64,000 bases of DNA from Candidatus Thorarchaeota archaeon (GTDB lineage: Archaea > Asgardarchaeota > Thorarchaeia > Thorarchaeales > Thorarchaeaceae): positions 64,001 through 128,000 of the forward strand of contig JAFGAR010000151.1 of assembly GCA_016933575.1 (NCBI GenBank), given 5' to 3'. Position numbers and translations under genes: made by a program. Positions 1 through 64,000 of the stretch are shown here, piece after piece (position 1 is the first letter of the stretch; each line of letters begins with the position of its first letter). The notes beneath the pieces were generated by a model. It had not been told where the DNA came from. It saw only the letters and a program-made list of their open reading frames with translations, and searched no databases.

Positions 1-265
1 TGATATCTATCTGGATGCAGAGTTGACTCTCGATGATGAGCTATGGAATGGAACACATGTTGTGTATCCAGTGGATGGTCTAGCTATAGGTTCCTATAAC
101 ATCACAGTGGTCATTGTAGATATGGCGAACAACTTCGCGTCAGATACAGTCTCAGTCACTGTTATTGATTCGATGAGTCCCCTCATCGTCGTGGTTGCAG
201 TGATTGGACTTGCAGCGGTTGTAATTGTGATTGTTTTAGTAATTATGAAACGAAAGAAGTCATAG
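1..265 (+). CDS. C-terminal part of a surface-anchored protein (Ig-like domain, C-terminal TM helix, basic tail); 5' truncated by the window
   Basis: Frame is open to the window edge; beta-rich segment GSYNITVVIVD, hydrophobic C-terminal helix, KRKKS tail. Confidence 0.75.
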   Translation, partial: DIYLDAELTLDDELWNGTHVVYPVDGLAIGSYNITVVIVDMANNFASDTVSVTVIDSMSPLIVVVAVIGLAAVVIVIVLVIMKRKKS

Positions 266-275
266 ATTCCCTATT

Positions 276-307
276 GAGAGCCAATTCTGGCTCTCTTTCC
301 ATTTTTT
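276..307 (+). terminator. Hairpin plus T-rich tract between convergent genes
   Basis: GAGAGCCA(276-283)/TGGCTCTC(288-295) followed by TTTCCATTTTTT. Confidence 0.6.
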
Positions 308-317
308 GTAAGAATCC

Positions 318-779
318 TCATCTCATCATGTAATCCTCTATTGCTTTTTCGAGCAGAGGCACTTTTTCATCATCAAATCCACCTTCTCCCTTCCAGATGA
401 TCTCACCATCCTGCTTGGTGAGAAAAAGGTAGATTGTTTCTTCTGTTACAATGTTAAGAGATTCCTTGAATGATTCTTTGTCTATGTAAAGAGTAATTGT
501 CCTTCCTCTCGTTTCTCTGGAAGGAATACCAGCTCGCATTCCACCATCTATGAACCTTCTATAAACAAAATTCATACTTCGTATTGTAGGGAGTTCATAA
601 AAATCGAAATCTGGATATTTCAATATCAGCGATTCAAGGTATGGGACCCAGCTATTCACTAATCTCTGTTGCCATTGTTGGAATGCAACTATCAAGAGCT
701 TTGGATCCCCGCGTAGCTGATTAGGCACCTCAATTGTTTCCTTGTTGAGATTCTCCGCTGTTATCCGTGGGAACTTCAT
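318..779 (-). CDS. Thioredoxin-like fold protein without CxxC (ATP10-like)
   Basis: 153 aa; begins FP-x-ITAENLN as in redoxin-like folds, ends with LTKQDGEIIW-x-GEG; SD GAGGAG upstream. Confidence 0.55.
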   Translation of the reverse strand: MKFPRITAENLNKETIEVPNQLRGDPKLLIVAFQQWQQRLVNSWVPYLESLILKYPDFDFYELPTIRSMNFVYRRFIDGGMRAGIPSRETRGRTITLYIDKESFKESLNIVTEETIYLFLTKQDGEIIWKGEGGFDDEKVPLLEKAIEDYMMR

Positions 780-920
780 TTCATCTCCTCATACAATTAT
801 TATTAACAATAGTTATCAATCTATGCATGTGTGGAAAAATTTTTAGAGTCCGTTCAAAGCGATTTTAAGAAATGAGCTAGCATTATGTAATGAAATCGAA
901 GAGAAATGTGAGGTAATTAG

Positions 921-1367
921 ATGGAGATACATCCTGATGTCCAGAAGCGCATTCGCAAGGTCCTAGATACACAGAAGATTGCTGTTCTTGGGACCTCAAA
1001 AAACGATGAACCATACTCTTGCCTTGTGGCCTTTGCAATAAGCAATGACTTCAAAGAACTGGTTTTTGCAACCATGCGCCAGCGGTTGAAGTATCAAAAT
1101 ATTCTGGCAAATCCTCGTGTCACACTCATTATAGATGACCGAGATGCAAGTTATAGCGATTTCAATGATACGACATCAATCACGATGATAGGAACTGCTC
1201 GCGATATCACAGGGGAGAATCGTGAGAAATATGCCTCATCTTTACTAGAACGGCATCCGGCTTTGATAGATTTTGTGAGTTCACCTGAATGTGCTTTGAT
1301 TTGCGTTACCGTTGACAAAATCTACATTGTGAGCGAATTCGAGTCTGTCATCAAAATTCAGAAATGA
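921..1367 (+). CDS. Pyridoxamine 5'-phosphate oxidase family (FMN-binding split barrel) protein
   Basis: AVLGT...PYSCLVAF, KYQNILANPRVTLIID; SD GAGGT. Confidence 0.8.
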   Translation: MEIHPDVQKRIRKVLDTQKIAVLGTSKNDEPYSCLVAFAISNDFKELVFATMRQRLKYQNILANPRVTLIIDDRDASYSDFNDTTSITMIGTARDITGENREKYASSLLERHPALIDFVSSPECALICVTVDKIYIVSEFESVIKIQK

Positions 1368-1394
1368 AACTGCTTTCGTAAATTGATTATTATA

Positions 1395-2114
1395 TCATAG
1401 ATCAATCCACGATTTCATATCAGTATCTTCTCCTAGTTTCTCTAGGAGCACTTCAATTGGCTCCATGTAGAAGGGACGCTTGCAGGCATAGCACTTGACA
1501 GTTCCATCAAATGATCTCTCATTGCTTTGGTATCTGAATGATGAACCACAATGTGGGCATTTTGCTCTCGTTCCAATCTTTGGTGCTGGGTGAGCTATCT
1601 CAAAGTCCTTCGGTAATTGTGGAGGAGGTTCAGCATAGAATCCTCCTATTGATTTTCCAATAAATCCAAGGAGTATCCAATAATCCAATATAATTAGAGA
1701 TGGAAATAGAATTTGCACCCACAATTCTCTGCCTGCAATCACTGACTGGATTAATGGAAACGGAAAGAATAAGATCTGTGCAAAGAATTGGATCATTAGA
1801 CCTTCAGCTAACCAAATCCTACTATTACTATTTGCCTTGATTGACCACAGACGCTTTATGGCGATTGCATTCAAAACTCCTGAAGAAACTACAACAATGG
1901 CAAACCCAATCAATATTAGAATTGCAAAATGAATAGGTAACTCCGGGAGAATAACTGGTGGCATTGGATGCATGACTATATACTGATAATTTTGAACTGC
2001 ATTCCAATAGAAATAGAATGCATAGGAAATAAGAAACAATACCGCACCGTGAATGATGCAGATTGCAAGATCTCTTTTCAGATCTAAATTTCTTTCGTCA
2101 GGAGTATCCTCCAC
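1395..2114 (-). CDS. Membrane protein (about 4 TM) with C-terminal Zn ribbon
   Basis: Hydrophobic helices followed by CPHC...CYAC. Confidence 0.7.
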   Translation of the reverse strand: MEDTPDERNLDLKRDLAICIIHGAVLFLISYAFYFYWNAVQNYQYIVMHPMPPVILPELPIHFAILILIGFAIVVVSSGVLNAIAIKRLWSIKANSNSRIWLAEGLMIQFFAQILFFPFPLIQSVIAGRELWVQILFPSLIILDYWILLGFIGKSIGGFYAEPPPQLPKDFEIAHPAPKIGTRAKCPHCGSSFRYQSNERSFDGTVKCYACKRPFYMEPIEVLLEKLGEDTDMKSWIDL

Positions 2115-2238
2115 GAGAATCCCTCTTCATCTTGTGCTAAACAACAGTCTCTTTCTACAGTATTAATGATTCTGGTCTCACTGATTCATTTCTTTGTGAG
2201 AATGAGAAGCCTTTAGTACAAGTGAAATACAATATAAT

Positions 2239-2320
2239 CGGGCGTTGGTGAGGCATCATGGTAACTAACTACCATCGGTTACCACACCCAACTGATTCCT
2301 TACTGTCGCCCGCCTCTTTT
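2239..2320 (+). ncRNA. Candidate small hairpin ncRNA
   Basis: Near-continuous stem CGGGCG/CGCCCG, GUGAGG/CCUUAC, AUCA/UGAU, UGGUAAC/GUUACCA with an 8-nt bulge; TATA-like TTTAGTA at 2212-2218; U-tract after the stem. Confidence 0.55.
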
Positions 2321-2384
2321 GAAGTCATATCTTTTTACGGGATATCTATTCAAATGGCGCTAAGAGCTCAAAAGGTGAAGAAGA

Positions 2385-2945
2385 ATGTCCAACTCACTCT
2401 ATTTTCTAAGACACGCTGAAACAAATATTGACACATCAATTCCGCCGCATGAGTGGTCTATCTCATCTGACGGTCTGACACGGACCAAAGAGTTGGCTAA
2501 GTTGAACGTCTTTCAAAAGATTGATGGCATTGTGTATTCATCTGAGAAAAAGGCCTATCAGACTGCAGAGGTCTTTGCCAAGGAATTACCTGTTGATATC
2601 TATGAACTCTCTGAGTTTTCGGAGTTGAGAAGAAAACACGAATCCAATCTATCTGAAACAGATTATAGAAGACGTGTTCGAGAAGTGTTGACTCATTGGG
2701 ACTCGAGTATTCATGGATGGGAATCAGTTACTGAAGCACTAGGTCGAATAACTGATGCAGTGACCAGGATCAATAGAATGTTTTACAATAAGAATGTGTT
2801 AGTTGTTTCCCATGGTCTGCTCCTCACAATTTACTTCTGTCATCTAAAGAATTTCCAATCAATAGCCTATGAAAGATGGTCACAGTTGTCATTTTTAGCA
2901 TGGGGTTTGGTACAGGATGGACATGTACTCATAGATATCATATAG
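2385..2945 (+). CDS. Histidine phosphatase (phosphoglycerate mutase-like) family protein
   Basis: LRHAET motif, SSEKKAYQTA, VVSHG. Confidence 0.85.
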   Translation: MSNSLYFLRHAETNIDTSIPPHEWSISSDGLTRTKELAKLNVFQKIDGIVYSSEKKAYQTAEVFAKELPVDIYELSEFSELRRKHESNLSETDYRRRVREVLTHWDSSIHGWESVTEALGRITDAVTRINRMFYNKNVLVVSHGLLLTIYFCHLKNFQSIAYERWSQLSFLAWGLVQDGHVLIDII

Positions 2946-3005
2946 AGAAGTATGCGCTCCGAAACTTTTTCTATGAAGAATATCACTTCAAATACGTGAA
3001 CTATT

Positions 3006-3521
3006 ATGGCTACGAAGATTACCAAGGAACTGATAACTTCTTTTCCAAAGTTCAAGGCTGCGTGGGAGAAGGATGCTGGAAAACCAGAGAACACAATCAT
3101 GTACTATCTCATTGCAGCTCTCAATGTTGAGAAGGATCCAAAGATTGCTGAAGCGATGATGACTGTTGTTGTTTCTAAAAAGGATTGTCTGGAAGACACA
3201 AGCTCTCCATCTGGTCTGATTTTGGGAAGGAGCGCAAGCTACTACATTGGGCAATTTCAAGGGAACAAGAATATCGCTCGCTCCTACGTGGGCGGCACAA
3301 ATACGAACAACTACAAGATCAATAACAAAGCCCTCACAATGACCGTTGTTAGTAAACAAGAGCATGGCAAAGGCGTCAAGATATTCATCCAGAGTGGCGG
3401 AAAGGATCTTGGTACTCCAGTACAGCTCGCTCAAAACAATGAGGGGCAGTGGAAACTTACCAATTACAGTTCAATATGCACTGGTGTCAAGAAGACCATT
3501 CAAGAAGAGGGCGATTTTTAA
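3006..3521 (+). CDS. Conserved hypothetical protein (DUF6935-like)
   Basis: 171 aa; ARSYVGGT...NYK and SGGKD...PVQL...GQWKL...SS motifs; family name is from recollection only. Confidence 0.5.
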   Translation: MATKITKELITSFPKFKAAWEKDAGKPENTIMYYLIAALNVEKDPKIAEAMMTVVVSKKDCLEDTSSPSGLILGRSASYYIGQFQGNKNIARSYVGGTNTNNYKINNKALTMTVVSKQEHGKGVKIFIQSGGKDLGTPVQLAQNNEGQWKLTNYSSICTGVKKTIQEEGDF

Positions 3522-3698
3522 GTTACTAGGGACCGAGTCAGGTCCTTTCGATTCTCCTCTTCTTCTTATTTTTCAGGTACAGCTATTAGAAAGTCTGTTT
3601 AGACTGATATCTACGTCCCGTGAGAGTTTCTTGTTATCATTTCCTTTATGCATTAAATAGTCTGGAATCTAGTTCTTCTCTCAAACAATTATGATAAT

Positions 3699-3752
3699 CA
3701 TGTAACAGAAAAACATATAAGTTGTAATAGTGTTACAAATTACATGCAATAC
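3699..3752 (+). promoter_or_regulatory. TATA-like box flanked by TGTAA/TTACA inverted repeats; contains a motif shared with 5903-5925
   Basis: AAAAACATATAAG at 3709-3721; TTGTAA-N5-TTACAA at 3722-3738; GTGTTACAAATTACATGCAATA from 3730. Confidence 0.5.
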
Positions 3753-3796
3753 TTACAGGTCCGGGTTGCGGGAATGTGGGTTTGCAGAGGAGAGAT

Positions 3797-4053
3797 GAGC
3801 AAGATGACTGATGATGCAAAGCATCGCAATGCCTCTAACAAAAGGGGACGAAATTCGGGACTCAAGACTCTCGAGTCCCTGTACTACGAATACACTCACA
3901 GGGGTGAGTGAAGAGGAAGAGGTGAAAGCAAATGGCACTAACAAAGAATGAACGGAAAAAGTACCGTACAAAGAAGGCTCAGTCCACTGAAGCCTTGGCG
4001 TACGCTTGGCTCTACAGAGAGTTATAGAGGCGCACCATCAGTCATCTATGCTC
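3797..4053 (+). ncRNA. Candidate ~260-nt multibranched ncRNA of unknown family
   Basis: Closing helix AGATGACTGATG(3802-3813)/CATCAGTCATCT(4036-4047) plus GAGCA/TGCTC; GCCTCTA/TAGAGGC; three internal hairpins; no credible ORF. Confidence 0.7.
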
Positions 4054-4132
4054 GAAATAGTATCTACTCCATGAATATCAGTATTTTAGTTGCTTTAATT
4101 CCAAGGTAGTTTATATCACCCGGACTATACTC

Positions 4133-4465
4133 ATGACTATGGGGGCGTTAGTTAACTCTCAGATCATGAAATATATGATCTATGATACTCGGGGTCTTGA
4201 TGAACCAGATGCTGTATACACTACTGCTGTACAGATTGCTGATGAGATTATGGAAGGCGTTGAAAGACTTCATCATTCAAGCACACTTGAAGCTGCTACT
4301 CTCTTTATCACGAATTCCGGAGCACAGTTAGTCCTATTGACCCGATCGGATGACAATGAACCTATAGATCGAATGTTTGATAGCACCCTCAAACGAGTGA
4401 CATACGAGTCTGAGAGTGGGAATCTGCACACTTACGTTATACCGATACTAGAAGCTGAAAAATAG
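4133..4465 (+). CDS. Hypothetical protein
   Basis: 110-aa ORF; TATA-like TTTATAT at about 4110. Confidence 0.6.
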   Translation: MTMGALVNSQIMKYMIYDTRGLDEPDAVYTTAVQIADEIMEGVERLHHSSTLEAATLFITNSGAQLVLLTRSDDNEPIDRMFDSTLKRVTYESESGNLHTYVIPILEAEK

Positions 4466-4575
4466 TGATCTGTTTTGACCAATGTCTGTTGGCAGCTCAA
4501 TGAAATCTGTCTAGATAGTATATTTCTTATTGTGGAACTACTATCGAGTCCTATCGGAATCGCCGGGGTGATTTA

Positions 4576-5706
4576 TTGAAACTAAAGGTCTTCGAGCTTG
4601 AACGTCTACAATCTGAATGGGAACATAGAGTACAATATAATCTCAGTGAGAGTGGTGTGGAACCCCTTCATATCAGAGAATTGACGGACACACCGGAATT
4701 GAAGCAACAACTGCTTGATATTCAATTAGGCTACCCACAAACGAATGGTTCGATTCCTCTTCGTGAAGCTATCGCTCAGTACTACCCCGGATCTGGTGCA
4801 GACCATATACTTGTCACGAATGGCGGTGCAGAGGCAAACTTTCTATCAATGTGGTGGCTACGTCACGAGAAACCTGAACTCAACGAACTGGTGTTCATGG
4901 CACCCAACTATATGCAGATGAGTGGTGTTTGGAAAACTCTGGGAGGCACTGTGAATCTCTACAAGCTCCAAATGGCTCACGACAAATGGTCTCCTGATTT
5001 GGATCAATTGAGGTCTCTAGTGACCAAGAAGACAGCAGCAATTACAATCTGCAATCCAAATAATCCCACAGGTGCAATCTTCGACAAAGAGACGCTTGGT
5101 GAAATTGTAGATATTGCTAGAGAGCATGACACTTGGATTATTTCCGATGAGATCTACAAAGGCGCAGAGATTCAGGACGTAAGGACGCCTTCACTTCATG
5201 GTATGTATGATAAAGTGATCATAACCTCAAGTCTCTCCAAAGCCTATGGTCTTCCCGGTCTTCGCCTTGGTTGGGCAGTGTGTCCCGATGAACAGACTGC
5301 TAAAGAACTCTGGTCATATTCCGACTACACAACGATTTGCCCAGCAAAGACTTGCGATTGGTTAGCGACACTCGCCTTGAATCCTAAGGTCCAAGCAATG
5401 ATTCGAAAACGAACAAGAGACCTCCTCAAAGAGAATTGGGGCATCATGAAGAACTGGCTAGACTCGCATGGTGATCTATTCGAATATGTACCTCCATCTG
5501 CAGCAGCAATCTGTTTCATCCGGCAAAAGACAGGATTGTCGTCTTTAGACCTCGTATTCAGACTGATGAAAGAGAAGAGCGTACTCATATCTCCGGGTGA
5601 GCATTTTGAGATGCCTGGATATCTTCGTATAGGCTTCGGATCTGAGAAGAAACGTCTTCAGGAAGCACTTGGAATGATTACCGAGTTCCTCAATGAATTA
5701 AGCTAA
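4576..5706 (+). CDS. PLP-dependent aminotransferase, class I/II
   Basis: NPNNPTG, ISDEIY, SLSKAYGLPGLRLGW (PLP lysine); SD GGGGTGA before TTG start. Confidence 0.92.
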   Translation: MKLKVFELERLQSEWEHRVQYNLSESGVEPLHIRELTDTPELKQQLLDIQLGYPQTNGSIPLREAIAQYYPGSGADHILVTNGGAEANFLSMWWLRHEKPELNELVFMAPNYMQMSGVWKTLGGTVNLYKLQMAHDKWSPDLDQLRSLVTKKTAAITICNPNNPTGAIFDKETLGEIVDIAREHDTWIISDEIYKGAEIQDVRTPSLHGMYDKVIITSSLSKAYGLPGLRLGWAVCPDEQTAKELWSYSDYTTICPAKTCDWLATLALNPKVQAMIRKRTRDLLKENWGIMKNWLDSHGDLFEYVPPSAAAICFIRQKTGLSSLDLVFRLMKEKSVLISPGEHFEMPGYLRIGFGSEKKRLQEALGMITEFLNELS

Positions 5707-5865
5707 TCTTGAGCCTTTAAATTGTGTATCTTTCTGCAGAAATGACACTAGAACTAAACAATTTAAGACTAATAATGCCTTAATTTCTCAAATGAACTCT
5801 ATTTTCCCATATTTGGCGTCATAAAACATTGATAAAACTTTCAATAGATAATAACACAACCATGT

Positions 5866-5925
5866 CAAATTTCTATTGCTTGCAAATTGTAGAAATTTGT
5901 CTGTGTTACTACATTACATGCAGTA
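5866..5925 (+). promoter_or_regulatory. 10-bp inverted repeat plus second copy of the GTGTTAC..ATTACATGCA motif
   Basis: CAAATTTCTA(5866-5875)/TAGAAATTTG(5890-5899); GTGTTACTACATTACATGCAGTA(5903-5925). Confidence 0.45.
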
Positions 5926-5930
5926 GACTC

Positions 5931-6081
5931 TGATTTGAGTAGCTGCAGGATGCAAGACGAATGAACATGAATGAAAGAGACATGAATGAAAGTTTGCCTG
6001 CTAGAATCAAACGACCACAAAACAATCCCATAGAGGTACTATCGCAGATCGAGTTTGCGCGAATATACTATGATGGTCCGT
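5931..6081 (+). ncRNA. Candidate structured leader or ncRNA with a repeated GAAUGAA loop
   Basis: Two imperfect stem-loops; 13-bp direct repeat ACATGAATGAAAG at 5965-5977 and 5980-5992. Confidence 0.4.
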
Positions 6082-6110
6082 GAAATAAGTGAAATTCGAG
6101 AGGTGATATT

Positions 6111-6644
6111 TTGACTGAGTCCTATTCAGAGGAACGAGACATACTCGGTCACTTTCATGTAATGATGCAGATGGTTTCATCAACTCTCATGAATAAAAAT
6201 GGGAACACAGTTTCTGCTACAGCAAGGGATCCAGAGTATGCCTGTCTGCGGTCAATGATGCTCGAACCACAGAATCCCACAATGTGGAATGCCCTTGCTC
6301 TGGTGTATATAATGACCAATAATTATCAAGAAGCCTCTGATGCAATTGAGAGGTCTCTTGATCTGGACACCAGTGTGGCATGGACCTGGACCATCTGGGG
6401 CGACCTACTTGGTCTTCTTGGTGAGGATATAGAATCTGAGCGTGCCTATCGCATGGCTGTGGAACTGGGGTCGAGAGAGCCGCATGTACTCAATAGACTT
6501 GCTCGATTATGCTCATCCAGGAGATGCTATTCAGAGGCACTGTCATTACTTGAGGACTTGATACCTCTCAAGCCTGAGGACCAATCCCTTTGGGACTTGT
6601 ATTCTGAATGCCTATCACACAGAACACTTCTCACTCATGATTAG
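6111..6644 (+). CDS. Tetratricopeptide repeat protein
   Basis: TPR pattern (EPQNPTMWNALA, A..AYRMAVEL, KPEDQSLW); SD GAGGTGA before TTG. Confidence 0.8.
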   Translation: MTESYSEERDILGHFHVMMQMVSSTLMNKNGNTVSATARDPEYACLRSMMLEPQNPTMWNALALVYIMTNNYQEASDAIERSLDLDTSVAWTWTIWGDLLGLLGEDIESERAYRMAVELGSREPHVLNRLARLCSSRRCYSEALSLLEDLIPLKPEDQSLWDLYSECLSHRTLLTHD

Positions 6645-6692
6645 GATACTGTTAATACAGGGAAGCTCATTGTGTTGTTTGGTGTTTCACAG

Positions 6693-7058
6693 ATGGTGAG
6701 TTATCGAAGAGTGGCGATTGCCACGTTGACAGGTGCGTTGCTTGGTGTCCTATGCATCATCGGAGTTGGCGCACGCATTCCTGGTGGTTATTCTGCAAAT
6801 ATGATATATCTGATAGCAGTCTGGTACAATCGTGTGATAATGGGACTGATGATTGGACTTGCAGGTGATGTATCAATCATCAAGAGTACCAGTGAGAAGA
6901 ATTATCCAAACTCGATTGCAAGAGGCTTGCTCTTTGGACTGATAATAACTTCAGCAACGTTTTTGCTCTCTGATACTATTTTCGATTTAATGGGCTGGTT
7001 TGCAGGACTTTTGTACGGTCCTATCATTGATGCAGTGGCAACACTCACGGAGAAATAG
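6693..7058 (+). CDS. Small membrane protein (about 4 TM)
   Basis: Gly-rich hydrophobic helices; probable start is ATG 6693. Confidence 0.7.
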   Translation: MVSYRRVAIATLTGALLGVLCIIGVGARIPGGYSANMIYLIAVWYNRVIMGLMIGLAGDVSIIKSTSEKNYPNSIARGLLFGLIITSATFLLSDTIFDLMGWFAGLLYGPIIDAVATLTEK

Positions 7059-7503
7059 AAGTCTCTGGAAGAATGTTCTCATCAAAGGGAATTATTTGGA
7101 GCTGCGTTAATAGATTAGTAGCTATTTCCATGAATCTTGATTCATTGTATGATACTACATCATTCTCTAGGGCTTCATCTAGAACGTGCTCAATGTAATC
7201 GAAATCTTCTGGTGTGATTGTCCCATCAAGGACATTAGAACGTTTTAGAATATTGAACAGTACAGAGTCATTCGAAAGATCTTCGCCATACTGTATCCTA
7301 AGCTTATCATCACTTGAATCAGAGATTACATACCTCAACATGGCAGACGCTATTGCATCGTACATAGCAGCGATTGCATCTCTTCGTTGCCCTCTTGATA
7401 ACCTCTGCTTGCTTGCTCTGACATGAAGTCTTGCTCGCATTAACAGCTCTTCTTCGCCTTCAAGAGACTCGTCTATTACTCCAGTATGTGGTACTACTAT
7501 CAC
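7045..7503 (-). CDS. Hypothetical protein, possibly HEPN-like helical fold
   Basis: N-terminal LMRARLHVRASKQRLSRG..RDAIAAMYDAI resembles HEPN helices 1-2; no Rx4-6H catalytic motif. Confidence 0.5.
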   Translation of the reverse strand: MIVVPHTGVIDESLEGEEELLMRARLHVRASKQRLSRGQRRDAIAAMYDAIASAMLRYVISDSSDDKLRIQYGEDLSNDSVLFNILKRSNVLDGTITPEDFDYIEHVLDEALENDVVSYNESRFMEIATNLLTQLQIIPFDENILPETSISP

Positions 7504-7735
7504 CGTATATAATTAACAATAGTTATCTAATAGCATTTTCTAAAGGGCAAAAAACAAACCGAAAAACCCGAAGTATCACACATTATCAATTTGGATCTTT
7601 TAAGGTCCTATTGAATATCAGATGAAATCAGTCTCAGTAGGCTATTGCGTACTTGTTTCTGTTTTCATTTATTCAAAGACTTGGAATCGAACCACACTAG
7701 TTCCTCTACTACTTGGTGTTCATGAGGACTAGAAG

Positions 7736-8491
7736 ATGAAGTATCATCTTGGTTTTCAGACTGCTGACAAATATACGCGAGAAACATGTGGGACTGGTGT
7801 TATCGCATTAGACACTCTACTTCAAGGTGGTTATGAACAGGGTCTCGTGCATTTATTCTATGGAGCGCCGTCATTCCAAGAAGATCTTCTTAGAGCTGCA
7901 GTATGGGCACAGGTTTCGAAGTCAAGAGGTGGGCTAGAGAGTCCCGTCATCATGATTGATAGCTCCAACATGATAGATACCACTCGTCTCACTGAATACG
8001 CCTTTGAATACGAATTGGAGATTGAGAGTGTTATGGATCATATTTTCATATCACGCGCATTCAACTCCTCCCAGACATATGATCTACTCACCAATCACCT
8101 TGAGGAGTTCCTCGAACGTATTCCAGCAAGGATGCTCCTTGTTCCAGGCCTGCCTGACCTCTTTGTTAACGAGGGATTAGATTCGACAAAGACCCAACAG
8201 TTGACTCACTTAGCATCACTTCTCATGGCAATAACTATGCGTTATAATCTAGTCACATTAGTATCTACAAAGGCAATTAATACGAGAGAGCAATTTCCAG
8301 CTGTCGGAAGAAGTCTAGCTAGTAATGCCCAAATTCACATTCTTATTGAACAGACACCAATGCGTGTCCTATACACACTTACTAAACATCCATCTTTACC
8401 AATAATCACAAATTATCGAACCAAGCATGAAGCTCGTTTCGGAGTGACTCTTCCACTGGATTATTTCTTCGATGAGGATCTATCTACTTGA
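7736..8491 (+). CDS. RadA/Rad51-family paralog with degenerate Walker A (probably ATPase-inactive)
   Basis: TG..ALDTLLQGG, RGGLESPVIMIDS, IFISRAFNS match RadA; P-loop reads YGAPSFQED; no N-terminal HhH domain. Confidence 0.8.
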   Translation: MKYHLGFQTADKYTRETCGTGVIALDTLLQGGYEQGLVHLFYGAPSFQEDLLRAAVWAQVSKSRGGLESPVIMIDSSNMIDTTRLTEYAFEYELEIESVMDHIFISRAFNSSQTYDLLTNHLEEFLERIPARMLLVPGLPDLFVNEGLDSTKTQQLTHLASLLMAITMRYNLVTLVSTKAINTREQFPAVGRSLASNAQIHILIEQTPMRVLYTLTKHPSLPIITNYRTKHEARFGVTLPLDYFFDEDLST

Positions 8492-10160
8492 GCGATTTGC
8501 CGCACTCTGGACAGAATTTCGATGTTGGAGTAATTTCAGCCTTGCACTCAGGACATCGACCTACAAGTGTCGTATAGAGTGGTTCCAGGTTCTCACGGAC
8601 GCCTTCCTTTAACAGCTGCCGTGTCCATAATTCTCCAATCCCCTTTGTGAAGGATTTGACTGTTTCTGGATCTTTGAGGACGTTACCATTATCACATGCA
8701 TCTCTAAATGAGATCTTGAAAGATGGGCTATCTTTCATCTGTTTATCTACTAGTTTCTTCAGGTAACTTTCTAGAGTTGAATCAAGAGGCTGGTGCTTCA
8801 ATGGAAGTCCAAATCTGTCCTCTGGGAGTAGAACAGGAGAAAATACTACTGGTGCTCCAGTATTGTATGTTGCAACCCATGTTTTGATGTGTACGAGGGT
8901 AAGAGGTGCGAGTCCGGGGATCGAATCATTCTCTAGGGTCATTCTCTGGACAGATTGGAGTTCGTGCTTTAGGTCTTCAGCTCGTTTTTCAACAAGACTG
9001 TCCATTCTCTCAATTGCATCATTGACCTGCTTCTTGAGAGCATTGAATTCTTTCTCTTTTGCATCGCGTTCATCTTTCATATCAGCAAGTTGTTGATTGA
9101 TCTCCCTTGTTTGCTCAATTACTGAACTCTCTTCTTCCTTCATAGCTTGTTCTAGCTTCTCATCATGGTCTCCAGCACTGAGTGCTGCAGCATCCGCTAG
9201 GTCATCAATGGAATCAGTGACCTCTCTATATGTAGAAACTGTGTCATCAAGGTCTTGAACAAGGGCTCTATATTTTTGAATAGCATCCTCCAATTCAAGC
9301 TCAGAAATACTGGCTCTAGTAGTCTTGATGTCTTCCAGAATTCGATTGAAGAAACGTTCAATCTCTACAGTGTCCCGGGCAAATTGGGCGATTAATGCTC
9401 TCCGATCTTTCTGATGTTTATCTTTCAATCGATAGACCTTATCTGACATCCTGCTTTGAATCTTCTCGATTCTTAGATTTGAGGATTCTTCCTGTGTTTT
9501 GAGACGTTTATCCCATCTTGCCATCTCAGAGCTAATGACATTCTCCATGACCTTCAATTGGTCTGTCAATTTTTCTTTCGTGATCTTATGCAGTTCTTCC
9601 ATGGTTCCAAAACGTTGTTTTGCTTCTTCCATGATGCTCTGGAATTCAGAACTGATTGACAGAGCAGCTTGAGAGTCTATTTTCAATTCAAGAGTGTTCA
9701 ATTTCTCATTAGGATCAATTTCCACATATTGATTTCCATGAGCGACAAAGAGTGCAGGTTCCTGAATATTCCGAATATTGTAGACTTTTGGCTCAACTGT
9801 TTTGAGGAGTGGAAGTGCCTTATCAACTCCTGGCGGAATGTCTTCGAATCTAGCAATTTCCGTGCTCAGAATTCGACGGACTGGTCCTGTTGCAGTATCT
9901 TCACTAAGTTCGATACCGATTGCTGATTCTCCAATGGCCGACAAGACAATTGAGTTAGTGTCAGATACTTGAACAATCCAAAAGGGTATAGTGACTGGTG
10001 TCAGAAACTTAAGCTTGGCTTTACCCTTCCTATTAGACTCTGCAAGAATGAAAGCCATTGCCAATGGCACGTCTTCTTTATCAGGAACTACCTTAGTCTT
10101 CGTTGTTCGAAATAAGAAATCAAGTGCTATCTGTCTGACCATGGAAAGAATTCCTCGCAA
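8484..10160 (-). CDS. Long coiled-coil protein with C-terminal Zn ribbon
   Basis: About 250-aa heptad-rich centre; ends CPECKAEITPTSKFCPECG; alternative start ATG 10142. Confidence 0.75.
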   Translation of the reverse strand: MRGILSMVRQIALDFLFRTTKTKVVPDKEDVPLAMAFILAESNRKGKAKLKFLTPVTIPFWIVQVSDTNSIVLSAIGESAIGIELSEDTATGPVRRILSTEIARFEDIPPGVDKALPLLKTVEPKVYNIRNIQEPALFVAHGNQYVEIDPNEKLNTLELKIDSQAALSISSEFQSIMEEAKQRFGTMEELHKITKEKLTDQLKVMENVISSEMARWDKRLKTQEESSNLRIEKIQSRMSDKVYRLKDKHQKDRRALIAQFARDTVEIERFFNRILEDIKTTRASISELELEDAIQKYRALVQDLDDTVSTYREVTDSIDDLADAAALSAGDHDEKLEQAMKEEESSVIEQTREINQQLADMKDERDAKEKEFNALKKQVNDAIERMDSLVEKRAEDLKHELQSVQRMTLENDSIPGLAPLTLVHIKTWVATYNTGAPVVFSPVLLPEDRFGLPLKHQPLDSTLESYLKKLVDKQMKDSPSFKISFRDACDNGNVLKDPETVKSFTKGIGELWTRQLLKEGVRENLEPLYTTLVGRCPECKAEITPTSKFCPECGKSLK

Positions 10161-10283
10161 TTCCCGTGCAATTCGGGTTAATTATGTTTACTTGGTTGTC
10201 CTATGTAGTGTGCATAGAATTTCGAAAAGAAATATATCCCCCAATTTTGTGCGAATGCAACAATCTCATAGGACTTGATAAGT

Positions 10284-10472
10284 ATGGGAAGTTACAAAGA
10301 CAAACTTAGCAGAGCTGGTGTTCCATCTGGAGAGATCTCAATAATTGTACACAATCTTGAGAAGCTCGAAGGTGCTGGATTCCGTGGAAATATTGATGAC
10401 ATCATAACCAAACTAGGTCGTGATAGCTCATTTAGGGCAAAGTTCTCACGTGATTACCGAATTGCTATGTAA
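10284..10472 (+). CDS. Small hypothetical protein
   Basis: 62 aa from ATG 10284, followed by a terminator hairpin. Confidence 0.65.
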   Translation: MGSYKDKLSRAGVPSGEISIIVHNLEKLEGAGFRGNIDDIITKLGRDSSFRAKFSRDYRIAM

Positions 10473-10495
10473 AAACAACATGGATACAACAAGCA

Positions 10496-10545
10496 GGAGG
10501 CACTCTTTCTTCCCTTGTGGTAGTGCTTCCATCTTTTCTTTCTTG
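10496..10545 (+). terminator. Hairpin plus T-rich tract
   Basis: GGAGGCACT(10496-10504)/AGTGCTTCC(10522-10530), then TCTTTTCTTT. Confidence 0.5.
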
Positions 10546-10547
10546 AA

Positions 10548-11402
10548 TTAGAACCAATCAAGATTGTCTTCTACCTTGTCAAAGCTATCATCGATAGATT
10601 CCTCGTCAGCAAACTTTAGTGGAGCAATAATTTCTGGATCGAAACCTAACGAAATATCAAGAGCGACCTTCAAATAGTATGATACATGAATTAGCTCTCC
10701 TCGAAAAGGAAGGTGATGCATCCATTGCTCTCCAATTGAGAGTTCTTTCCATCTCTCTAAATCATTGTCGGAAAATGGGCAGTATTTCCCCACGATTATT
10801 GACTTGTGATTCAAATCATGCCAATCGCACTTGCATTTTTCTTGTTGGACAATCTCAAAACTTACTCCTTTCACACGACTTCTATCTGATACCTTGAATC
10901 TCACATCCAGTCCACTTTGCATTCCAAGAAAGTCATCATCTATTTCAACTTGAAGAGCTCCACATGTCTTCTTAAAATGTCTAGAATCGAGATTGTGTTT
11001 GATAATTGGGGGCCGTTCCTGAATGACACGGAATTCTTTCTTGCATTTTGGGTCAATTGTCCAGTTCATCTCTACTACAGCTTCCGTTGTATATTCAATT
11101 GTACCGTTGTAGCCTTGATACGAGGGCGGGATTCCTCTTGGTATCTGAACACTAAATGGAAATTCGGTGACACCGATACCAATGATACCTCTCTCTCCAA
11201 TTTTGAAAACTCGACTTATGTGGTACCTTTCATCCGTACTTTTCGTATCACCTGAACTATATTCTGTATGTTCTCTCCCCTTAACTTTCAATACAACTTT
11301 GTTACACTCTAGCAGATTATCAGTCTTGACATAGACTTTGCCAATGAGGGTTTCACCTGGGAGTACACGCTTATTCTCATATACTATCTGAACTTCTCTC
11401 AC
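10548..11402 (-). CDS. Arrestin-like protein (arrestin_N / Spo0M / Vps26 clan)
   Basis: PGETLIGKV, KVKGREHT, EFPFSVQIPRGIPPSYQGYNGTIEY; second beta-sandwich ends PFRGELIHVSYYLKV. Confidence 0.8.
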   Translation of the reverse strand: MREVQIVYENKRVLPGETLIGKVYVKTDNLLECNKVVLKVKGREHTEYSSGDTKSTDERYHISRVFKIGERGIIGIGVTEFPFSVQIPRGIPPSYQGYNGTIEYTTEAVVEMNWTIDPKCKKEFRVIQERPPIIKHNLDSRHFKKTCGALQVEIDDDFLGMQSGLDVRFKVSDRSRVKGVSFEIVQQEKCKCDWHDLNHKSIIVGKYCPFSDNDLERWKELSIGEQWMHHLPFRGELIHVSYYLKVALDISLGFDPEIIAPLKFADEESIDDSFDKVEDNLDWF

Positions 11403-11488
11403 TCTTTTCCTTCCACGTGTAAAGCTACCCCTGATGCTAAATTAGGTTTTTGCAGGTTCGATTATCCTGCTTGCTGAGGATATTCCAG

Positions 11489-12337
11489 TTAATCCTGATA
11501 CTTGCTAAGAAGAATGACTCCAACAATTCCAAAGCTGAGTCCTATCGCATAGAATAGGATGTTTGTGATGATTTGTCCAAAGATCATTATACCTCCAAGA
11601 ACAACAGCAAACATGCTGATAGTTCCTGTAATTGCATTGAACCTCGAAGCAGGATTACGTTGTAGACCTATTGATACGGTGTAGATTGCTGCGATAGCTG
11701 TGAAGATGCCCATTAAAATGAGCGGCAAGAGTGCGCTAATGAAACCCTGAATGATATCCGCGCCTCCGAATAGCTCCAAGGTGAACCATTGAGTGAACTG
11801 AGAGGCTAGTGCCTGGAAGAATGATGTGATGGGAGCCCAAAGGATGGCAATCTTACTCGTTCCTCCAGCCATGACCCCAATTCCAACTAGCATGGTTGCA
11901 GAGTAAAGCAGGATTCCCGTGTACTCTGTGAACATCATGGGCTCAGTCACGCCTCCAAATGCAATGAAGACTGGAGTCATAATCATCAGGATGATACCCA
12001 CTGCAGCTGGAGTATCTAGTTTCTCACCAAGACGACGATTTGAGAAGAATACAAGAGCAATCAATCCTACATTCATGAGGGGTTGAATCACTACAATACC
12101 AGCGAGTTGTGTAGCAAGCATATAGGTCAATCCACCAACCAGTGCCATGGCAAACCCTGCGACCCAGCGTGGTTTTGAGAAGAGCTTTCTTGTTTGCTTC
12201 AGTGGGTTTTTTGCATCAATTTCTTCAATCTCTGCTAATGCTTCCTTCTGGATGATTGGAGCGATGTTCCAGAGAAGAGATGTTATTAGCGCAAGGATGA
12301 TACCAAGCACATCATTAGTAAGACCTAGAATCTGCAT
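11489..12337 (-). CDS. DMT-superfamily transporter (EamA/NIPA-like)
   Basis: About 9 TM; PRWVAGF...AGIVVIQPL...LGEKL. Confidence 0.75.
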   Translation of the reverse strand: MQILGLTNDVLGIILALITSLLWNIAPIIQKEALAEIEEIDAKNPLKQTRKLFSKPRWVAGFAMALVGGLTYMLATQLAGIVVIQPLMNVGLIALVFFSNRRLGEKLDTPAAVGIILMIMTPVFIAFGGVTEPMMFTEYTGILLYSATMLVGIGVMAGGTSKIAILWAPITSFFQALASQFTQWFTLELFGGADIIQGFISALLPLILMGIFTAIAAIYTVSIGLQRNPASRFNAITGTISMFAVVLGGIMIFGQIITNILFYAIGLSFGIVGVILLSKYQD

Positions 12338-12552
12338 CGTGAATCACTTGCGTTCATTGCAGGTCCCTAATAAGGAATATCATGGGTCTCCTTCTAGTGT
12401 TTTCTATGAAGAAGATCTAAGGGAAGGATCGTAGCTATTCGTGAGCTTAAGGACAGCGAGCTGCTTGAAGTGGAGGTGATTGTTGAGTACTAATGTAATC
12501 TACAAAAAGAATAAGCTATGTGAGAAAGGGTAAAACTACCTTTCTATGACAC

Positions 12553-13248
12553 CTAAAGCAGAGCTTGGTTTACTGGTTCAGTTCTACCGGAAACAAAGAG
12601 AGTTGGAATTTTTTCTATTCTTGTGATTCCAAGTCCTCCAAGGAATGGTTCTCGATCATCAAAGGTCAAAGGTCGATTAAAGAAGATACGTTTGGCAGCC
12701 ATGAGTGAGAGATCGTGAGTTATATGAACGTGTAATTGTGGTTCATCCAAAGAGAGAAAGCGTTTCAATGTGTCATCTATCAATCTCGTCTTGAATTCAG
12801 TGAATGGTTCGATACCTTCGAATTCTCCATCTGCCCATCTATTGATGAACTCAGTCACATTTTCACCATTTGGTTGTAAGTTTTTCCATACATCTTGTTC
12901 CGTATATTCAGGCCTCACGAGGGTTGGAAGAGGGTCCATGTCAATGATCTCTCCCCCCTGTTCCGAGAATCCTTGAGCTATGGCTTCTGCAGTTTCGTAG
13001 CATCTTGGAACGATGCTGAAAAATATATGTGCTCTTTTCGAGGTTGGCAGTCTCTTTCCGATCTCAAACGAGAGTGTCTTTCCAAGATCCGTCAATCCTC
13101 CCCCAAGCATATCTTTCTGGCTCTTCAAGATGTCTCTATGTGAGTGTCTGATTAGTATCATGATTGGCTGTTTTGAATCCTGTATTGAGACCCAATCTAG
13201 AAGATTCCTTGCATTGATTGTCCAGTCCTCTCTCTCTAACTCGTTCAT
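12553..13248 (-). CDS. Histidine phosphatase family protein
   Basis: IRHSHR, LTDLG, SIVPRCYETA, ITHD. Confidence 0.8.
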   Translation of the reverse strand: MNELEREDWTINARNLLDWVSIQDSKQPIMILIRHSHRDILKSQKDMLGGGLTDLGKTLSFEIGKRLPTSKRAHIFFSIVPRCYETAEAIAQGFSEQGGEIIDMDPLPTLVRPEYTEQDVWKNLQPNGENVTEFINRWADGEFEGIEPFTEFKTRLIDDTLKRFLSLDEPQLHVHITHDLSLMAAKRIFFNRPLTFDDREPFLGGLGITRIEKIPTLFVSGRTEPVNQALL

Positions 13249-13385
13249 CGATTCTATTCGAAATACTATCCATCATATAGGTTTCCCTAATTTTGCTTCC
13301 ACCAGTTCTTGGAAAACCTATTATTCGTTCACGAGAACCCTCGAATAGGAATTCATTGGTGGATTCAAATTCGTTTCATTAGGGC

Positions 13386-15686
13386 GTGTATGAAGCTATG
13401 GTTCGTGGAACAACAGAGCAGATAATGAATCGCATTGAAAGTCATATTATCAACCTTCGAATGGTTGCAATTGATGAGACTGATTTTGTCTATGAACAAG
13501 CACTAACCACTGTTTTCAAAGAAAACTATAATGCTAAACAAGACTTCAAACAACTTGAAACACGAATCAGTAAAGGAGCTGAAGAACTAAGAGAACGCCT
13601 CTTTCAACTTGATGACGAGCGATCATACCAGAGTCGTTCTGCCTGGTTACGAATCCGTCGAATGCGTCGGAAACAGATGTTAGCAGCTGGCGAATTGACT
13701 ATTGAAAAAGCATCAACCATTGACATTCCTGCCAATATTAAGCACACAATAAAGAGCGGTTCCAAGTCTGGCATATTATCAATTCTTGAATCTCTGCCAC
13801 TTGGCGAGTCATTACCAACAGTGAAATCAATTCATTCTGAAGATGCAAGACTTGGTGAGGTAGAAGATTCTACAGCCTTATCCAATGTCCCTACTACTGA
13901 GATACTCGAAACCTCAGTTTCAAAGGATGTATTTGTTTTTGCTAGTTTAGACATGGTTGGCAATCGATTCATCTATCGACTTACTATCAAGAGCTGTCTT
14001 GAATCGGTAGTCACGGATATCACATCAACAATTGTAGCATATCCCAAAGATTGCCTCCACATATCTTCAGACTATGTAAAAGTCCAACCCCGGCTCGAAG
14101 TGGGCGGTTTCGTTACAGAATCTTTTGTCTTTACACCAACGAAAGACTGTGTCGAAGGAAATATCGTTGCAGTTGTATCTTATATTGACCACGAAGATGA
14201 AGTCCACACAGTCCATGTGAGTCCATATGTCATACGGTCAGTATGCGATCTCCTACAACCCTACGAGTCTTCGCTTGATGAATATCAGGATGTATTTCGT
14301 GGTCTGGTGGGTGGTGGGGATAAGATCAATCTCCGTTGGAATGCATCCGTTGTTTTGGACAAGGCCAAGACTGTCTTACCTCTAATGAATTTCTACCTGC
14401 TTGATGTTCAGAGAGATATTACTGGTGAACAAATTTATGGACAGATTCGGGGATTTGCGCTTGGCAAATACACAGAGAAGAGGGTTGCTGTACTAATCAA
14501 GGTCACGGGCAAAGTTGATGCTGACGAATCAATCGCTGAAGTAGAAATCTCTGGTGATGATGATGCTATGTTTCCAACCACTATTGGAGAGATAGCTGAC
14601 AAGATTGATGCGTGGATCTGTTTCCAATGCGGCGCACGACTCAATCCCGACCAAGTAATGGAAATAGAGGCTGGAGGTGTGTTGAAATGTCGCTATTGCT
14701 CACATACTCTTACTCTTGATCTCTATTGTCGAAGTGATGCGAAACCTCGTCCTCGTTCAATCTCAGGGTCTTCTGTAATGGGTTTTGAAGGCGCAACAAC
14801 AGAAATTCCAGATACTGCTCCAACTTCTACAAGTACACACACAAGAATGACCTTTGAGAGTGCTACAGTGATACGTGGAATCTCAGTAATGCGAGGATGT
14901 GAACTTGTAGGTGGAAAGTTTGAGTATAAAGTGAAGGTCAAGAATGAGAGTCTTTCTGTCATTACTAACGTGGCTGTGACAATAGTTGCCTACCCACGCG
15001 ATTGTCTTACACTTTTAGGTCCTGCTGCTAAAGTACTATCCCGAATTGAGATTAATGGATTCCGTTCACCGGGATTTACATTTATTCCGACTAAGGACTG
15101 TGTGAGAGGGTGTATTGTTGCTGCTGTAACATTCATTGATTACCAGGACAGGACCCATACAATTCATGCGAAACCCTACACTATCCGTTCAGTCTGTGAC
15201 CTACTTAGACCTGTGAAATCAACTCCAGAGCAGTTTGACCTATCACTGCAAACGTTTGATGGTTCGAGTGAGGAATATGAATTGGACTGGAATCCTGCAG
15301 TTCTCTTCCGTCGTGCTGAGCATTACTTACCGTCACGCAATTTCTATACAATTGATACGCGTGTAGAAACAAATGATGGTATCTTCAAAGGAACAATTCG
15401 TGGATACGCTGAAGGCAAGTACACACAGAGCAAAGTCGCTGTTGAGATCTCTATTGAGGGAAATGAGAATGAGAATCACTCATTTGTTAGAGTGGCATCT
15501 TTTGGAACTGACAGAGCTATGTTACCAATTACGCTTGAGGATTTGAAGAAAGGAATAGGATCTTGGGTGTGTCTCAGTTGTGGTGCTGCATTAACCCCTG
15601 AACAAGTCGAACGAATTAAGAAGAATGAAGTTGTGCAGTGCAGATACTGTGGGAATTCACTCAGCCTAAAGTTATATCGTAAGTAA
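13386..15686 (+). CDS. Protein with two repeats of [beta-sandwich + alpha/beta platform + Zn ribbon], adaptin/COP appendage-like
   Basis: Clear internal duplication (TIVAYP.DCL, PTKDCV.G, IRSVCDLL.P, GKYT..[RK]VAV, W.C..CGA.L, CRYC); the fold assignment is inference. Confidence 0.65.
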   Translation: MYEAMVRGTTEQIMNRIESHIINLRMVAIDETDFVYEQALTTVFKENYNAKQDFKQLETRISKGAEELRERLFQLDDERSYQSRSAWLRIRRMRRKQMLAAGELTIEKASTIDIPANIKHTIKSGSKSGILSILESLPLGESLPTVKSIHSEDARLGEVEDSTALSNVPTTEILETSVSKDVFVFASLDMVGNRFIYRLTIKSCLESVVTDITSTIVAYPKDCLHISSDYVKVQPRLEVGGFVTESFVFTPTKDCVEGNIVAVVSYIDHEDEVHTVHVSPYVIRSVCDLLQPYESSLDEYQDVFRGLVGGGDKINLRWNASVVLDKAKTVLPLMNFYLLDVQRDITGEQIYGQIRGFALGKYTEKRVAVLIKVTGKVDADESIAEVEISGDDDAMFPTTIGEIADKIDAWICFQCGARLNPDQVMEIEAGGVLKCRYCSHTLTLDLYCRSDAKPRPRSISGSSVMGFEGATTEIPDTAPTSTSTHTRMTFESATVIRGISVMRGCELVGGKFEYKVKVKNESLSVITNVAVTIVAYPRDCLTLLGPAAKVLSRIEINGFRSPGFTFIPTKDCVRGCIVAAVTFIDYQDRTHTIHAKPYTIRSVCDLLRPVKSTPEQFDLSLQTFDGSSEEYELDWNPAVLFRRAEHYLPSRNFYTIDTRVETNDGIFKGTIRGYAEGKYTQSKVAVEISIEGNENENHSFVRVASFGTDRAMLPITLEDLKKGIGSWVCLSCGAALTPEQVERIKKNEVVQCRYCGNSLSLKLYRK

Positions 15687-15699
15687 CTAAGCAAAGACT

Positions 15700-15930
15700 C
15701 TACTTGCTATTTCCTAAATAGTTGCGAAACTGAACTGAATATCCTTCATCATCGATATTGATCTTTGCTTCTAATTTGAAAGCTTCACAGAAGCGCATCG
15801 CCTGAGTAACATCTTCATACTTGTCGGTCTTATCTAAAAGAGTGGCCCACTCGTTCTTCATATGACCTATTGCATTATCCACTGCTTGAATCTTTCTTCT
15901 ACAATATCCATCAGGACAATCGAAAGTCAC
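15700..15930 (-). CDS. Small hypothetical protein
   Basis: 76-aa ORF filling the gap between genes. Confidence 0.45.
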   Translation of the reverse strand: MTFDCPDGYCRRKIQAVDNAIGHMKNEWATLLDKTDKYEDVTQAMRFCEAFKLEAKINIDDEGYSVQFRNYLGNSK

Positions 15931-16017
15931 TTGTCTTCGCGCTCCAATGCAATTGAATCTCCCGGCAGATTCGTGCGCGCGATTTTCGATTCCAATATAG
16001 TGGTTTCGGTTTGTAAC

Positions 16018-17991
16018 TTATTGCTTCCTCATTCGTCTATCTTCTAGAACCTTTGCAATGATCCATGCCGGTAGTAATGCAAGTGTTGCAATGAGTCCAA
16101 TGTTGATTGAGCAGAAACCATTCAGACACAGATCAAGGGCGAAAATCCCCATCACAAGAGGTCCTAACAGGATATCAATCAAAATTAACGTGTCTATTTT
16201 TTGCAACTCACGAATAATGATTACCTTTCTTTTGTACACGATTTGAAGCAGAAGGTATCCAATTGGTAGCCAATAGAGAACTGCTAGGAGTATTATATTC
16301 GGAAGTAGATATACATTAGGAGCAATATTTGCCGAGCCTCCCATAGAATCCCAGAGCGTTGTTAGTATTGGTACGAAAATATTCCCATAGATTGTCGTTT
16401 CTGGATTTGCTCCTGTAAGGAAGGAGTAACTTATCCACGGAGTAAAAACACTGATCAAGATTACACTGAGTGGAAGGAGGCTTGGTTGAATGTATGGATC
16501 TCTCCATCCACGGTTCTCGTAGATTGCCAGAAGAACAATTCCGATGATTCCAATCAAAGCTACAATGGCAATCACGAAACCAAGATCAAAGATAAATCCC
16601 ATCGCCGCAAATACAGGAAACACAACAGATGCATCAATGTTCGAGTCATTTGCCTTTGATACCACTGAAACAAACTGATTTTGTTGGGAATAGGTTAAAT
16701 GTGCATCATCGATATTTCGATAGTCATACTGCAGTTGTTTTACTTTTAGATTGAAAGTTGCTAGTGGCGGTAAGTACAGAAACTCGCTCTCTGTAAATGG
16801 ATAGTCGACATAGTAGAACTCTGTTGAATTGGCAGCATCAATCTCTATTCTGGTATATGCGAAATTCGGTGTGAGTATCATTGACAGACGAGTTACAAGT
16901 ATCTTGATCTGAACAGATAGTGCTTGATTTGAGGTGACTGTGATAGTAATGTTAATTCCTGATGTGAGAGCATCCAATCCTGAGGATGAATCCATCTTCA
17001 CCCAGCCAGCGAAGCCGCTATAAGTCCCCTCTCGCAGGTAAAATGTCTGATTAGTTTCACGAACCAACAGAAGAGATGCATCACTCTCATTTCCGGTGTC
17101 TGTTAGCCTCAGAGCTGGAAGATAGTAATAGCTACTCATTGTTGTTGCGCCTGTCCATCTCTCTCGAATGAGACCTCCCACCTTGTTTGTGTATTGATTT
17201 GAAAACAGACTTGCACCATCTTGCGCCTGGATATCAAATGAAACGGGATAGAGATCCTCTCTGGAATTAGCTATTACTGAGACCTCTCCAATGATGACCT
17301 CTGCAGGCACTTCTGAGAATATTGTGATGCCTATCGCACTCTCAGCAAAACTTCCTGTTGTTAAGGTGTTTATCACACTCCTGCTTGGTGACAACACCAA
17401 TCTTTGGTCATCGCCTGCTTCCATCTGTCTACTTGTTTGAGTCATCTCTGACCATTCAAAGGAGGATGAGTCTTTGAATCTCACACGAAGAGTTACAGCA
17501 ACATCGCCGCTGAGTACATTGATTGAAACTGAAAATTGAACATCAGAATAGTTCATCACAGGAAAACTAGGTCTTCCTCTGAAAAAAGCCTCAGAATCAA
17601 AATAGTTATCCTGGAACTTATGGTATCCAGCAAGGTTCAAACGTACACCTTTCTCCTCGCGCTGAACCGACTTCACGCCCCAGTGATCAAGATTGGTCTG
17701 ATAATGAGCATTTTCTAACATCCAATCTGCACTACTATCAAGAACATATCCACTGTAAATCGTGACATTTCTCACAGGTGCTTGAGTTGAAGTGGTGATT
17801 GAGTATCCAGGTGTTCCAGAGATTGCTGCAGTTTCAGTGACCTGAAAATCTGGGGTCGTCTGACCTATAGCTGTTGATATCAATGGAGGTACAACAAAAA
17901 ATACGAGAACTAGTATGCCAAGTATGTACATCCGAGTTCGATGGTCAATCCTCATGATTAGTTCGGTTGATGTGATTTCTTTAGGTAACAA
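16018..17991 (-). CDS. Membrane protein with a large extracellular beta-rich domain and about 5 C-terminal TM helices
   Basis: N-terminal signal/TM segment, S/T-rich ectodomain, C-terminal hydrophobic helices; true start probably slightly downstream. Confidence 0.7.
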   Translation of the reverse strand: MLPKEITSTELIMRIDHRTRMYILGILVLVFFVVPPLISTAIGQTTPDFQVTETAAISGTPGYSITTSTQAPVRNVTIYSGYVLDSSADWMLENAHYQTNLDHWGVKSVQREEKGVRLNLAGYHKFQDNYFDSEAFFRGRPSFPVMNYSDVQFSVSINVLSGDVAVTLRVRFKDSSSFEWSEMTQTSRQMEAGDDQRLVLSPSRSVINTLTTGSFAESAIGITIFSEVPAEVIIGEVSVIANSREDLYPVSFDIQAQDGASLFSNQYTNKVGGLIRERWTGATTMSSYYYLPALRLTDTGNESDASLLLVRETNQTFYLREGTYSGFAGWVKMDSSSGLDALTSGINITITVTSNQALSVQIKILVTRLSMILTPNFAYTRIEIDAANSTEFYYVDYPFTESEFLYLPPLATFNLKVKQLQYDYRNIDDAHLTYSQQNQFVSVVSKANDSNIDASVVFPVFAAMGFIFDLGFVIAIVALIGIIGIVLLAIYENRGWRDPYIQPSLLPLSVILISVFTPWISYSFLTGANPETTIYGNIFVPILTTLWDSMGGSANIAPNVYLLPNIILLAVLYWLPIGYLLLQIVYKRKVIIIRELQKIDTLILIDILLGPLVMGIFALDLCLNGFCSINIGLIATLALLPAWIIAKVLEDRRMRKQ

Positions 17992-18193
17992 AAGGATTGT
18001 GAATTGCGTACTTTACTGCTTCTATCTTTTTGATAATATTCTAGGTTCATAGCTCTGTTGATAGTTTCCATTCAAGTTTTCATAACAAGATATCTAGTTT
18101 GCAATTCTTGAAAATATCCCGGAGAAGAAGCATATAAAAAGATTCAGCTCAAATTTTGAGATACGATTCTTCGTAATTGTTGGGTCTGTAAAA

Positions 18194-19675
18194 ATGAAGA
18201 TTGAATCTGAAGTTGTTGATGATAATTCTTCAAACAACGAAAACGGTACTACTGAATCCTTACTTGATCTTTTTAATAATATATTTGAAAATGAGAATTT
18301 TGAGAGTGACTATGATAGAGATCGTATCCGTTACATAGTCGAATATGTGGATATGACTCTCGCATATATTGAGGGCAAAATATCTATAGCAACTGCAAAC
18401 ACTTTATACCAAAATCTTAGAAAATATAACAGTTCAAGAACTGGCTTAGGTAATCCGACGAGTATCGCCAACCCAGCCTGGTTGTATCAGTATCGAGAGA
18501 ATGTGTTATATTTATTGAAGAATCAACATAAGAATTCTGATACGTATTATCTAGCCCTTCCTTTTTATAACACTGATTTTTATCCAAATATTGGACCATA
18601 TTTTGAGGTAATACAGTATTTTGCAAAGAATCCACTGAGTTCATTTGTTTCAGCATCAAGAGATCTTTCTATCAGTCCTGAATCAATATCAAGGAAGTAT
18701 AAAGAGATTGAGTCACTGTATTGTTTTCGTGTTGGAGGTTATTCAAATCGTAGGCTGTTTGGTTTGAGAACATTCATCCTTTTCTTTGAATTGAAATCAA
18801 AATCAGATATGATACTGATAAAAGAACTGATGCCATCAATTCCATACTACCACCTATTTAGTGAAGATATAATTAGTAACCATCATTACATCTCTTTTAT
18901 ACTACCAAATGATCAGGATGCCATTGATTCTTTTAGGGAGAGTATTTCCCAATTTGCTTTGTTTTTTTTCCAGTTCTGGAGATTGGATGAGATACTATCT
19001 GTAAATCTCATAGCGTGGACAGATAACTTTAGTAGATCTGGCTGGTCAATTCCAAAAATAATACTTGAAAATCGTTTTCCAGGTTCGCTCAGTGATGATA
19101 AAAAACCCAAAATCTGCCGACTAAATAATCCACGGTTGACATTAAGAGATTTCATAACACTGGACACTTTAGTATGTAATTTGCATCAATCTGCAAGAGT
19201 AATATCTGGGTCTGCGATAGCCAAGAGATACGAAATTACAGAGAGAGAAGCCTACTATCGAAAAAGGAAACTTTTTCGCGAAGATGTAATAATTCCCTTT
19301 CCAGTTTGGCAAGATAAGGAATTACATTCACTCCGTCTTGAGGTAATTTGTAATAAAGAGGTGAGTTACAGATTAATTTCTGCTGTTCAAGAATGCACGA
19401 TAAGTACGTACGGTTTCACATCAAAAGGTGTAATCTTCTTCCTTAATGTTCCTTACTCACACCTCAATCCATACATCTCTTACTTTGAATCGCTTCTACA
19501 TCAATTAGATGTTGTTGGTTATAGATTTGTAATAAGCACATTCTGGGTTACTGGTCAATCACTCATCGACATTGTGGAGAATTGGAAATATGGTGCTAAG
19601 GGTTTCACAACGGAGGGTTTGGACATTAGTGCTGACATCTTTGACTATATTGATATCGAATTGGCCAAGTGTTAA
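18194..19675 (+). CDS. Putative transcriptional regulator with duplicated wHTH/Lrp-AsnC-like modules
   Basis: NPLSSFVSASRDLSISPESISRKYKEI and IAKRYEITEREAYYRKRKL are HTH-like, each followed by a RAM-like alpha/beta region; AT-rich. Confidence 0.6.
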   Translation: MKIESEVVDDNSSNNENGTTESLLDLFNNIFENENFESDYDRDRIRYIVEYVDMTLAYIEGKISIATANTLYQNLRKYNSSRTGLGNPTSIANPAWLYQYRENVLYLLKNQHKNSDTYYLALPFYNTDFYPNIGPYFEVIQYFAKNPLSSFVSASRDLSISPESISRKYKEIESLYCFRVGGYSNRRLFGLRTFILFFELKSKSDMILIKELMPSIPYYHLFSEDIISNHHYISFILPNDQDAIDSFRESISQFALFFFQFWRLDEILSVNLIAWTDNFSRSGWSIPKIILENRFPGSLSDDKKPKICRLNNPRLTLRDFITLDTLVCNLHQSARVISGSAIAKRYEITEREAYYRKRKLFREDVIIPFPVWQDKELHSLRLEVICNKEVSYRLISAVQECTISTYGFTSKGVIFFLNVPYSHLNPYISYFESLLHQLDVVGYRFVISTFWVTGQSLIDIVENWKYGAKGFTTEGLDISADIFDYIDIELAKC

Positions 19676-19937
19676 GTACAATCCCATAACTTCCTTGGAT
19701 GATTCTTAATCTCCTTGTATTTCTAACCAGTTTATAATTTCACCCAGATTAGGAACAATTGACTCTAATGATGTCTTGAGCCCTTTCATGACAAGAATGG
19801 CTGTTCTCTGCTGATAGTTATATAGTATCAAAGAATTTACTACTCAAGCTAGTTGTAGATCCAAAAAGACTAGATTAGACTGTGAAAAGTGAGTATCTAC
19901 CAAGCACAAATGGCAGAATCACTCAGAGCAGTAAATT

Positions 19938-22900
19938 GTGGTGAGAGAATTGGAACTTAGAAAGAAACTAATGATTCTATCTTTTGTAGTCACGAGTATT
20001 ATACTCGTTCAAAATATCGCTCTTGCGAGTGCCATAGCACCACCTCCGGATTTACCTCCTCCCGGGGGTGGGACCTATACATATGATGCATTTGGATATG
20101 TCAAATGTGGTACTACAAAGATACCTTACGCAACTGTGAAATTATACACTGATACTGGAACGTATTTGGGGTCAACTACAACAAACACTAATGGGTACTT
20201 CTACAAGACAGTCACTGTATCTCCGAATCCTGTGGACTTCTTAAAGGCCGTAGTTTCAAAATCCGGGTATTCTACAACTTTCAAGTATGCAGCTCCAGAT
20301 AGTAATAATGACTGTAATTTCGGTACAATCTACCTCTCTACTTACTATTCCTATACTGTTCACGGAAGCGTAACACTTTCTGACACAGAAGAACCATATA
20401 TTGGAGGAACTGTGAATCTCTACAAGGATAGCTATGGAGTTTGGGAATTTGTAGATGATGCTACTACCAACTCTGTGGGGTATTATTCGTTCAGTTATTC
20501 TACAGGATCTCCTATCACCAGTTTCAAGGTCACCATAACTCCACCAACTGGGTACATTGAAGCTGTTATTATCAAAGATGGCACTGGGAGTGTCTTTGAC
20601 ATGGGCACACATGAGATGATATTGTGTCTTCCTAACGATAATGTGCTAATCTATAGAGATAGTTGCGACTGCATTTCAAGATGGATTCAGGTTCTAAATG
20701 GAGAGAATTGGGATCTCGGATATGGCTCACTAAAGGACGGCACAATGTACACAACAGATGGCTACCTTTCTACGGCTATTCCTTGGTCTGATTACAATGA
20801 CTGGCATGGGGGCAGATTCTATCAACATTTATTATCTCCCGTTGCAATCCAAGATATTGCTGCATTAGAATTGGATGTAGAAACTATCAGTGATTACGCA
20901 TCAATGATGGGAAAGCTCTTCGTTGACTTTTACGATAGCGATGGTCTACTTACTCTTAGATTGCAAATTGGAGATTATTCGAATGTTGAATATGCACTCT
21001 GGGTAGCAGGTTCCTACTACACAAAGAGCGGGACATCTTACATGTGTGCGCCTGAAATCAATACTGCCACTTGGGGTGGAGAGGTCTTCTTCAGGTATCG
21101 AGATGGAGTTGGATTTAATTTCTTTGGGCCTCAAGAAAATCTCGTATCGAAAGAGATTCGCCTCGTAGATGAGAGTATCTTAGCTGCCAATAACGGAGAA
21201 GAAAAGAGTCGTACCATTGAACATGTAGTTCTCAGTTTCATGCGATGGCACTATAATGATTTAACTGAGAATCGTCTGCATAGCATTGGTATATATCGAT
21301 ATGGAATAACCACGACAAACATCCAAGTGTGGAACCTAGATGCATCAACCAATAATCTCTATGAATCATTAAAATTTGATACAACGTGGCAAATAGAGGC
21401 AGATTCTGGATTAGATTACACAATGAAACCTGTTTGTACACGAAACATTGGAGATCTTGTTTATCATCAAGCTCCGCCTTCTTATTACCATTTATGGACT
21501 GATTCATTTACTACTCCGAATGGTTTTCAAGGCCCTTGTTATACTCACATATTTGCGGAAGCAATATTCTTGGAGGAATTTATAGAATTTTCTGCAGAAA
21601 TTGGAGTTGAATTGGAACCAAATCATGTTGGGAGATCAATTCTTGTGCTATTCGACCAATGGAAAGTTCCTATTGCATCCATTATGTGGGAGGATACAGG
21701 CTCATCCGGCTGTATTGAATTGTCTTGGTTTGACGATCAAGGCGAGATAGTTTCAATAAATACAGGTGGTGGTGAATTTACTGATTCTTCGATTAATCGT
21801 GACGTTTGTTTTTATTACGATCAATCAAATAATAACATTAAATCAAATAACAATGGTATTTTACTAGATATCATAAATCGGAACTACATCAATAGTGATC
21901 GGAAAATTCAGTTTCTTACCCTACAAATGGGATCTAATCAGCTTGTTAAATCTGATCGAGTTAAGTTGTATTCTTCACAACTAGTAGTCAAGAATAATCC
22001 AGTACTAAAATGCTCGAATCCGATTATCGATAAACGAGTTGTTTATCGAGCTGATGAAGTTACATCAACAAGGGGCCTAGCAGTAGACATTGACTACCTA
22101 TTTGACATGCCTGATCTGGAATTTGTCTTAGGACCTGCAAGACTCATTATTACCGGCACGAAACAGACCTTATCCGGCTCTTTCTCAGGTACTGCATTCA
22201 TATTCTGTCCCCAGAACTATGAACCCACTGAACCTCCATATTATGAAAGTCTATCCCATTTTGACATTCCACTACAAAGCGATTCGTTCACAATAACAAT
22301 ACCTCTTGAAAACGACGATTTACTATGGTGGGACCTGTGTGGAACACTTTCTCTAAATTTCTTAGGAATTGAAGCTGATTTATCAACAATTGGGGAATGG
22401 TGCATTCTAGCTCAAATCGAAACACACTATGTTGCCAATAACTACTTTGAACATACAATAGTTGAGTCGTGCATGTCCAGAGACAATTTCTATAGGTATG
22501 CTACAAGTGACCCTGAAAAGAGATGGCAAGAAGTTATCACTCAGATACCTTCTGGGTATCAGGATGTAAATGGTTATTGCACATTAGTCGTAGAAATTGA
22601 TTCTGCAGCCGCTATGGACCATTTAAAAGTCACTGTGGAAAATCAGGTTGTTCTGGACAATATTGAAGTCGAAAATGGGTATAACTATTTCTATATTGAT
22701 ATATCCACTATTGCGAGTTGCAAAGACTCGCTTACAATCAAATACGAACTTCTTGATGGTACACTTCATGACATTCTTATCTCTTTGAAAGCATACCTAA
22801 AGATTTGGTCTAGACTCTGGATTGCTCCTGATGATGAGAAAATAGGTGATACTTCATATCAATTCTGGCATGAAGAACATCCTATTTTTACAAGTGGTGG

Positions 22901-23516
22901 TCCTCAATATACTATCGCTCCAGGAGGCAATTGTCCAGATGAATGGTTTGGTAAGAATTTATTCACCTTAACCTGTTTTGCACGACAAATGGAAGGTGAT
23001 GACGATTTGATTCTCCATGTAGGACTCGATATGGTCCATGATACATATTTTAGCTACCTCCATGGAGTCAAACTTGAGATAGCTGTAATGGAGTATGATG
23101 AATTACATACAGAAATCTACAATACACCTGTTGCAGGTGTGATAGAGTGCTTGATGCGAGATACTGATGGCTCTGATTTTCCATCTTGGCCAAAATTGAC
23201 TATAGATATGGTCAGCATCTTTGCTGATTACGCAGATTGGAGCGGCCAAGGCAAAGCATTTCTGAAATTATTTGATTTACTAATTGGGATTGGATGGACT
23301 ACTGAAACTACATGGGTTACTGGATTGAATCCTTATGCGTATTTTTCATACGAACGTCCAGTGCTCTGGTTTGAGGATTTTGGTGGAACCATGAGAATTC
23401 CATATGAAACAGACTCAAACAAGAATTATGTAATTCACATCAATCTAAAGATGAATTTCGGATGGGGTTTTGAACAAATTAGTTCTTACGAATTTGAGTA
23501 TTTTTCATGCGCATGA
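19938..23516 (+). CDS. Large secreted multidomain protein (signal peptide, 2 carboxypeptidase-regulatory-like domains, repeated beta-sandwich domains)
   Basis: Signal peptide, Pro-rich linker, repeats ATVKLY..TTNTNGYF and GTVNLY..TTNSVGYY; AT-rich. Confidence 0.7.
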   Translation: MVRELELRKKLMILSFVVTSIILVQNIALASAIAPPPDLPPPGGGTYTYDAFGYVKCGTTKIPYATVKLYTDTGTYLGSTTTNTNGYFYKTVTVSPNPVDFLKAVVSKSGYSTTFKYAAPDSNNDCNFGTIYLSTYYSYTVHGSVTLSDTEEPYIGGTVNLYKDSYGVWEFVDDATTNSVGYYSFSYSTGSPITSFKVTITPPTGYIEAVIIKDGTGSVFDMGTHEMILCLPNDNVLIYRDSCDCISRWIQVLNGENWDLGYGSLKDGTMYTTDGYLSTAIPWSDYNDWHGGRFYQHLLSPVAIQDIAALELDVETISDYASMMGKLFVDFYDSDGLLTLRLQIGDYSNVEYALWVAGSYYTKSGTSYMCAPEINTATWGGEVFFRYRDGVGFNFFGPQENLVSKEIRLVDESILAANNGEEKSRTIEHVVLSFMRWHYNDLTENRLHSIGIYRYGITTTNIQVWNLDASTNNLYESLKFDTTWQIEADSGLDYTMKPVCTRNIGDLVYHQAPPSYYHLWTDSFTTPNGFQGPCYTHIFAEAIFLEEFIEFSAEIGVELEPNHVGRSILVLFDQWKVPIASIMWEDTGSSGCIELSWFDDQGEIVSINTGGGEFTDSSINRDVCFYYDQSNNNIKSNNNGILLDIINRNYINSDRKIQFLTLQMGSNQLVKSDRVKLYSSQLVVKNNPVLKCSNPIIDKRVVYRADEVTSTRGLAVDIDYLFDMPDLEFVLGPARLIITGTKQTLSGSFSGTAFIFCPQNYEPTEPPYYESLSHFDIPLQSDSFTITIPLENDDLLWWDLCGTLSLNFLGIEADLSTIGEWCILAQIETHYVANNYFEHTIVESCMSRDNFYRYATSDPEKRWQEVITQIPSGYQDVNGYCTLVVEIDSAAAMDHLKVTVENQVVLDNIEVENGYNYFYIDISTIASCKDSLTIKYELLDGTLHDILISLKAYLKIWSRLWIAPDDEKIGDTSYQFWHEEHPIFTSGGPQYTIAPGGNCPDEWFGKNLFTLTCFARQMEGDDDLILHVGLDMVHDTYFSYLHGVKLEIAVMEYDELHTEIYNTPVAGVIECLMRDTDGSDFPSWPKLTIDMVSIFADYADWSGQGKAFLKLFDLLIGIGWTTETTWVTGLNPYAYFSYERPVLWFEDFGGTMRIPYETDSNKNYVIHINLKMNFGWGFEQISSYEFEYFSCA

Positions 23517-23531
23517 ATTTCAGTGATTTCT

Positions 23532-23570
23532 AACTAGTACAGAATTTTGCTTCTGTACTAGTTTTTTTTT
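23532..23570 (+). terminator. Strong intrinsic terminator
   Basis: Perfect 13-bp stem AACTAGTACAGAA/TTCTGTACTAGTT followed by a T-run. Confidence 0.8.
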
Positions 23571-23825
23571 CCGAATGAATTTGACTCGGCCCAACCGAGC
23601 TCTAGAGATTAATAGAGGACCTTCCCGGTTTCCCTTGTGGATGGTGTTGCCAGTGTTAGTTTCGACTATCTCTCCCAGTTCTTTGAGTACAATAGAGCAT
23701 ACTTGGGTACTCAATAAACTCCTAGTGGAAGTAGTGTCGTCGAAATTGTATCGAGGCTTTGTTGATACCGCAAAGGTTACTTACAGTCAGGCATGTGCCG
23801 TCTAGAAGGAATGAGGTTATGTCGA

Positions 23826-25811
23826 ATGAGTGAGTTCAAACTAGAGGCTCCTTTCAAACCCACAGGTGATCAGCCGCAGGCAATCGAAAAGCTAGTGGAA
23901 GGACTCGGGAGTGGACTCCACCATCAGACACTTCTTGGTGTGACTGGCTCTGGTAAGACCTTTACCATGGCAAACGTTATCGAGGCAATCCAGAAACCCA
24001 CTCTTGTCATCTCACATAATAAGACACTCGCGGCACAACTTGCGTCTGAGTATAAGCAGTTCTTCCCGAAGAATGCAGTAGAGTATTTTGTTTCATATTA
24101 TGATTATTACCAACCTGAAGCCTATGTCCCTTCAAAGGACATGTACATCGAGAAGGAGACCGATATCAATGCAGAGATCGAGCGGCTTCGACATTCTACA
24201 ACCAACTCGCTCAGGTCTCGAAAAGATGTTATTGTAGTTGCTTCTGTTTCATGCATCTATGGTGTTGGAGACCCTACTGAATATGATTATTTTAGGATGC
24301 TCCTCGAACGAGGTAAGAAGGTGGATAGACGAGAACTCCTAGAAAGGCTCGTAGCAATGCAATATGAACGGAATGATATGGATATCAAACCCGGAGTCTT
24401 CAGAGTACGAGGTGATGTGATAGATGTCTATCCCTCAGCCTCTGAGAATAGTATCCGAATTGAGCTTGATGGTGATAGAGTAGACAGGCTGACTATTCTC
24501 GAACGCCTAACCGCCAGAAAGCTTGGCACTCCTGATTGGTTCGAGCTGTATCCTGCTCGTCATCACATAGCTCGTCTGGAAAAAGTTGTAGAAGTTCTTC
24601 CTTTGATTGAGCAAGAGATGGAAGAGCGCGTAGAATGGTTCAAGAAAGAGGGCAAGCTAGTAGAGGCTGACCGTCTCAGGCGTCGAACCATGTATGACCT
24701 TGAGATGCTTAGGGAGACTGGTATGTGTCAAGGTATAGAGAATTACTCTAGATTCATTGATGAACGTGATTTGGGGCAGAAACCATACACATTGCTCGAC
24801 TACTTTCCAGATGACTTCCTTATGATTATTGATGAGAGTCACATGACCATTCCACAGGTCCGTGGAATGTATAATGGAGACCTCGCTAGAAAGAAGAATC
24901 TAATCGACTATGGATTTCGTTTACCTTCAGCTCTGGATAATAGACCTCTGAAGTTCCCGGAGTTTGAGAAGTATATGAGAAAGACCATCTATACGAGTGC
25001 CACACCGGGATCGTATGAACAGAAGCATAGTCAACAAATTGTCGAGCAGCTTGTTCGTCCGACGGGACTTATAGACCCTGAGATCACCGTCAAACCTGTT
25101 ATCGGACAGGTAGACCATCTACTAGGTGAGATTCGGAAGACAGTGGAACTTGGTGATCGAACCCTTGTCACGACCCTTACTAAAAAGACAGCTGAGATGC
25201 TGAGTGAGTATCTTGTTGAGGCAGGCATCAAAGCTCGTTATCTTCACTCAGATATTGGAACTGTGGAGCGAATCGAGATAGTACGACAGCTTCGTCAAGG
25301 GAAGTTCGATGTACTTGTGGGAATCAATCTTCTCCGCGAGGGTCTCGACATTCCTGAGGTCTCACTAGTGGCTATCCTTGACGCTGATAAGGAGGGTTTC
25401 CTAAGAACGGACTGGGCTCTCGTTCAGACAATGGGTCGAGCAGCAAGGAATGCAAACGGGCGAGTTGTCCTCTATGGTGACCATGTATCAGCTGCTATGC
25501 AATCAGCTATCGATGAGACCAATCGTAGACGACGCTATCAGTTAAAATATAATGAAGAACACGGAATCAAACCCGTGTCTATTGTCAAGAGTATTCAAGA
25601 CATCGCACAGGGCATGGTGAAGTTTGAGAAAGAGGTCCAGACAAAGATTGAGGACTTCGATCCTTTTGAGGTTGACGAGCTTGCTGATTATATCATCGAC
25701 CTTGAGGAACAGATGAAAGAGGCAGCACGAAATCTTGAGTTCGAGAAGGCTGCCAAGCTCCGCGACCAAATTGCTGGTCTGCGAAAGAGGATAGAGGGAG
25801 CACAAGAGTGA
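23826..25811 (+). CDS. uvrB: Excinuclease ABC subunit B
   Basis: PTGDQPQAI, GVTGSGKT, FVSYYDYYQPEAY beta-hairpin, DESH, GINLLREGLD, C-terminal UVR domain; probable start ATG 23826. Confidence 0.97.
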   Translation: MSEFKLEAPFKPTGDQPQAIEKLVEGLGSGLHHQTLLGVTGSGKTFTMANVIEAIQKPTLVISHNKTLAAQLASEYKQFFPKNAVEYFVSYYDYYQPEAYVPSKDMYIEKETDINAEIERLRHSTTNSLRSRKDVIVVASVSCIYGVGDPTEYDYFRMLLERGKKVDRRELLERLVAMQYERNDMDIKPGVFRVRGDVIDVYPSASENSIRIELDGDRVDRLTILERLTARKLGTPDWFELYPARHHIARLEKVVEVLPLIEQEMEERVEWFKKEGKLVEADRLRRRTMYDLEMLRETGMCQGIENYSRFIDERDLGQKPYTLLDYFPDDFLMIIDESHMTIPQVRGMYNGDLARKKNLIDYGFRLPSALDNRPLKFPEFEKYMRKTIYTSATPGSYEQKHSQQIVEQLVRPTGLIDPEITVKPVIGQVDHLLGEIRKTVELGDRTLVTTLTKKTAEMLSEYLVEAGIKARYLHSDIGTVERIEIVRQLRQGKFDVLVGINLLREGLDIPEVSLVAILDADKEGFLRTDWALVQTMGRAARNANGRVVLYGDHVSAAMQSAIDETNRRRRYQLKYNEEHGIKPVSIVKSIQDIAQGMVKFEKEVQTKIEDFDPFEVDELADYIIDLEEQMKEAARNLEFEKAAKLRDQIAGLRKRIEGAQE

Positions 25812-28750
25812 CCACGACAGAGAGTAAGAAACGCACTGGTGATCTGGAGACTGAGATAGATGGTCCTAGATCAATTGTGGTCATCGGAGCTGCTGAACAT
25901 AATTTGAAACACATCTCATGCACTATACCAAAGAACACCATGACTGTTGTTACGGGTCTGTCTGGGAGCGGCAAAAGCTCGCTCGTGTTCGATACCATCT
26001 ACAGTGAGGGCCAGAGGCGATTCATAGAGTCACTCTCACCCTATGCCCGTCAGTTCTTAGGGATGCTAGAGAAACCAAAAGTCGATCTGATGACTGGTCT
26101 CTCACCATCCATATCTATAGATCAGAAGAGTGTCAGCAGGAACCCTAGGAGTTCGGTTGGCACAATTACAGAGATCTATGATTACCTTCGACTCCTATAC
26201 GCTCGTGTGGGGGAACCTCATTGCCCAAAGTGCATGAAGAAGATTGAGCCACAGACATCACAACAGATAGTTGACCGTGTATTGAGCCTGAAGGAAGGAT
26301 CACGCATCATGATTCTTGCTCCCATTGTCCGCGGGAGAAAAGGTGAGTATCGAAAAGAATTTCGCGATCTCATGAAGAAGGGCTTTGTCAGAGCCCGTGT
26401 AGATGGGGACTTGAAAGAGCTAGAAGAGGGAATGTCGCTTGACCGTTACTTCGAGCATACTATCGAGGTAGTTATTGATCGCCTCACTGTGAAGGAATCT
26501 GAACGAGCGCGCATCTCTGAGGCTGTTGAAACTGCTCTCAATATGGCAGAGCGCGTTGTTACGATTGACACACCTGAGGGTAATATCACTCTGTCTGAGC
26601 AGTTTGCATGTGTGGACTGTGGTATCAGTCTCCCTGAGATGGAACCCCGTATCTTTAGCTGGAATACTCCTCAAGGTGCCTGTCCTCATTGCACCGGGAT
26701 CGGTGTCATCAGAGAGTTTGACCCTGACCTTTTTGTTTCTGACCCAAGCCGTTCACTCAGTACCGGTCTTTTCGAGACCGATCAGTGGAAGATCAAACGG
26801 AAATTCACAAAGAAGGTTGTAGAGAAGTATGGATTCACAATGGACACACCCTGGAAGGATATGACCAAGAAACAGCAAGATCTTCTCCTCTATGGATCTG
26901 GTAACAAGAAGTTCGAGGCAACCTGGGAGAGTGATAATCCTGAGTTCGAAGTCCAGTGGAAGGGAACCTTCCAGAGACCCTTCGAGGGTTGGGTTGAACG
27001 GGCAAAGCGTCTCTATAAGGCGACCAAGTCTGATTATGGAAGAGGAATTCTAGAGAAGTATATGTCTGAGCAGACTTGTCCAGTCTGTGAGGGCGGACGG
27101 CTCCGTCCCGAGTCTAAGGCTGTGACATTCAATGGTCGGTCAATCACTGATATCAACGGCTTATCAATCAAGGCACTCAGGGAGTTCTTCGAGACTGCTG
27201 ATATCGATCCGCGATTCAGACCAGTAGCTGAACCCATTCTTCGTGAAATCATGGGACGTATCGGATATCTTGAGGATGTAGGATTGGAGTATCTCACTCT
27301 CGATCGTTCTGCCCCGAGTCTTGCAGGTGGTGAAGCTCAACGCATTCGACTCGCAAGTCAGATTGGATCTGACCTTGTTGGAGTTACCTATGTCTGCGAT
27401 GAACCATCGATTGGTCTACACAGTAGAGACAATATTCGACTCCTTAAGTCTCTCCTGCGGCTTAGAGACCTGGGCAACAATGTTCTCGTTGTCGAACATG
27501 ACGAAGAGACCATCCGTACGGCAGACTACATCATTGACTTGGGTCCTGGAGCTGGCTCTGAGGGTGGAGAAGTTGTCGTTGCAGGGACTCTTGATGATGT
27601 TCTGAAGTCAAAGAAATCCATCACGGGCAAATATCTCAGAGGTGAAGAGAAGATTCCTGTCCCCGAACGACGGAGAAAGCCCAATGGCCGTTTCATAGAA
27701 CTCAAAGGATGCCAGCACAATAATCTGAAGAACATAAACATTCAGATTCCTCTCGGACTTTTCATTGCTACCACAGGAGTTTCAGGATCTGGGAAATCTT
27801 CCCTGGTCGTTGAAACACTTCAGAGAGAACTTGCTAGAAGATTCCATCACGCTGAGGCAAAGCCCGGTAAGTTCGATGAAATCTTGGGAGTTGAACAACT
27901 CGATAAGGTCATTGTCATTGATCAGTCGCCTATCGGAAGAACTCCAAGAAGCAACCCTGCTACCTATGTAGGTCTCTGGTCTCCCTTGAGAGACCTCTTC
28001 TCCGGACTACCTGAGTCGCAGATTCGAGGATACAAACCGGGTCGTTTCAGTTTCAATGTAAAGAGTGGTCGCTGCGAGACCTGTAAAGGCGCAGGAGTTG
28101 AGGTCATTGAGATGCAGTTTCTTCCTCCTGTTCAGGTGACCTGTAGTGAGTGTAAGGGTCGACGATACAACAGAGAAACCCTTCAGGTACGATTCAAGGG
28201 AAAGAACATCGCTGATATTCTTGAAATGCGCATCGACGAGGCTGTGAAGTTTTTTGAAGGTATTCCCTCAGTGCATCGACGACTCGAAACCCTATGTGAA
28301 GTAGGTATGGGGTATGTAAAGCTCGGACAACCTGCCACAACTCTCAGTGGTGGAGAAGCGCAACGTATCAAGCTGAGCAAATACCTCTCACGACCTGCCA
28401 CTGGGCAGACGTTGATACTCTTAGATGAACCTACAACAGGATTGCACTTTGCCGATATCAAGAAACTACTGGAGGTCCTCCACCGTCTTGTGGACCTTGG
28501 GAATACTGTTCTGGTCATCGAGCACCAGCTAGACGTTGTCAAGACTGCTGATTGGGTCATTGATCTCGGTCCCGAAGGCGGCGACGATGGTGGTTATCTT
28601 GTGGCTGAAGGAACTCCAGAGGATATAGTTGCTTGTAAGGAGTCGTATACTGGTCAATATCTTAGTGAGTTGTTGGACAAATCTATACCAGCAAAATCAT
28701 CTCCAAGTAAGAAATCAGCCGCCACGAAGAAACGGAGGTCCAATAAATGA
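25808..28750 (+). CDS. uvrA: Excinuclease ABC subunit A (copy 1)
   Basis: GLSGSGKS, EGQRRFIESLS, Zn fingers, GVSGSGKS, LSGGEAQRIKL, DEPTTGLH. Confidence 0.96.
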   Translation: MTTTESKKRTGDLETEIDGPRSIVVIGAAEHNLKHISCTIPKNTMTVVTGLSGSGKSSLVFDTIYSEGQRRFIESLSPYARQFLGMLEKPKVDLMTGLSPSISIDQKSVSRNPRSSVGTITEIYDYLRLLYARVGEPHCPKCMKKIEPQTSQQIVDRVLSLKEGSRIMILAPIVRGRKGEYRKEFRDLMKKGFVRARVDGDLKELEEGMSLDRYFEHTIEVVIDRLTVKESERARISEAVETALNMAERVVTIDTPEGNITLSEQFACVDCGISLPEMEPRIFSWNTPQGACPHCTGIGVIREFDPDLFVSDPSRSLSTGLFETDQWKIKRKFTKKVVEKYGFTMDTPWKDMTKKQQDLLLYGSGNKKFEATWESDNPEFEVQWKGTFQRPFEGWVERAKRLYKATKSDYGRGILEKYMSEQTCPVCEGGRLRPESKAVTFNGRSITDINGLSIKALREFFETADIDPRFRPVAEPILREIMGRIGYLEDVGLEYLTLDRSAPSLAGGEAQRIRLASQIGSDLVGVTYVCDEPSIGLHSRDNIRLLKSLLRLRDLGNNVLVVEHDEETIRTADYIIDLGPGAGSEGGEVVVAGTLDDVLKSKKSITGKYLRGEEKIPVPERRRKPNGRFIELKGCQHNNLKNINIQIPLGLFIATTGVSGSGKSSLVVETLQRELARRFHHAEAKPGKFDEILGVEQLDKVIVIDQSPIGRTPRSNPATYVGLWSPLRDLFSGLPESQIRGYKPGRFSFNVKSGRCETCKGAGVEVIEMQFLPPVQVTCSECKGRRYNRETLQVRFKGKNIADILEMRIDEAVKFFEGIPSVHRRLETLCEVGMGYVKLGQPATTLSGGEAQRIKLSKYLSRPATGQTLILLDEPTTGLHFADIKKLLEVLHRLVDLGNTVLVIEHQLDVVKTADWVIDLGPEGGDDGGYLVAEGTPEDIVACKESYTGQYLSELLDKSIPAKSSPSKKSAATKKRRSNK

Positions 28751-31581
28751 CGGGTTACATCAGTGTGCGTAAGGCTGAGGAACATAACCTCAAGTCAATT
28801 GATGTAGATATTCCCAGAGACCGTCTCGTTGTAGTTACAGGCCCAAGCGGTTCCGGGAAGTCAACCCTTGTTCTTGACACCATCTTCGCAGAAGGTCAGA
28901 GAAGATATGTTGAGAGCCTCAGTTCCTATGCTAGAAGATTTCTCGGTCGACTCGATAAACCAAAAGTGGAAAAAATTTCTGGACTCCCACCAGCTATCTC
29001 TATCGAGCAGAAGGGTCGGACAAAGAATCCACGGTCCACAGTTTCAACAAGTACAGAGATTCATGACTATCTCAGACTCCTCTACGCAAACATAGGCATC
29101 GCTCATTGTGTAGAGTGCGGTCTTCCCATGGAACAACTCACCGCGGAATCTGCCGCGCGACTGCTCCTCGATGAGAATGGAGGTCAGAAGATACACATTC
29201 TCGCACCTGTTGTCTGTGGTGAGGTTGGAAAACACGAGGAATGCCTTGATGGACTGCACAAGAATGGTTTCGTACGTGTCCGCGTTGATGGCGAGATAAT
29301 GGATATCGACCAAGTTGATTTGGATGCTCGGAAGAAGCATGACATAGATGTGGTTATCGACAGACTGGAGTTGAATCAGAAGAATCGTGAACGATTAATT
29401 AGCTCTCTAGAAACTGCTCTGGAAACTGGTGATGGTAGAGCAATAGTATCACGAGAAGGAAATGATGAACTCACCTTTGCAGAACAGCTCATGTGTCCAA
29501 AGTGTGGGATACAATATGAGAAACTTGGCCCGAAGGCTTTCTCCTTCAATAGACCTGATGGTGCATGTCCTGTCTGTAATGGTCTTGGTGTGACAATGTC
29601 CATTGATTCTGAACTTGTCATCCCCGATAGAAGAATGACTGTACATGAGATAAGTCGACATATCAATGCAGGAGAACGAACCTGGTGGAACGAGCGTATT
29701 GTTGCTCTGGGAGAACTCCTCGGATTCACTATGGAGACCACATTCAATCAACTCAGTGAATCTCAGGCTGAGGCTCTTGTCTGGGGTCGCCCTGAGTACA
29801 CACTCAGTTATGTTCACGAGGGGGTTGACTCAACTTGGGAGATCACACGAAAATGGTACGGTCTCATTCCATGGCTTGAACGCATGTTTGACAGAGGAAA
29901 AAGTAGTGATAAGGCGTCACAACGATGGTGGGCTCAACGCATCGCAAATGAGTTCTCCCGAAAGACCGCATGTGAAGCATGCAATGGCAGAAAACTCAAA
30001 CCTGAGAACCTAGCAGTGACTGTGGCTGGAAAATCCATTGACCAGATCACTGCTATGACAATTGAAGGAGCAGCTGCATTCTTCGAGGGCATAACCCTTA
30101 CAGAACGAGAACAAAAGATTGCAGAACTTGTGCTTAAGGAAATCCGTGCGCGGCTCAATTTTCTTCTAGCAGTTGGTCTAGACTATCTTAGTCTTGACAG
30201 GTCATCCATGACGCTTTCTGGTGGTGAGAGCCAACGAATTCGTCTAGCCACACAGATTGGTTCTGCCTTAACTGGTGTCCTCTATTGTCTGGACGAACCA
30301 TCGATAGGTCTACATCCTCGAGATGTCGGAAAGCTCATTGACACCTTCTACCACCTGAGGTCTCTTGGCAACACTGTCATCGTCATTGAGCACGACCGTG
30401 ATACAATAACCGCTGCAGATCATCTCATCGACCTTGGCCCACTCGCTGGAGTGAATGGCGGAAGACTTGTGGCTGAGGGTCCACCCTCTGAGGTCCTTGC
30501 TGACCCGAAGTCCCTGACCGCTCAGTATCTTGCTGGGAAGCGACAGATACCCATTCCCAAGCACAGGCGAGAGGGGACAGGTAAGAAGATTACAATCCAT
30601 GGAGCACGGGTCAATAATCTGAAGAATATCGACGTAGACATTCCACTGGGGACACTCATCTGTGTATCCGGAGTTTCTGGCGCAGGAAAGAGCTCTCTTA
30701 CACATGAGATTCTCTACAAAGCACTGGCACAGAAGATAAACAAGGCTAGTGTTGTAGCCGGAAACCACGATTCGATCGAGGGTGTTGAGAACCTCGACAG
30801 GATGGTCCTTGTGGATCAAAGCCCGATTGGTAGGACGCCTCGGAGCAACCCTGCCACGTATACACAGACATTCGGTGGAATTCGCGAGCTCTTTGCAATG
30901 ATGCCTGAGGCTAAGGCACGAGGTTATGGTCCTGGCCGCTTCAGTTTTAACACACGCGAGGGTCGCTGTGAGAAGTGTAAAGGGAGTGGGGTCTTACAGG
31001 TTGAGATGCACTTCATGTCTGATGTGTTCATGACCTGTGATGTATGTAAAGGCAAACGCTTTGACAGAGAGACCCTTGAGGTCATGTACAAGAACAAGAA
31101 TATCACTCAGGTCTTGGGTCTGACAATCGATGAGGCTCTGGACTTCTTCAGTGACATTCCCAAGATTGCTGATAGATTGATCACCTTGGTCGATGTAGGA
31201 TTGGGTTATTTACAACTTGGACAACCAGCCACAACACTCTCTGGTGGAGAAGCCCAGCGCATGAAACTAGCTGCAGAGCTTGCTCGTACTGCTACAGGAA
31301 ACACACTCTATATCATGGACGAACCATCGACCGGTCTCTCAGCTTCGGATGTTCATGTACTACTTAATGTAGTCAATCGATTGGTAGATGCTGGAAATAC
31401 GGTTGTGATTGTCGAACACAATCTTGAAATCATCAAGACTGCCGACTGGGTGATTGATCTAGGTCCAGAGGGTGGCGATAATGGAGGCGAATTAGTTGTT
31501 GCTGGGACTCCAGAAAACATCATGAAGGCTAAGAAATCCTATACCGGAAAACATCTCAAAACGCTTCTCTTGGGCTCCTAA
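28747..31581 (+). CDS. uvrA: Excinuclease ABC subunit A (copy 2)
   Basis: GPSGSGKS, EGQRRYVESLS, LSGGESQRIRLATQIGS, GVSGAGKS, PIGRTPRSNPATY. Confidence 0.96.
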   Translation: MTGYISVRKAEEHNLKSIDVDIPRDRLVVVTGPSGSGKSTLVLDTIFAEGQRRYVESLSSYARRFLGRLDKPKVEKISGLPPAISIEQKGRTKNPRSTVSTSTEIHDYLRLLYANIGIAHCVECGLPMEQLTAESAARLLLDENGGQKIHILAPVVCGEVGKHEECLDGLHKNGFVRVRVDGEIMDIDQVDLDARKKHDIDVVIDRLELNQKNRERLISSLETALETGDGRAIVSREGNDELTFAEQLMCPKCGIQYEKLGPKAFSFNRPDGACPVCNGLGVTMSIDSELVIPDRRMTVHEISRHINAGERTWWNERIVALGELLGFTMETTFNQLSESQAEALVWGRPEYTLSYVHEGVDSTWEITRKWYGLIPWLERMFDRGKSSDKASQRWWAQRIANEFSRKTACEACNGRKLKPENLAVTVAGKSIDQITAMTIEGAAAFFEGITLTEREQKIAELVLKEIRARLNFLLAVGLDYLSLDRSSMTLSGGESQRIRLATQIGSALTGVLYCLDEPSIGLHPRDVGKLIDTFYHLRSLGNTVIVIEHDRDTITAADHLIDLGPLAGVNGGRLVAEGPPSEVLADPKSLTAQYLAGKRQIPIPKHRREGTGKKITIHGARVNNLKNIDVDIPLGTLICVSGVSGAGKSSLTHEILYKALAQKINKASVVAGNHDSIEGVENLDRMVLVDQSPIGRTPRSNPATYTQTFGGIRELFAMMPEAKARGYGPGRFSFNTREGRCEKCKGSGVLQVEMHFMSDVFMTCDVCKGKRFDRETLEVMYKNKNITQVLGLTIDEALDFFSDIPKIADRLITLVDVGLGYLQLGQPATTLSGGEAQRMKLAAELARTATGNTLYIMDEPSTGLSASDVHVLLNVVNRLVDAGNTVVIVEHNLEIIKTADWVIDLGPEGGDNGGELVVAGTPENIMKAKKSYTGKHLKTLLLGS

Positions 31582-31940
31582 GGTCTTCATGACGAATCGT
31601 TTTTGTACTTGGTCATAGTGCAACTTGTAGAAGCGCGCGCTATGCTTGCGATTTTTCGTCACATTCTTCTAATAATACCAATTCGATAATACAATTCCAT
31701 GATACATTAGCATCTTAAAGCATCTTGATTCGAATATAGATGGTTATATGACTCTATAAACAGAATTAAAGGTATCATAAATCTCTATCTATCTTTAAAG
31801 AATTTCATAATTCTTTTTTCAATTTGAAAATAAGGCGAATGATTTACCGAGAGTCATATATTAATGACTCCGGGGAAACCCTTACTGCTTGCTTTCGAGC
31901 AGAATCTCCGTGATTCGTCCGCCGGGAGGACCTACACGAA

Positions 31941-32438
31941 ATGATACAGCGAGAGGAAACATCAAAGACTTCACTGGACATCTCCAACGACCAGCCCTCT
32001 GCAGTAAGGGAGTCCGATTTACGTACTCGTCTACGAACCTTTCCTCGAGACGCACAATCTTGGTATTCACTTGGAGCTTATTTACGATTAGTTGGACGAT
32101 TTAATGAAGCTGAGGATGTACTGCGGAGGGCAATCTCTCTCAATCCTGGACCCTCTCATTTTTGGGAAGAACTTGCTCGTACTCTTATGGATCTAGGTAG
32201 GATTGATGAAGCCTACCAAATATACGATAGTTCAACACGAGGTAGATCATCCATCACAAAGGAGATTCAGGAGTTGAAACAGATGGAATCAAGTAGAACT
32301 CACGATATTGATGACACGTCTCCCTGTATCTCATGCAAAGATTATACCTACTATGGCTGCTCGAAAGGTGGGACTTGTGATGCTATTATTCGATGGCGGT
32401 CCCGAGCTCAGCACTTATCAATCCAGAATAGAACCTAA
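31941..32438 (+). CDS. TPR protein with C-terminal Cys cluster
   Basis: FPRDAQSWYSLG..AEDVLRRAISLNP; CISC..YYGCSKGGTC; SD GGAGG. Confidence 0.75.
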   Translation: MIQREETSKTSLDISNDQPSAVRESDLRTRLRTFPRDAQSWYSLGAYLRLVGRFNEAEDVLRRAISLNPGPSHFWEELARTLMDLGRIDEAYQIYDSSTRGRSSITKEIQELKQMESSRTHDIDDTSPCISCKDYTYYGCSKGGTCDAIIRWRSRAQHLSIQNRT

Positions 32439-32528
32439 AATCTGCGGAGAACCTGCATGTCCCTTCCGAATCACTGATTTGGCGGAGAGTTCTTCAGCAG
32501 TCAGCATTACAGATATGGATGATAAGAG

Positions 32529-34340
32529 ATGTTTGACCTTTCTAAACTCGTTAGCGATCTTCCCGATCAACCGGGAGTCTACCTTTGGAAGAACGAGAAA
32601 GGTGATATTCTTTATATTGGAAAAGCAAAGGCGCTTCGAAAGCGTGTCGGTTCCTACTTACGCACAAGGAGTCTTGTGCGTAGAACTTGGGAAATGATGC
32701 AACAAGCTCGAGACTTGGAGATAATAATCACAAACACAGATCGTGAAGCACTTGTTCTTGAGCAGACACTTATCAAGAAACATCAACCACGATACAATAT
32801 AGCTCTCAAGGATGACCGCCGCCATGCTTGGATACGGGTGAATCTTCAGGATTCCATTCCAACCTTTGAGATTACACGTGATACCGAAAAAGATGGTTCT
32901 ATCTATTTTGGCCCTTATGGGAGTACAAAACGATTAGAGAGGTTTCTTGATACAATTCGAAAGACCATACCTGTAGCAAACTGCAAAGAACCATGGAAGG
33001 TGAAACGTGCTTGTATGGACTATCACCTAGACCGATGTACTGGTCCGTGTGAAGGTCATATTGAATCTGAAGACTATTGCACTCTTGTTGAACAGATGTG
33101 TCTATACCTTGAAGGTCGATCGGAAGAGCTCACAAGCAATATTGAGGAACAGATGAAGAACGCCTCAGCTGAAATGCAGTTCGAAGCCGCTGCAGAGCTC
33201 CGTGACAGACTTACTGATATTGAGATAATAATGAGCCGACAGAAGGTAGTTGAGTTCGAAGGGATCAACCGAGATATCTTAGGTATTTCACGTACTGAAC
33301 AAGCAGCACTGGTAGAAATGCTCATTGTTCGTAATGGTCGTCTCATCGGTCAGGACAATTTCTATTTCGAAGTAGACCTCGAGGTAAAAGATGCCGAAGT
33401 TTTGACTGCTTTCATAGAACAATTCTATTTTGAAGCTCCTCGATTGCCCGATGAGATTGTTGTGCCATGCAAAATTCCTGAAATGGCGCAACTAAGCGAG
33501 TGGTTGAGTGAAACAAATGGTCATGATGTTCGAGTGACAGAACCTCTTGATGCACGAAGTACCGACCTTGTTGATATGGCAAACAAGAATGCTCATCGTG
33601 CACTTAGAAAGTTGTTGATACTTGGTGAGAGTGAAGAAGAGATTGTGAACGATGGTGTAAAGGAGTTAAAGGAAATTCTCAATCTAAGTCAAGCTCCAAT
33701 ACACATTGAAGGATTTGACATTGCCAATATCCAGGGAACAGATCCAACTGGTTCGTGCGTGGTCTTTAGAAATGGTGAACCCGATAACAAGAGATACAGA
33801 ATGTTCAGGGTAAGAGTGAAGGAGCGTCCTGATGATTATGCCATGATGCGAGAGGTTGTCTTCCGACGATACCGAGGTGTCTTAGAACGAGGTCATTCTC
33901 TCCCAGATTTAATACTGATTGATGGCGGGAAAGGACAACTCAATGTTGCCTTAGATGCACTCAAAGAATTAGGTCTGGAATATCTCCAAGTCGCTTCAGT
34001 TGCAAAAAAGGAGGAACGCGTTTTCACTCGAACTATTCCAGATGGTGTTGTCTTAGATTTAGGTTCTGATAGCCTTCATCTCATACAGAACATCAGAGAT
34101 GAAGCCCATAGATTTGCTCAAAAATATCACCACAAACTTAGAGAGAAGCGATTCAGTGGTTCCATTTTGGAAGAAGCACCTAGTATTGGACCCAAACGTC
34201 GCAAGGTTCTCATCGATAAGTTCGGTAGCTATGATGGAGTGATGAAGGCTTCAGTTGAACAGCTAGCCAAGGTCGAGGGGATGTCTGATTTTGCCGCAAA
34301 GAAATTGCGAGCTTGGCTTGATGCTCAAGACCAAGATTAG
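32529..34340 (+). CDS. uvrC: Excinuclease ABC subunit C
   Basis: GIY-YIG domain (PGVYL..LYIGKAK), Cys cluster, UVR domain, GFDIAN, DGGKGQL, RDEAHRFA, C-terminal HhH. Confidence 0.96.
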   Translation: MFDLSKLVSDLPDQPGVYLWKNEKGDILYIGKAKALRKRVGSYLRTRSLVRRTWEMMQQARDLEIIITNTDREALVLEQTLIKKHQPRYNIALKDDRRHAWIRVNLQDSIPTFEITRDTEKDGSIYFGPYGSTKRLERFLDTIRKTIPVANCKEPWKVKRACMDYHLDRCTGPCEGHIESEDYCTLVEQMCLYLEGRSEELTSNIEEQMKNASAEMQFEAAAELRDRLTDIEIIMSRQKVVEFEGINRDILGISRTEQAALVEMLIVRNGRLIGQDNFYFEVDLEVKDAEVLTAFIEQFYFEAPRLPDEIVVPCKIPEMAQLSEWLSETNGHDVRVTEPLDARSTDLVDMANKNAHRALRKLLILGESEEEIVNDGVKELKEILNLSQAPIHIEGFDIANIQGTDPTGSCVVFRNGEPDNKRYRMFRVRVKERPDDYAMMREVVFRRYRGVLERGHSLPDLILIDGGKGQLNVALDALKELGLEYLQVASVAKKEERVFTRTIPDGVVLDLGSDSLHLIQNIRDEAHRFAQKYHHKLREKRFSGSILEEAPSIGPKRRKVLIDKFGSYDGVMKASVEQLAKVEGMSDFAAKKLRAWLDAQDQD

Positions 34341-34422
34341 AATAGCAATCTAGTATTCCGGTAAAAAGAAATAATGGCTTGTATATTTATGATATCTGTA
34401 TTGAAGTAGTAAGTTGATTAGA

Positions 34423-34662
34423 ATGACAATCAAAGTCTTCCTTACAATCAATGTTGTTTCTGGTCGTGCTCGAGACATCCGTGATAAGATAAAGTCATTT
34501 CAAGAAGTCCGTCTAGTCTGTACTATTGATCATGGAACCTTTGATGTTGTTGCCTTTGTCGAAATTGAATCACTTGAAGATTATAGGACTTTTTCAATCG
34601 ATAAAGTTGGAAAGCTTCCTTATATCGAAGACTATACTTCTTTCATTACTCTGGATGGTTAG
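34423..34662 (+). CDS. Stand-alone Lrp/AsnC ligand-binding (RAM) domain protein
   Basis: VFLTINV..G...GTFDVVAFVE...YTSFI pattern. Confidence 0.75.
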   Translation: MTIKVFLTINVVSGRARDIRDKIKSFQEVRLVCTIDHGTFDVVAFVEIESLEDYRTFSIDKVGKLPYIEDYTSFITLDG

Positions 34663-34824
34663 TGAATCTTCAAAGGGGTTTTTGTGGTCTTTCGAAACAG
34701 TTTATAAAAAACAATAGAACGTAGAATTTCGTTCTCAAAAAGTCAGACCCCGAAATTTAAATGGGAATGCGTGAGGGTTTGCGACGTGGGACTCATATAG
34801 ATGTCCCGAAAAGATGTGGTCTAA

Positions 34825-35007
34825 ATGATCTGGAAAGTAACTGACGCATGTACAGCATGTGGCACCTGCGCAGACGTTTGTCCCGTTGATCCCACCCTAT
34901 ATGTGGTCAACGACAAAGCTGTGTATCAAGTTGCTCGTGCTGACGAATGCACTGAATGTTATGCATGTGTTGATAGTTGCCCCGAAGGCGCTATCGAAGA
35001 AGCATAA
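34825..35007 (+). CDS. 2[4Fe-4S] ferredoxin
   Basis: CTACGTCADVCP and CTECYACVDSCP. Confidence 0.92.
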   Translation: MIWKVTDACTACGTCADVCPVDPTLYVVNDKAVYQVARADECTECYACVDSCPEGAIEEA

Positions 35008-35051
35008 TACCAGTGATTGTGCTTACCCTTGCTATTGAGCGAGGGGTGGAG

Positions 35052-35110
35052 TGACAGGAGTACTCTCTTTAACAAGAGGGTGTTCCTGTCAGTGATTCCT
35101 CTTTTTCTTA
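35052..35110 (+). terminator. Long 18-bp hairpin plus U-rich tract downstream of the ferredoxin gene
   Basis: TGACAGGAGTACTCTCTT/AAGAGGGTGTTCCTGTCA (with G-U pairs). Confidence 0.55.
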
Positions 35111-35121
35111 TTCTAACATTT

Positions 35122-35382
35122 TTAATCTTTCACCAGAAATGGCTCACCAAGGATTGAGTCAAAGAACTGCCTAAGGGATTTATCATGAATCGTCACGCGT
35201 ACTTGAGCAACATCATCAGATTCCGGATCGTATGTTCCAATAACTCGCTCTATCTGAGAATCATCCTCACCTGAAAGAATAGTACGTGCTTCATCAACTT
35301 CTTGGTGAAGTGAGAACTTTTCACGTATCTGGTCCATACTTGCCTTGTAACTATCTGGTTTGATTTTGTAGAAGAGTCTCAT
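35122..35382 (-). CDS. Small hypothetical protein
   Basis: Probable start ATG 35382 (MRLFYKIK) with SD GGAG. Confidence 0.65.
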   Translation of the reverse strand: MRLFYKIKPDSYKASMDQIREKFSLHQEVDEARTILSGEDDSQIERVIGTYDPESDDVAQVRVTIHDKSLRQFFDSILGEPFLVKD

Positions 35383-35485
35383 AGGTCTATCTCCTGTATC
35401 TATGGTTAAATAATAATACGCGCAGGAAGGTATAAGTGATTTAGTCTTATAGACTAAGTGCATTGCAAGTCGGGAGGATTTTGAC

Positions 35486-37114
35486 TTGATTAATTACCAC
35501 CACAAAATGATTAGCATTCTGATGCTTACCTTACTGATTTCAGGTTTCATTCCTCTTGTGATGTCTCCAACGATTTCATTTGAGAGCCCGGGACAAGTCT
35601 ATGCTCCTTCTGCTTTCACATGGGAGACATTCAACAAGAATATGAACGTGACAACATTTGTTTCTCCGGACGGTAGTCATGATGCCCTCTGGCACTTTCT
35701 TAACTCCGCTCAAGAGAGTATCTATGTGGAGATCTTTGGTATTAATAATCCATACTTATTAGATCTCATCCATGATCTTCATGCGACTAAACCCTCGCTT
35801 GAGATGAAGTTCTTGATTGGTTGGAACAGCCTTGGATACTATAGTCCTAACGATTACGTAGCGAACAATCTGACACTTCTTGGATATCCTGTGAAATGGA
35901 CGAGTGACACTGAATTTACTTATGCTCATCAGAAGTTTGTGATCATTGATAATAAGACAACTATTGTTCATTCTGGCAACTGGGCAAAGACAAGCTTCCC
36001 AGAGGATGGCATGAAAGCGAACAGAGAATGGAGCATTGCAATGACTGATACTGAAGTTACAAGTTACTACCGTGATGTCTTTGATTATGATTGGAGTAAT
36101 GGTATCGATTATGATGCAGGTACCCATGGAACTGGCGACCCACTCTCATACTCCGAATCTACGAGTACCTACACCCGCCCCTTTGCTACACCTGGCACAT
36201 TTAGTGGTTCAATGAATGTGACTCCAATATTCAGCCCTGATACAAGTCTTCAGGGAATCCTGTATTGCATCAATATTGCACAGGCAACACTCGACATTCA
36301 AATCCCATACTTTACAAGCTATCTGGATGCTGGTGAAGTTGATCAAGTAGTAACTGCAATTATCGCTGCCAAAGAACGAGGAGTTACTGTCCGTGTGATC
36401 ACCGAAGAGGAATATGATTTTCTCGAGATTGCTGAGCTCTTTGGAGAACACAACATTCCAATTGTCTGGCAGGATACACGGTGGTTCACTGCAAATCATA
36501 ACAAAGGTATCATCGTTGACGGAAGGATAGTCCTCATTAGCAGCATAAACTACAGCGATGGAAGTATTTCTGAAAACCGTGAGGCTGGTGTGATCATTGA
36601 GCACGAAGGTATTGCCCAATGGTTTCAAGAAGTATACGACTTTGATTGGGGCATTGCAGACTGCGATGAGATGAATGAAGTCAATCTCTACTGGAATCCA
36701 AATATCCCAACGAGTACTACTCCAATCAATGTGACAGTTTACGCTCACATGCTCTTTTCTGAACCTGTTACTAATGTCAAACTTGGTGTCAAGATTGGTT
36801 CTGGAAGTTGGGCTAATTACACCATCTTCAGTAATGTCTTTGAGTCTTCTGAAGGTGACCTCGAGAACTACTTTTACGTTATCTCACCTCAAGCTGATGG
36901 GACAAACATCACTGTTCAGGCATCAGTAGAGGCTGGTGGAGTCTGGCATGTTGGTGAAGAGATGGTGATTAGGGTTCGAAACTCAATTGGTTCTGGAACA
37001 ACAACCACGACTACAGTTGATTCCCTCACCCAATTACTAGTGGAACTTGCACCATACATTGCACTAGCAGTAGTAGCAGCGATTGGTGGAATTTGCGTCA
37101 AGAAAAAGCGATAG
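35486..37114 (+). CDS. Surface-anchored phospholipase D-family protein (two HKD motifs)
   Basis: HQKFVIID..SGNW and HNKGIIVD..SINY; signal peptide; Thr linker, C-terminal TM helix, KKKR tail. Confidence 0.88.
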   Translation: MINYHHKMISILMLTLLISGFIPLVMSPTISFESPGQVYAPSAFTWETFNKNMNVTTFVSPDGSHDALWHFLNSAQESIYVEIFGINNPYLLDLIHDLHATKPSLEMKFLIGWNSLGYYSPNDYVANNLTLLGYPVKWTSDTEFTYAHQKFVIIDNKTTIVHSGNWAKTSFPEDGMKANREWSIAMTDTEVTSYYRDVFDYDWSNGIDYDAGTHGTGDPLSYSESTSTYTRPFATPGTFSGSMNVTPIFSPDTSLQGILYCINIAQATLDIQIPYFTSYLDAGEVDQVVTAIIAAKERGVTVRVITEEEYDFLEIAELFGEHNIPIVWQDTRWFTANHNKGIIVDGRIVLISSINYSDGSISENREAGVIIEHEGIAQWFQEVYDFDWGIADCDEMNEVNLYWNPNIPTSTTPINVTVYAHMLFSEPVTNVKLGVKIGSGSWANYTIFSNVFESSEGDLENYFYVISPQADGTNITVQASVEAGGVWHVGEEMVIRVRNSIGSGTTTTTTVDSLTQLLVELAPYIALAVVAAIGGICVKKKR

Positions 37115-37143
37115 TTGTGTACTGAAAATTACATGATACTGTA

Positions 37144-37175
37144 AAGGGGTCTGTGCGACCCCTTCAACATTTTTT
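37144..37175. terminator. Hairpin between convergent genes
   Basis: AAGGGGTC/GACCCCTT followed by a T-run. Confidence 0.6.
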
Positions 37176-37779
37176 ACGAGTTCTCTGCCATTTCTGCAAA
37201 CTTGTAGCAACTATCAGCATCTTGCATCTCGCCACGTTTCTCATGAAGTCCTGCTGCTATTCGATAAGCTCTAGCAACAGCAGCCCAATTTTCTTGAGCG
37301 TCTAGACAGAGAGCAAGTGCTTTCCAAGTCTTAGGGTCTCCTGATTCATATTTGATAGCTTCATTATACGAATCGATTGCTTCTTGAATCCGTAATAGAC
37401 TCTCGAGCGCTCTTGCCTTCTTTATCCAGAGTTCTGCACTCTTTGGTACCAATTTTATTCCCGCATCTGCAGTATCATTTGCTTCTTCAAAAGCACCTAC
37501 GGTCAAATGAGCCTCTGCTTTATTGGAGTGACCTCTATAGTCTTTGGGATCAATATCAATTGCTAGATCAAAGGCGATAATTGCATCCATCTGCTCACCG
37601 ATATGAATGTGAGTTAGACCCAGCTCATTCAATACGTCAAGATTATTCGGTTCTAACTCGAGAGCTTTCCGATAAACCTCGATGGCTTTCTTATTCATTC
37701 CTTGTTGCCGCAGAGTTCGAGCCTTACTAACTAGCTCTTTTAAGGTCAATCCTTCCAAAGACATAATTGATTTTGTCAT
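37174..37779 (-). CDS. TPR protein
   Basis: About 5 TPR units (AIEVYRKALELEPNN, AIDIDPKD, AIDSYNEAIKY). Confidence 0.88.
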   Translation of the reverse strand: MTKSIMSLEGLTLKELVSKARTLRQQGMNKKAIEVYRKALELEPNNLDVLNELGLTHIHIGEQMDAIIAFDLAIDIDPKDYRGHSNKAEAHLTVGAFEEANDTADAGIKLVPKSAELWIKKARALESLLRIQEAIDSYNEAIKYESGDPKTWKALALCLDAQENWAAVARAYRIAAGLHEKRGEMQDADSCYKFAEMAENS

Positions 37780-37920
37780 TCATGTCGTTTTAATCATTCT
37801 TAGGTTAAATAGGTCAGAAATTCGTGGAATATACTCGTCGAGCAATAGAATCTATCAGACAATAAGGATTTTAACGGAGCCATTCCCCCTCCTGTTACCC
37901 TAAATCGTGAGGAAACACGG

Positions 37921-38475
37921 ATGAAGAGAGACGACGACACATTCTTCGAAGATGACTATGATGAAGAGGATGAAGAAGAAGAGGAAGATACCTTCCCAGA
38001 TGAGGATGAAGTAGAAGAAGTGGATGAAGACGATTACGAAGAATTCGAAGATGTATTCGAACAACCAAAAGAACGATTCATAGGATTTATGCAAGATCCA
38101 TGGCCAAGGGTAGTGTTCGTCCTGACACTAATTGGATTAGGGATTGTTCTATTTACGCCTCATGATACTTGGCGAGCTTTTGGATACTTTATTCTTGGTA
38201 TCTATTTCCTATGGGTCATGGTTGGAGTGGCATTTGTCTTCTCAATAATGACTTGGAACCGTGCTGGTACGCATAGATTGCGATGGGCGGCACCAACCAA
38301 TATCCTTGTAGTATTGGCCTGTGGTGGACTAGGATCCGTAGACACAGCAAGTTGGATCATTCAAGGAAGTGGATTCCTTGACACACCAATAATCTCACTC
38401 TGCTTTGTGTTGGTCCTATTCTCACTGTATACACTATGGTTGGTCCAGAGAAGTTTTGGGCCTCAGAATCGCTAA
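37921..38475 (+). CDS. Membrane protein (4 TM) with highly acidic N-terminus
   Basis: About 45-aa D/E tract followed by 4 hydrophobic helices. Confidence 0.75.
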   Translation: MKRDDDTFFEDDYDEEDEEEEEDTFPDEDEVEEVDEDDYEEFEDVFEQPKERFIGFMQDPWPRVVFVLTLIGLGIVLFTPHDTWRAFGYFILGIYFLWVMVGVAFVFSIMTWNRAGTHRLRWAAPTNILVVLACGGLGSVDTASWIIQGSGFLDTPIISLCFVLVLFSLYTLWLVQRSFGPQNR

Positions 38476-38481
38476 GCAAAG

Positions 38482-38862
38482 GTGTCTTCAGTGGGCGATG
38501 ATCCCTGCACTCTAAAAGAACTCACAGAGATGATACGCGACTTCGTTCGAGAACGTGATTGGGAACAATACAATCGACCTCTAAATCTTGCCATCTCCAC
38601 CTCAATTGAAGTCGGAGAGCTCTTGGAACTTTTCCAGTGGAAGAATGAAGCTGACATCGAGGTAGCACTAAACGATGAAAGATTTCGTGAAGATCTTGCT
38701 TCAGAGATAGCTGATGTTCTTGTATATCTATTAAGAGTAGCAGATACAACAGGTATTGATCCAACACAGGCTGTTATCGACAAGATGAAGAAGAATCGAG
38801 AAAAATATCCGATTGACTATTGGAGTGGGCGTGCACCAAGCAAGTTTAATCGTCCTGAGTAA
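38482..38862 (+). CDS. MazG-like nucleotide pyrophosphohydrolase (dCTP pyrophosphatase type)
   Basis: FVRERDWEQY.RP.NLA, EVGELLELFQW, EIADV, KMKKN.EKYP. Confidence 0.9.
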   Translation: MSSVGDDPCTLKELTEMIRDFVRERDWEQYNRPLNLAISTSIEVGELLELFQWKNEADIEVALNDERFREDLASEIADVLVYLLRVADTTGIDPTQAVIDKMKKNREKYPIDYWSGRAPSKFNRPE

Positions 38863-39643
38863 GGCGAGTATAGAGTCCTGGACGTCTATCTCTTAGCGAG
38901 TCATTGCGCGCAGTTATTGATTTGCTATCTGCAAGTTTCAATTCTACATCAGCCCATCCAATACCGCTATCTGAAAGACCCATCCGAACGAGTCTTTTCC
39001 CGTTTACATCAGTTATCTGCGACGATCCAGAGAACGTAACTCCTCTCTCCGTACCAGTTCTATTTGCAGTTGCAGTAAAGATATGGTTCTCAATTGATCG
39101 TGTGACCATTGCATCCTGACAATATGGTAGAACCAGATTTGAAGGGTGTAGGATAATCTGAGCTTGTTTTAGAGCAAGAATACGGGCAACCTCTGGAAAA
39201 GCCCAGTCAAAACATATCATGACTCCAAAACGATTCTCATTGTGCTCATACACTGGCGGTTCTTCGTTTCCTTGGAGAAACCAGTCGCGTTCATTTAAAA
39301 AGAGGTGTATCTTTCGGTAGGTCCCAAAATGCTTTCCATCTCCAAATGCTGCAGCTGAATTATGCAAGCCTTCTTTTGTACGCTCACAAATCCCTGCAAC
39401 CACAAATCTCCCATCTCTCGACCAAGATATGAGTTCCCTTGATGTCTGTCCTTCAGGAATGGATTCTGCAGAGGCTTCTACCTCTTCCCTGCTCTCGAAT
39501 ACATATCCAGAATTGCAGAGCTCAGGAAGAACAAGGACATCTATCTCCACATCCTTTGCCTCACTAAGAACATCCCTGATTATTTGCAGATTTCTCTTGT
39601 ATTCGGATACATGAGGCTCTATCTGTCCAACTGCTACTCTCAT
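38846..39643 (-). CDS. Nitrilase-superfamily carbon-nitrogen hydrolase
   Basis: Catalytic triad in LPELCNSGY, YRKIHLF, ICFDWAFPE. Confidence 0.9.
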   Translation of the reverse strand: MRVAVGQIEPHVSEYKRNLQIIRDVLSEAKDVEIDVLVLPELCNSGYVFESREEVEASAESIPEGQTSRELISWSRDGRFVVAGICERTKEGLHNSAAAFGDGKHFGTYRKIHLFLNERDWFLQGNEEPPVYEHNENRFGVMICFDWAFPEVARILALKQAQIILHPSNLVLPYCQDAMVTRSIENHIFTATANRTGTERGVTFSGSSQITDVNGKRLVRMGLSDSGIGWADVELKLADSKSITARNDSLRDRRPGLYTRLTQDD

Positions 39644-39699
39644 TGAAAGTCTCTCGATAATATCTTATGAAGACCAATGCTATGATTCCTTCGGTCTAT

Positions 39700-40560
39700 C
39701 TAGAAGAGAGCATGTTTCATGGCAGTCTGACAGTCACAACTTGCTTCTTTTGGAATATGAGAAATCATTTCGAATGTTAGTTTTCTCACTCTATCCACAT
39801 TTTGTGCCATTGTCTTCAAGACTAACTCGTGTGTAACTACCTCTTCTCCATGCACATCATAGTCGGTTGGCATACTAATGTTTACAAAACATATTCCTGC
39901 TTCTCGTGCTAATGCTGCTTCAGGATAGGCTGTCATACCAATAACATCGAATCCTTGGTTGTGATAGAACATTGATTCTGCTCTCGTTGAGAATCGAGGA
40001 CCATTGATACAGACATATGTTCCTTTGTCATGCACCTTATACCCAATCTTATCCGCTGTTTGAGCCGCGACTTTTCGGAGTTCCGGGCAGAATGGTTCAG
40101 CAAAGGCTAGATGTGCGATTGGACCACCTTCAAAGAATGTATCTTTTCTTACGCCAAAAGTCCTATCGAACAATTGGTCAGCAATTACAAATTCGCCAAG
40201 CTTGATTTTCTCTGGCTGAAGGCTTCCTGCAGCTGCTGGACTGATTATCCGCTTCACACCCAGAGCCTTCATTCCCCAGATATTAGCACGATAGTTTATG
40301 GCATGTGGCGGTATTGAATGTCCACGATCGTGCCTAGCTAAGAACACAAAGCTCCGACCTTTAACTGTGCCAAGTATGAAATTATCCGATGCTGCTCCGT
40401 AAGGAGTGAATATTTTCGCTTCAATTGGATTCTCAATGACTGTAGCGTCGTAGTTGCCGCTCCCCCCAAACATACCAATCTCAACGGGTAGAAGATTATG
40501 CAATTCTTCTGTCTGATTTCGGTCAACTGGTACTATTGACAAATTTGCTTCAAATGCCAA
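39700..40560 (-). CDS. mtnP: S-methyl-5'-thioadenosine phosphorylase
   Basis: GGSG, FLARH..H.IPPH.INYRANIW, GPRFSTRAES, GMT..PEA.LARE, TDYD. Confidence 0.9.
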   Translation of the reverse strand: MAFEANLSIVPVDRNQTEELHNLLPVEIGMFGGSGNYDATVIENPIEAKIFTPYGAASDNFILGTVKGRSFVFLARHDRGHSIPPHAINYRANIWGMKALGVKRIISPAAAGSLQPEKIKLGEFVIADQLFDRTFGVRKDTFFEGGPIAHLAFAEPFCPELRKVAAQTADKIGYKVHDKGTYVCINGPRFSTRAESMFYHNQGFDVIGMTAYPEAALAREAGICFVNISMPTDYDVHGEEVVTHELVLKTMAQNVDRVRKLTFEMISHIPKEASCDCQTAMKHALF

Positions 40561-40572
40561 CTTTCATACACC

Positions 40573-41238
40573 TCATTTATTTAATTTCCATGCCTTATCC
40601 AGTGGGTATTCAATTTTTCCTAGAAATCCCATGTGTGCCTTTATCTTTGAGAGTTGATCGTCTGCGAGTACAATATTATTGTATTCACGGAGATGTTTCT
40701 TCAACTCCATTGTACTCAGCTCAGTTACTTTCTCACCCTCGAAGATCTTGACTATGAGTGATGACACATCTTCATAGAAGTTCCATGGGAAGATTTCCCA
40801 TGCCCAAGTCACCTCGACCCCATAGTAATCAGGTGTAAATTTGGAACCAGCAATATGCATGAGCGTTGCACTCTTCACCTCAGACGGTCCGCACCCCTTA
40901 ACATGATCCACAGCAGTGGTAAGGCTTTCTCCTGTGTCGGTAATGTCATCAATTACGAGAACACGTTTGCCAGTTACATCAACAGTTAGTGGACATGTGA
41001 GCTTTGCTTTTCCATCTCTTGTGGCTGTAACACCCCAATGGTCTACTTTTACAGAGTACAACTCCTTGACGCCTAAGAGGTCACATGCAATTCGTGCATG
41101 TACCCAACCTCCCCTTGCGATTCCGACGATCACTTCAGGTCGCCACTTGGACTCTTTTACTTTCTTAGCAGTCTGGTACGCATAATCATAGATATCATCA
41201 AAATCAAGTACATAACATAGAGGACCCTTAAGTTCCAT
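40573..41238 (-). CDS. Purine phosphoribosyltransferase (type I PRT)
   Basis: GIARGG, VLVIDDITDTGESL, WEIFPW; probable start ATG 41238. Confidence 0.88.
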   Translation of the reverse strand: MELKGPLCYVLDFDDIYDYAYQTAKKVKESKWRPEVIVGIARGGWVHARIACDLLGVKELYSVKVDHWGVTATRDGKAKLTCPLTVDVTGKRVLVIDDITDTGESLTTAVDHVKGCGPSEVKSATLMHIAGSKFTPDYYGVEVTWAWEIFPWNFYEDVSSLIVKIFEGEKVTELSTMELKKHLREYNNIVLADDQLSKIKAHMGFLGKIEYPLDKAWKLNK

Positions 41239-41352
41239 AGCATTCAGCCACCATGCCAAATTCAGAATGACATCGATAAAAGTGTGACTCTTTCATCTTT
41301 TTATTATCAATAAGAGTAATAGGAGCCTCTGCTGAGATATTGAATGATATCA

Positions 41353-41667
41353 ATGTCTAACGAGTGTAAGTGTATAGGAAAAGAGCCTCGGAAAATCATA
41401 GCTCGTGTGATCAGTCAGGAAGGACATTGTGCCATTGGTCACAAGGTTGGAGATACAATCGAATTTGATCATTATGGTGCAAGAGGTGACATATGCATCA
41501 ATGCACTCTTTACTATGTTGCCTGTAGTCTATGCAATGATGCACAATGCTTTCTTTCCGTGGTCAAAGGACCATTGCAAAGAGCTTCATGCATGCCCAGA
41601 CCCTGAGAATCCAGTAGTTTTCGAGCTGGATAGGTCTCAAAGCATGGAAAGAAAAGCAACTGGGTGA
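41353..41667 (+). CDS. TIGR04076-like Cys-containing protein
   Basis: GHCAIGHKVGD.I.F, IC..AL, CPDP.NPVVFEL. Confidence 0.7.
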   Translation: MSNECKCIGKEPRKIIARVISQEGHCAIGHKVGDTIEFDHYGARGDICINALFTMLPVVYAMMHNAFFPWSKDHCKELHACPDPENPVVFELDRSQSMERKATG

Positions 41668-41669
41668 GT

Positions 41670-42506
41670 TCAGAGAATCTTGAGAAGCAGAGAATCATAC
41701 TCACCTGGTCGAAACCTAAGATGTAGACGAATACTATCTCCAGCTTTGACCTCGTGGGATTCTTCTAGAGGCAAGAAGACTTCCCTCCATCCATCCTCCA
41801 TCTGAAGAGTGATTTGTCTATTCAGGATGCAATCAAACATTCCACATAATCCATGTAATGTACCATTCTCGACTATTTCGAATTGAAGTATTCTATCGAC
41901 AAAAGCGTCCGGATTTAGTTCTGTCAGATTGAAACTGACTAGCTCTATGAGGTTTGCAAGATCCCTGCTCTCGATTCGATCAGTGGTCTGAATGACGCGG
42001 GGAAAGGTTAGATCTTCGACATTGAATCTAATCCATTGAGTTTCATTTTCAACTGGTACCACAAAAAGATTGACACGCTCAGGAATGATATGACCTGTAG
42101 GTTTCAAGAGTCTAGATACAGCATACGTACTGGCAGGTATTTGCTGTTCGATTAGCATCAGCGATGATAACATTTCGCAAATAACTACATCCGCAAGTTC
42201 AGTTGGGATGAACACAGAATAATGCGAGTTGACGAAGTCTATTCTATCTTGGACACCATTTAACTGAGCAGCTTTTTGAGCGTAGACAAGTGATTCTTTA
42301 TTGATATCGATAGCTGTGACTCTTGCGCCTGCTTTTGCTGCAATAATTGCAAGGACTCCTGTACCAGTTCCTATGTCAATTACATAATCATCAGGTCTAA
42401 CAACTCCCTCAATGGCCTCTTTGAATTTCCTCAGTCTACCCCGATGACTAAGCAGACTCGCAGCATGAAGCACCGAGAATGGTGTTGCATATTCTCTATT
42501 CGTCAT
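41670..42506 (-). CDS. SAM-dependent methyltransferase, protein-arginine methyltransferase (PRMT)-like
   Basis: VIDIGTGTGVL; double-E-like loop CEMLSSLMLIEQ; LLKPTGHIIP; C-terminal barrel with LHGLCGMFD and WREVFLPL. Confidence 0.75.
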   Translation of the reverse strand: MTNREYATPFSVLHAASLLSHRGRLRKFKEAIEGVVRPDDYVIDIGTGTGVLAIIAAKAGARVTAIDINKESLVYAQKAAQLNGVQDRIDFVNSHYSVFIPTELADVVICEMLSSLMLIEQQIPASTYAVSRLLKPTGHIIPERVNLFVVPVENETQWIRFNVEDLTFPRVIQTTDRIESRDLANLIELVSFNLTELNPDAFVDRILQFEIVENGTLHGLCGMFDCILNRQITLQMEDGWREVFLPLEESHEVKAGDSIRLHLRFRPGEYDSLLLKIL

Positions 42507-42601
42507 TATTTTTCCCCTATCAATGTCTCTTTATAATATGAATTATGCAATTTTGTAACGGAAAAAGGGATGTTTATCCCTGATGGAAGGCTGTATATTC
42601 A

Positions 42602-43762
42602 GTGACTGAAAAGGTTCTGGAGTCTGCAAGGAAAGCTCTTGAAGAATGTAGACCGCATGATGCAATCGTTGCACTTGAACCTCTTGTTGAATATGATGAT
42701 GAAGATGTTGACGCACTTGTCTGCCTGGGAATAGCTTATGTTCAAGCCGAGATGCCCGAGAAAGCTGTCGATGTACTCAGTCGAGCAGATGAGCTTGTTG
42801 AAATGCACTATGTAGTAGAGCTCTTTCTAGGACGTGCTCTTTGGGCACTTGGTAAAATTGAAGCAGCTGAAGATCGTATTCGTGAAGCACTGAAACTCGA
42901 TTCGACTGAACCAGAACCATGGATTGATCTCGGTCGAATCATGATGCAAAAAAAGGAATATCGTGATGCTATCGATCATCTTAGACTCGCACTCAGCCAT
43001 TTTCCCGATGAGATAACTCTTGTTTTTCTCCACGCTCTTGTTTTATACAGACTTGGAGATTTCACAGCTGCAACTGAGGAATGGGGGCGTGTTCATAGAC
43101 TTCAGCCCAATCTCATGACAGCAATCTCAAACTATGCATACATTCTACTCCTTCAAAATCGTGTCTTTGAAGCTGCTCCTTTTGTTGGACATGCTAATAC
43201 CATGGATCCTGATGACTATAGGTCTCTTATTCTATTGGGTGAACTTCGATATCAATCTGGAGATCACGAAGGCGCGTTGGAATGTTTTGGTAAGGTTCTA
43301 GATTTAGATCCAATCAATATTGAAGCATTATCAAGAATGGCAGTCATTTCTCATAATGCTAAGAATGATGTTGCGGCGAAGGAGTACCTACGACGGGCAG
43401 AACTTGAATTGGGACGTGATCCAGAATCTTGGAGAGGGCTTTGTTCTTCATATCCTCTATTAGATATGCAGGAAGATTATGTTGACTGTCTTATTCGATG
43501 GACCAAAGCTGATAAAAATTCAGCTGCACCTTGGGTCATACTTGCTCATGAATATGACAAAGTGGGGAAGATCGAATATGCAAGAAATACTTGGCGTGTT
43601 GTGTTCGAACTTCGAGGGTATGTGAAGTGCAGATGTGCATCCTGTGAAAATGAGAAGAGAATACCTTACAACAGCACACTTGGTTTTGATGTGTACTCTG
43701 ATTTGATCTGCGAGTCATGTGGTTCGGTGATGCGTATGCCTGCATCGATGCCAATCGATTAA
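42602..43762 (+). CDS. TPR protein with C-terminal Zn ribbon
   Basis: About 8 TPRs; CASC...CESC. Confidence 0.85.
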   Translation: MTEKVLESARKALEECRPHDAIVALEPLVEYDDEDVDALVCLGIAYVQAEMPEKAVDVLSRADELVEMHYVVELFLGRALWALGKIEAAEDRIREALKLDSTEPEPWIDLGRIMMQKKEYRDAIDHLRLALSHFPDEITLVFLHALVLYRLGDFTAATEEWGRVHRLQPNLMTAISNYAYILLLQNRVFEAAPFVGHANTMDPDDYRSLILLGELRYQSGDHEGALECFGKVLDLDPINIEALSRMAVISHNAKNDVAAKEYLRRAELELGRDPESWRGLCSSYPLLDMQEDYVDCLIRWTKADKNSAAPWVILAHEYDKVGKIEYARNTWRVVFELRGYVKCRCASCENEKRIPYNSTLGFDVYSDLICESCGSVMRMPASMPID

Positions 43763-43776
43763 ACGATGTGAGATGA

Positions 43777-44223
43777 ATGAGTGATAGACGATATCCTTCT
43801 CATCCAATTCCTGGTGTCGGTGCTATAATTGTTGGCAAGAAGGGGATTCTTTTAGCAAGGCGTGATAAAGATCCTGGAAAGAGTCTTTGGAGCATTCCTG
43901 GGGGCGGCGTGGAGATTGGAGAGACTCAAATCGAGGCTGTCCAGCGCGAAGTAAAAGAGGAAACCAATATCGATTGCGAGGTAATTGAACTTATCAGCAC
44001 TTTTGATCTTATAACGCACGATACAGCTGGCAATATCGAATACCATTTCTTATTGAATCACTATCTTGGAAGGGCTCTCAGTGAGAAGACACAGGCTGAA
44101 ACCTCAGATGGTGAAGTATCTTGGTTCCATCCGGATAAGTTGCCACATGATATGGCGAATGCTAGGATCACGAATCTCATATTATCACATCGAGAAAGGA
44201 TACTCCTGTTAATGAGGGCATAA
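43777..44223 (+). CDS. NUDIX hydrolase (ADP-ribose pyrophosphatase-like)
   Basis: Nudix box GGGVEIGETQIEAVQREVKEET. Confidence 0.92.
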   Translation: MSDRRYPSHPIPGVGAIIVGKKGILLARRDKDPGKSLWSIPGGGVEIGETQIEAVQREVKEETNIDCEVIELISTFDLITHDTAGNIEYHFLLNHYLGRALSEKTQAETSDGEVSWFHPDKLPHDMANARITNLILSHRERILLLMRA

Positions 44224-44327
44224 TAGACCAAATTGAGCCATTCCTGAAAATTGCTAAGAAATATAAGAATCTCCGTGCTGAACATTTGTTAACAGCAATT
44301 TCCTTTGCAAAGGAAGAGTTGATTACA

Positions 44328-44789
44328 ATGTTCAGAACTATAATCGCATTACTAATAACACTAGTTACAGCTGTTTTGATCGGAGCTTTCCAAATACTAG
44401 GTCTTGATCTTACTACAATTCAAGCTATCATTGGTAGCACAGACATTACCAGTGACCTTATGGTACTCGGTGGAACCTTATTTGCCTCACTTCTATTTCC
44501 ATATACTGCTGCTCAAGCAAGCATCTTTGCACCGCTAGTTGCACTTGGTGTTGCTGGATTTATCGCTGGATTGATTTCTAAGAGTGGTGTTCGCATGCTC
44601 TTTGTTTCAATCTTTGCATTGGTTCTCTTCTTCTTAGGATTCTATATCCTGACCCTTGCCGGTGATCCAAGCAACTTCAATGGCATGTTCACTGTAGCTC
44701 GCAATATGGTAATTGACTTAGGTGTTGCATTCGGACTCCTCTTCATACCTGGAATCATTGGAGCATCACTAACAGCAGAAGACTACTAG
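44328..44789 (+). CDS. Membrane protein (4-5 TM)
   Basis: Hydrophobic throughout; probable start ATG 44328. Confidence 0.7.
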   Translation: MFRTIIALLITLVTAVLIGAFQILGLDLTTIQAIIGSTDITSDLMVLGGTLFASLLFPYTAAQASIFAPLVALGVAGFIAGLISKSGVRMLFVSIFALVLFFLGFYILTLAGDPSNFNGMFTVARNMVIDLGVAFGLLFIPGIIGASLTAEDY

Positions 44790-44809
44790 TTAATTTACTT
44801 TAGTAGAAC

Positions 44810-44827
44810 TGGGGGTTTTAACCCCCA
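44810..44827. terminator. Hairpin between convergent genes
   Basis: TGGGGGT/ACCCCCA stem. Confidence 0.5.
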
Positions 44828-46363
44828 TCACTCCTTTTTTTCAGAGCTGTTCTTATTTGATGATTTTAGAACTTCCCACATTTCATTGGAAGAGCGTCTG
44901 AGAAATTCATCAAGATGATCCTTTTGTACAAAAGCGCCAGCGGCCATGGGATGACCACCTGCTTCAGCGACAAGCATTCCATGAGTTTCATTCATGAAAT
45001 CGGCAACTGAAACGAAGGTTTCCTTTAGATTTATGCCTCTCTTGATCAAGTCCTTGTAGGCACGACCGGAGAGTTTTGCTAGGGGGCTGTCATTGGTTGT
45101 GTTAATACTCACACCAACCACTGGTTTATCGACGGGAATTATTCTCGAACCTTGGGCCATACCTATGACAACACCGATTATTGTGTCTGGTATCTCTGGG
45201 TCGTTTACGAGATAGAAACCCGGCATAGTAACAAAACCCCCATCCTCAAGACGTCGTAGAGCCATGGCAAGATTCTTCCGATGTTCTTGTAGTAAGTACC
45301 TACCTTCACTAATTGCATCTGGGTCTCCTAGACATACTTTGACGCCAACCTCTGGTTTTCGATTTCTTCCGCATGCATTTAATAGAGTGGAGAATTCTTT
45401 TGCACTTCTCATCTCCGTCTTCTTTGGTCTCTTTGTCAGAATCACAACATCGCCAATCAAGCCTTGAGCTATATTGGGATCATTATATACCTCAATGATG
45501 TTCTGAATTAGGTGTTGAATAATTAGCTGCTTCTCGTCAGATTCAAGACTGACCCATGTTCTCCATTCATCATTTTTATCTTTCAACTCAATATTGAGAT
45601 TCTCAAAGAACTCAAAGCATGCTGGTTCTACTCCAGTAATTCCCGGCAAGTACGGGTCTGTTGCATATTGAAGCAGGTATGGCAGAGGACGTGTATGTAT
45701 CCCAAAGAAGGTAAGGTCTCGGCTTACCTTGAGAGTTCCTGCAATCTCTCCCAATTCGAGTATCTTGCGATTAAGTCCAGTAAAGCCTTTTCCGTAATAA
45801 TCCTGAAGGTCTCCAGTAGCTCCAACAATTGCGAGTTCCGTCAAGTCAAGATTGCTTGGTGATAGAAACAGCGCAAATAGGAAGGCAACACCAGCCCCGG
45901 AGAGTTCAAAGCTGCCATTCAATCCATGTTGGCATGGATTAATTTCTATCACCTTGTTACCCAAAGAGGATGATTCAACTTCAACGATCTCTTCGGAAGG
46001 TAAGTGATGATCTAGCACAATAATATGCTTTAGACTCTCTAATGTTGCAATATGATTCCTAATTAGAGTAATCTGCCCAGTTCCAAAATCACTGAATAGA
46101 ACAGTATCTGGTTGATACTTTTCAATTTCATTTTTGATGTCAATAATTGTTTCCGAATTAATTTGGTGAATATTTCGCCACTCGATCTTCTTATCTTCGC
46201 GTTCAATAGCCTGGATCACGATGGCCAATGCAGAAATGCCATCTGCATCAATATGAGAGAACGCCATCACCTTGTGAGAATCTTTTACGATTCGTGCTGC
46301 ATCTCTGAGGAGTTCTAACATAGATTCCGGTATTGACTCGAGAAGATTTTCCATGTCTACCAC
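44828..46363 (-). CDS. Archaeal RecJ/GAN (Cdc45 homolog), DHH phosphoesterase
   Basis: HIDADG, SDFG, LDHH, GATGDLQ, insertion TRPL..LQY..DPYLPGITG, DHHA1 motif AGGHPMAAG. Confidence 0.88.
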   Translation of the reverse strand: MVDMENLLESIPESMLELLRDAARIVKDSHKVMAFSHIDADGISALAIVIQAIEREDKKIEWRNIHQINSETIIDIKNEIEKYQPDTVLFSDFGTGQITLIRNHIATLESLKHIIVLDHHLPSEEIVEVESSSLGNKVIEINPCQHGLNGSFELSGAGVAFLFALFLSPSNLDLTELAIVGATGDLQDYYGKGFTGLNRKILELGEIAGTLKVSRDLTFFGIHTRPLPYLLQYATDPYLPGITGVEPACFEFFENLNIELKDKNDEWRTWVSLESDEKQLIIQHLIQNIIEVYNDPNIAQGLIGDVVILTKRPKKTEMRSAKEFSTLLNACGRNRKPEVGVKVCLGDPDAISEGRYLLQEHRKNLAMALRRLEDGGFVTMPGFYLVNDPEIPDTIIGVVIGMAQGSRIIPVDKPVVGVSINTTNDSPLAKLSGRAYKDLIKRGINLKETFVSVADFMNETHGMLVAEAGGHPMAAGAFVQKDHLDEFLRRSSNEMWEVLKSSNKNSSEKKE

Positions 46364-46429
46364 GAATACCTTTTACTCTCTAGAATATAAGTAGGCCTCT
46401 CTTATATCGTGAGTGTCCCAAGAGCTTGG

Positions 46430-46768
46430 TTAATCTGTTGCTCTAAAGACTCTGGATATTGCTAAGAAGAGTATGAGAAACACACTAGCAACTGCTGCAA
46501 TTGCTTTGGCAGCCTTTTGCCAAAAATTAAGTGGTATCTCAATATCACGAAGATCATTCTTCACTCGTTTAAGATATACTCGTTTTTCGGTATAAAGCGC
46601 ATCTTGATTGTCACTCTTTACTGAGAAACGTTCCCAACTCTCGAATAGAGGTGTTTCAGGATTAGTTCTCAACCACTCCTCCCAGAGCTGTAGGATTTCT
46701 TCACGATGTGGTTCTGGGAATCCTTCAATTATGCTACGAATATGGTCTTCCCAATTGTCAATTGTCAT
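46430..46768 (-). CDS. Small protein with C-terminal TM helix
   Basis: 112-aa ORF; SD GAGGTG. Confidence 0.65.
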   Translation of the reverse strand: MTIDNWEDHIRSIIEGFPEPHREEILQLWEEWLRTNPETPLFESWERFSVKSDNQDALYTEKRVYLKRVKNDLRDIEIPLNFWQKAAKAIAAVASVFLILFLAISRVFRATD

Positions 46769-46958
46769 CTTTTATTGTGCACCTCTGATTTCCCGGTCAA
46801 GTACTATTAATTTCGACTTAATTTTTCTATTAAATGTTGACTTAATTCCATTCTAGCATTTGTCAATAGCGCGAAACATTGTTTCCAAATTTATTACTCC
46901 TCTTTGCCTTTAAGTAGTCCTAAAGAAGCATTATGTGAATGCTTTCAGGATATTGTCA

Positions 46959-47492
46959 TTATCGCATCTTGGAGATTTCGCGGCTCCACTCTTTGATATC
47001 ATCTCTAAGCTTTTGGAGATCTGAAGGACTTATTGTATCAACGCGACCATAAGTACGAAGAATACGTGTCCATCTCTGCATCTTTACTATGAGACCTCCT
47101 GATGCCCCCTTGCTCTCAAGCATATCTGCTGAATCGTTTATTTTCTGTGCAAGGTCACTAGCAATGACTCCCTCTCGAATTTGAGTTTCAAGAGTATCAA
47201 GTACAGCCTGATGGGATGATACTGCTCCTTTTTGACTAATTGATGGGCCACTACTAGCAGCACTAGGTCCTGCTTGTTTGATGTTCTTTACAGTCTCAAG
47301 TATCTCTTCAATTCTCTCAGCATTGGCGTTCACAGCTAATGCAATATCTGATTGAGCCTCCTGAACCTCAGTGATCTTCGCAATGACCTCAATCATTCTG
47401 TTCAGCATCTGAGTGAGTCTCTCAATGGCTCCATTTATTTCTGTGAGCTTAGCTCTTAGGTACGTGTCTTCTTCACTCATTATGATCCCCAC
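46959..47492 (-). CDS. Coiled-coil hypothetical protein
   Basis: N-terminal heptads, S/A-rich linker, helical C-terminal domain. Confidence 0.7.
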   Translation of the reverse strand: MGIIMSEEDTYLRAKLTEINGAIERLTQMLNRMIEVIAKITEVQEAQSDIALAVNANAERIEEILETVKNIKQAGPSAASSGPSISQKGAVSSHQAVLDTLETQIREGVIASDLAQKINDSADMLESKGASGGLIVKMQRWTRILRTYGRVDTISPSDLQKLRDDIKEWSREISKMR

Positions 47493-47677
47493 TTTAGTGG
47501 TCTGCGCATCGTCTATATAATATCAGTGACATACTTACTCCGAAGATTAAGCTTTCTGTGGCGTTTACTCTTTATCTATATCAGATGTACATAACCGAAT
47601 ATCTATATTCAGCATCAGAAAACATCACTCCTGACCAGATATCATATCTGGCTGTTCTCAGGAGGTAATCTACCCTA

Positions 47678-48031
47678 ATGTATGTGGTCAGTTACAAGGA
47701 GCGCGAATTGAAAGACGTTGAAATGGATGGGGTGCAAAAGGTAACGGTTCGCTGGTTGATTGGGAAACAAACAGGTGCGCGAACCTATGCCATGCGATTA
47801 TTTGAGATAGCTCCAGGTGGTATCATTCCCTTGCACAACCATGAAGAAGAGCATGAGATTTTCGTTCTTAACGGCAAAGCGAAGCTTCTGGGTAATATCG
47901 AGGGTATTGCTAAGAAGGATGATATCGTATATGTTCCTTCAAATGAACTGCATGGTTATGATAATACAGAAGGGAAGGAAGTCTTCAAGTTCATTTGCGT
48001 TATTCCACTAATTGAGAAGGAAAATGCATAA
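47678..48031 (+). CDS. Cupin domain protein
   Basis: PLHNHEEEHEIFVL.G, VPSNELHG; SD GGAGGT. Confidence 0.9.
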   Translation: MYVVSYKERELKDVEMDGVQKVTVRWLIGKQTGARTYAMRLFEIAPGGIIPLHNHEEEHEIFVLNGKAKLLGNIEGIAKKDDIVYVPSNELHGYDNTEGKEVFKFICVIPLIEKENA

Positions 48032-48092
48032 GTTACAACTCACTAGGTATCTTTTTCACTGTACCACGTGAGGCAGGATGAGAGCTGGTAGT

Positions 48093-48899
48093 ATGAATCT
48101 TAGTGGAAAGAAACTCTGGATCTTTGATGTCGATAACACCTTGATTCTAGATGTTGAACACCCGAATCCCTTTGATGATGCACTCAAACTATGGAATGCA
48201 CTTGAGAAAAGAGATGTTACTCTTGCGATTCTAACTAACGTAGGAAGATTATCTGGAAGGCAGGTTCATGAAGCTCTAAAGAAAGCTGGATTTAATCTTC
48301 CTATTGAGAATGTATATACTGCTGGGGCGGCAGCAGCAGCTTATATACATAACAGGTCTTCAGGTGCTCGATGTTTCATAATTGGCGAGGGTGGAGCACA
48401 GGAGGATTTTGTTTCGCATGGTCTTGATGTGACGAATAATCCACCAATTGATTATGTTGCTGTTGGTGCAGACCGCGGCATGACTTTTCAAGAGTTGAAC
48501 TTTGCAACAAAGATGGTAAATCAGGGTGCTCGACTCATTTGTATCAGTGGAAGTCGGGACTACCCTGGAGTATATCTTGGGCAGGAAGATATATACATTG
48601 GAGAACGTTCGATTGTTGCCGCTATTGAACATGCTACTGGAGTTGAGGCTATTGTCGTTGGGAAGCCATTGCCTGAGATTGTTATCGAAACAGTCAAGAT
48701 CTTAGGTTTCGATACTTCTGAATCTATCATTATTGGGGATAATCCTCGATCTGATGTAGCTGGCGGAAAGGCGGCTGGAGTTACTACAGTACTTGTTCAA
48801 CGAGACCCCGATAATATTGTAGACTTTGATTCTGGCGATTTGGATACTACTCCTGATATCGATGTGACTAGTTTGGAAGAGCTCATCGAGTATCTGTAG
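48093..48899 (+). CDS. HAD-IIA (NagD-like) hydrolase
   Basis: FDVDNTL, LTN, VGKP, IGDNPRSDVAGG. Confidence 0.9.
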   Translation: MNLSGKKLWIFDVDNTLILDVEHPNPFDDALKLWNALEKRDVTLAILTNVGRLSGRQVHEALKKAGFNLPIENVYTAGAAAAAYIHNRSSGARCFIIGEGGAQEDFVSHGLDVTNNPPIDYVAVGADRGMTFQELNFATKMVNQGARLICISGSRDYPGVYLGQEDIYIGERSIVAAIEHATGVEAIVVGKPLPEIVIETVKILGFDTSESIIIGDNPRSDVAGGKAAGVTTVLVQRDPDNIVDFDSGDLDTTPDIDVTSLEELIEYL

Positions 48900-48946
48900 C
48901 CAGTCCTCTAAAAACACTCATAGGCTGAAGTTTTCTATGAACACCT

Positions 48947-49633
48947 ATGAGCCCTTCAAGGTCAATTAGATTTGAAACAGGTCCTTCTGGAACAAGCATC
49001 ACAGTGGTTGCGATCACAGAACTAAAACTTGGGAAATCATCCGCTGATTTTGAAAAGTATGAACAAGAGATGTTCGAGGAGATACGATTGCGGAACGATT
49101 TAGAAGATCTCAGTAGTGATTCGTTGCTTCTCTCATATCGCGCAATGCATTGGACGTATGGAATTGATCCGACAAAAAAACGGGGCTCGAGCGAAGCAGT
49201 CTTACGGAGAGTTCTTCAAGGCGAAAATCTTTGGCGTATCTCAGACCTTGTAGATATTGTGAATCTCTCATCAGCCTATCACAAGATTCCAATAGGATTG
49301 ATTGATGAAGCAAAAATTAACGGTCAATTAACTCTTAGGCAAGCCAAGAAAGGAGAACTCTTTCATCGTATCGGTGGTGACACTATCAAATGTCGAGGAC
49401 GAGAGATTGTTCTTGCTGACGATAGTGGAATCGTCTGTTATGGATATGCCATTCATGACTCTGATCGTACCAAGGTTACAAAAGAGAGTACGACTGTATT
49501 GATGCTTCACTATGGTGCTTCTGCTGCCACAAAGGAAATCATCTCAGATGCAACAGATTTCACATCCCATCTAATCAAACGATGGGTGGACTGTGAAGTG
49601 TCTGAACCAATAAGGTATGTATCTCCAAATTAG
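48947..49633 (+). CDS. B3/B4 (PheRS-beta editing-like) domain protein
   Basis: YR....GIDPTK.R.SSEA.LRR, VDIVNL.S, IVLADD. Confidence 0.85.
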   Translation: MSPSRSIRFETGPSGTSITVVAITELKLGKSSADFEKYEQEMFEEIRLRNDLEDLSSDSLLLSYRAMHWTYGIDPTKKRGSSEAVLRRVLQGENLWRISDLVDIVNLSSAYHKIPIGLIDEAKINGQLTLRQAKKGELFHRIGGDTIKCRGREIVLADDSGIVCYGYAIHDSDRTKVTKESTTVLMLHYGASAATKEIISDATDFTSHLIKRWVDCEVSEPIRYVSPN

Positions 49634-51600
49634 AATTCGAGGAATGGTTCACCCAACACGATACGTTCTAAGAAGTTGTTTCTATTCGCTTTCTTTACAA
49701 GCTGCTCGAATCTCATTCTTAGTCTCTCCTCATCAATATAATCTGGTTCTTTCACGCCCATACTATCAATGACTTTCTGCAACATATAATTGAAGTCATA
49801 AATCAGATAGTCTTCCTTCTTTGTTCCTCCTCTCTTCTTGATCTCCCGTTTTTCTTTTCTTGCGAGACCCTGTTTTAGTGCCACACGTGTTTCTGTAAGA
49901 TAGAATGACATGGACTTCTCATAATGGAGGTCTCCTCGTTTTACCAGTTCCCTTAGGAATTCAAGACCAAAGGTTGTCTTTGCAATAGCTTCGATTCTAG
50001 CAATGAATGCGTTGATTAGATCATCATAGGAAACGCTTCCTGCTTGTCCGCGTGTATCAAAGACTTTGTCGGTATCTGATGCTGATTTGAACTTCTTTTT
50101 CTTTTCCTGTAATAGGCGTTCTTGTTCTAAACGCGCAGCTTCTTCAGCTTTGGCTTGTTCCTTCTCAGCCTTTAGCCGTTCTGCTTCTTTCCTTGCAGCC
50201 TCTTGAGTCTTGTATTTCTCTCGCTCTGCTGCTTCCATCTCAGCTAGCTTGCGTTGTTCTTGCGCAAGTCGTTCCTCTTCAAGCTTCTTTAAGATCTTAG
50301 CCTGTTCTGCTACAAGTTTTTGCATGTGCATCTGAACATCTTTTTCTGTAAGGGTCACATGATTGGTCAAGAGCCATCGAACCCCGATATGATTGACCTT
50401 TGGTTTGAGATCTGCAGATGAGAAGATGAAATTCGCTGTCTGTTGGCCTGGAAGTTGAGTGATAATCTCCTCGGATTCTTTCTCGCCAGCGATTGGTTCT
50501 AGGATTCGCTCAAGAACCTTCAGCGATTGCTCACTGCTAATCCGACCCGCTGATATTGTGTTGAATTGTTCGAAGGCCTTGTAGTCAATATCTTTCGGGC
50601 TCTGAGTGGCGATAAGACATTCAACACCATATTTCCTTGCTTGTCTAAATAATAATAGAAAAGTTTCCTTTGGCCCTGGTGATAACATACCCGCAGGAAT
50701 GAACGGTGCTGCCTCATCCTGAAATATCATCATTCGAGGTCTCTCTGTGAAACCTTGCCTGAGCATCCATGAATAGAGTTGATTCAGGACTATTGAGATA
50801 AAGAAATGTTTCTCTTCCTCGCTACGAAGGGTCTTCAAAAAGATTACATTGATTGGTGTTTTGCCATTTACTGGTTTAGTGAGTTCATCAAAGTTGATTT
50901 CGCCCTCTTCTTTGAATAGGAGTTGGGATGACCCGACGGTTAGACTTCGAATGCGAGTTGCTAGAGTCTGTCGTTCTGAAAACTTCATGAATGGTTCTAG
51001 GTCAACGCCTATCTCTTCTGGATCAGCAATCAACATATCTGCAAGTTCTGCGAGTCCTTTGATCTCTGTTTTTTCATTCTCCCAGATTGTTCTTAACAGT
51101 TCGTAGATTGCAGCAAAAGCTTTGCCTTCCCAAGATCGTGATAATCCCGAGACCTTCATCAATACTTTGACAAGGGTTCGTGCGGAATTATCTAGTAGCC
51201 TTATGATATCATCTTGGTCAGCTTTCCTATCTGGCAATTTTAATGGGTTAATCGAAATGGCAAGACCTTTGCTACTAGCTGGCGTATAGACTCTAACAAT
51301 CACTTTATCCATATATTCCTTCAACCGCTCAGGCGCTACTCCCTTTGATGATAGTTCCTTAGGGTCTCCTGGTAGCATGAGTGATGCAATGTCGCCCTGT
51401 GGATCAAATGCCAGAATGGGTATTCCTTCCATTGCGGCTTCTTCTAGAATGCATTTTGAAAGTACAGTCTTTCCTGATCCTGTGGATCCAAAGACTCCAC
51501 CATGGCGTCTTAAGAGATCTATACTAATCTCAAATTTTTCATCTGTTCGATTACCTTGTTCATCAAGCCTGAAGCCAAGCCAGAGTTTACCGTCTCCCAT
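49630..51600 (-). CDS. HerA/FtsK-superfamily ATPase (DUF87/DUF853-like) with a charged helical tail
   Basis: RHGGVFGSTGSGKT, FDPQGD, IFQDEA, RQARKYGV..LIATQSP; E/K/R-rich segment; probable start ATG 51600. Confidence 0.88.
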   Translation of the reverse strand: MGDGKLWLGFRLDEQGNRTDEKFEISIDLLRRHGGVFGSTGSGKTVLSKCILEEAAMEGIPILAFDPQGDIASLMLPGDPKELSSKGVAPERLKEYMDKVIVRVYTPASSKGLAISINPLKLPDRKADQDDIIRLLDNSARTLVKVLMKVSGLSRSWEGKAFAAIYELLRTIWENEKTEIKGLAELADMLIADPEEIGVDLEPFMKFSERQTLATRIRSLTVGSSQLLFKEEGEINFDELTKPVNGKTPINVIFLKTLRSEEEKHFFISIVLNQLYSWMLRQGFTERPRMMIFQDEAAPFIPAGMLSPGPKETFLLLFRQARKYGVECLIATQSPKDIDYKAFEQFNTISAGRISSEQSLKVLERILEPIAGEKESEEIITQLPGQQTANFIFSSADLKPKVNHIGVRWLLTNHVTLTEKDVQMHMQKLVAEQAKILKKLEEERLAQEQRKLAEMEAAEREKYKTQEAARKEAERLKAEKEQAKAEEAARLEQERLLQEKKKKFKSASDTDKVFDTRGQAGSVSYDDLINAFIARIEAIAKTTFGLEFLRELVKRGDLHYEKSMSFYLTETRVALKQGLARKEKREIKKRGGTKKEDYLIYDFNYMLQKVIDSMGVKEPDYIDEERLRMRFEQLVKKANRNNFLERIVLGEPFLEF

Positions 51601-51669
51601 GTCTAACACCAGATATTGGTCTATCTAACTCTGAGTTTTAAGAGCCTTTCCACTGTATATACAATTCGT

Positions 51670-51710
51670 AGAAAAATGAAAATGATGGATGGAGCTGACT
51701 CCATCCATTA
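51670..51710 (-). terminator. Hairpin plus U-tract on the minus strand
   Basis: ATGGATGGAG(51685-51694)/CTCCATCCAT(51699-51708); A-rich on the + strand to the left. Confidence 0.6.
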
Positions 51711-51719
51711 ATTTAGAGA

Positions 51720-52331
51720 TTATTCACCCACCGGCTCGTAGCGATATCCCAGAAACACCACAATGAAAGATACGAGAGCTACAGCAAATACCATTAGAAC
51801 ACCAGCAGCCAAGCTGTACTCAAGACTGTCTTTGACAACACTCATCAAGAGATATGCTCCCGCCAAGACTACTCCCAATAATAGTGAGATCAGCATAAAT
51901 CTGGATGTCATCTCTTTTACCTTTCCAGTTTCTGCATCTTGTGAGATTCTACTTCCGAAAAACATAAAGATAAACAAGAAGACATATGCTATCACAATCA
52001 TGGTGCCCATATCAAATAGGTACCCCTGCATCACTACATCTACACCTGTCAAAAGTCCGTATACAAGAAGCGTTGCCAGAGCATGAATATACACGAGCAT
52101 ATTCGATATCATCTTGTCATCGGGATGAACAAACCCAGTTATCTCAGTGAACGTGTTTACTACGCTTATTGCCAACACCACTACTAGAAATCCTAAAGCT
52201 ATAAGCCAGATGTATAGTGGATAAAGTACTTGATCTGGTTGAGTTGCAATTGCTTTTACCACTACAGTAAAAGCCAGTGATGCCAATCCCAGTCCTGAAA
52301 GGAAGTTACCGATTGTTGTTAACCTAACCAT
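51720..52331 (-). CDS. Membrane protein (6 TM)
   Basis: Six hydrophobic helices; SD GGGGAG. Confidence 0.75.
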   Translation of the reverse strand: MVRLTTIGNFLSGLGLASLAFTVVVKAIATQPDQVLYPLYIWLIALGFLVVVLAISVVNTFTEITGFVHPDDKMISNMLVYIHALATLLVYGLLTGVDVVMQGYLFDMGTMIVIAYVFLFIFMFFGSRISQDAETGKVKEMTSRFMLISLLLGVVLAGAYLLMSVVKDSLEYSLAAGVLMVFAVALVSFIVVFLGYRYEPVGE

Positions 52332-52462
52332 AAGTATCTCTCCCCTACGGTAGAGTTTCTTAAAGCATCCATGCCTTTGTTTCTATTAACTCTTTGCAAT
52401 ATTAGGCATATATTGCACTTTCTAGATTTTTGATGGAATGGTTTGACACAAACTGCATGGAA

Positions 52463-53695
52463 TCATGAAATCTCTTCAGAAGTCTGTTTTGCCTTTGAGG
52501 GCGCCAATTCTTCTAGGAAATAAGTACCAATACATGCGATAGCAATTAACGCTGCAACAAGTAATGCTAATCCGGGAAATAGCCCTCCAACAGAATATGC
52601 ATACTCAGCTGATAATGGTCCAATAATCATTCCTGAACCAAAGAAGATGGAATATACTCCCATTGTACTTCCCCGCGACTCTGCACTTGAGATGTCTGTT
52701 AGATACGCCATAGCTGCTGGTGGGAATGATCCAGCAATAAATCCAAGAATTGGAAGTAACGGCCATAGGCCTGATGTCCATAATGTATCGAAGGTCTCTG
52801 CATTTGCCACTAGCATGTAGGCAAGAGCACCAAATCCAATGAGACCAAAGACAATGAATGGCCTTCTTTTCATCGTGTGGTCTGAGAGATGCCCCATAAC
52901 AATGATACCAAGAACTAGAGACACACCAAGCAGTCCAAAGAGGACAATCATGTCTGTGGCTGTGATATCGAAGTAGGACTCAATGATATATTTAGTCTTG
53001 GAAATGACCAATCCGTACAATGAGATTATTGGAATATAGACTGGAAGCATCATTTGTATGTGTTTGTCTCGAGCAACTTCTCGAAGTAGTCCAAGTACAC
53101 TGACCTCCTCGTGATGCACGACCCGAGTTTCCTTAATCAATAAAATAGTCAGAACTCCTGATAGTGCACATGCTCCTGCAGCTGCAAAGAGTAGCAGTGA
53201 TGGTGCTAATCCAAATTCCAATAGAATGATTCCTAAGCCAAAGCCTCCTGCAAGCCCCATCAACGTAGAAAGATCATAATAGCCCATCAGTCGAGCTCTA
53301 TTTTCCTCAGAGGAACAATCAGCAATCATGGAGAGTGTTGTTGTGACTTTTGAAGCTGCACCAATTCCAAAAAGCCCGGCCAAGATGTAAGCAACTATTT
53401 CAATTGTGGCTATTCCAAAAAGAAATGCAGCTAAACCAGTAATAAAAAGGCTTGCAGCAAGAATTGGTTTTCTGCCAATCTTGTCGCTATAAGAGCCAAA
53501 GAAAGAAACAGTACTTAGTTCTGCTATTGGGTATATTGCAAGTACGATTGCAACTCCCCAACCAACGAGTGCTCCTCCCATGTATAAATTACTTGAAATT
53601 ACCGCAATTGTAACATAGAATGATGCTCTCATTATGAGAGTAACAAGATATAGCATAATTAGAGTAAGTGCATGACCTGATTTTCTAAGTCCCAT
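52463..53695 (-). CDS. MFS transporter
   Basis: Motif A GSYSDKIGRK; GHLSDHTMKRR; 12 TM. Confidence 0.9.
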   Translation of the reverse strand: MGLRKSGHALTLIMLYLVTLIMRASFYVTIAVISSNLYMGGALVGWGVAIVLAIYPIAELSTVSFFGSYSDKIGRKPILAASLFITGLAAFLFGIATIEIVAYILAGLFGIGAASKVTTTLSMIADCSSEENRARLMGYYDLSTLMGLAGGFGLGIILLEFGLAPSLLLFAAAGACALSGVLTILLIKETRVVHHEEVSVLGLLREVARDKHIQMMLPVYIPIISLYGLVISKTKYIIESYFDITATDMIVLFGLLGVSLVLGIIVMGHLSDHTMKRRPFIVFGLIGFGALAYMLVANAETFDTLWTSGLWPLLPILGFIAGSFPPAAMAYLTDISSAESRGSTMGVYSIFFGSGMIIGPLSAEYAYSVGGLFPGLALLVAALIAIACIGTYFLEELAPSKAKQTSEEIS

Positions 53696-53769
53696 CAGTT
53701 TTCTCTCCAGACTCTTTACTTCGCCCGTGCATTAGCGTTTATAAGCTATGTAGGTACATTCTTTCAACT

Positions 53770-54132
53770 ATGGTAACCGGTAAAATCCCTGGAGAAATTG
53801 GTGCAACAGAATATGTGTATCTCACACTCTATCGGTTAAAGACATTATCTGATGATGAAAAGCATCAGTGGTTCAAATCGTGGCAGAAAATTCGGCATAA
53901 CCTTCCAAATGGAATTAAAATCATTACCGAAGCAACGAGTGCATTTGGAACTGAATTCACTGGATTTACAGTCTATGAAGGACCTTTAGATCGGTTTGAA
54001 GAGTTAGAGAAAATCCTTGAAGATGCTTCTTTTGGATTTGTGGAAAGGTCTCAAACTATTATTGGGACTCGGGGTTTCTCACTACCAGTAGCGGATTTCC
54101 AGAAAATCCTTGAAGGCCGTCCTGTGGACTGA
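53770..54132 (+). CDS. Hypothetical protein (small alpha/beta, possibly dimeric-barrel/GYD-like)
   Basis: 120-aa ORF; TATA-like TTTATAA at about 53738. Confidence 0.6.
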   Translation: MVTGKIPGEIGATEYVYLTLYRLKTLSDDEKHQWFKSWQKIRHNLPNGIKIITEATSAFGTEFTGFTVYEGPLDRFEELEKILEDASFGFVERSQTIIGTRGFSLPVADFQKILEGRPVD

Positions 54133-54211
54133 TAGAGATTTTGCCGCAGAGAACTGCTTTTTAGAGCGAATAGTCCGGCTTGAACTTAGGAATTATTGTG
54201 GATGGTTCGTA

Positions 54212-55975
54212 ATGACATTCAAAGCTTCACGTAGAACAATTGTGATCATTATAGTAACCATCATAGTGGGTTTTGTCCTTTACAATCTAGCTCCTCCTGA
54301 AATCGATGCTGGTAAGTATAATGCATCTTTGACCATACGGTCGGAAGGAATTGACGTTGAGCAAGCATTCAATATAACTCTAGTAAAGACCGGAACAACG
54401 AGTCAGGTCACCTATATTCTCAATGGATCAGCTACCTTTGTTCGGTTTACCATTCCCACAGTGAAAGTGATTGGCACTGATAATCCTCTACGATTCATCA
54501 TTAATGCAACTGGCGATCCGTTACTTGCAGATCAAATTCATCTGGTCTTGACTAATGATGAAGGATTCAATGTGTCACTTCGACCAACTCGTCAAGTTGG
54601 TCAAGTGTTTACTATCGACTATCAGCCACTTGTCAATTCACAAGCTTCTGTAATGATTCTTGGAGTTGTCGCAATTCTTTGGTTCACTGAAGGCATTAGC
54701 TTAGTTGCAACATCCCTCTTAATTCCTATACTCATTGTCCTTACAAATATTAGAACTCCTGGTGATGCTCTTGCACCATTCTTTGATCCATCTGTAGTTC
54801 TAATTTTAGGCGGATTTTTAATTGGACGAGCGCTCACAAAATATGAATTGGATAAACGATTAGCTCTTCTCATCTTATCAAGAAGTAATGGATCTGGTGG
54901 GGCACTAATCATTACAGTAATGGGAGTAACAGCTTTTCTCTCTATGTGGATAAGTAATACAGCATCAGCTGCGATAATGATTCCCATTGCCTTGGCTGTA
55001 ATCAGTCGAATACAAAATTCGGAGATTCGTACAAAATATGGAAAAGCTCTTGTTCTTGGCGTTGCTTATGCTGCAACCCTTGGTGGTGTAGCAAGTCTTG
55101 TTGGTTCTCCTCCAAATCCGCTTGCTGCAAGTTACATCAATTCGTTCTTGGGAAAGGAATTCTCCTTTGCGAGTTGGATTCCATTTGGCCTTCCGATTGT
55201 CCTGATTATGTTACCTCTGATATGGCAATGGATTATGTTCAGATTTAAGATACCTAAGGATATAGATGAGATGGATGACCTGAAACAGATTTCAATCAAA
55301 GAGTATTTGCGTTTGGGCCCGATGTCCACAGAACAGAAATTTGTCATTCTGATTTTTGTTAGCGTGATCATTCTCTGGTTCACTGAAACACTCCCTGACT
55401 TTATTGCCAATGCAATCGGATGGAGTGGTCATGGAATCCATAGCGCGATAATCTCTTTGATTGGAGGGCTTGCACTAATGATTCTTCGACTACTGGATGA
55501 AAAGGATATTTCATCTCATATCAGTTGGTCATCACTTCTAATCCTTGGCAGTGGGATTGCTTTAGGTGGAGCGATGATTGATACTGGCTTGTCTGCCTTC
55601 ATCGCTCAACAGATGGTTGGACTTGGAATCTTTCCATCCTTTTTGGTGATTATCATTATTGGTTCTGTCGGTGTTCTTGTTACCATGGTAGCATCAAATA
55701 CTGGTGCAGCTGTCATTCTTATTCCAATAGCTATTCCCTTGGCAATAGGGTTGGGAATAGATCCATTATTGATTACAATGGTCATAGCAATTGCAGTTTC
55801 AATGGACTTTGCATTACCCACGGGTACACCTCCCTCTACAATCGCTTATAGCACTGGCAAGCTTGAGATACGTGAAATGATATCTACAGGTCTCGTCGTG
55901 GATTTCATTGCTATTATCGTTGTCACCGTGATTGCTGTTTGGTTATGGGCTTTCCTAGGGCTCATTGTTCTATAG
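54212..55975 (+). CDS. SLC13/DASS family sodium-coupled anion symporter with extra N-terminal extracellular domain
   Basis: SMWISNTAS, LVGSPPN, ASNTG, ALPTGTPP; probable start ATG 54212. Confidence 0.9.
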   Translation: MTFKASRRTIVIIIVTIIVGFVLYNLAPPEIDAGKYNASLTIRSEGIDVEQAFNITLVKTGTTSQVTYILNGSATFVRFTIPTVKVIGTDNPLRFIINATGDPLLADQIHLVLTNDEGFNVSLRPTRQVGQVFTIDYQPLVNSQASVMILGVVAILWFTEGISLVATSLLIPILIVLTNIRTPGDALAPFFDPSVVLILGGFLIGRALTKYELDKRLALLILSRSNGSGGALIITVMGVTAFLSMWISNTASAAIMIPIALAVISRIQNSEIRTKYGKALVLGVAYAATLGGVASLVGSPPNPLAASYINSFLGKEFSFASWIPFGLPIVLIMLPLIWQWIMFRFKIPKDIDEMDDLKQISIKEYLRLGPMSTEQKFVILIFVSVIILWFTETLPDFIANAIGWSGHGIHSAIISLIGGLALMILRLLDEKDISSHISWSSLLILGSGIALGGAMIDTGLSAFIAQQMVGLGIFPSFLVIIIIGSVGVLVTMVASNTGAAVILIPIAIPLAIGLGIDPLLITMVIAIAVSMDFALPTGTPPSTIAYSTGKLEIREMISTGLVVDFIAIIVVTVIAVWLWAFLGLIVL

Positions 55976-56028
55976 TCTACTAGTACAGCTATGCATATCA
56001 CGAAGGGTTTAAATCGAACAATCATAGG

Positions 56029-56820
56029 ATGCACTCTGAGGTTACTAGGGTGAGCTGGATTGCCAAGATAGTATCGGGAACTCCGGATGAATTTGTTCAT
56101 GCTAAGCTCATGAAATATGGTATTGGATCACATCCTGGTCCAAGAGCACGCATATCTCTGAGTAAGCCTACAATCAAATTCAAGGCAGACATAGACCAAG
56201 AAAAGATGTTCATCAAAGGTTACACCTTAAACGCCCCTGAAGGCACGCACAAGGTCAAGGGGATGATTATTACATATAGCGATAGAACAAATGAATTTGG
56301 TAAATTGACAATGCCTATCTCTTGGTCGAAATCCAAGGGAAAGGGTGCACCTGTCTTCAAGGCAAAGATTGACGAGTCTGCTCCACTGAAAGACATTAAA
56401 GCATTAATAGAAGTTGACGATCCAACCACATTCTACCTATTTTCCTTGAATCCAAAAGGCGGAGCAAAGCCTTGGAAAATAGCCACAAAGACCTCTTTCC
56501 CCAAAGGCGGACCTGCTGAGGAAGATGAAGAAACAGAAGGAAAAGATCCAGTGTTTTCGAAAGGCGCATTAGCCAATACGCCAGAAACCCTCGAATTCAT
56601 ACTTGATAACTATCTCCCTGATCTTAAGAACAAAATCAGTTCCAAGACTAAGGACATATGGATTCGTAATAATTTCGAAATTACAGATATTGTCATTCCA
56701 ACTGATTCAAACCTTTCCTTTTCAGAGAAGCGACGGTTAGCAAAGAAACGAGGAAAACTAATCCGCAATGTGAGTATCGATGGTGAGGACTTCACTACGG
56801 AATTTGATTTCTTTGCTTGA
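56029..56820 (+). CDS. Conserved archaeal hypothetical protein (basic)
   Basis: 263-aa ORF; possible true start GTG 56050 after SD GAGGT. Confidence 0.7.
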   Translation: MHSEVTRVSWIAKIVSGTPDEFVHAKLMKYGIGSHPGPRARISLSKPTIKFKADIDQEKMFIKGYTLNAPEGTHKVKGMIITYSDRTNEFGKLTMPISWSKSKGKGAPVFKAKIDESAPLKDIKALIEVDDPTTFYLFSLNPKGGAKPWKIATKTSFPKGGPAEEDEETEGKDPVFSKGALANTPETLEFILDNYLPDLKNKISSKTKDIWIRNNFEITDIVIPTDSNLSFSEKRRLAKKRGKLIRNVSIDGEDFTTEFDFFA

Positions 56821-56886
56821 TTGCATGACCGTGACGTTTAAATTCGTAATAAAGACGGCCCCAATAGAAACAGAGTGGTGAACTAA

Positions 56887-57087
56887 ATGCTCCAAAGTCT
56901 CGAAAGCAATTTCCTCTTGATATCAATACTTTTCTTATTCTTCGGTCTATTTGCCATGGCCTGGCTAGTTATTCATATTGAGCATGGGCGTCACTTCTCA
57001 AAATTAAAGGTAGTATCAGCCTTGGGTCTAGGTGCCATTCTCTTGGGCTTTGGTATACACTTTCTCTTACTCTCCGCTGGAATGTGA
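56887..57087 (+). CDS. Small 2-TM membrane protein
   Basis: SD GGTGA; two hydrophobic helices. Confidence 0.65.
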   Translation: MLQSLESNFLLISILFLFFGLFAMAWLVIHIEHGRHFSKLKVVSALGLGAILLGFGIHFLLLSAGM

Positions 57088-57216
57088 AACTATCTTTTTT
57101 CCTTATATTTGCAGAGACCTGCTATGCACGAATAACCATTATTTACTTACTGGGAGCTTTATGACTCGTTACTATCTAGAGGATATTATGCTTGATTTGG
57201 ATGCGAGGCTCTCTTA

Positions 57217-58407
57217 GTGATACCTGAAACTGATATTCAGAAATTGGCTATCGAAAGTCGTCAGAGATTGATTCAGGAATTCGCTGAGACTTATGCCAAT
57301 CTCAGAGAGAGAGTGCGTCGTGTTCCAGATAATGACGCTCTAAATGTTTCAAAGCAGTTATCTTGTCCATTGGAGGTGGCAATGGTTGCATACCTCATTA
57401 ATATGGATGGCATAATGGGTCTGCGTCAAGCAGTTGATTTGTTCACAACAGAGCTTGAACGTAGAGCCAATATTGGTGAAGATGTGCCTAATCTCCCTGG
57501 TAATGTTATGGAGTTTGCACTCATTGAAGGTCGTTGGATCTCTCATATCTATGGTCGTTTTGCTAGGCAGCTTGAACTTCACTCAAGGAGTCTATCAAAC
57601 CTAGAAGATGTTGTAGACTTCAATGATATCGAAGTGGAAAAAGCCCTATCAATAGTTGCTGAACGAACAAAATTGGCTGAAACCTACATCTTGCCCATTA
57701 TTGAGGAGTGGCAAAAAGAACACATCAAATCTACAAGTGCTGACATTATATCCTCCTTTGGTCCTGCAATAACCAAATGGAATCAGAAGACAATCAACGG
57801 TAAATTCAAACAAGTGATACGTAGAACCCAAGCTCACTTCAGGCTCATTCGAGAGGTTTTAACCAAATCATCTGACTCCTTCACCATTGATGCTTCAATA
57901 ACCCGATTGGATCGATTAATAGATGAACTAAATCAACCACTAGATTCCCTCACACTCCAAGCAGTGGCTCATTTTCTTGTTCATATAGTTCCTCGATCAA
58001 GTACGGGTCGGGGAGATCGATCGCCCTTTGTAGATGTAGGTGTCAGTTCCACTCGTGGAAATAAGGCAGAACCTGATCTCTCTTCTCCCTTTGATTTTCT
58101 TGAACGCGATGTAAAACTTGGAAAGAGAAGAACAGGGGAAGAACGCGAAACATACTTGAATGAACGAATAGGTCGGGTTATTCGAGTTTTAAAATATCAA
58201 GGCAATGATCTTGCTGATTGCATACAGAAATGTTTGAGTGAACTCAAGGATAGATTCGGGCTTGCGAACGTTTCAATAGAGGATTCATTTCAATCTGTGA
58301 GAACGCAATTAATAGAAGCGCCTGTTGCAGAGAGGGATCAATTGGCAAATCAACTTGTTCATGACTTTATTGACAAGCACATCTATTCGGAGGGTGCAAC
58401 TTTTTGA
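57217..58407 (+). CDS. Hypothetical alpha-helical protein
   Basis: 396-aa ORF overlapping the next gene (TTGA). Confidence 0.7.
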   Translation: MIPETDIQKLAIESRQRLIQEFAETYANLRERVRRVPDNDALNVSKQLSCPLEVAMVAYLINMDGIMGLRQAVDLFTTELERRANIGEDVPNLPGNVMEFALIEGRWISHIYGRFARQLELHSRSLSNLEDVVDFNDIEVEKALSIVAERTKLAETYILPIIEEWQKEHIKSTSADIISSFGPAITKWNQKTINGKFKQVIRRTQAHFRLIREVLTKSSDSFTIDASITRLDRLIDELNQPLDSLTLQAVAHFLVHIVPRSSTGRGDRSPFVDVGVSSTRGNKAEPDLSSPFDFLERDVKLGKRRTGEERETYLNERIGRVIRVLKYQGNDLADCIQKCLSELKDRFGLANVSIEDSFQSVRTQLIEAPVAERDQLANQLVHDFIDKHIYSEGATF

Positions 58408-59177
58408 TAGATAGAACTCCGCTATATTGGCTTATAGATATAGAGACCTATGATTTCACTCTTGGCGGTTTTAAGAATGCTGATTTATCAGGGAAGGCTC
58501 TGATACTCTCAACTCAACTCTGGTCTATCATTCGAGATACTGAAGTGTATTCAATTCTCATCGGTCCTGGAATATTCAAGGGTATAGCAAAAAAAGGAAA
58601 TATCCAGATCGATGTGCTTGAGTTTATCTCCTGTTTGATGTTTGATCCAACCCGGCTTAGATATGACGAACCTCTTCCACAAGTGGATATTGTCAGTCCC
58701 GAGGTCATCGATCCTCTTGGTTCTAAGAAACAAGAGGAGATTGTCACCCTGATACGCAACTTGGTAATTGAACGTGGAAACGTGCTTGCTGGCGATGCCC
58801 TTGCTAAGGTAAAAGCAGAAGCTGGTGTCCCACAGACTGCTCATTATGAAGAGATGTTCAAACGGATTAATGTCTCACACGTGTCTGGTGAACAACGGGC
58901 TAAATTTATTCTTGGAGGGACTTACGGATTTATCTTCAGACCATTTGTTGAGAACTATCCTAAACTAAAATTACAGAGGACTGAAAGAACAAAGGTCCTA
59001 GCCACTCCATTTTACAAATTCACTGGTTTCTCTGATATTGAAATTATGACTGATTGGATGATTGTAGAAAAAGCTGGCAGCGATTCCAAAACAGGTATGG
59101 AAGCAATATCTGCGGAATATGAGCAAACTCTTGAGATAATCGATAAGAACAAAGAGAAGATCATCTTCGAACTGTGA
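58404..59177 (+). CDS. Hypothetical protein
   Basis: 257-aa ORF; SD GGAGGGT before TTG. Confidence 0.7.
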   Translation: MIDRTPLYWLIDIETYDFTLGGFKNADLSGKALILSTQLWSIIRDTEVYSILIGPGIFKGIAKKGNIQIDVLEFISCLMFDPTRLRYDEPLPQVDIVSPEVIDPLGSKKQEEIVTLIRNLVIERGNVLAGDALAKVKAEAGVPQTAHYEEMFKRINVSHVSGEQRAKFILGGTYGFIFRPFVENYPKLKLQRTERTKVLATPFYKFTGFSDIEIMTDWMIVEKAGSDSKTGMEAISAEYEQTLEIIDKNKEKIIFEL

Positions 59178-59228
59178 AGACCGCAACTGTCTTTTATGGA
59201 TATGTTTCTGATTGGTTGAGGTTGCCAG

Positions 59229-61871
59229 TTGGAAATTGCTGATGCTGATGTTCAGAAAAGACTCTCGAAATCCTATATGATTGTCTTAAGATCATCAAAA
59301 CAAGAAATGACCGCGAGAGTCGATATTTTCTCAGATGTATTGCGAGACCGTCAGCGTTCCACTTTGAACGGGATTATTGAATTTGGCTACCGTGAATCAA
59401 GAATCTTGGAAATCAAAAAGTTCTGGTTTGTAAAATACAACAAGCCAGTCTATATGTTTGTCCCAAAAGAGGCTCATGATATTCTTCGGAAAGCGAAGGG
59501 AATTATTATTCCTCGAGAACAAAAGCCTGAATTCTTGGACGACCTGAAAGATCTCTTAAAACGTTTGGAATCTCCAGAACCAAGAGTGGTTCCAACATGT
59601 CAGCACTGTTTGAGAGATGACCGACTGACTGTTCTTACAAAAAGGAATGCTGTGAAACTGACTGCAGATCAGGTCACATGTCTCTCCTGTGCTCAGACTG
59701 ATCTGAAGACAGAACTCAAGACACTCGGAATTCATATGTCTCGAGCTATGATGAATCAATTAGAGCGTCAAGTGTCCCGAGTAAAATCTGTTCCTCGGCT
59801 GATTGAAATGCTCACTCCGGGATTTGACCCGACCCAAGAGCCTGATCTTACTCTCATCGATACAGTAGTAGCTCATGATGTTAGTAAGAAGAAGGACATC
59901 AAGGACTTACCAATACCCGATGAATTCAAGGAGGTTCTGAAAGAAACCGGTCTTGAGATACTTTTACCAATACAACGAAAGACTGTCGATTCAGGGCTCT
60001 TCAAAAACACTTCTCTGCTTATTGTTTCTTCAACGTCATCAGGAAAGACACTATTGGGTGAGCTAGCTGGTGTACCCAAAGCTATGAAGGGGAAGAAACT
60101 CATCTATATGTCCCCTCTTGTAGCACTTACGAACGAAAAATACGAGCAATTCAGAAAGCGGTATCGAAAACTTGGCCTTCGTACTGGTATCAAGGTTGGA
60201 ATGTCGCGTTTGGACGTGGGAAAAGAAGGCAAACCTATCGTTGATACGGATATCTCAAAAGCTGATATCATCTGTGCAACCTATGAGGCTCTAGATCTTA
60301 TATTTCGTTCAGGAAATACTGATGACTTGGGTGATATTGGAACCGTAATAATCGATGAGATTCAGAACCTTGCTGATCCCGAGCGAGGTCCTGAATTGGA
60401 TGGAATTATTACACGAATGCGCCTTCACTATCCAAAGGCTCAGTATATTGCTCTCTCAGCTACAGTTGGGTCTCCAGAGGTTCTCGCGAAGGAACTAGGA
60501 CTAAAACTTGTGAATTATGAAGGTCGTCCAGTACCTCTTGAACGTCATCTAGTCTTTGCAAGAACTGATGAAGAGAAACGCTCTATCATCCGAAGATTAG
60601 TAAATGAAGAATTCAAACACAAGAGCTCTTTCGGTAATAAGGGTCAATCTATTATCTTCACATACTCTCGACGACGTGCTCATGCATTGAGTGATTGGTT
60701 AAGAGAACATCATGTGTCTTGTGCTGTCTATCATGGCGGTCTGTCTTATAATCAGAGGCGAGGAATTGAACATTCCTTTGACAAACAGAGGTATGCATGT
60801 GTTGTCACTACAGCCGCACTTGGTGCGGGGGTCGATTTACCAGCATCACAGGTAATCTTTGAATCATTAGCAATGGGTGCAGATTGGTTATCTACTGCAG
60901 AATTCGAACAGATGCTCGGTCGAGCTGGACGCCTTGGAAAACACGATCGTGGCAAGGTGTATCTAATAGTCCAACCTGAACGGAAATATCATAGTGGTCA
61001 GGATGGAAATGAGGATGAGATTGCAGTACGACTCCTAAATGGCATCATTGAAGATGTTGAACCATTTGCGGACAAGGAAACAAGTGCTGAGCAGATTCTG
61101 GCTACGATTTGCTCTAGAGGGCTTGTTGACCTAAAAGTAATTGCAAGAGCATACCTACGGATGCTTTCAATGTCTGTGCCACCTTCCGAAGCTCTGAAGC
61201 ATCTTGTAAAGACCCATATGATCCGGGTGAAGGAAGGTGGAGCTCATCCGACTGAATTAGGAAGAGCCACTTCACTCTCTTTCTTGACTCCCAGTACTGG
61301 TCTTGAAGTTATGAAACTCACAACATCATATGATGTTCTAGATATAGCAATCATGCTTGAACCATTTGAAAACGTATACCTTAGTAGTAAATTACAAGAG
61401 GAGATTAACTCAGCATTCCGGACTCATATGCCGACTAGACTCTTTTCTGGAGTTTTCAGTGAGATTAGCGATGTGAGTAAACCGGGAAGCGGCGCTGGAA
61501 GACTTCCACAATGGGTGTTTGAGGTTTTTGGAAGATGGGCAACTTCTTTCTTCAACTGTGGTTGTCGAGACTTTCCTGAATGTGACCATGGTAAGATAAA
61601 ATTGGGTCGATGGCTCGTTGACCGGAGGGAGGAGGGATTGAATCCATCTGGACTTGCAGGACGCCTCCATGATGAATTTGAACTCTGGGCATACCCCGGC
61701 GACCTCTTTTCATGGCTTGACTCCCTCATTCACAGTCTTAAAGCAGTTCAACGTATTGCAAGTGTTGCTGGAAAAATAGATCTTAGTGAAGAGATTGATA
61801 GTCAGATAGCTCGTATTGAAAGACCACTTGAGAATTATAACGTAGAAGAGGCAGAAGACACTAAGAAGTGA
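59229..61871 (+). CDS. Archaeal Ski2-like DEAD/DEAH-box (SF2) helicase with N- and C-terminal Cys clusters
   Basis: SSTSSGKT, DEIQ, LSAT, YHGGL, GAGVD, QMLGRAGR; CQHC/CLSC and CGC..FPECDH. Confidence 0.9.
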   Translation: MEIADADVQKRLSKSYMIVLRSSKQEMTARVDIFSDVLRDRQRSTLNGIIEFGYRESRILEIKKFWFVKYNKPVYMFVPKEAHDILRKAKGIIIPREQKPEFLDDLKDLLKRLESPEPRVVPTCQHCLRDDRLTVLTKRNAVKLTADQVTCLSCAQTDLKTELKTLGIHMSRAMMNQLERQVSRVKSVPRLIEMLTPGFDPTQEPDLTLIDTVVAHDVSKKKDIKDLPIPDEFKEVLKETGLEILLPIQRKTVDSGLFKNTSLLIVSSTSSGKTLLGELAGVPKAMKGKKLIYMSPLVALTNEKYEQFRKRYRKLGLRTGIKVGMSRLDVGKEGKPIVDTDISKADIICATYEALDLIFRSGNTDDLGDIGTVIIDEIQNLADPERGPELDGIITRMRLHYPKAQYIALSATVGSPEVLAKELGLKLVNYEGRPVPLERHLVFARTDEEKRSIIRRLVNEEFKHKSSFGNKGQSIIFTYSRRRAHALSDWLREHHVSCAVYHGGLSYNQRRGIEHSFDKQRYACVVTTAALGAGVDLPASQVIFESLAMGADWLSTAEFEQMLGRAGRLGKHDRGKVYLIVQPERKYHSGQDGNEDEIAVRLLNGIIEDVEPFADKETSAEQILATICSRGLVDLKVIARAYLRMLSMSVPPSEALKHLVKTHMIRVKEGGAHPTELGRATSLSFLTPSTGLEVMKLTTSYDVLDIAIMLEPFENVYLSSKLQEEINSAFRTHMPTRLFSGVFSEISDVSKPGSGAGRLPQWVFEVFGRWATSFFNCGCRDFPECDHGKIKLGRWLVDRREEGLNPSGLAGRLHDEFELWAYPGDLFSWLDSLIHSLKAVQRIASVAGKIDLSEEIDSQIARIERPLENYNVEEAEDTKK

Positions 61872-62121
61872 GATCGTCCTTTTCAATCTCAAATAGAACT
61901 CTGATATTTCCTACAAGCTCAGGCGGCATCGAGTCCAGATTAAGATCAATCCAGCTATGCAGATCTCTTCGTATTGTTTCTTTATTCTCCAGCGCTGGAG
62001 GCAAATCAGACCTATCCTCCGAAACAATCTGGAAATGAGAACATCCGCAACTGCATTGTCCTTCCAGAACCATGTCAATATCAACTGAAGTCTTTCCACA
62101 ATTTCTGCATAGGAAGATCAA
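61861..62121 (-). CDS. Small Zn-ribbon protein (OapC/DUF2072-like)
   Basis: CRNCG...GQCSCGCSHF. Confidence 0.6.
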   Translation of the reverse strand: MIFLCRNCGKTSVDIDMVLEGQCSCGCSHFQIVSEDRSDLPPALENKETIRRDLHSWIDLNLDSMPPELVGNIRVLFEIEKDDLTS

Positions 62122-62248
62122 ATGTGATTGTCACCAAAGACTTGTGTGAGTTATGAGCCTATGAGACTTGGTATGGCTTGAGTAATACACGCGTATGTAG
62201 GACTAGACTTATTTGCCACATATTCTGGCTATATGGGGGGCAAAATAA

Positions 62249-62506
62249 ATGGCTAAATTATGCACAACCTGTCGGGAAAAAGCAAAGGTTCGTTGTGATA
62301 GATGTCACAACGAATATTGTTTGGATCATGCTATCAAATGCCCTTCTTGTGGTACAATTACATGCATTCGAGATCTTGGGAAGAAACGGAAATGTCCGAT
62401 CTGTAGTCATTCCTTAGATATTTGCCCTGAGTGTCTTATGAATGGCAAGATTGTTCGAACTCTAAAGAATACGAACTATTGCCCAGAGTGCGGCTGGAGT
62501 ACTTAG
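62249..62506 (+). CDS. Cys-rich multi-zinc-finger protein
   Basis: 14 Cys in 85 aa, including six CxxC pairs. Confidence 0.75.
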   Translation: MAKLCTTCREKAKVRCDRCHNEYCLDHAIKCPSCGTITCIRDLGKKRKCPICSHSLDICPECLMNGKIVRTLKNTNYCPECGWST

Positions 62507-62757
62507 AAGTACAATAACAACCATATCATCATTAATCCGACGCCAATAATTCCTGCAATCATCCATCCTTTCTTTCCATAACCCCAAACGATTGGTATCG
62601 GACCAAGAAATATGACGCCTTTACTCTCTGATTTTATTTGGGACGTTTCTTTAGATTGAGACATATTGAGTATTGAAAATAGTACAAGAAGAATACCACT
62701 AATCAACAGTAACCATCCGAGAGCATTAACAATTTCAATTAATTGCATTGAGGTCAC
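62503..62757 (-). CDS. DUF131/TIGR00304 family membrane protein
   Basis: GVIFLGPIPIVWG signature between two TM helices. Confidence 0.8.
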   Translation of the reverse strand: MTSMQLIEIVNALGWLLLISGILLVLFSILNMSQSKETSQIKSESKGVIFLGPIPIVWGYGKKGWMIAGIIGVGLMMIWLLLYF

Positions 62758-63317
62758 CTAGTGTCCAGAATTTTACTTGGCAATTCAAACACCATCTTCT
62801 CATATCCTCCAACTTCATCCCCGTCCATTGCCCATAGGGTGATGATATCACTATAGACGTCATAATCGAGAGCTGTTTCTATTTCCATTATTTTTGTCCC
62901 AACTGGAAATCTCCATAGAATTTCAAAATCATATGGTGCTATCTCTTCCTCTAACCAAGTTTCTATTTTATTCGTTCTCTCTGTGAATCTACCTGCAAAA
63001 TCTATCAGATAGGTCACTGCCACAACATCTGTGTCTCCCTTTAGAAAGATATCACAATAATCAATCCTTGACTTGACACGTTCTCCATTTATTTCGACTC
63101 TCTCCTTATCGAGAAAGAACTGCATATTTCCAGCTAACTTATCAATCTCTTCAGCAAGTAAAGCCTCGTCTCGTATGACTCTAGGATAATACTTACCAAG
63201 ATCAAGATATTCAAAGGTAAGCTTCTCGTGTATCTCACCAGAGATTGATACTGAGAAAAAAGACTCTGCATGCACCGGTTCTACTAGTTCGGAATCTGGA
63301 ATCTCCACTCTTTTCAC
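62754..63317 (-). CDS. Hypothetical acidic protein
   Basis: 187-aa ORF abutting or overlapping both neighbours. Confidence 0.7.
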   Translation of the reverse strand: MKRVEIPDSELVEPVHAESFFSVSISGEIHEKLTFEYLDLGKYYPRVIRDEALLAEEIDKLAGNMQFFLDKERVEINGERVKSRIDYCDIFLKGDTDVVAVTYLIDFAGRFTERTNKIETWLEEEIAPYDFEILWRFPVGTKIMEIETALDYDVYSDIITLWAMDGDEVGGYEKMVFELPSKILDTR

Positions 63318-64000
63318 CTACTCAAGTGGGACTGCATTGATTCCCACTTCTGATAGATGCTTGGCAAACAGATGTGCCTTTTCTGTAAAAACATATGTGA
63401 CTCGTGGTTTTACAGCCTCTGCGAACTCAAGAAGCCCTTGAAAATCAGAGTGTGCACTTAATGGAAAGCCTCTCTCACTATATTTGCCCAGAGTCCATCC
63501 TGAGAGGCTGAAGCGTTCCGTATTCAATTCAAGTCTTCTAGATGTCTTCCTATCCAGTACATTTCTGGCAGTTTCAATTGTATGCTTAATCGAAGAACTG
63601 ACTATTACTGCACCAGAATCCAGAATATCAGATACATTGATTGATTTGAGAGATTGATGTCTTAGATCAACTCCATGGTCTTTGTATACCTTACAAATTC
63701 TATCAATACTCATATTTCCACTGACTACTCGAAATCCTCCACTCTGCAGAAGGGCAATGGCTTCCTGTGATTTCCCTAGAGAATATGCATTGAATACAGG
63801 TATCTTTCCTTCATCTAAAGAGGTTGTTGCCGCATCAAGAATATTATCATAGACTCCTCTACGATCTGGAAATATCCACTCTGGAGTTCCGTAAGTTGCT
63901 TCAGTGATTAGAACGTCAGCTTCGACTGGTTTAGCCGCTTTGTGGACAAAGCTATCAACATTGTTGAAATCACCCGTATATAGCACGGTCAAACCATCAT
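63318..64000 (-). CDS. Beta-CASP metallo-beta-lactamase nuclease (5' truncated by the window)
   Basis: LYTGDF, LITEATYG, AYSLGKSQE, LSAHSDF. Confidence 0.88.
   Translation of the reverse strand, partial: DGLTVLYTGDFNNVDSFVHKAAKPVEADVLITEATYGTPEWIFPDRRGVYDNILDAATTSLDEGKIPVFNAYSLGKSQEAIALLQSGGFRVVSGNMSIDRICKVYKDHGVDLRHQSLKSINVSDILDSGAVIVSSSIKHTIETARNVLDRKTSRRLELNTERFSLSGWTLGKYSERGFPLSAHSDFQGLLEFAEAVKPRVTYVFTEKAHLFAKHLSEVGINAVPLE

Follow-up and report, generated by a model that had tools for sequence, protein, structure and literature searches.

Organization of the two loci

The analyzed window is a stretch of 64,000 nt (forward-strand positions 64,001-128,000 of contig JAFGAR010000151.1) from a Candidatus Thorarchaeota archaeon (GCA_016933575.1), the genome of which comprises 3,466,336 bases (3.47 Mb) and is 85.5% complete. 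It contains two neighboring loci, both on the forward strand, whose AT-rich promoters lie 2.2 kb apart. The predicted transcript of locus 1 starts with a 5'-terminal hairpin (3745..3786), which is followed by the purine-rich, Shine-Dalgarno-like sequence GAGGAGAG (3789-3796) and by ORF1 (3804..3911), encoding a 35-aa micropeptide with the conserved C-terminal signature L-x-T-L-[DE]-S-L-Y-Y. A second Shine-Dalgarno sequence, GAGGTGA (3919..3925), is located 6 nt before ORF2 (3932..4027), which encodes a basic micropeptide of 31 aa (MAL...STEALAYAWLY). The transcript of locus 2 also begins with a 5' hairpin (UGCAG...CUGCA, 5919..5947), after which directly comes the conserved sequence GGAUGCAAG (5948-5956). 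Downstream are an upstream ORF of 40 aa (5961..6083), with the conserved C-terminus [FL]A[RK]IYYDGP, and the gene of a 177-aa TPR protein (6111..6644). The latter is syntenic with locus 1 across the genus, at a distance of ~2.3-5.5 kb downstream. TPR families were the only matches found for the 177-aa protein, including weak NCBIfam matches to SycD/LcrH and SctY.

The two loci share the upstream motif GTGTTAC-N2-3-ATTACATGCA. According to the original prediction, one copy precedes each locus (3730-3751 and 5903-5925) and no other exists in the window. Both copies are indeed present at these coordinates, and the statement can be extended to the whole genome, in which exactly two copies were found, at 3730 and 5903 on the same strand, compared with ~0.001 expected from an i.i.d. 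estimate based on genome composition. Local alignment of the two 65-nt promoter stretches gave a score of 17, which was equalled in none of 500 shuffles (0/500) and reached by 7 of 40,000 real 65-nt windows of the genome. A search for the exact pattern in metagenome contigs yielded more than 120 matches. None of these is homologous to either locus, and they are therefore considered to be background. The motif is located downstream of the TATA box and ahead of the predicted transcription start.

A palindromic operator candidate in the locus-1 promoter

The locus-1 promoter contains a genus-conserved GTAAC element (3702..3706, ~85% column identity) upstream of a TATA-box-like element, ACATATAAG (3713..3721; genus consensus AATACTTATAT). 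The conserved TATA-like box is separated from the first base of the conserved 5' hairpin by ~26 nt (26 +/- 3 nt); in archaeal TATA-type promoters, the box is found ~24-28 nt ahead of the transcription start. The TATA-like box is followed by the operator candidate TGTAATA-G-TGTTACA (3723..3737), a palindrome with one mismatch to the genus consensus TGTAATA-S-TATTACA. The left half of motif copy 1 (3730..3751) is the right arm of this palindrome (core GTAATA-S-TATTAC); the copy also takes in a heptad that resembles a third half-site, AATTACA (3738-3744), the region where transcription is predicted to start and the opening bases of the 5' hairpin. The whole would form a strongly conserved archaeal promoter, ordered as TATA box, array of 7-nt GTAATA/TATTAC-type boxes and transcription start. 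Column identity at locus 1 is 81-88% in the promoter versus 70% in the transcript.

The palindrome is kept at 13 locus-1 promoters from 12 genomes of the genus; four locus-1 homologues (G006, G017, G013 and G003), however, have GTAATA-C-GTAATA in its place. In 28 genomes of the genus we found 53 perfect sites, compared with 17 for a reversed control; 20 of the 53 are located at the gene of a probable regulator or a paralogue, and 13 at locus-1 promoters. Two other conserved genes are also preceded by such sites. In relatives, the palindrome is linked to a 54-aa and a 158-aa gene, neither of which was detected in this genome. A nucleotide profile of the entire locus-1 promoter matches locus 1 alone in this genome, so that a wide regulon based on it was rejected.

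A probable ribbon-helix-helix regulator

Two further copies of the perfect palindrome are present in this genome (~0.05 expected), one of which sits between the TATA box and the start of a conserved gene whose 112-aa product is a probable ribbon-helix-helix (RHH) regulator. The core GTAATA-S-TATTAC is found 63-112 nt before the start codon in all 21 orthologues of this RHH-like gene (21/21), with one base changed per arm in G017 and one base changed in G011. The spacing between TATA box and palindrome differs, however, being 8-9 nt in the regulator promoter versus 2-3 nt at locus 1. Because the palindrome is common to the locus-1 promoters and all 21 RHH-like orthologues, locus 1 is probably a target of this self-regulated, RHH-like repressor.

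The assignment of the 112-aa protein to the RHH class is probable, although its fold is weakly supported. Pfam RHH_1 matches 5 of 26 members with a best E of 2e-4, the copy of the window genome falling below the curated cut-off, and a PDB profile search with the RHH-like protein returned no match. The top Foldseek/VIA-align matches are the RHH domains of ParD, MazE, PrpA and NikR; these matches are weak (E > 1), and their structural Z of 5.4 is no higher than that of unrelated entries. The monomer model shows a helix at the expected strand position.

Both the identity of the binding protein and the direction of regulation are our inference: the RHH-like protein would repress its own gene and locus 1, and its occupancy of the DNA between TATA box and start site would block the recruitment of RNA polymerase. 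One DNA-binding factor had been proposed to control both transcripts. For locus 1 this proposal gains good comparative support from the genus-conserved palindrome, which also occurs in the promoters of the probable RHH regulator; it does not extend to locus 2, where the resemblance is significant in this genome alone.

The motif copy at locus 2

Motif copy 2 (5903..5925) is specific to this genome and comprises the half-site-like hexamers TGTTAC (5904-5909) and CATTAC (5912-5917) and the start of the 5' hairpin. Absence from orthologous loci had been named as grounds for refuting the original prediction, and for locus 2 this is the case: in 11 other genomes the motif is absent from it, and none of them shows a significant likeness to locus 1 there. 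The full palindrome was found at locus 2 in none of the genomes examined, the full-promoter profile of locus 1 does not detect locus 2, and the hexamers are spaced by 8 nt at locus 2 versus 7 nt at locus 1. Locus 2 appears to have a different, weaker promoter, which would drive the conserved 40-aa protein and the TPR protein. In this genome alone, its region from -17 to +5 seems to have come to resemble locus 1, sharing its start-site bases and carrying two hexamers that look like half-sites in direct orientation. On balance, we favor the interpretation that the shared motif is core-promoter DNA of two neighboring small-protein operons and is unrelated to free regulatory RNAs.

Whether the resemblance at locus 2 has a function is a separate question. 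It may quite possibly have none, having arisen by drift or by a short conversion-like event between AT-rich promoters that already shared start-site bases. In agreement with this, the orthologous locus 2 of G017 has the same length between the flanks and already matches 10 of the 18 positions, the ancestral hairpin start of locus 2 is CATGCAG or TGCAG, and the motif is missing from locus 2 of the other genomes. However, such an origin requires about seven substitutions, every one of them towards the locus-1 sequence, and the stretch separating the two motif blocks differs in length, which speaks against simple copying.

It is conceivable, though doubtful, that motif copy 2 is instead a functional and recently evolved operator of this genome, at which the repressor binds two direct half-sites and co-regulates both operons, perhaps only weakly. 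The similarity of the two promoters exceeds chance in both the shuffles and the genome windows, and locus 2 matches this genome's own TGTTAC variant, not the genus consensus TATTAC; in G011 and G017, the operator of the regulator gene itself also contains TGTTAC. Furthermore, omega of pSM19035 and other RHH proteins recognize arrays of 7-bp repeats, whether direct or inverted (PMC9499535). However, a gap that breaks the contiguity of the array lowers the activity of omega (PMC9499535), and the hexamers at locus 2 are 8 and not 7 nt apart. In addition, only half of the palindrome is present, the left arm matching 2 of 7 positions, and the site is conserved in 0/11 other genomes and missed by the promoter profile.

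The predicted transcripts as probable mRNAs for small conserved proteins

The original prediction regarded both loci as structured RNAs. Locus 1 is strongly structured (z = -6.3 against shuffles, with covarying helices) but carries two conserved reading frames. Locus 2 is not: shuffled versions of the stretch 5900-6115 fold equally well (z = -0.42), and besides its short 5' hairpin, which has the same fold in 17/17 orthologues, it consists of the conserved 40-codon ORF. Both supposed structured RNAs are best read as mRNAs for tiny conserved proteins.

In the locus-1 transcript, positions 3803-3816, which cover the start codon of ORF1 and 10 nt after it, pair with 4033..4046 in a long-range helix that is conserved in all homologues. 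This helix over the ORF1 AUG has 10-14 bp and shows compensatory G-C to A-U changes. Compensatory changes were also found in the terminal hairpin and in the ORF1-internal hairpin, the latter covarying while the amino acids vary. The locus-1 mRNA would be a bicistronic message for ORF1 and ORF2, folded into the 5' hairpin, hairpins internal to ORF1 and a start-codon helix formed with sequence 3' of ORF2. Rfam searches revealed no credible family, either with gathering thresholds over the whole window or with permissive thresholds over 3500-6200, and a tRNA search found none. SRP RNA and RNase P RNA were rejected as identities of the locus-1 RNA, both genes being located elsewhere in the genome. 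In two metatranscriptome runs of the same study, no contigs matched the stretch, which argues neither for nor against expression.

All three small reading frames bear the marks of coding sequence. Intact frames were found in 18 (ORF1), 17 (ORF2) and 16 (locus-2 upstream ORF) genomes of the genus, and the indels in them are multiples of three. The differences at the three codon positions are 887/867/1766 for ORF2 and 212/170/538 for the conserved part of ORF1, in which 252 synonymous codon differences were counted, compared with 77 and 109 in the other two frames. ORF1 occurs in this genus only and as a single copy. The ORF2 family is present in 67 of 85 other genomes of the archaeal family and in 0 of 314 other genomes of the phylum, with ~14 copies in this genome. 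The family of the upstream ORF comprises 68 database proteins, of which the named ones are all annotated as Thorarchaeota "hypothetical protein".

Neither Pfam nor NCBIfam provided a credible family for any of the three small proteins, their sole match being sub-threshold (YqzE for ORF2, E = 0.025). The ESM Atlas contained no usable match for ORF2 or the upstream ORF, and a literature search on Thorarchaeota small proteins found nothing relevant. Paralogy among ORF1, ORF2 and the upstream ORF is unsupported (profile-profile P of 0.07-0.43), and a broadened profile of the ORF2 family matches neither of the other two. Kinship of the two leaders is likewise unsupported, as the profile of the locus-2 leader misses locus 1.

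The conserved structure raises the possibility that the RNA itself is the main active product of locus 1, be it a dual-function riboregulator or a fold-back-locked module resembling type I toxins, with the peptides of secondary importance or one of them acting as a toxin. Such a role would fit the 5'-3' helix that conceals the start codon and the covariation of the ORF1-internal hairpin, as well as the syntenic copy in G013, which retains the promoter and ORF2 with ORF1 cut to 7 codons. We nevertheless consider it unlikely. The peptides of ORF1 and ORF2 are hydrophilic, charged and basic, without a membrane-spanning segment; the codon-position signal is strong; and the ORF2 paralogues retain the peptide but lose the RNA architecture.

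The GAAUGAA heptamer

GAATGAA occurs at 3946, 5959, 5969 and 5984, i.e., in four copies at the two loci: a single one in the 326-nt locus-1 RNA and three within 32 nt at locus 2. The heptamer had been reported to lie in unpaired regions, which is correct for its positions and for the minimum-energy folds, in which all four copies are unpaired, yet every copy is inside a conserved reading frame. GAAUGAA is simply the codons for K-N-E and M-N-E. The cluster at locus 2 includes an in-frame 15-nt duplication within the upstream ORF, seen as two 13-nt direct repeats (5965-5977 and 5980-5992) with a period of 15. Tandem Repeats Finder gave no report for locus 2, as a pair of 15-nt units does not reach its scoring threshold, but the repeat can be read straight from the sequence. 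Genome-wide, GAATGAA is about two times more frequent than composition predicts. Just 2 of the 17 other locus-1 homologues and 0 of 19 locus-2 orthologues retain the heptamer. A search of the 85.5%-complete genome for CsrA (PF02599) found none, although another RNA-binding protein could conceivably take its place.

A scheme resembling CsrB/CsrA had been proposed, with both loci as regulatory RNAs under one factor and the free RNA titrating a GAAUGAA-binding protein away from the TPR-gene leader; despite the non-random motif pair, the strong structure of the locus-1 RNA and the excess and clustering of the heptamer, this is scarcely credible, because GAAUGAA is coding, poorly conserved, present as a lone copy in the supposed sponge and partly duplicated in frame at locus 2, the locus-2 leader is no more structured than shuffles, and neither CsrA, in the 85.5%-complete genome, nor an Rfam match was found.

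Comparison with known regulatory systems

The probable regulator resembles self-regulated RHH repressors (omega/ParB of pSM19035, CopG, MetJ and ParD-type antitoxins) in carrying the palindrome in its own promoter in 21/21 orthologues. It is likewise small, and its core (REVSVMTRMS and two subsequent helices) appears beta-alpha-alpha-like and is accompanied by a long C-terminal helix, although support for this fold is weak. As for omega (PMC9499535), the candidate operator consists of contiguous 7-nt boxes in mixed orientation. Unlike for these repressors, the host is an Asgard archaeon with TATA-type promoters, neither a toxin partner nor a gene for a partition ATPase was observed beside the RHH-like gene, and the conserved external target would be a micropeptide operon.

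Archaeal repressors such as MDR1, LrpA and Phr block the recruitment of RNA polymerase by occupying DNA between the TATA box and the start site. At both locus 1 and the regulator gene, the candidate operator has the corresponding position, downstream of the TATA box and ahead of the predicted start. The RHH-like regulator comes from another protein family.

Fold-back inhibition is known from the type I toxin mRNAs hok and aapA1. Similarly, the conserved long-range 5'-3' helix of locus 1 hides the point at which translation of a very short ORF begins. However, the locus-1 peptides are hydrophilic and not membrane toxins, the mRNA is bicistronic, and the paired element is the AUG, not the ribosome-binding site. 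The likeness to CsrB/CsrA is limited to the proposed short motif repeated in RNA loops and in a leader; unlike CsrB, the locus-1 RNA has one GAATGAA, which is non-conserved and in a coding frame, and the search for a CsrA gene in the 85.5%-complete genome gave none.

At locus 2, a short peptide gene with a conserved C-terminus lies immediately upstream of a small all-TPR protein, as in RRNPP peptide/TPR pairs. Unlike in RRNPP systems, the 177-aa TPR protein has no DNA-binding or enzymatic output domain and the 40-aa peptide no signal peptide. The weak NCBIfam matches of the TPR protein also point to a likeness with small TPR chaperones of the SycD/LcrH class.

Implications

The two loci may be parts of one circuit, in which the self-regulated RHH repressor gates the fold-back-locked micropeptide mRNA, the neighboring peptide-TPR operon has been recruited via new half-sites, and the Tyr-rich peptides (L-x-x-L-Y-Y and IYYDGP tails) are ligands of the TPR protein. 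We regard this as a speculative picture with little chance of holding in full. If true, it would be an archaeal peptide-receptor circuit without a described counterpart.

The analysis corrects a tempting misreading: a strongly folding, Rfam-negative Asgard "ncRNA" is an mRNA for two conserved micropeptides. Micropeptides such as those of the multi-copy ORF2 family are largely absent from Asgard annotations. Furthermore, the helix that sequesters the start codon suggests a kind of translational control that has mostly been described for bacterial toxin mRNAs. For an uncultured lineage, a concrete regulon can be proposed, in which a single probable RHH repressor would act through a 13-bp palindromic core operator on few conserved targets, dominated by very small proteins.

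Both loci very probably encode small proteins

The DNA motif reported to precede two structured RNA loci was confirmed at 3730-3751 (locus 1, with downstream ORF1 and ORF2) and at 5903-5925 (locus 2, with a 40-codon ORF and a TPR gene). GTGTTAC-N2-3-ATTACATGCA occurs exactly twice in the 3.47-Mb Candidatus Thorarchaeota genome, both times on the + strand of the window and 2.2 kb apart, and about 0.001 further copies are expected from the genome composition. Local alignment of the 65-nt promoter stretches of the two loci gave a score of 17, which was reached by 0 of 500 shuffles and by 7 of 40,000 windows taken from the real genome. Chance does not account for the motif pair. GAATGAA was likewise found at 3946, 5959, 5969 and 5984. 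The exact two copies, the alignment statistics and the GAATGAA positions together show that the sequence facts of the original prediction hold.

The prediction also envisaged a GAAUGAA-reading protein that is titrated by free RNA, as in CsrB/CsrA. All four copies lie inside reading frames, encoding K-N-E in ORF2 and M-N-E in the 40-aa ORF, and two of the three at locus 2 form an in-frame 15-nt duplication (5965-5977 and 5980-5992). The locus-1 copy is kept in only 2 of 17 other homologues and the locus-2 copies in none of 19 orthologues, and a PF02599 search of this genome (85.5% complete) did not find a CsrA homologue. The sponge model is without support.

Instead, we are highly confident that both loci are small-protein operons. 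Homologues of 3690-4110 were found in 17 of the 27 other genus genomes and, at the DNA level, nowhere outside the genus. All 18 copies that were read have an intact ORF1 (3804-3911, 35 aa), and 17 have an intact ORF2 (3932-4027, 31 aa), the remaining copy having CTG instead of ATG. Each is preceded by a purine-rich Shine-Dalgarno-like sequence, and indels in their homologues are multiples of three. Differences by codon position number 887/867/1766 for ORF2 and 212/170/538 for the conserved half of ORF1, a signal supporting that both are coding; this half of ORF1 also has 252 synonymous codon differences in frame, versus 77 and 109 when read in the alternative frames. ORF1 is single-copy and restricted to the genus (19 of 28 genomes, this one included; none of 58 family genomes outside it). 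The ORF2 family is multi-copy, with members in 67 of the 85 remaining family genomes and in none of 314 from elsewhere in the phylum.

About 14 ORF2-family copies are present in this genome. Most are arranged in tandem pairs under a promoter other than that of locus 1, and contig ends are a frequent location. At least six such loci outside the window (contigs C21 (end), C153:~23600-23790, C139 (end), C49, C67 and C138 (start) of this genome, G000) encode MAL...ST.A..YAY.YRR peptides, most in tandem pairs and several at contig ends. Their promoters carry GTCAC-N5-GTGAC inverted repeats, with GGTCAC clusters downstream, which may constitute a second operator system for this peptide family. In genome G013, the locus-1 copy syntenic with the TPR operon (L235, G013:C4:89073-90085) keeps the promoter, palindrome and ORF2, with ORF1 cut to 7 codons, and a complete second copy of locus 1 is found on a different contig. 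Genome G002 has a tandem paralogue of the whole module about 400 nt upstream of the main copy (L018:1874-2173, - strand), comprising a promoter, an ORF1-like frame, a GTG-started ORF2-like frame and a start-codon helix. Between locus 1 and the aminotransferase gene, a 110-aa ORF (4133-4465, + strand) has no Pfam or NCBIfam match and resembles Roadblock/LC7-type proteins by eye.

At locus 2, the second motif is followed by the 40-codon ORF (5961-6083), and this ORF directly by a conserved gene for a 177-aa TPR protein; in this arrangement, 16 genus genomes conserve the C-terminus of the small protein, [FL]A[RK]IYYDGP. The 40-aa protein has 68 database entries, and all named ones are Thorarchaeota 'hypothetical protein'. 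Synteny of locus 1 and the TPR operon holds across the genus. No described family was found for ORF1, ORF2 or the 40-aa peptide in Pfam and NCBIfam, or in the ESM Atlas for ORF2 and the 40-aa ORF.

RNA structure

The locus-1 transcript folds far better than shuffles (z = -6.3); the locus-2 leader overall is not unusually structured (z = -0.42). Three elements of the locus-1 consensus fold are kept with compensatory changes: a hairpin within the variable ORF1 half, a terminal hairpin, and a long-range helix pairing the ORF1 start codon and following bases (3803-3816) with 4033-4046, just 3' of ORF2. This helix has 10 bp in the consensus and about 14 bp in this genome, and is also present in the G002 tandem paralogue. 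Rfam gave no match, either for the whole window or for 3500-6200 at permissive thresholds; SRP RNA and RNase P RNA, considered as identities for locus 1, are both located elsewhere in the genome.

The locus-2 leader retains a 5' hairpin, UGCAG...CUGCA, followed by GGAUGCAAG, in 17 of 17 orthologues. GGAUGCAAG (5948-5956) is nearly invariant among them. In most genomes its AUG shares the reading frame of the small ORF, but in this genome and G006 a stop follows within a few codons, so coding alone does not explain its conservation.

The locus-1 promoter and its candidate regulator

The block upstream of locus 1 has 81-88% column identity in the genus, versus 70% for the transcript. Its elements are, in order, GTAAC, a TATA box, the sequence TGTAATA-S-TATTACA, a weaker box A(A/T)TACA and the base at which the 5' hairpin begins, some 26 nt from the centre of the TATA box. 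This genome's version of the array is GTAATAG / TGTTACA / AATTACA (3724-3744), in a 7-nt register; the predicted motif corresponds to its last two boxes together with bases of the start site.

Elsewhere in this genome, the 15-nt palindrome has two perfect copies (about 0.05 expected). One copy lies between a TATA box and a 112-aa gene, and the other 1 kb beyond, in an AT-rich intergenic region between divergent genes (L191:3490-3857; G000 C140:94489-94856). That region also holds several GTAATA/TATTAC-like boxes; on its two sides are an ORF for a 139-aa membrane-type protein carrying NPxWGIPR repeats and a gene with a caspase domain (Peptidase_C14). G023 and G015 keep the site at about 1 kb from the 112-aa gene, and G012 and G024 share the sequence context.

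Orthologues of the 112-aa gene are present in 20 further genus genomes (67-76% identity), and in 21 of 21 copies the palindrome stands 63-112 nt before the start codon, with diverged flanks. The core of the encoded protein is like that of ribbon-helix-helix (RHH) proteins. Pfam RHH_1 matches 5 of 26 members (best E = 2e-4), and in structural comparison RHH antitoxins and NikR ranked highest. Because these matches are weak and a PDB profile search was empty, we regard an RHH fold as probable. Omega of pSM19035 is an RHH protein documented to bind contiguous 7-bp repeats, direct and inverted (PMC9499535). Roughly 100 nt upstream of a paralogue of the RHH-like gene (G000 C180:3774-4070) stands a degenerate form of the palindrome, TTTAATACTATGACA (C180:3670); the paralogues may each possess an operator variant of their own.

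Across the 28 genus genomes, 53 perfect GTAATA-N-TATTAC sites were found, versus 17 for the reversed control, and the centre base is C or G in 50 of them. Classed by sequence context, 20 lie in regulator promoters (19 orthologues and one paralogue), 13 in locus-1 promoters (12 genomes), about 5 at the '+1 kb' position, 8 upstream of a conserved 54-aa ORF and 2 upstream of a 158-aa ORF, the rest being unclassified. Enrichment of the palindrome extends to several further genera of the family. The 54-aa ORF (MANLKIPIE...), whose promoter palindrome is flanked by extra GTAATA boxes, occurs in eight genus genomes (L222-L227, L231, L233) and was not found in this genome's assembly.

The motif at locus 2

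No perfect palindrome was found at locus 2 in any of the 28 genus genomes. Here the left palindrome arm is absent, the spacing of the two hexamers is 8 nt instead of 7, and the TGCAG part belongs to the ancestral hairpin. When the core promoters of both loci were compared within each of the 12 genomes having both, resemblance was significant only in this genome (p = 0.04-0.99 in the other 11). In G017 the orthologous stretch is equally long and matches at 10 of 18 positions, so the motif either arose here by substitutions or was lost elsewhere. A neutral resemblance is the reading to which we lean, at slightly less than even confidence; a weak new operator in this species seems rather unlikely.

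Proposed regulation of locus 1

Locus 1 is probably under repression exerted through the heptad and palindrome array that separates its TATA box from the start site. The repressor would most likely be the self-regulated 112-aa RHH-like protein, an assignment that we favour only narrowly. The fold-back helix would limit ORF1 translation, and a ribosome terminating at ORF2 could open it, ORF2 ending 5 nt (in this genome) to about 15 nt before the 3' arm. The proposed system would work like self-regulated RHH repressors with repeated short boxes and would share its placement with archaeal repressors positioned between the TATA box and the transcription start; with fold-back-locked toxin mRNAs, the mRNA has just a single feature in common. 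The headline idea of the original prediction is unsupported, yet the locus is more than an ordinary one.

Follow-up and report, generated by a model that had tools for sequence, protein, structure and literature searches.

In the window (the whole stretch of 64,000 nucleotides analysed here), the element at positions 3797-4053 likely belongs to a repressor-controlled bicistronic mRNA for two micropeptides, ORF1 and ORF2, in which a fold-back helix would gate the translation of ORF1. Judged from its sequence, the element is an mRNA of about 340 nt rather than a non-coding RNA. The initial annotation had described it as an independently transcribed structured RNA of an undescribed class. What stands of that description is the conserved TATA box of its own, the long closing helix and the absence of an Rfam match, while the RNA class does not stand, because the element encodes two conserved small proteins (Table 1). 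In this way a false "new ncRNA class" is removed and two unannotated genes take its place, and a micropeptide family is defined which is abundant (2-9 copies per genome) yet restricted to one Asgard family. To our knowledge, small proteins in this Asgard family are essentially unexplored, the defined cases of structure-based translational control in archaea are few, and neither small-protein genes nor fold-back translational control have been described in the phylum. The co-varying long-range helix over a start codon offers an easily mutated test case for archaeal translational control, and a candidate three-promoter regulon can be proposed for an RHH repressor.

Table 1. Features of the micropeptide operon (positions in the window) and of the RHH locus (positions in L058, which is C140:91500-96500 of the host genome G000).
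Feature	Position	Strand	Description
TATA box of the small-ORF operon	3713-3721	+	ATATAA at 3715-3720
Operator-like palindrome	3723-3737		TGTAATAGTGTTACA, one mismatch from TGTAATA-N-TATTACA; between TATA box and inferred start
5' UTR hairpin	3745-3786	+	UGCAA 3745-3749 / UUGCA 3782-3786 in the host genome; ends just before the Shine-Dalgarno site
ORF1 Shine-Dalgarno-like site	3787-3792	+	GAGGAG; spacing about 11-13 nt, unusually long
5' arm of long-range helix	3797-3813	+	covers ORF1 start codon and codons 2-4; conserved core 3804-3813
ORF1	3804-3911	+	35 aa and TGA stop; variable N-terminus; conserved C-terminal helix motif (G)L(K/R)TL(E/D)SLYY(D/E)Y
Hairpin CACUCAC/GUGAGUG	3893-3910	+	encloses ORF1 stop codon, 9 nt upstream of ORF2 Shine-Dalgarno site
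ORF2 Shine-Dalgarno site	3919-3923	+	GAGGT; 8-9 nt upstream of ATG, unpaired
ORF2	3932-4027	+	31 aa and TAG stop; MAL.K...STEA.AYA.LY micropeptide family
3' arm of long-range helix	4036-4053	+	8 nt past ORF2 stop codon; conserved core 4036-4045
T-run	4084-4087	+	likely transcript end
RHH-type gene	L058:2100-2444	+	114 aa; palindrome 70 nt upstream; RHH fold read from sequence
Divergent membrane protein gene	L058:2570-2989	-	139 aa, YNP repeats; own upstream palindrome

Two small ORFs in the intergenic gap

Besides the host genome (G000; 3.47 Mb in 215 contigs), in which the stretch 3797-4053 is single copy, the locus was recovered from 17 further members of the genus (of 27) when 60 related genomes were searched at the DNA level. 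The conserved blocks in this search were the promoter and 3849-4045, and the three weak matches outside the genus (E>1e-3, fragments of 25-38 nt) were excluded as the locus. The comparison set consisted of the orthologous loci of 19-20 species of the genus plus metagenome contigs, with about 70% DNA identity, and the locus turned out to be syntenic in about 20 species.

The gap had been thought to hold no credible ORF, which is wrong, since two conserved small ORFs fill the element. The AGGA(G) columns before ORF1 are invariant in the alignment of 19 orthologs, and GAGG before ORF2 is invariant in 19 of 19. Of 16 species, 13 have an ORF1 of 35 aa, and all have an ORF2 of 30-33 aa. The pN/pS ratio is 0.34 for ORF2 and 0.62 for ORF1, the latter value meaning mild constraint only. 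Third codon positions are the most changeable in both frames; for ORF2, change at this position is 0.44 versus 0.21-0.23 at the other positions, and its alignment contains ten invariant columns with a mean column identity of 73%. Across species, every other frame on either strand is interrupted, and the 72-aa antisense ORF seen in the host genome is likewise not conserved. Generally, conservation peaks in the coding blocks and tracks amino acids rather than base pairs. The kept frames and lengths, the ribosome-binding sites and the purifying selection qualify ORF1 and ORF2 as predicted micropeptide genes.

AF2 predicts a single helix for residues 5-30 of ORF2 (pLDDT 79) and a helix over residues 23-33 of ORF1, while a complex prediction for ORF1 with ORF2 has a score of 0.02, which speaks neither way. 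Judged by eye, neither predicted peptide has a transmembrane stretch; both are hydrophilic and basic, the basic part being N-terminal, and a short helix rich in Tyr and Ala lies toward the C-terminus.

Several variant loci were also seen. In the G015 clade (L008 of G015, L103, L104 and L106), the ORF1 stop codon is lost, leading to a frame of 49 aa which overruns the ORF2 start. One genome has a second copy of the locus (L027; G013:C4:88066-91095), which retains the promoter, the operator and ORF2 along with most of the 3' arm, but has an ORF1 of only 7 aa. L043 (G027:C7) and L113 (a metagenome contig) have one more cistron, of 31 aa (MARAENQKLKEE...), located between ORF1 and the homolog of ORF2, and this variant locus has two 3'-arm-like boxes, CATCAGTCAT and CATTTGCCAT.

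To return to the RNA itself, the 257-nt stretch 3797-4053 folds at -91.9 kcal/mol versus -61.8 +/- 4.7 in dinucleotide shuffles (z -6.4), and 0 of 200 shuffles match it, so it passes the comparison with shuffled sequence that had been proposed for it. The minus strand of the same stretch folds equally well (z -7.6, on par with the plus strand), because inverted repeats are present. Rfam covariance models, including those of RNase P, SRP and C/D-box sRNA, gave no match at gathering score over the whole window, as the initial annotation had supposed for this element. The sub-threshold matches at E<=10 are chance-level C/D-box models only (E 3-6), with best scores of 15.6 bits for SNORD109A against a gathering score of 35 and 13.6 bits for sR60 against 50. 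With such chance-level scores, the idea that the UGAUGA/CUGA strings of the 5' arm are C/D boxes was discarded.

All helices that had been listed for the element are present in the host sequence, namely GAGCA/TGCTC, the 12-bp arms, GCCTCTA/TAGAGGC and three hairpins. As a conserved multibranched fold, the proposal survives in the core of the closing helix and more weakly in the hairpin 3893-3910, but the inner helices are no better than shuffled or slid controls. These inner helices are 54-82% paired over 19 orthologs, with 21 of 500 and 27 of 500 shuffles as good, and they are mostly features of the host's coding sequence, not a conserved fold. Among relatives, the core of the closing helix has four compensatory pairs. 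The hairpin 3893-3910 is 84.5% paired and has changes on both sides in three of seven pairs, which is weaker support than that of the long-range helix.

A non-coding multibranched RNA of a new class, with the ORFs incidental, would account for the strong folding z-score, the lack of an Rfam match, the promoter and the co-varying closing helix. It would not account for two frames which are preceded by Shine-Dalgarno sites, keep their lengths in most species and are under purifying selection, nor for the protein-level paralogs of ORF2 which occur with different DNA across 15 of 17 genera (see below). Its inner helices are unconserved, and conservation follows amino acids, not pairs. We find this explanation scarcely credible, and the bicistronic mRNA is preferred.

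A fold-back helix over the ORF1 start codon

In the host genome, GAGCA (3797-3801) pairs with TGCTC (4049-4053) and AGATGACTGATG (3802-3813) pairs with CATCAGTCATCT (4036-4047), making a full helix of 17 bp with one bulged A at 4048, whose arms are 222 bp apart. The conserved core is a 10-bp helix of AUG(A/G)CUGAUG with CAUCAG(U/C)CAU, in which 96.8% of cells are paired over 19 orthologs and both partners have changed in four pairs; none of 500 shuffles is as well paired or co-varies as much, and slid controls are 18-38% paired. RNAalifold recovers the core as the sole predicted helix linking the 5' end to the 3' UTR. The 3' arm, located 8-17 nt after the ORF2 stop codon, is the sole conserved block in an otherwise variable 3' UTR, and when 26-nt segments are compared as partners of the 3' UTR, the best one contains the ORF1 AUG in 12 of 20 species. 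The helix masks this AUG and leaves the Shine-Dalgarno site uncovered.

The compensatory events number about 4-5, come from related genomes and fall in a helix whose 5' arm is also under coding constraint. For example, G:C is replaced by A:U in the clade of G000, G006 and G017 and also in G015, while C:G is replaced by U:A in G011. Metagenome variants similar to G015 have, at the same position, either a G-U pair (5' G, 3' U, with a mismatch alongside) or a full A:U pair (5' A, 3' U). In the clade of G013 and G003 the register is shifted to ACACAAUGGCUG/CAGCCAUUGUGU with the AUG still covered, and the extension of the helix in the G000 clade co-varies as well (GAGCA/UGCUC versus GACCA/UGGUC). 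In one G015-like lineage the helix is weakened, with one mismatch and three G-U wobbles. A further long-range pairing, of CTACGAC in ORF1 to GTCGTAG in the 3' UTR, was rejected; it is limited to a subclade, has no compensatory change and is absent in the host genome.

Seven cells of the core are G-U on the plus strand and would be A-C on the minus strand, so they fit the plus strand only and it is the plus-strand RNA that folds. The same G-U-compatible changes bear on a DNA-level explanation, in which a 17-bp inverted repeat with a spacing of 222 bp would mark the ends of a small mobile element or a pair of protein-binding sites. Such changes fit plus-strand RNA only, the arm overlaps the start codon in every species, and a MITE would hardly be single copy in the host genome and syntenic in about 20 species. 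We give this explanation almost no credence compared with a helix in the mRNA.

Besides the long-range helix, the untranslated regions contain other structures. The 5' UTR hairpin (CAACYGU/ACRGUUG in relatives) has 78.5% of cells paired by hand count over 19 orthologs, a C:G to U:A change in seven sequences, and 1 of 500 shuffles as good, support which is moderate because the alignment is poor for a few rows. Run on the 5' UTR by itself, RNAalifold called no hairpin, owing to the variable loops. Downstream of the 3' arm, in 3' UTR folds of 20 orthologs, the relatives have a strong GC-rich hairpin followed by a T-run, and the host genome has the T-run without a strong hairpin. A separate transcription unit appears to be supported by the conserved TATA box and by the hairpin and T-run terminator which follow the locus in relatives. 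Contigs of two metatranscriptome runs from the same study gave no match to the stretch, and neither did the probable source DNA run, so these runs speak neither for nor against a transcript.

These structures lend some weight to the main rival of the preferred reading, in which the mRNA is the same and the helix serves RNA stability or processing, whether by making a compact fold that resists nucleases or by offering a cleavage site. Such a role would fit with the hairpin close to the inferred 5' end and with the strong terminator hairpin in relatives, and the host genome lacks the terminator hairpin while its long helix is extended to 17 bp. However, the helix always includes the AUG, even when its register is shifted, and stability would not require the AUG; the very ends of the transcript are uninvolved, and the sequence shows neither a bulge-helix-bulge nor a K-turn geometry. 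Since the helix tracks the AUG through the register shift, translational control is favored over stability or processing, which we consider unlikely.

The mechanism that we propose is as follows. An RHH-type repressor would act on the operator palindrome of a promoter that drives two cistrons, ORF1 and ORF2. Once the full transcript folds, the ORF1 AUG would be occluded by a helix of 10-17 bp over the AUG and the next 7-9 nt. ORF1 would then be translated chiefly from nascent RNA, or once the helix is opened, because its AUG is occluded and its Shine-Dalgarno site poorly spaced. ORF2, with a free and well-spaced Shine-Dalgarno site, would be translated freely, and the outcome would be a low ratio of ORF1 to ORF2. 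A ribosome terminating at ORF2 would reach only the edge of the 3' arm, so coupling between the two cistrons is possible and not indicated.

A bolder version, which we put forward tentatively and think more likely to be wrong than right, is that this locus is the first archaeal fold-back lock of the hok type. The 5'-3' helix would put the ORF2 stop codon beside the masked ORF1 start codon, making a closed-loop bicistronic mRNA in which ORF1 would be translated from nascent RNA only or reopened by ribosomes terminating at ORF2, and it would set the ratio of two family members under the RHH repressor.

Translation which is possible only before a distant complement is made has a precedent in the RNA phage MS2, in which the start of the maturation (A-protein) gene is occluded by long-range pairing and is translated only from nascent RNA. 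The initiation site proposed here would likewise be open only until the distant complement is synthesized, while MS2 differs in being a phage genome, with a single gene concerned and a bacterial setting. In haloarchaea, the 5' and 3' UTRs are both needed for translational regulation and must interact (PMC2636863). That case, from a different phylum, has functional evidence without a defined conserved helix; here a defined co-varying helix is known from sequence alone.

Type I toxin mRNAs, such as hok of hok/Sok and aapA of the Helicobacter aapA/IsoA system, are inhibited by a fold-back long-distance interaction of their 5' and 3' parts (PMC6733600, PMC9841398). The resemblance includes a small-peptide mRNA, a distant 3' segment which pairs with the initiation region, and a structure conserved across loci; the full-length hok and aapA mRNAs are poorly translatable, and the same is proposed for ORF1. 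The differences are that the start codon is masked here rather than the Shine-Dalgarno site, that the host is an archaeon and the mRNA bicistronic, and that the peptides are hydrophilic rather than membrane toxins. The 5'-3' interaction of type I toxin mRNAs (PMC6733600) thus seems to be the closest described mechanism, by analogy, while membership of the class fails on peptide chemistry.

Accordingly, a type I toxin-antitoxin-like system, with ORF1 or ORF2 toxic and the mRNA kept inert by fold-back pairing as in hok/aapA until its 3' end is trimmed, is very unlikely. A 5'-3' long-distance interaction that blocks initiation is a hallmark of hok/aapA mRNAs (PMC6733600) and the family is multi-copy, but the peptides are hydrophilic, basic and without a transmembrane segment (by eye), the paralog pairs have no helix, an unsystematic look showed no antisense promoter, and PADLOC gave no matches.

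A multi-copy micropeptide family in one Asgard family

The DNA search reaches the genus only, and the ORF2-type paralogs were found by a protein profile. Within the order, 68 of 87 genomes, from 15 of 17 genera, have matches to this profile, at 2-9 small ORFs each. When the phylum was sampled evenly, at E<=1e-3, the profile matched 55 of 76 genomes of the host family and none of 225 genomes of 29 other families, and so the matches are not noise. The members have MAL.K, a basic stretch and [ST]-[ED]-A-[LIV]-x-Y-A-Y-x-Y-R-R in common, and their DNA is unrelated. They are typically arranged as tandem pairs, in which the ...YRR codons of the first cistron contain the GGAGG that serves the second. 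A profile of ORF1 had no further match elsewhere in the host genome. By eye, the C-terminus of ORF1 shares the motif [ST]x[ED][AS][LIV]xYxY with the ORF2-type peptides, and because this conserved C-terminus fits the family motif, ORF1 is probably a diverged paralog of them.

Small proteins of under 50 aa have been found in Haloferax and Methanosarcina by ribosome profiling or peptidomics; like the present family, they come from unannotated micro-ORFs, Shine-Dalgarno-led or leaderless, and are often lineage-specific. The Thorarchaeota family has no sequence relation to the small proteins of Haloferax and Methanosarcina, and it differs from them in being multi-copy, in its tandem pairs and in its limitation to one Asgard family. 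A literature search on Thorarchaeota small proteins turned up nothing relevant.

In a search of 1.84 billion representative proteins, 10 matches were obtained at E<=1e-3, with lengths of 29-48 aa, all labeled "hypothetical protein" or unnamed, and the window's own two peptides are absent from a collection of 15 billion proteins. Neither peptide has a relative in Pfam, NCBIfam, PHROGs, PADLOC, PDB sequences or an ESM Atlas feature search, where the only matches are at chance level (YqzE, E 0.025; ZNF29, E 0.08). RiPP precursors, including a PqqA-like E...Y arrangement, were considered and rejected: Pfam and NCBIfam gave no match at E<=10 except the chance one to YqzE, and there are no RiPP enzymes among the recurrent neighbors scanned at about 20 paralog loci.

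Each paralog pair stands alone, having a promoter and a terminator of its own, and the neighborhoods vary. At about 20 paralog loci the neighbors include, for instance, a GNAT protein with a transketolase, two MFS transporters, an OPT transporter and others, which form several syntenic groups with no common functional partner; no RiPP, toxin or attenuator context was found at these loci.

This bears on a further explanation, in which the ORFs would encode leader peptides, rich in Tyr, for attenuation of transcription into the downstream 110-aa ORF and an aminotransferase gene. The Y.Y.Y motifs, the terminator after the ORFs in relatives and the position of some paralog pairs upstream of transketolase, transporter or aminotransferase genes would be expected of it. 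But the most conserved residues are other than Tyr (MAL.K, STEA), a conserved TATA box and a leaderless-type start belong to the downstream gene itself, the paralog pairs stand alone with their own terminators in unrelated contexts, and no alternative antiterminator pairing was found. Attenuation is therefore highly improbable, even more so than a toxin.

Further copies in the host genome are located on contigs C21, C153, C139, C49 and C67 and at the start of C138, several of them at contig ends. Near-identical paralog pairs lie at contig ends on C21 (end), C139 (end), C138 (bases 1-100), C49 and C67, and the end of C139 and the start of C138 are identical over about 85 nt. The repeated family probably breaks the assembly of this genome. 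On C49 and C67, clusters of the words GTGACC/GGTCAC (TGTGACC...TGTGACCCC; GTGGTCACACCGGTGGTCAC) flank the micropeptide units, and these may be putative sites of another regulator.

Promoter, predicted operator and neighboring genes

The TATA-like box at 3713-3721 and that of the next gene at about 4110-4116, both noted in the initial annotation, are present. A block AATACTTATAT that matches the TATA region is conserved in all orthologous loci, and by the usual archaeal spacing transcription would start near 3742-3747.

Archaeal repressors classically bind between the TATA box and the start of transcription, and the operator-like palindrome sits at this position. The host genome has only three sites with <=1 mismatch to the palindrome; besides the one at the small-ORF locus, these are two on contig C140, on either side of an RHH gene. 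Genomes of the genus have 1-3 exact copies of the palindrome each, versus about 0 for a reversed control. In seven genomes including the host, the palindromes away from the small-ORF locus are in promoters of the RHH ortholog or of its neighbor gene. On C140 the two sites (2030-2044 and 3069-3083 of L058) are exact and each adjoins a TATA box, and the arrangement of palindromes around the RHH and membrane protein genes is kept in six other genomes of the genus. Because the palindrome has the classic repressor position, we infer that the RHH protein is the repressor, which probably binds the predicted operator at 3723-3737. An operator shared by the regulator's own promoter and the target promoter is what would mark a regulon of an RHH (CopG/Arc-type) protein, and it is found here as a predicted site. 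In three species (L002, L003 and L046), a direct repeat GTAATAC-GTAATAC replaces the palindrome in the promoter, which is odd for a symmetric RHH site.

Elsewhere in the window, at 5903-6083, a motif GTGTTAC...ATTACATGCA, similar to 3730-3751, lies upstream of a 40-aa ORF (5961-6083) that ends in ...ARIYYDGP and is itself located immediately upstream of a Shine-Dalgarno-led 177-aa ORF (6111-6644). This 40-aa ORF is absent among the ORF1-profile matches at E<=10; it may encode a further micropeptide that is regulated in the same way.

Directly downstream of the micropeptide operon, in the window as in most aligned relatives, there is a 110-aa ORF (4133-4465, plus strand) with its TATA box at 4110-4116. 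It belongs to no Pfam, NCBIfam, PHROGs or PADLOC family. Its conserved ATGGGGGC start, at 4139, suggests a leaderless mRNA.
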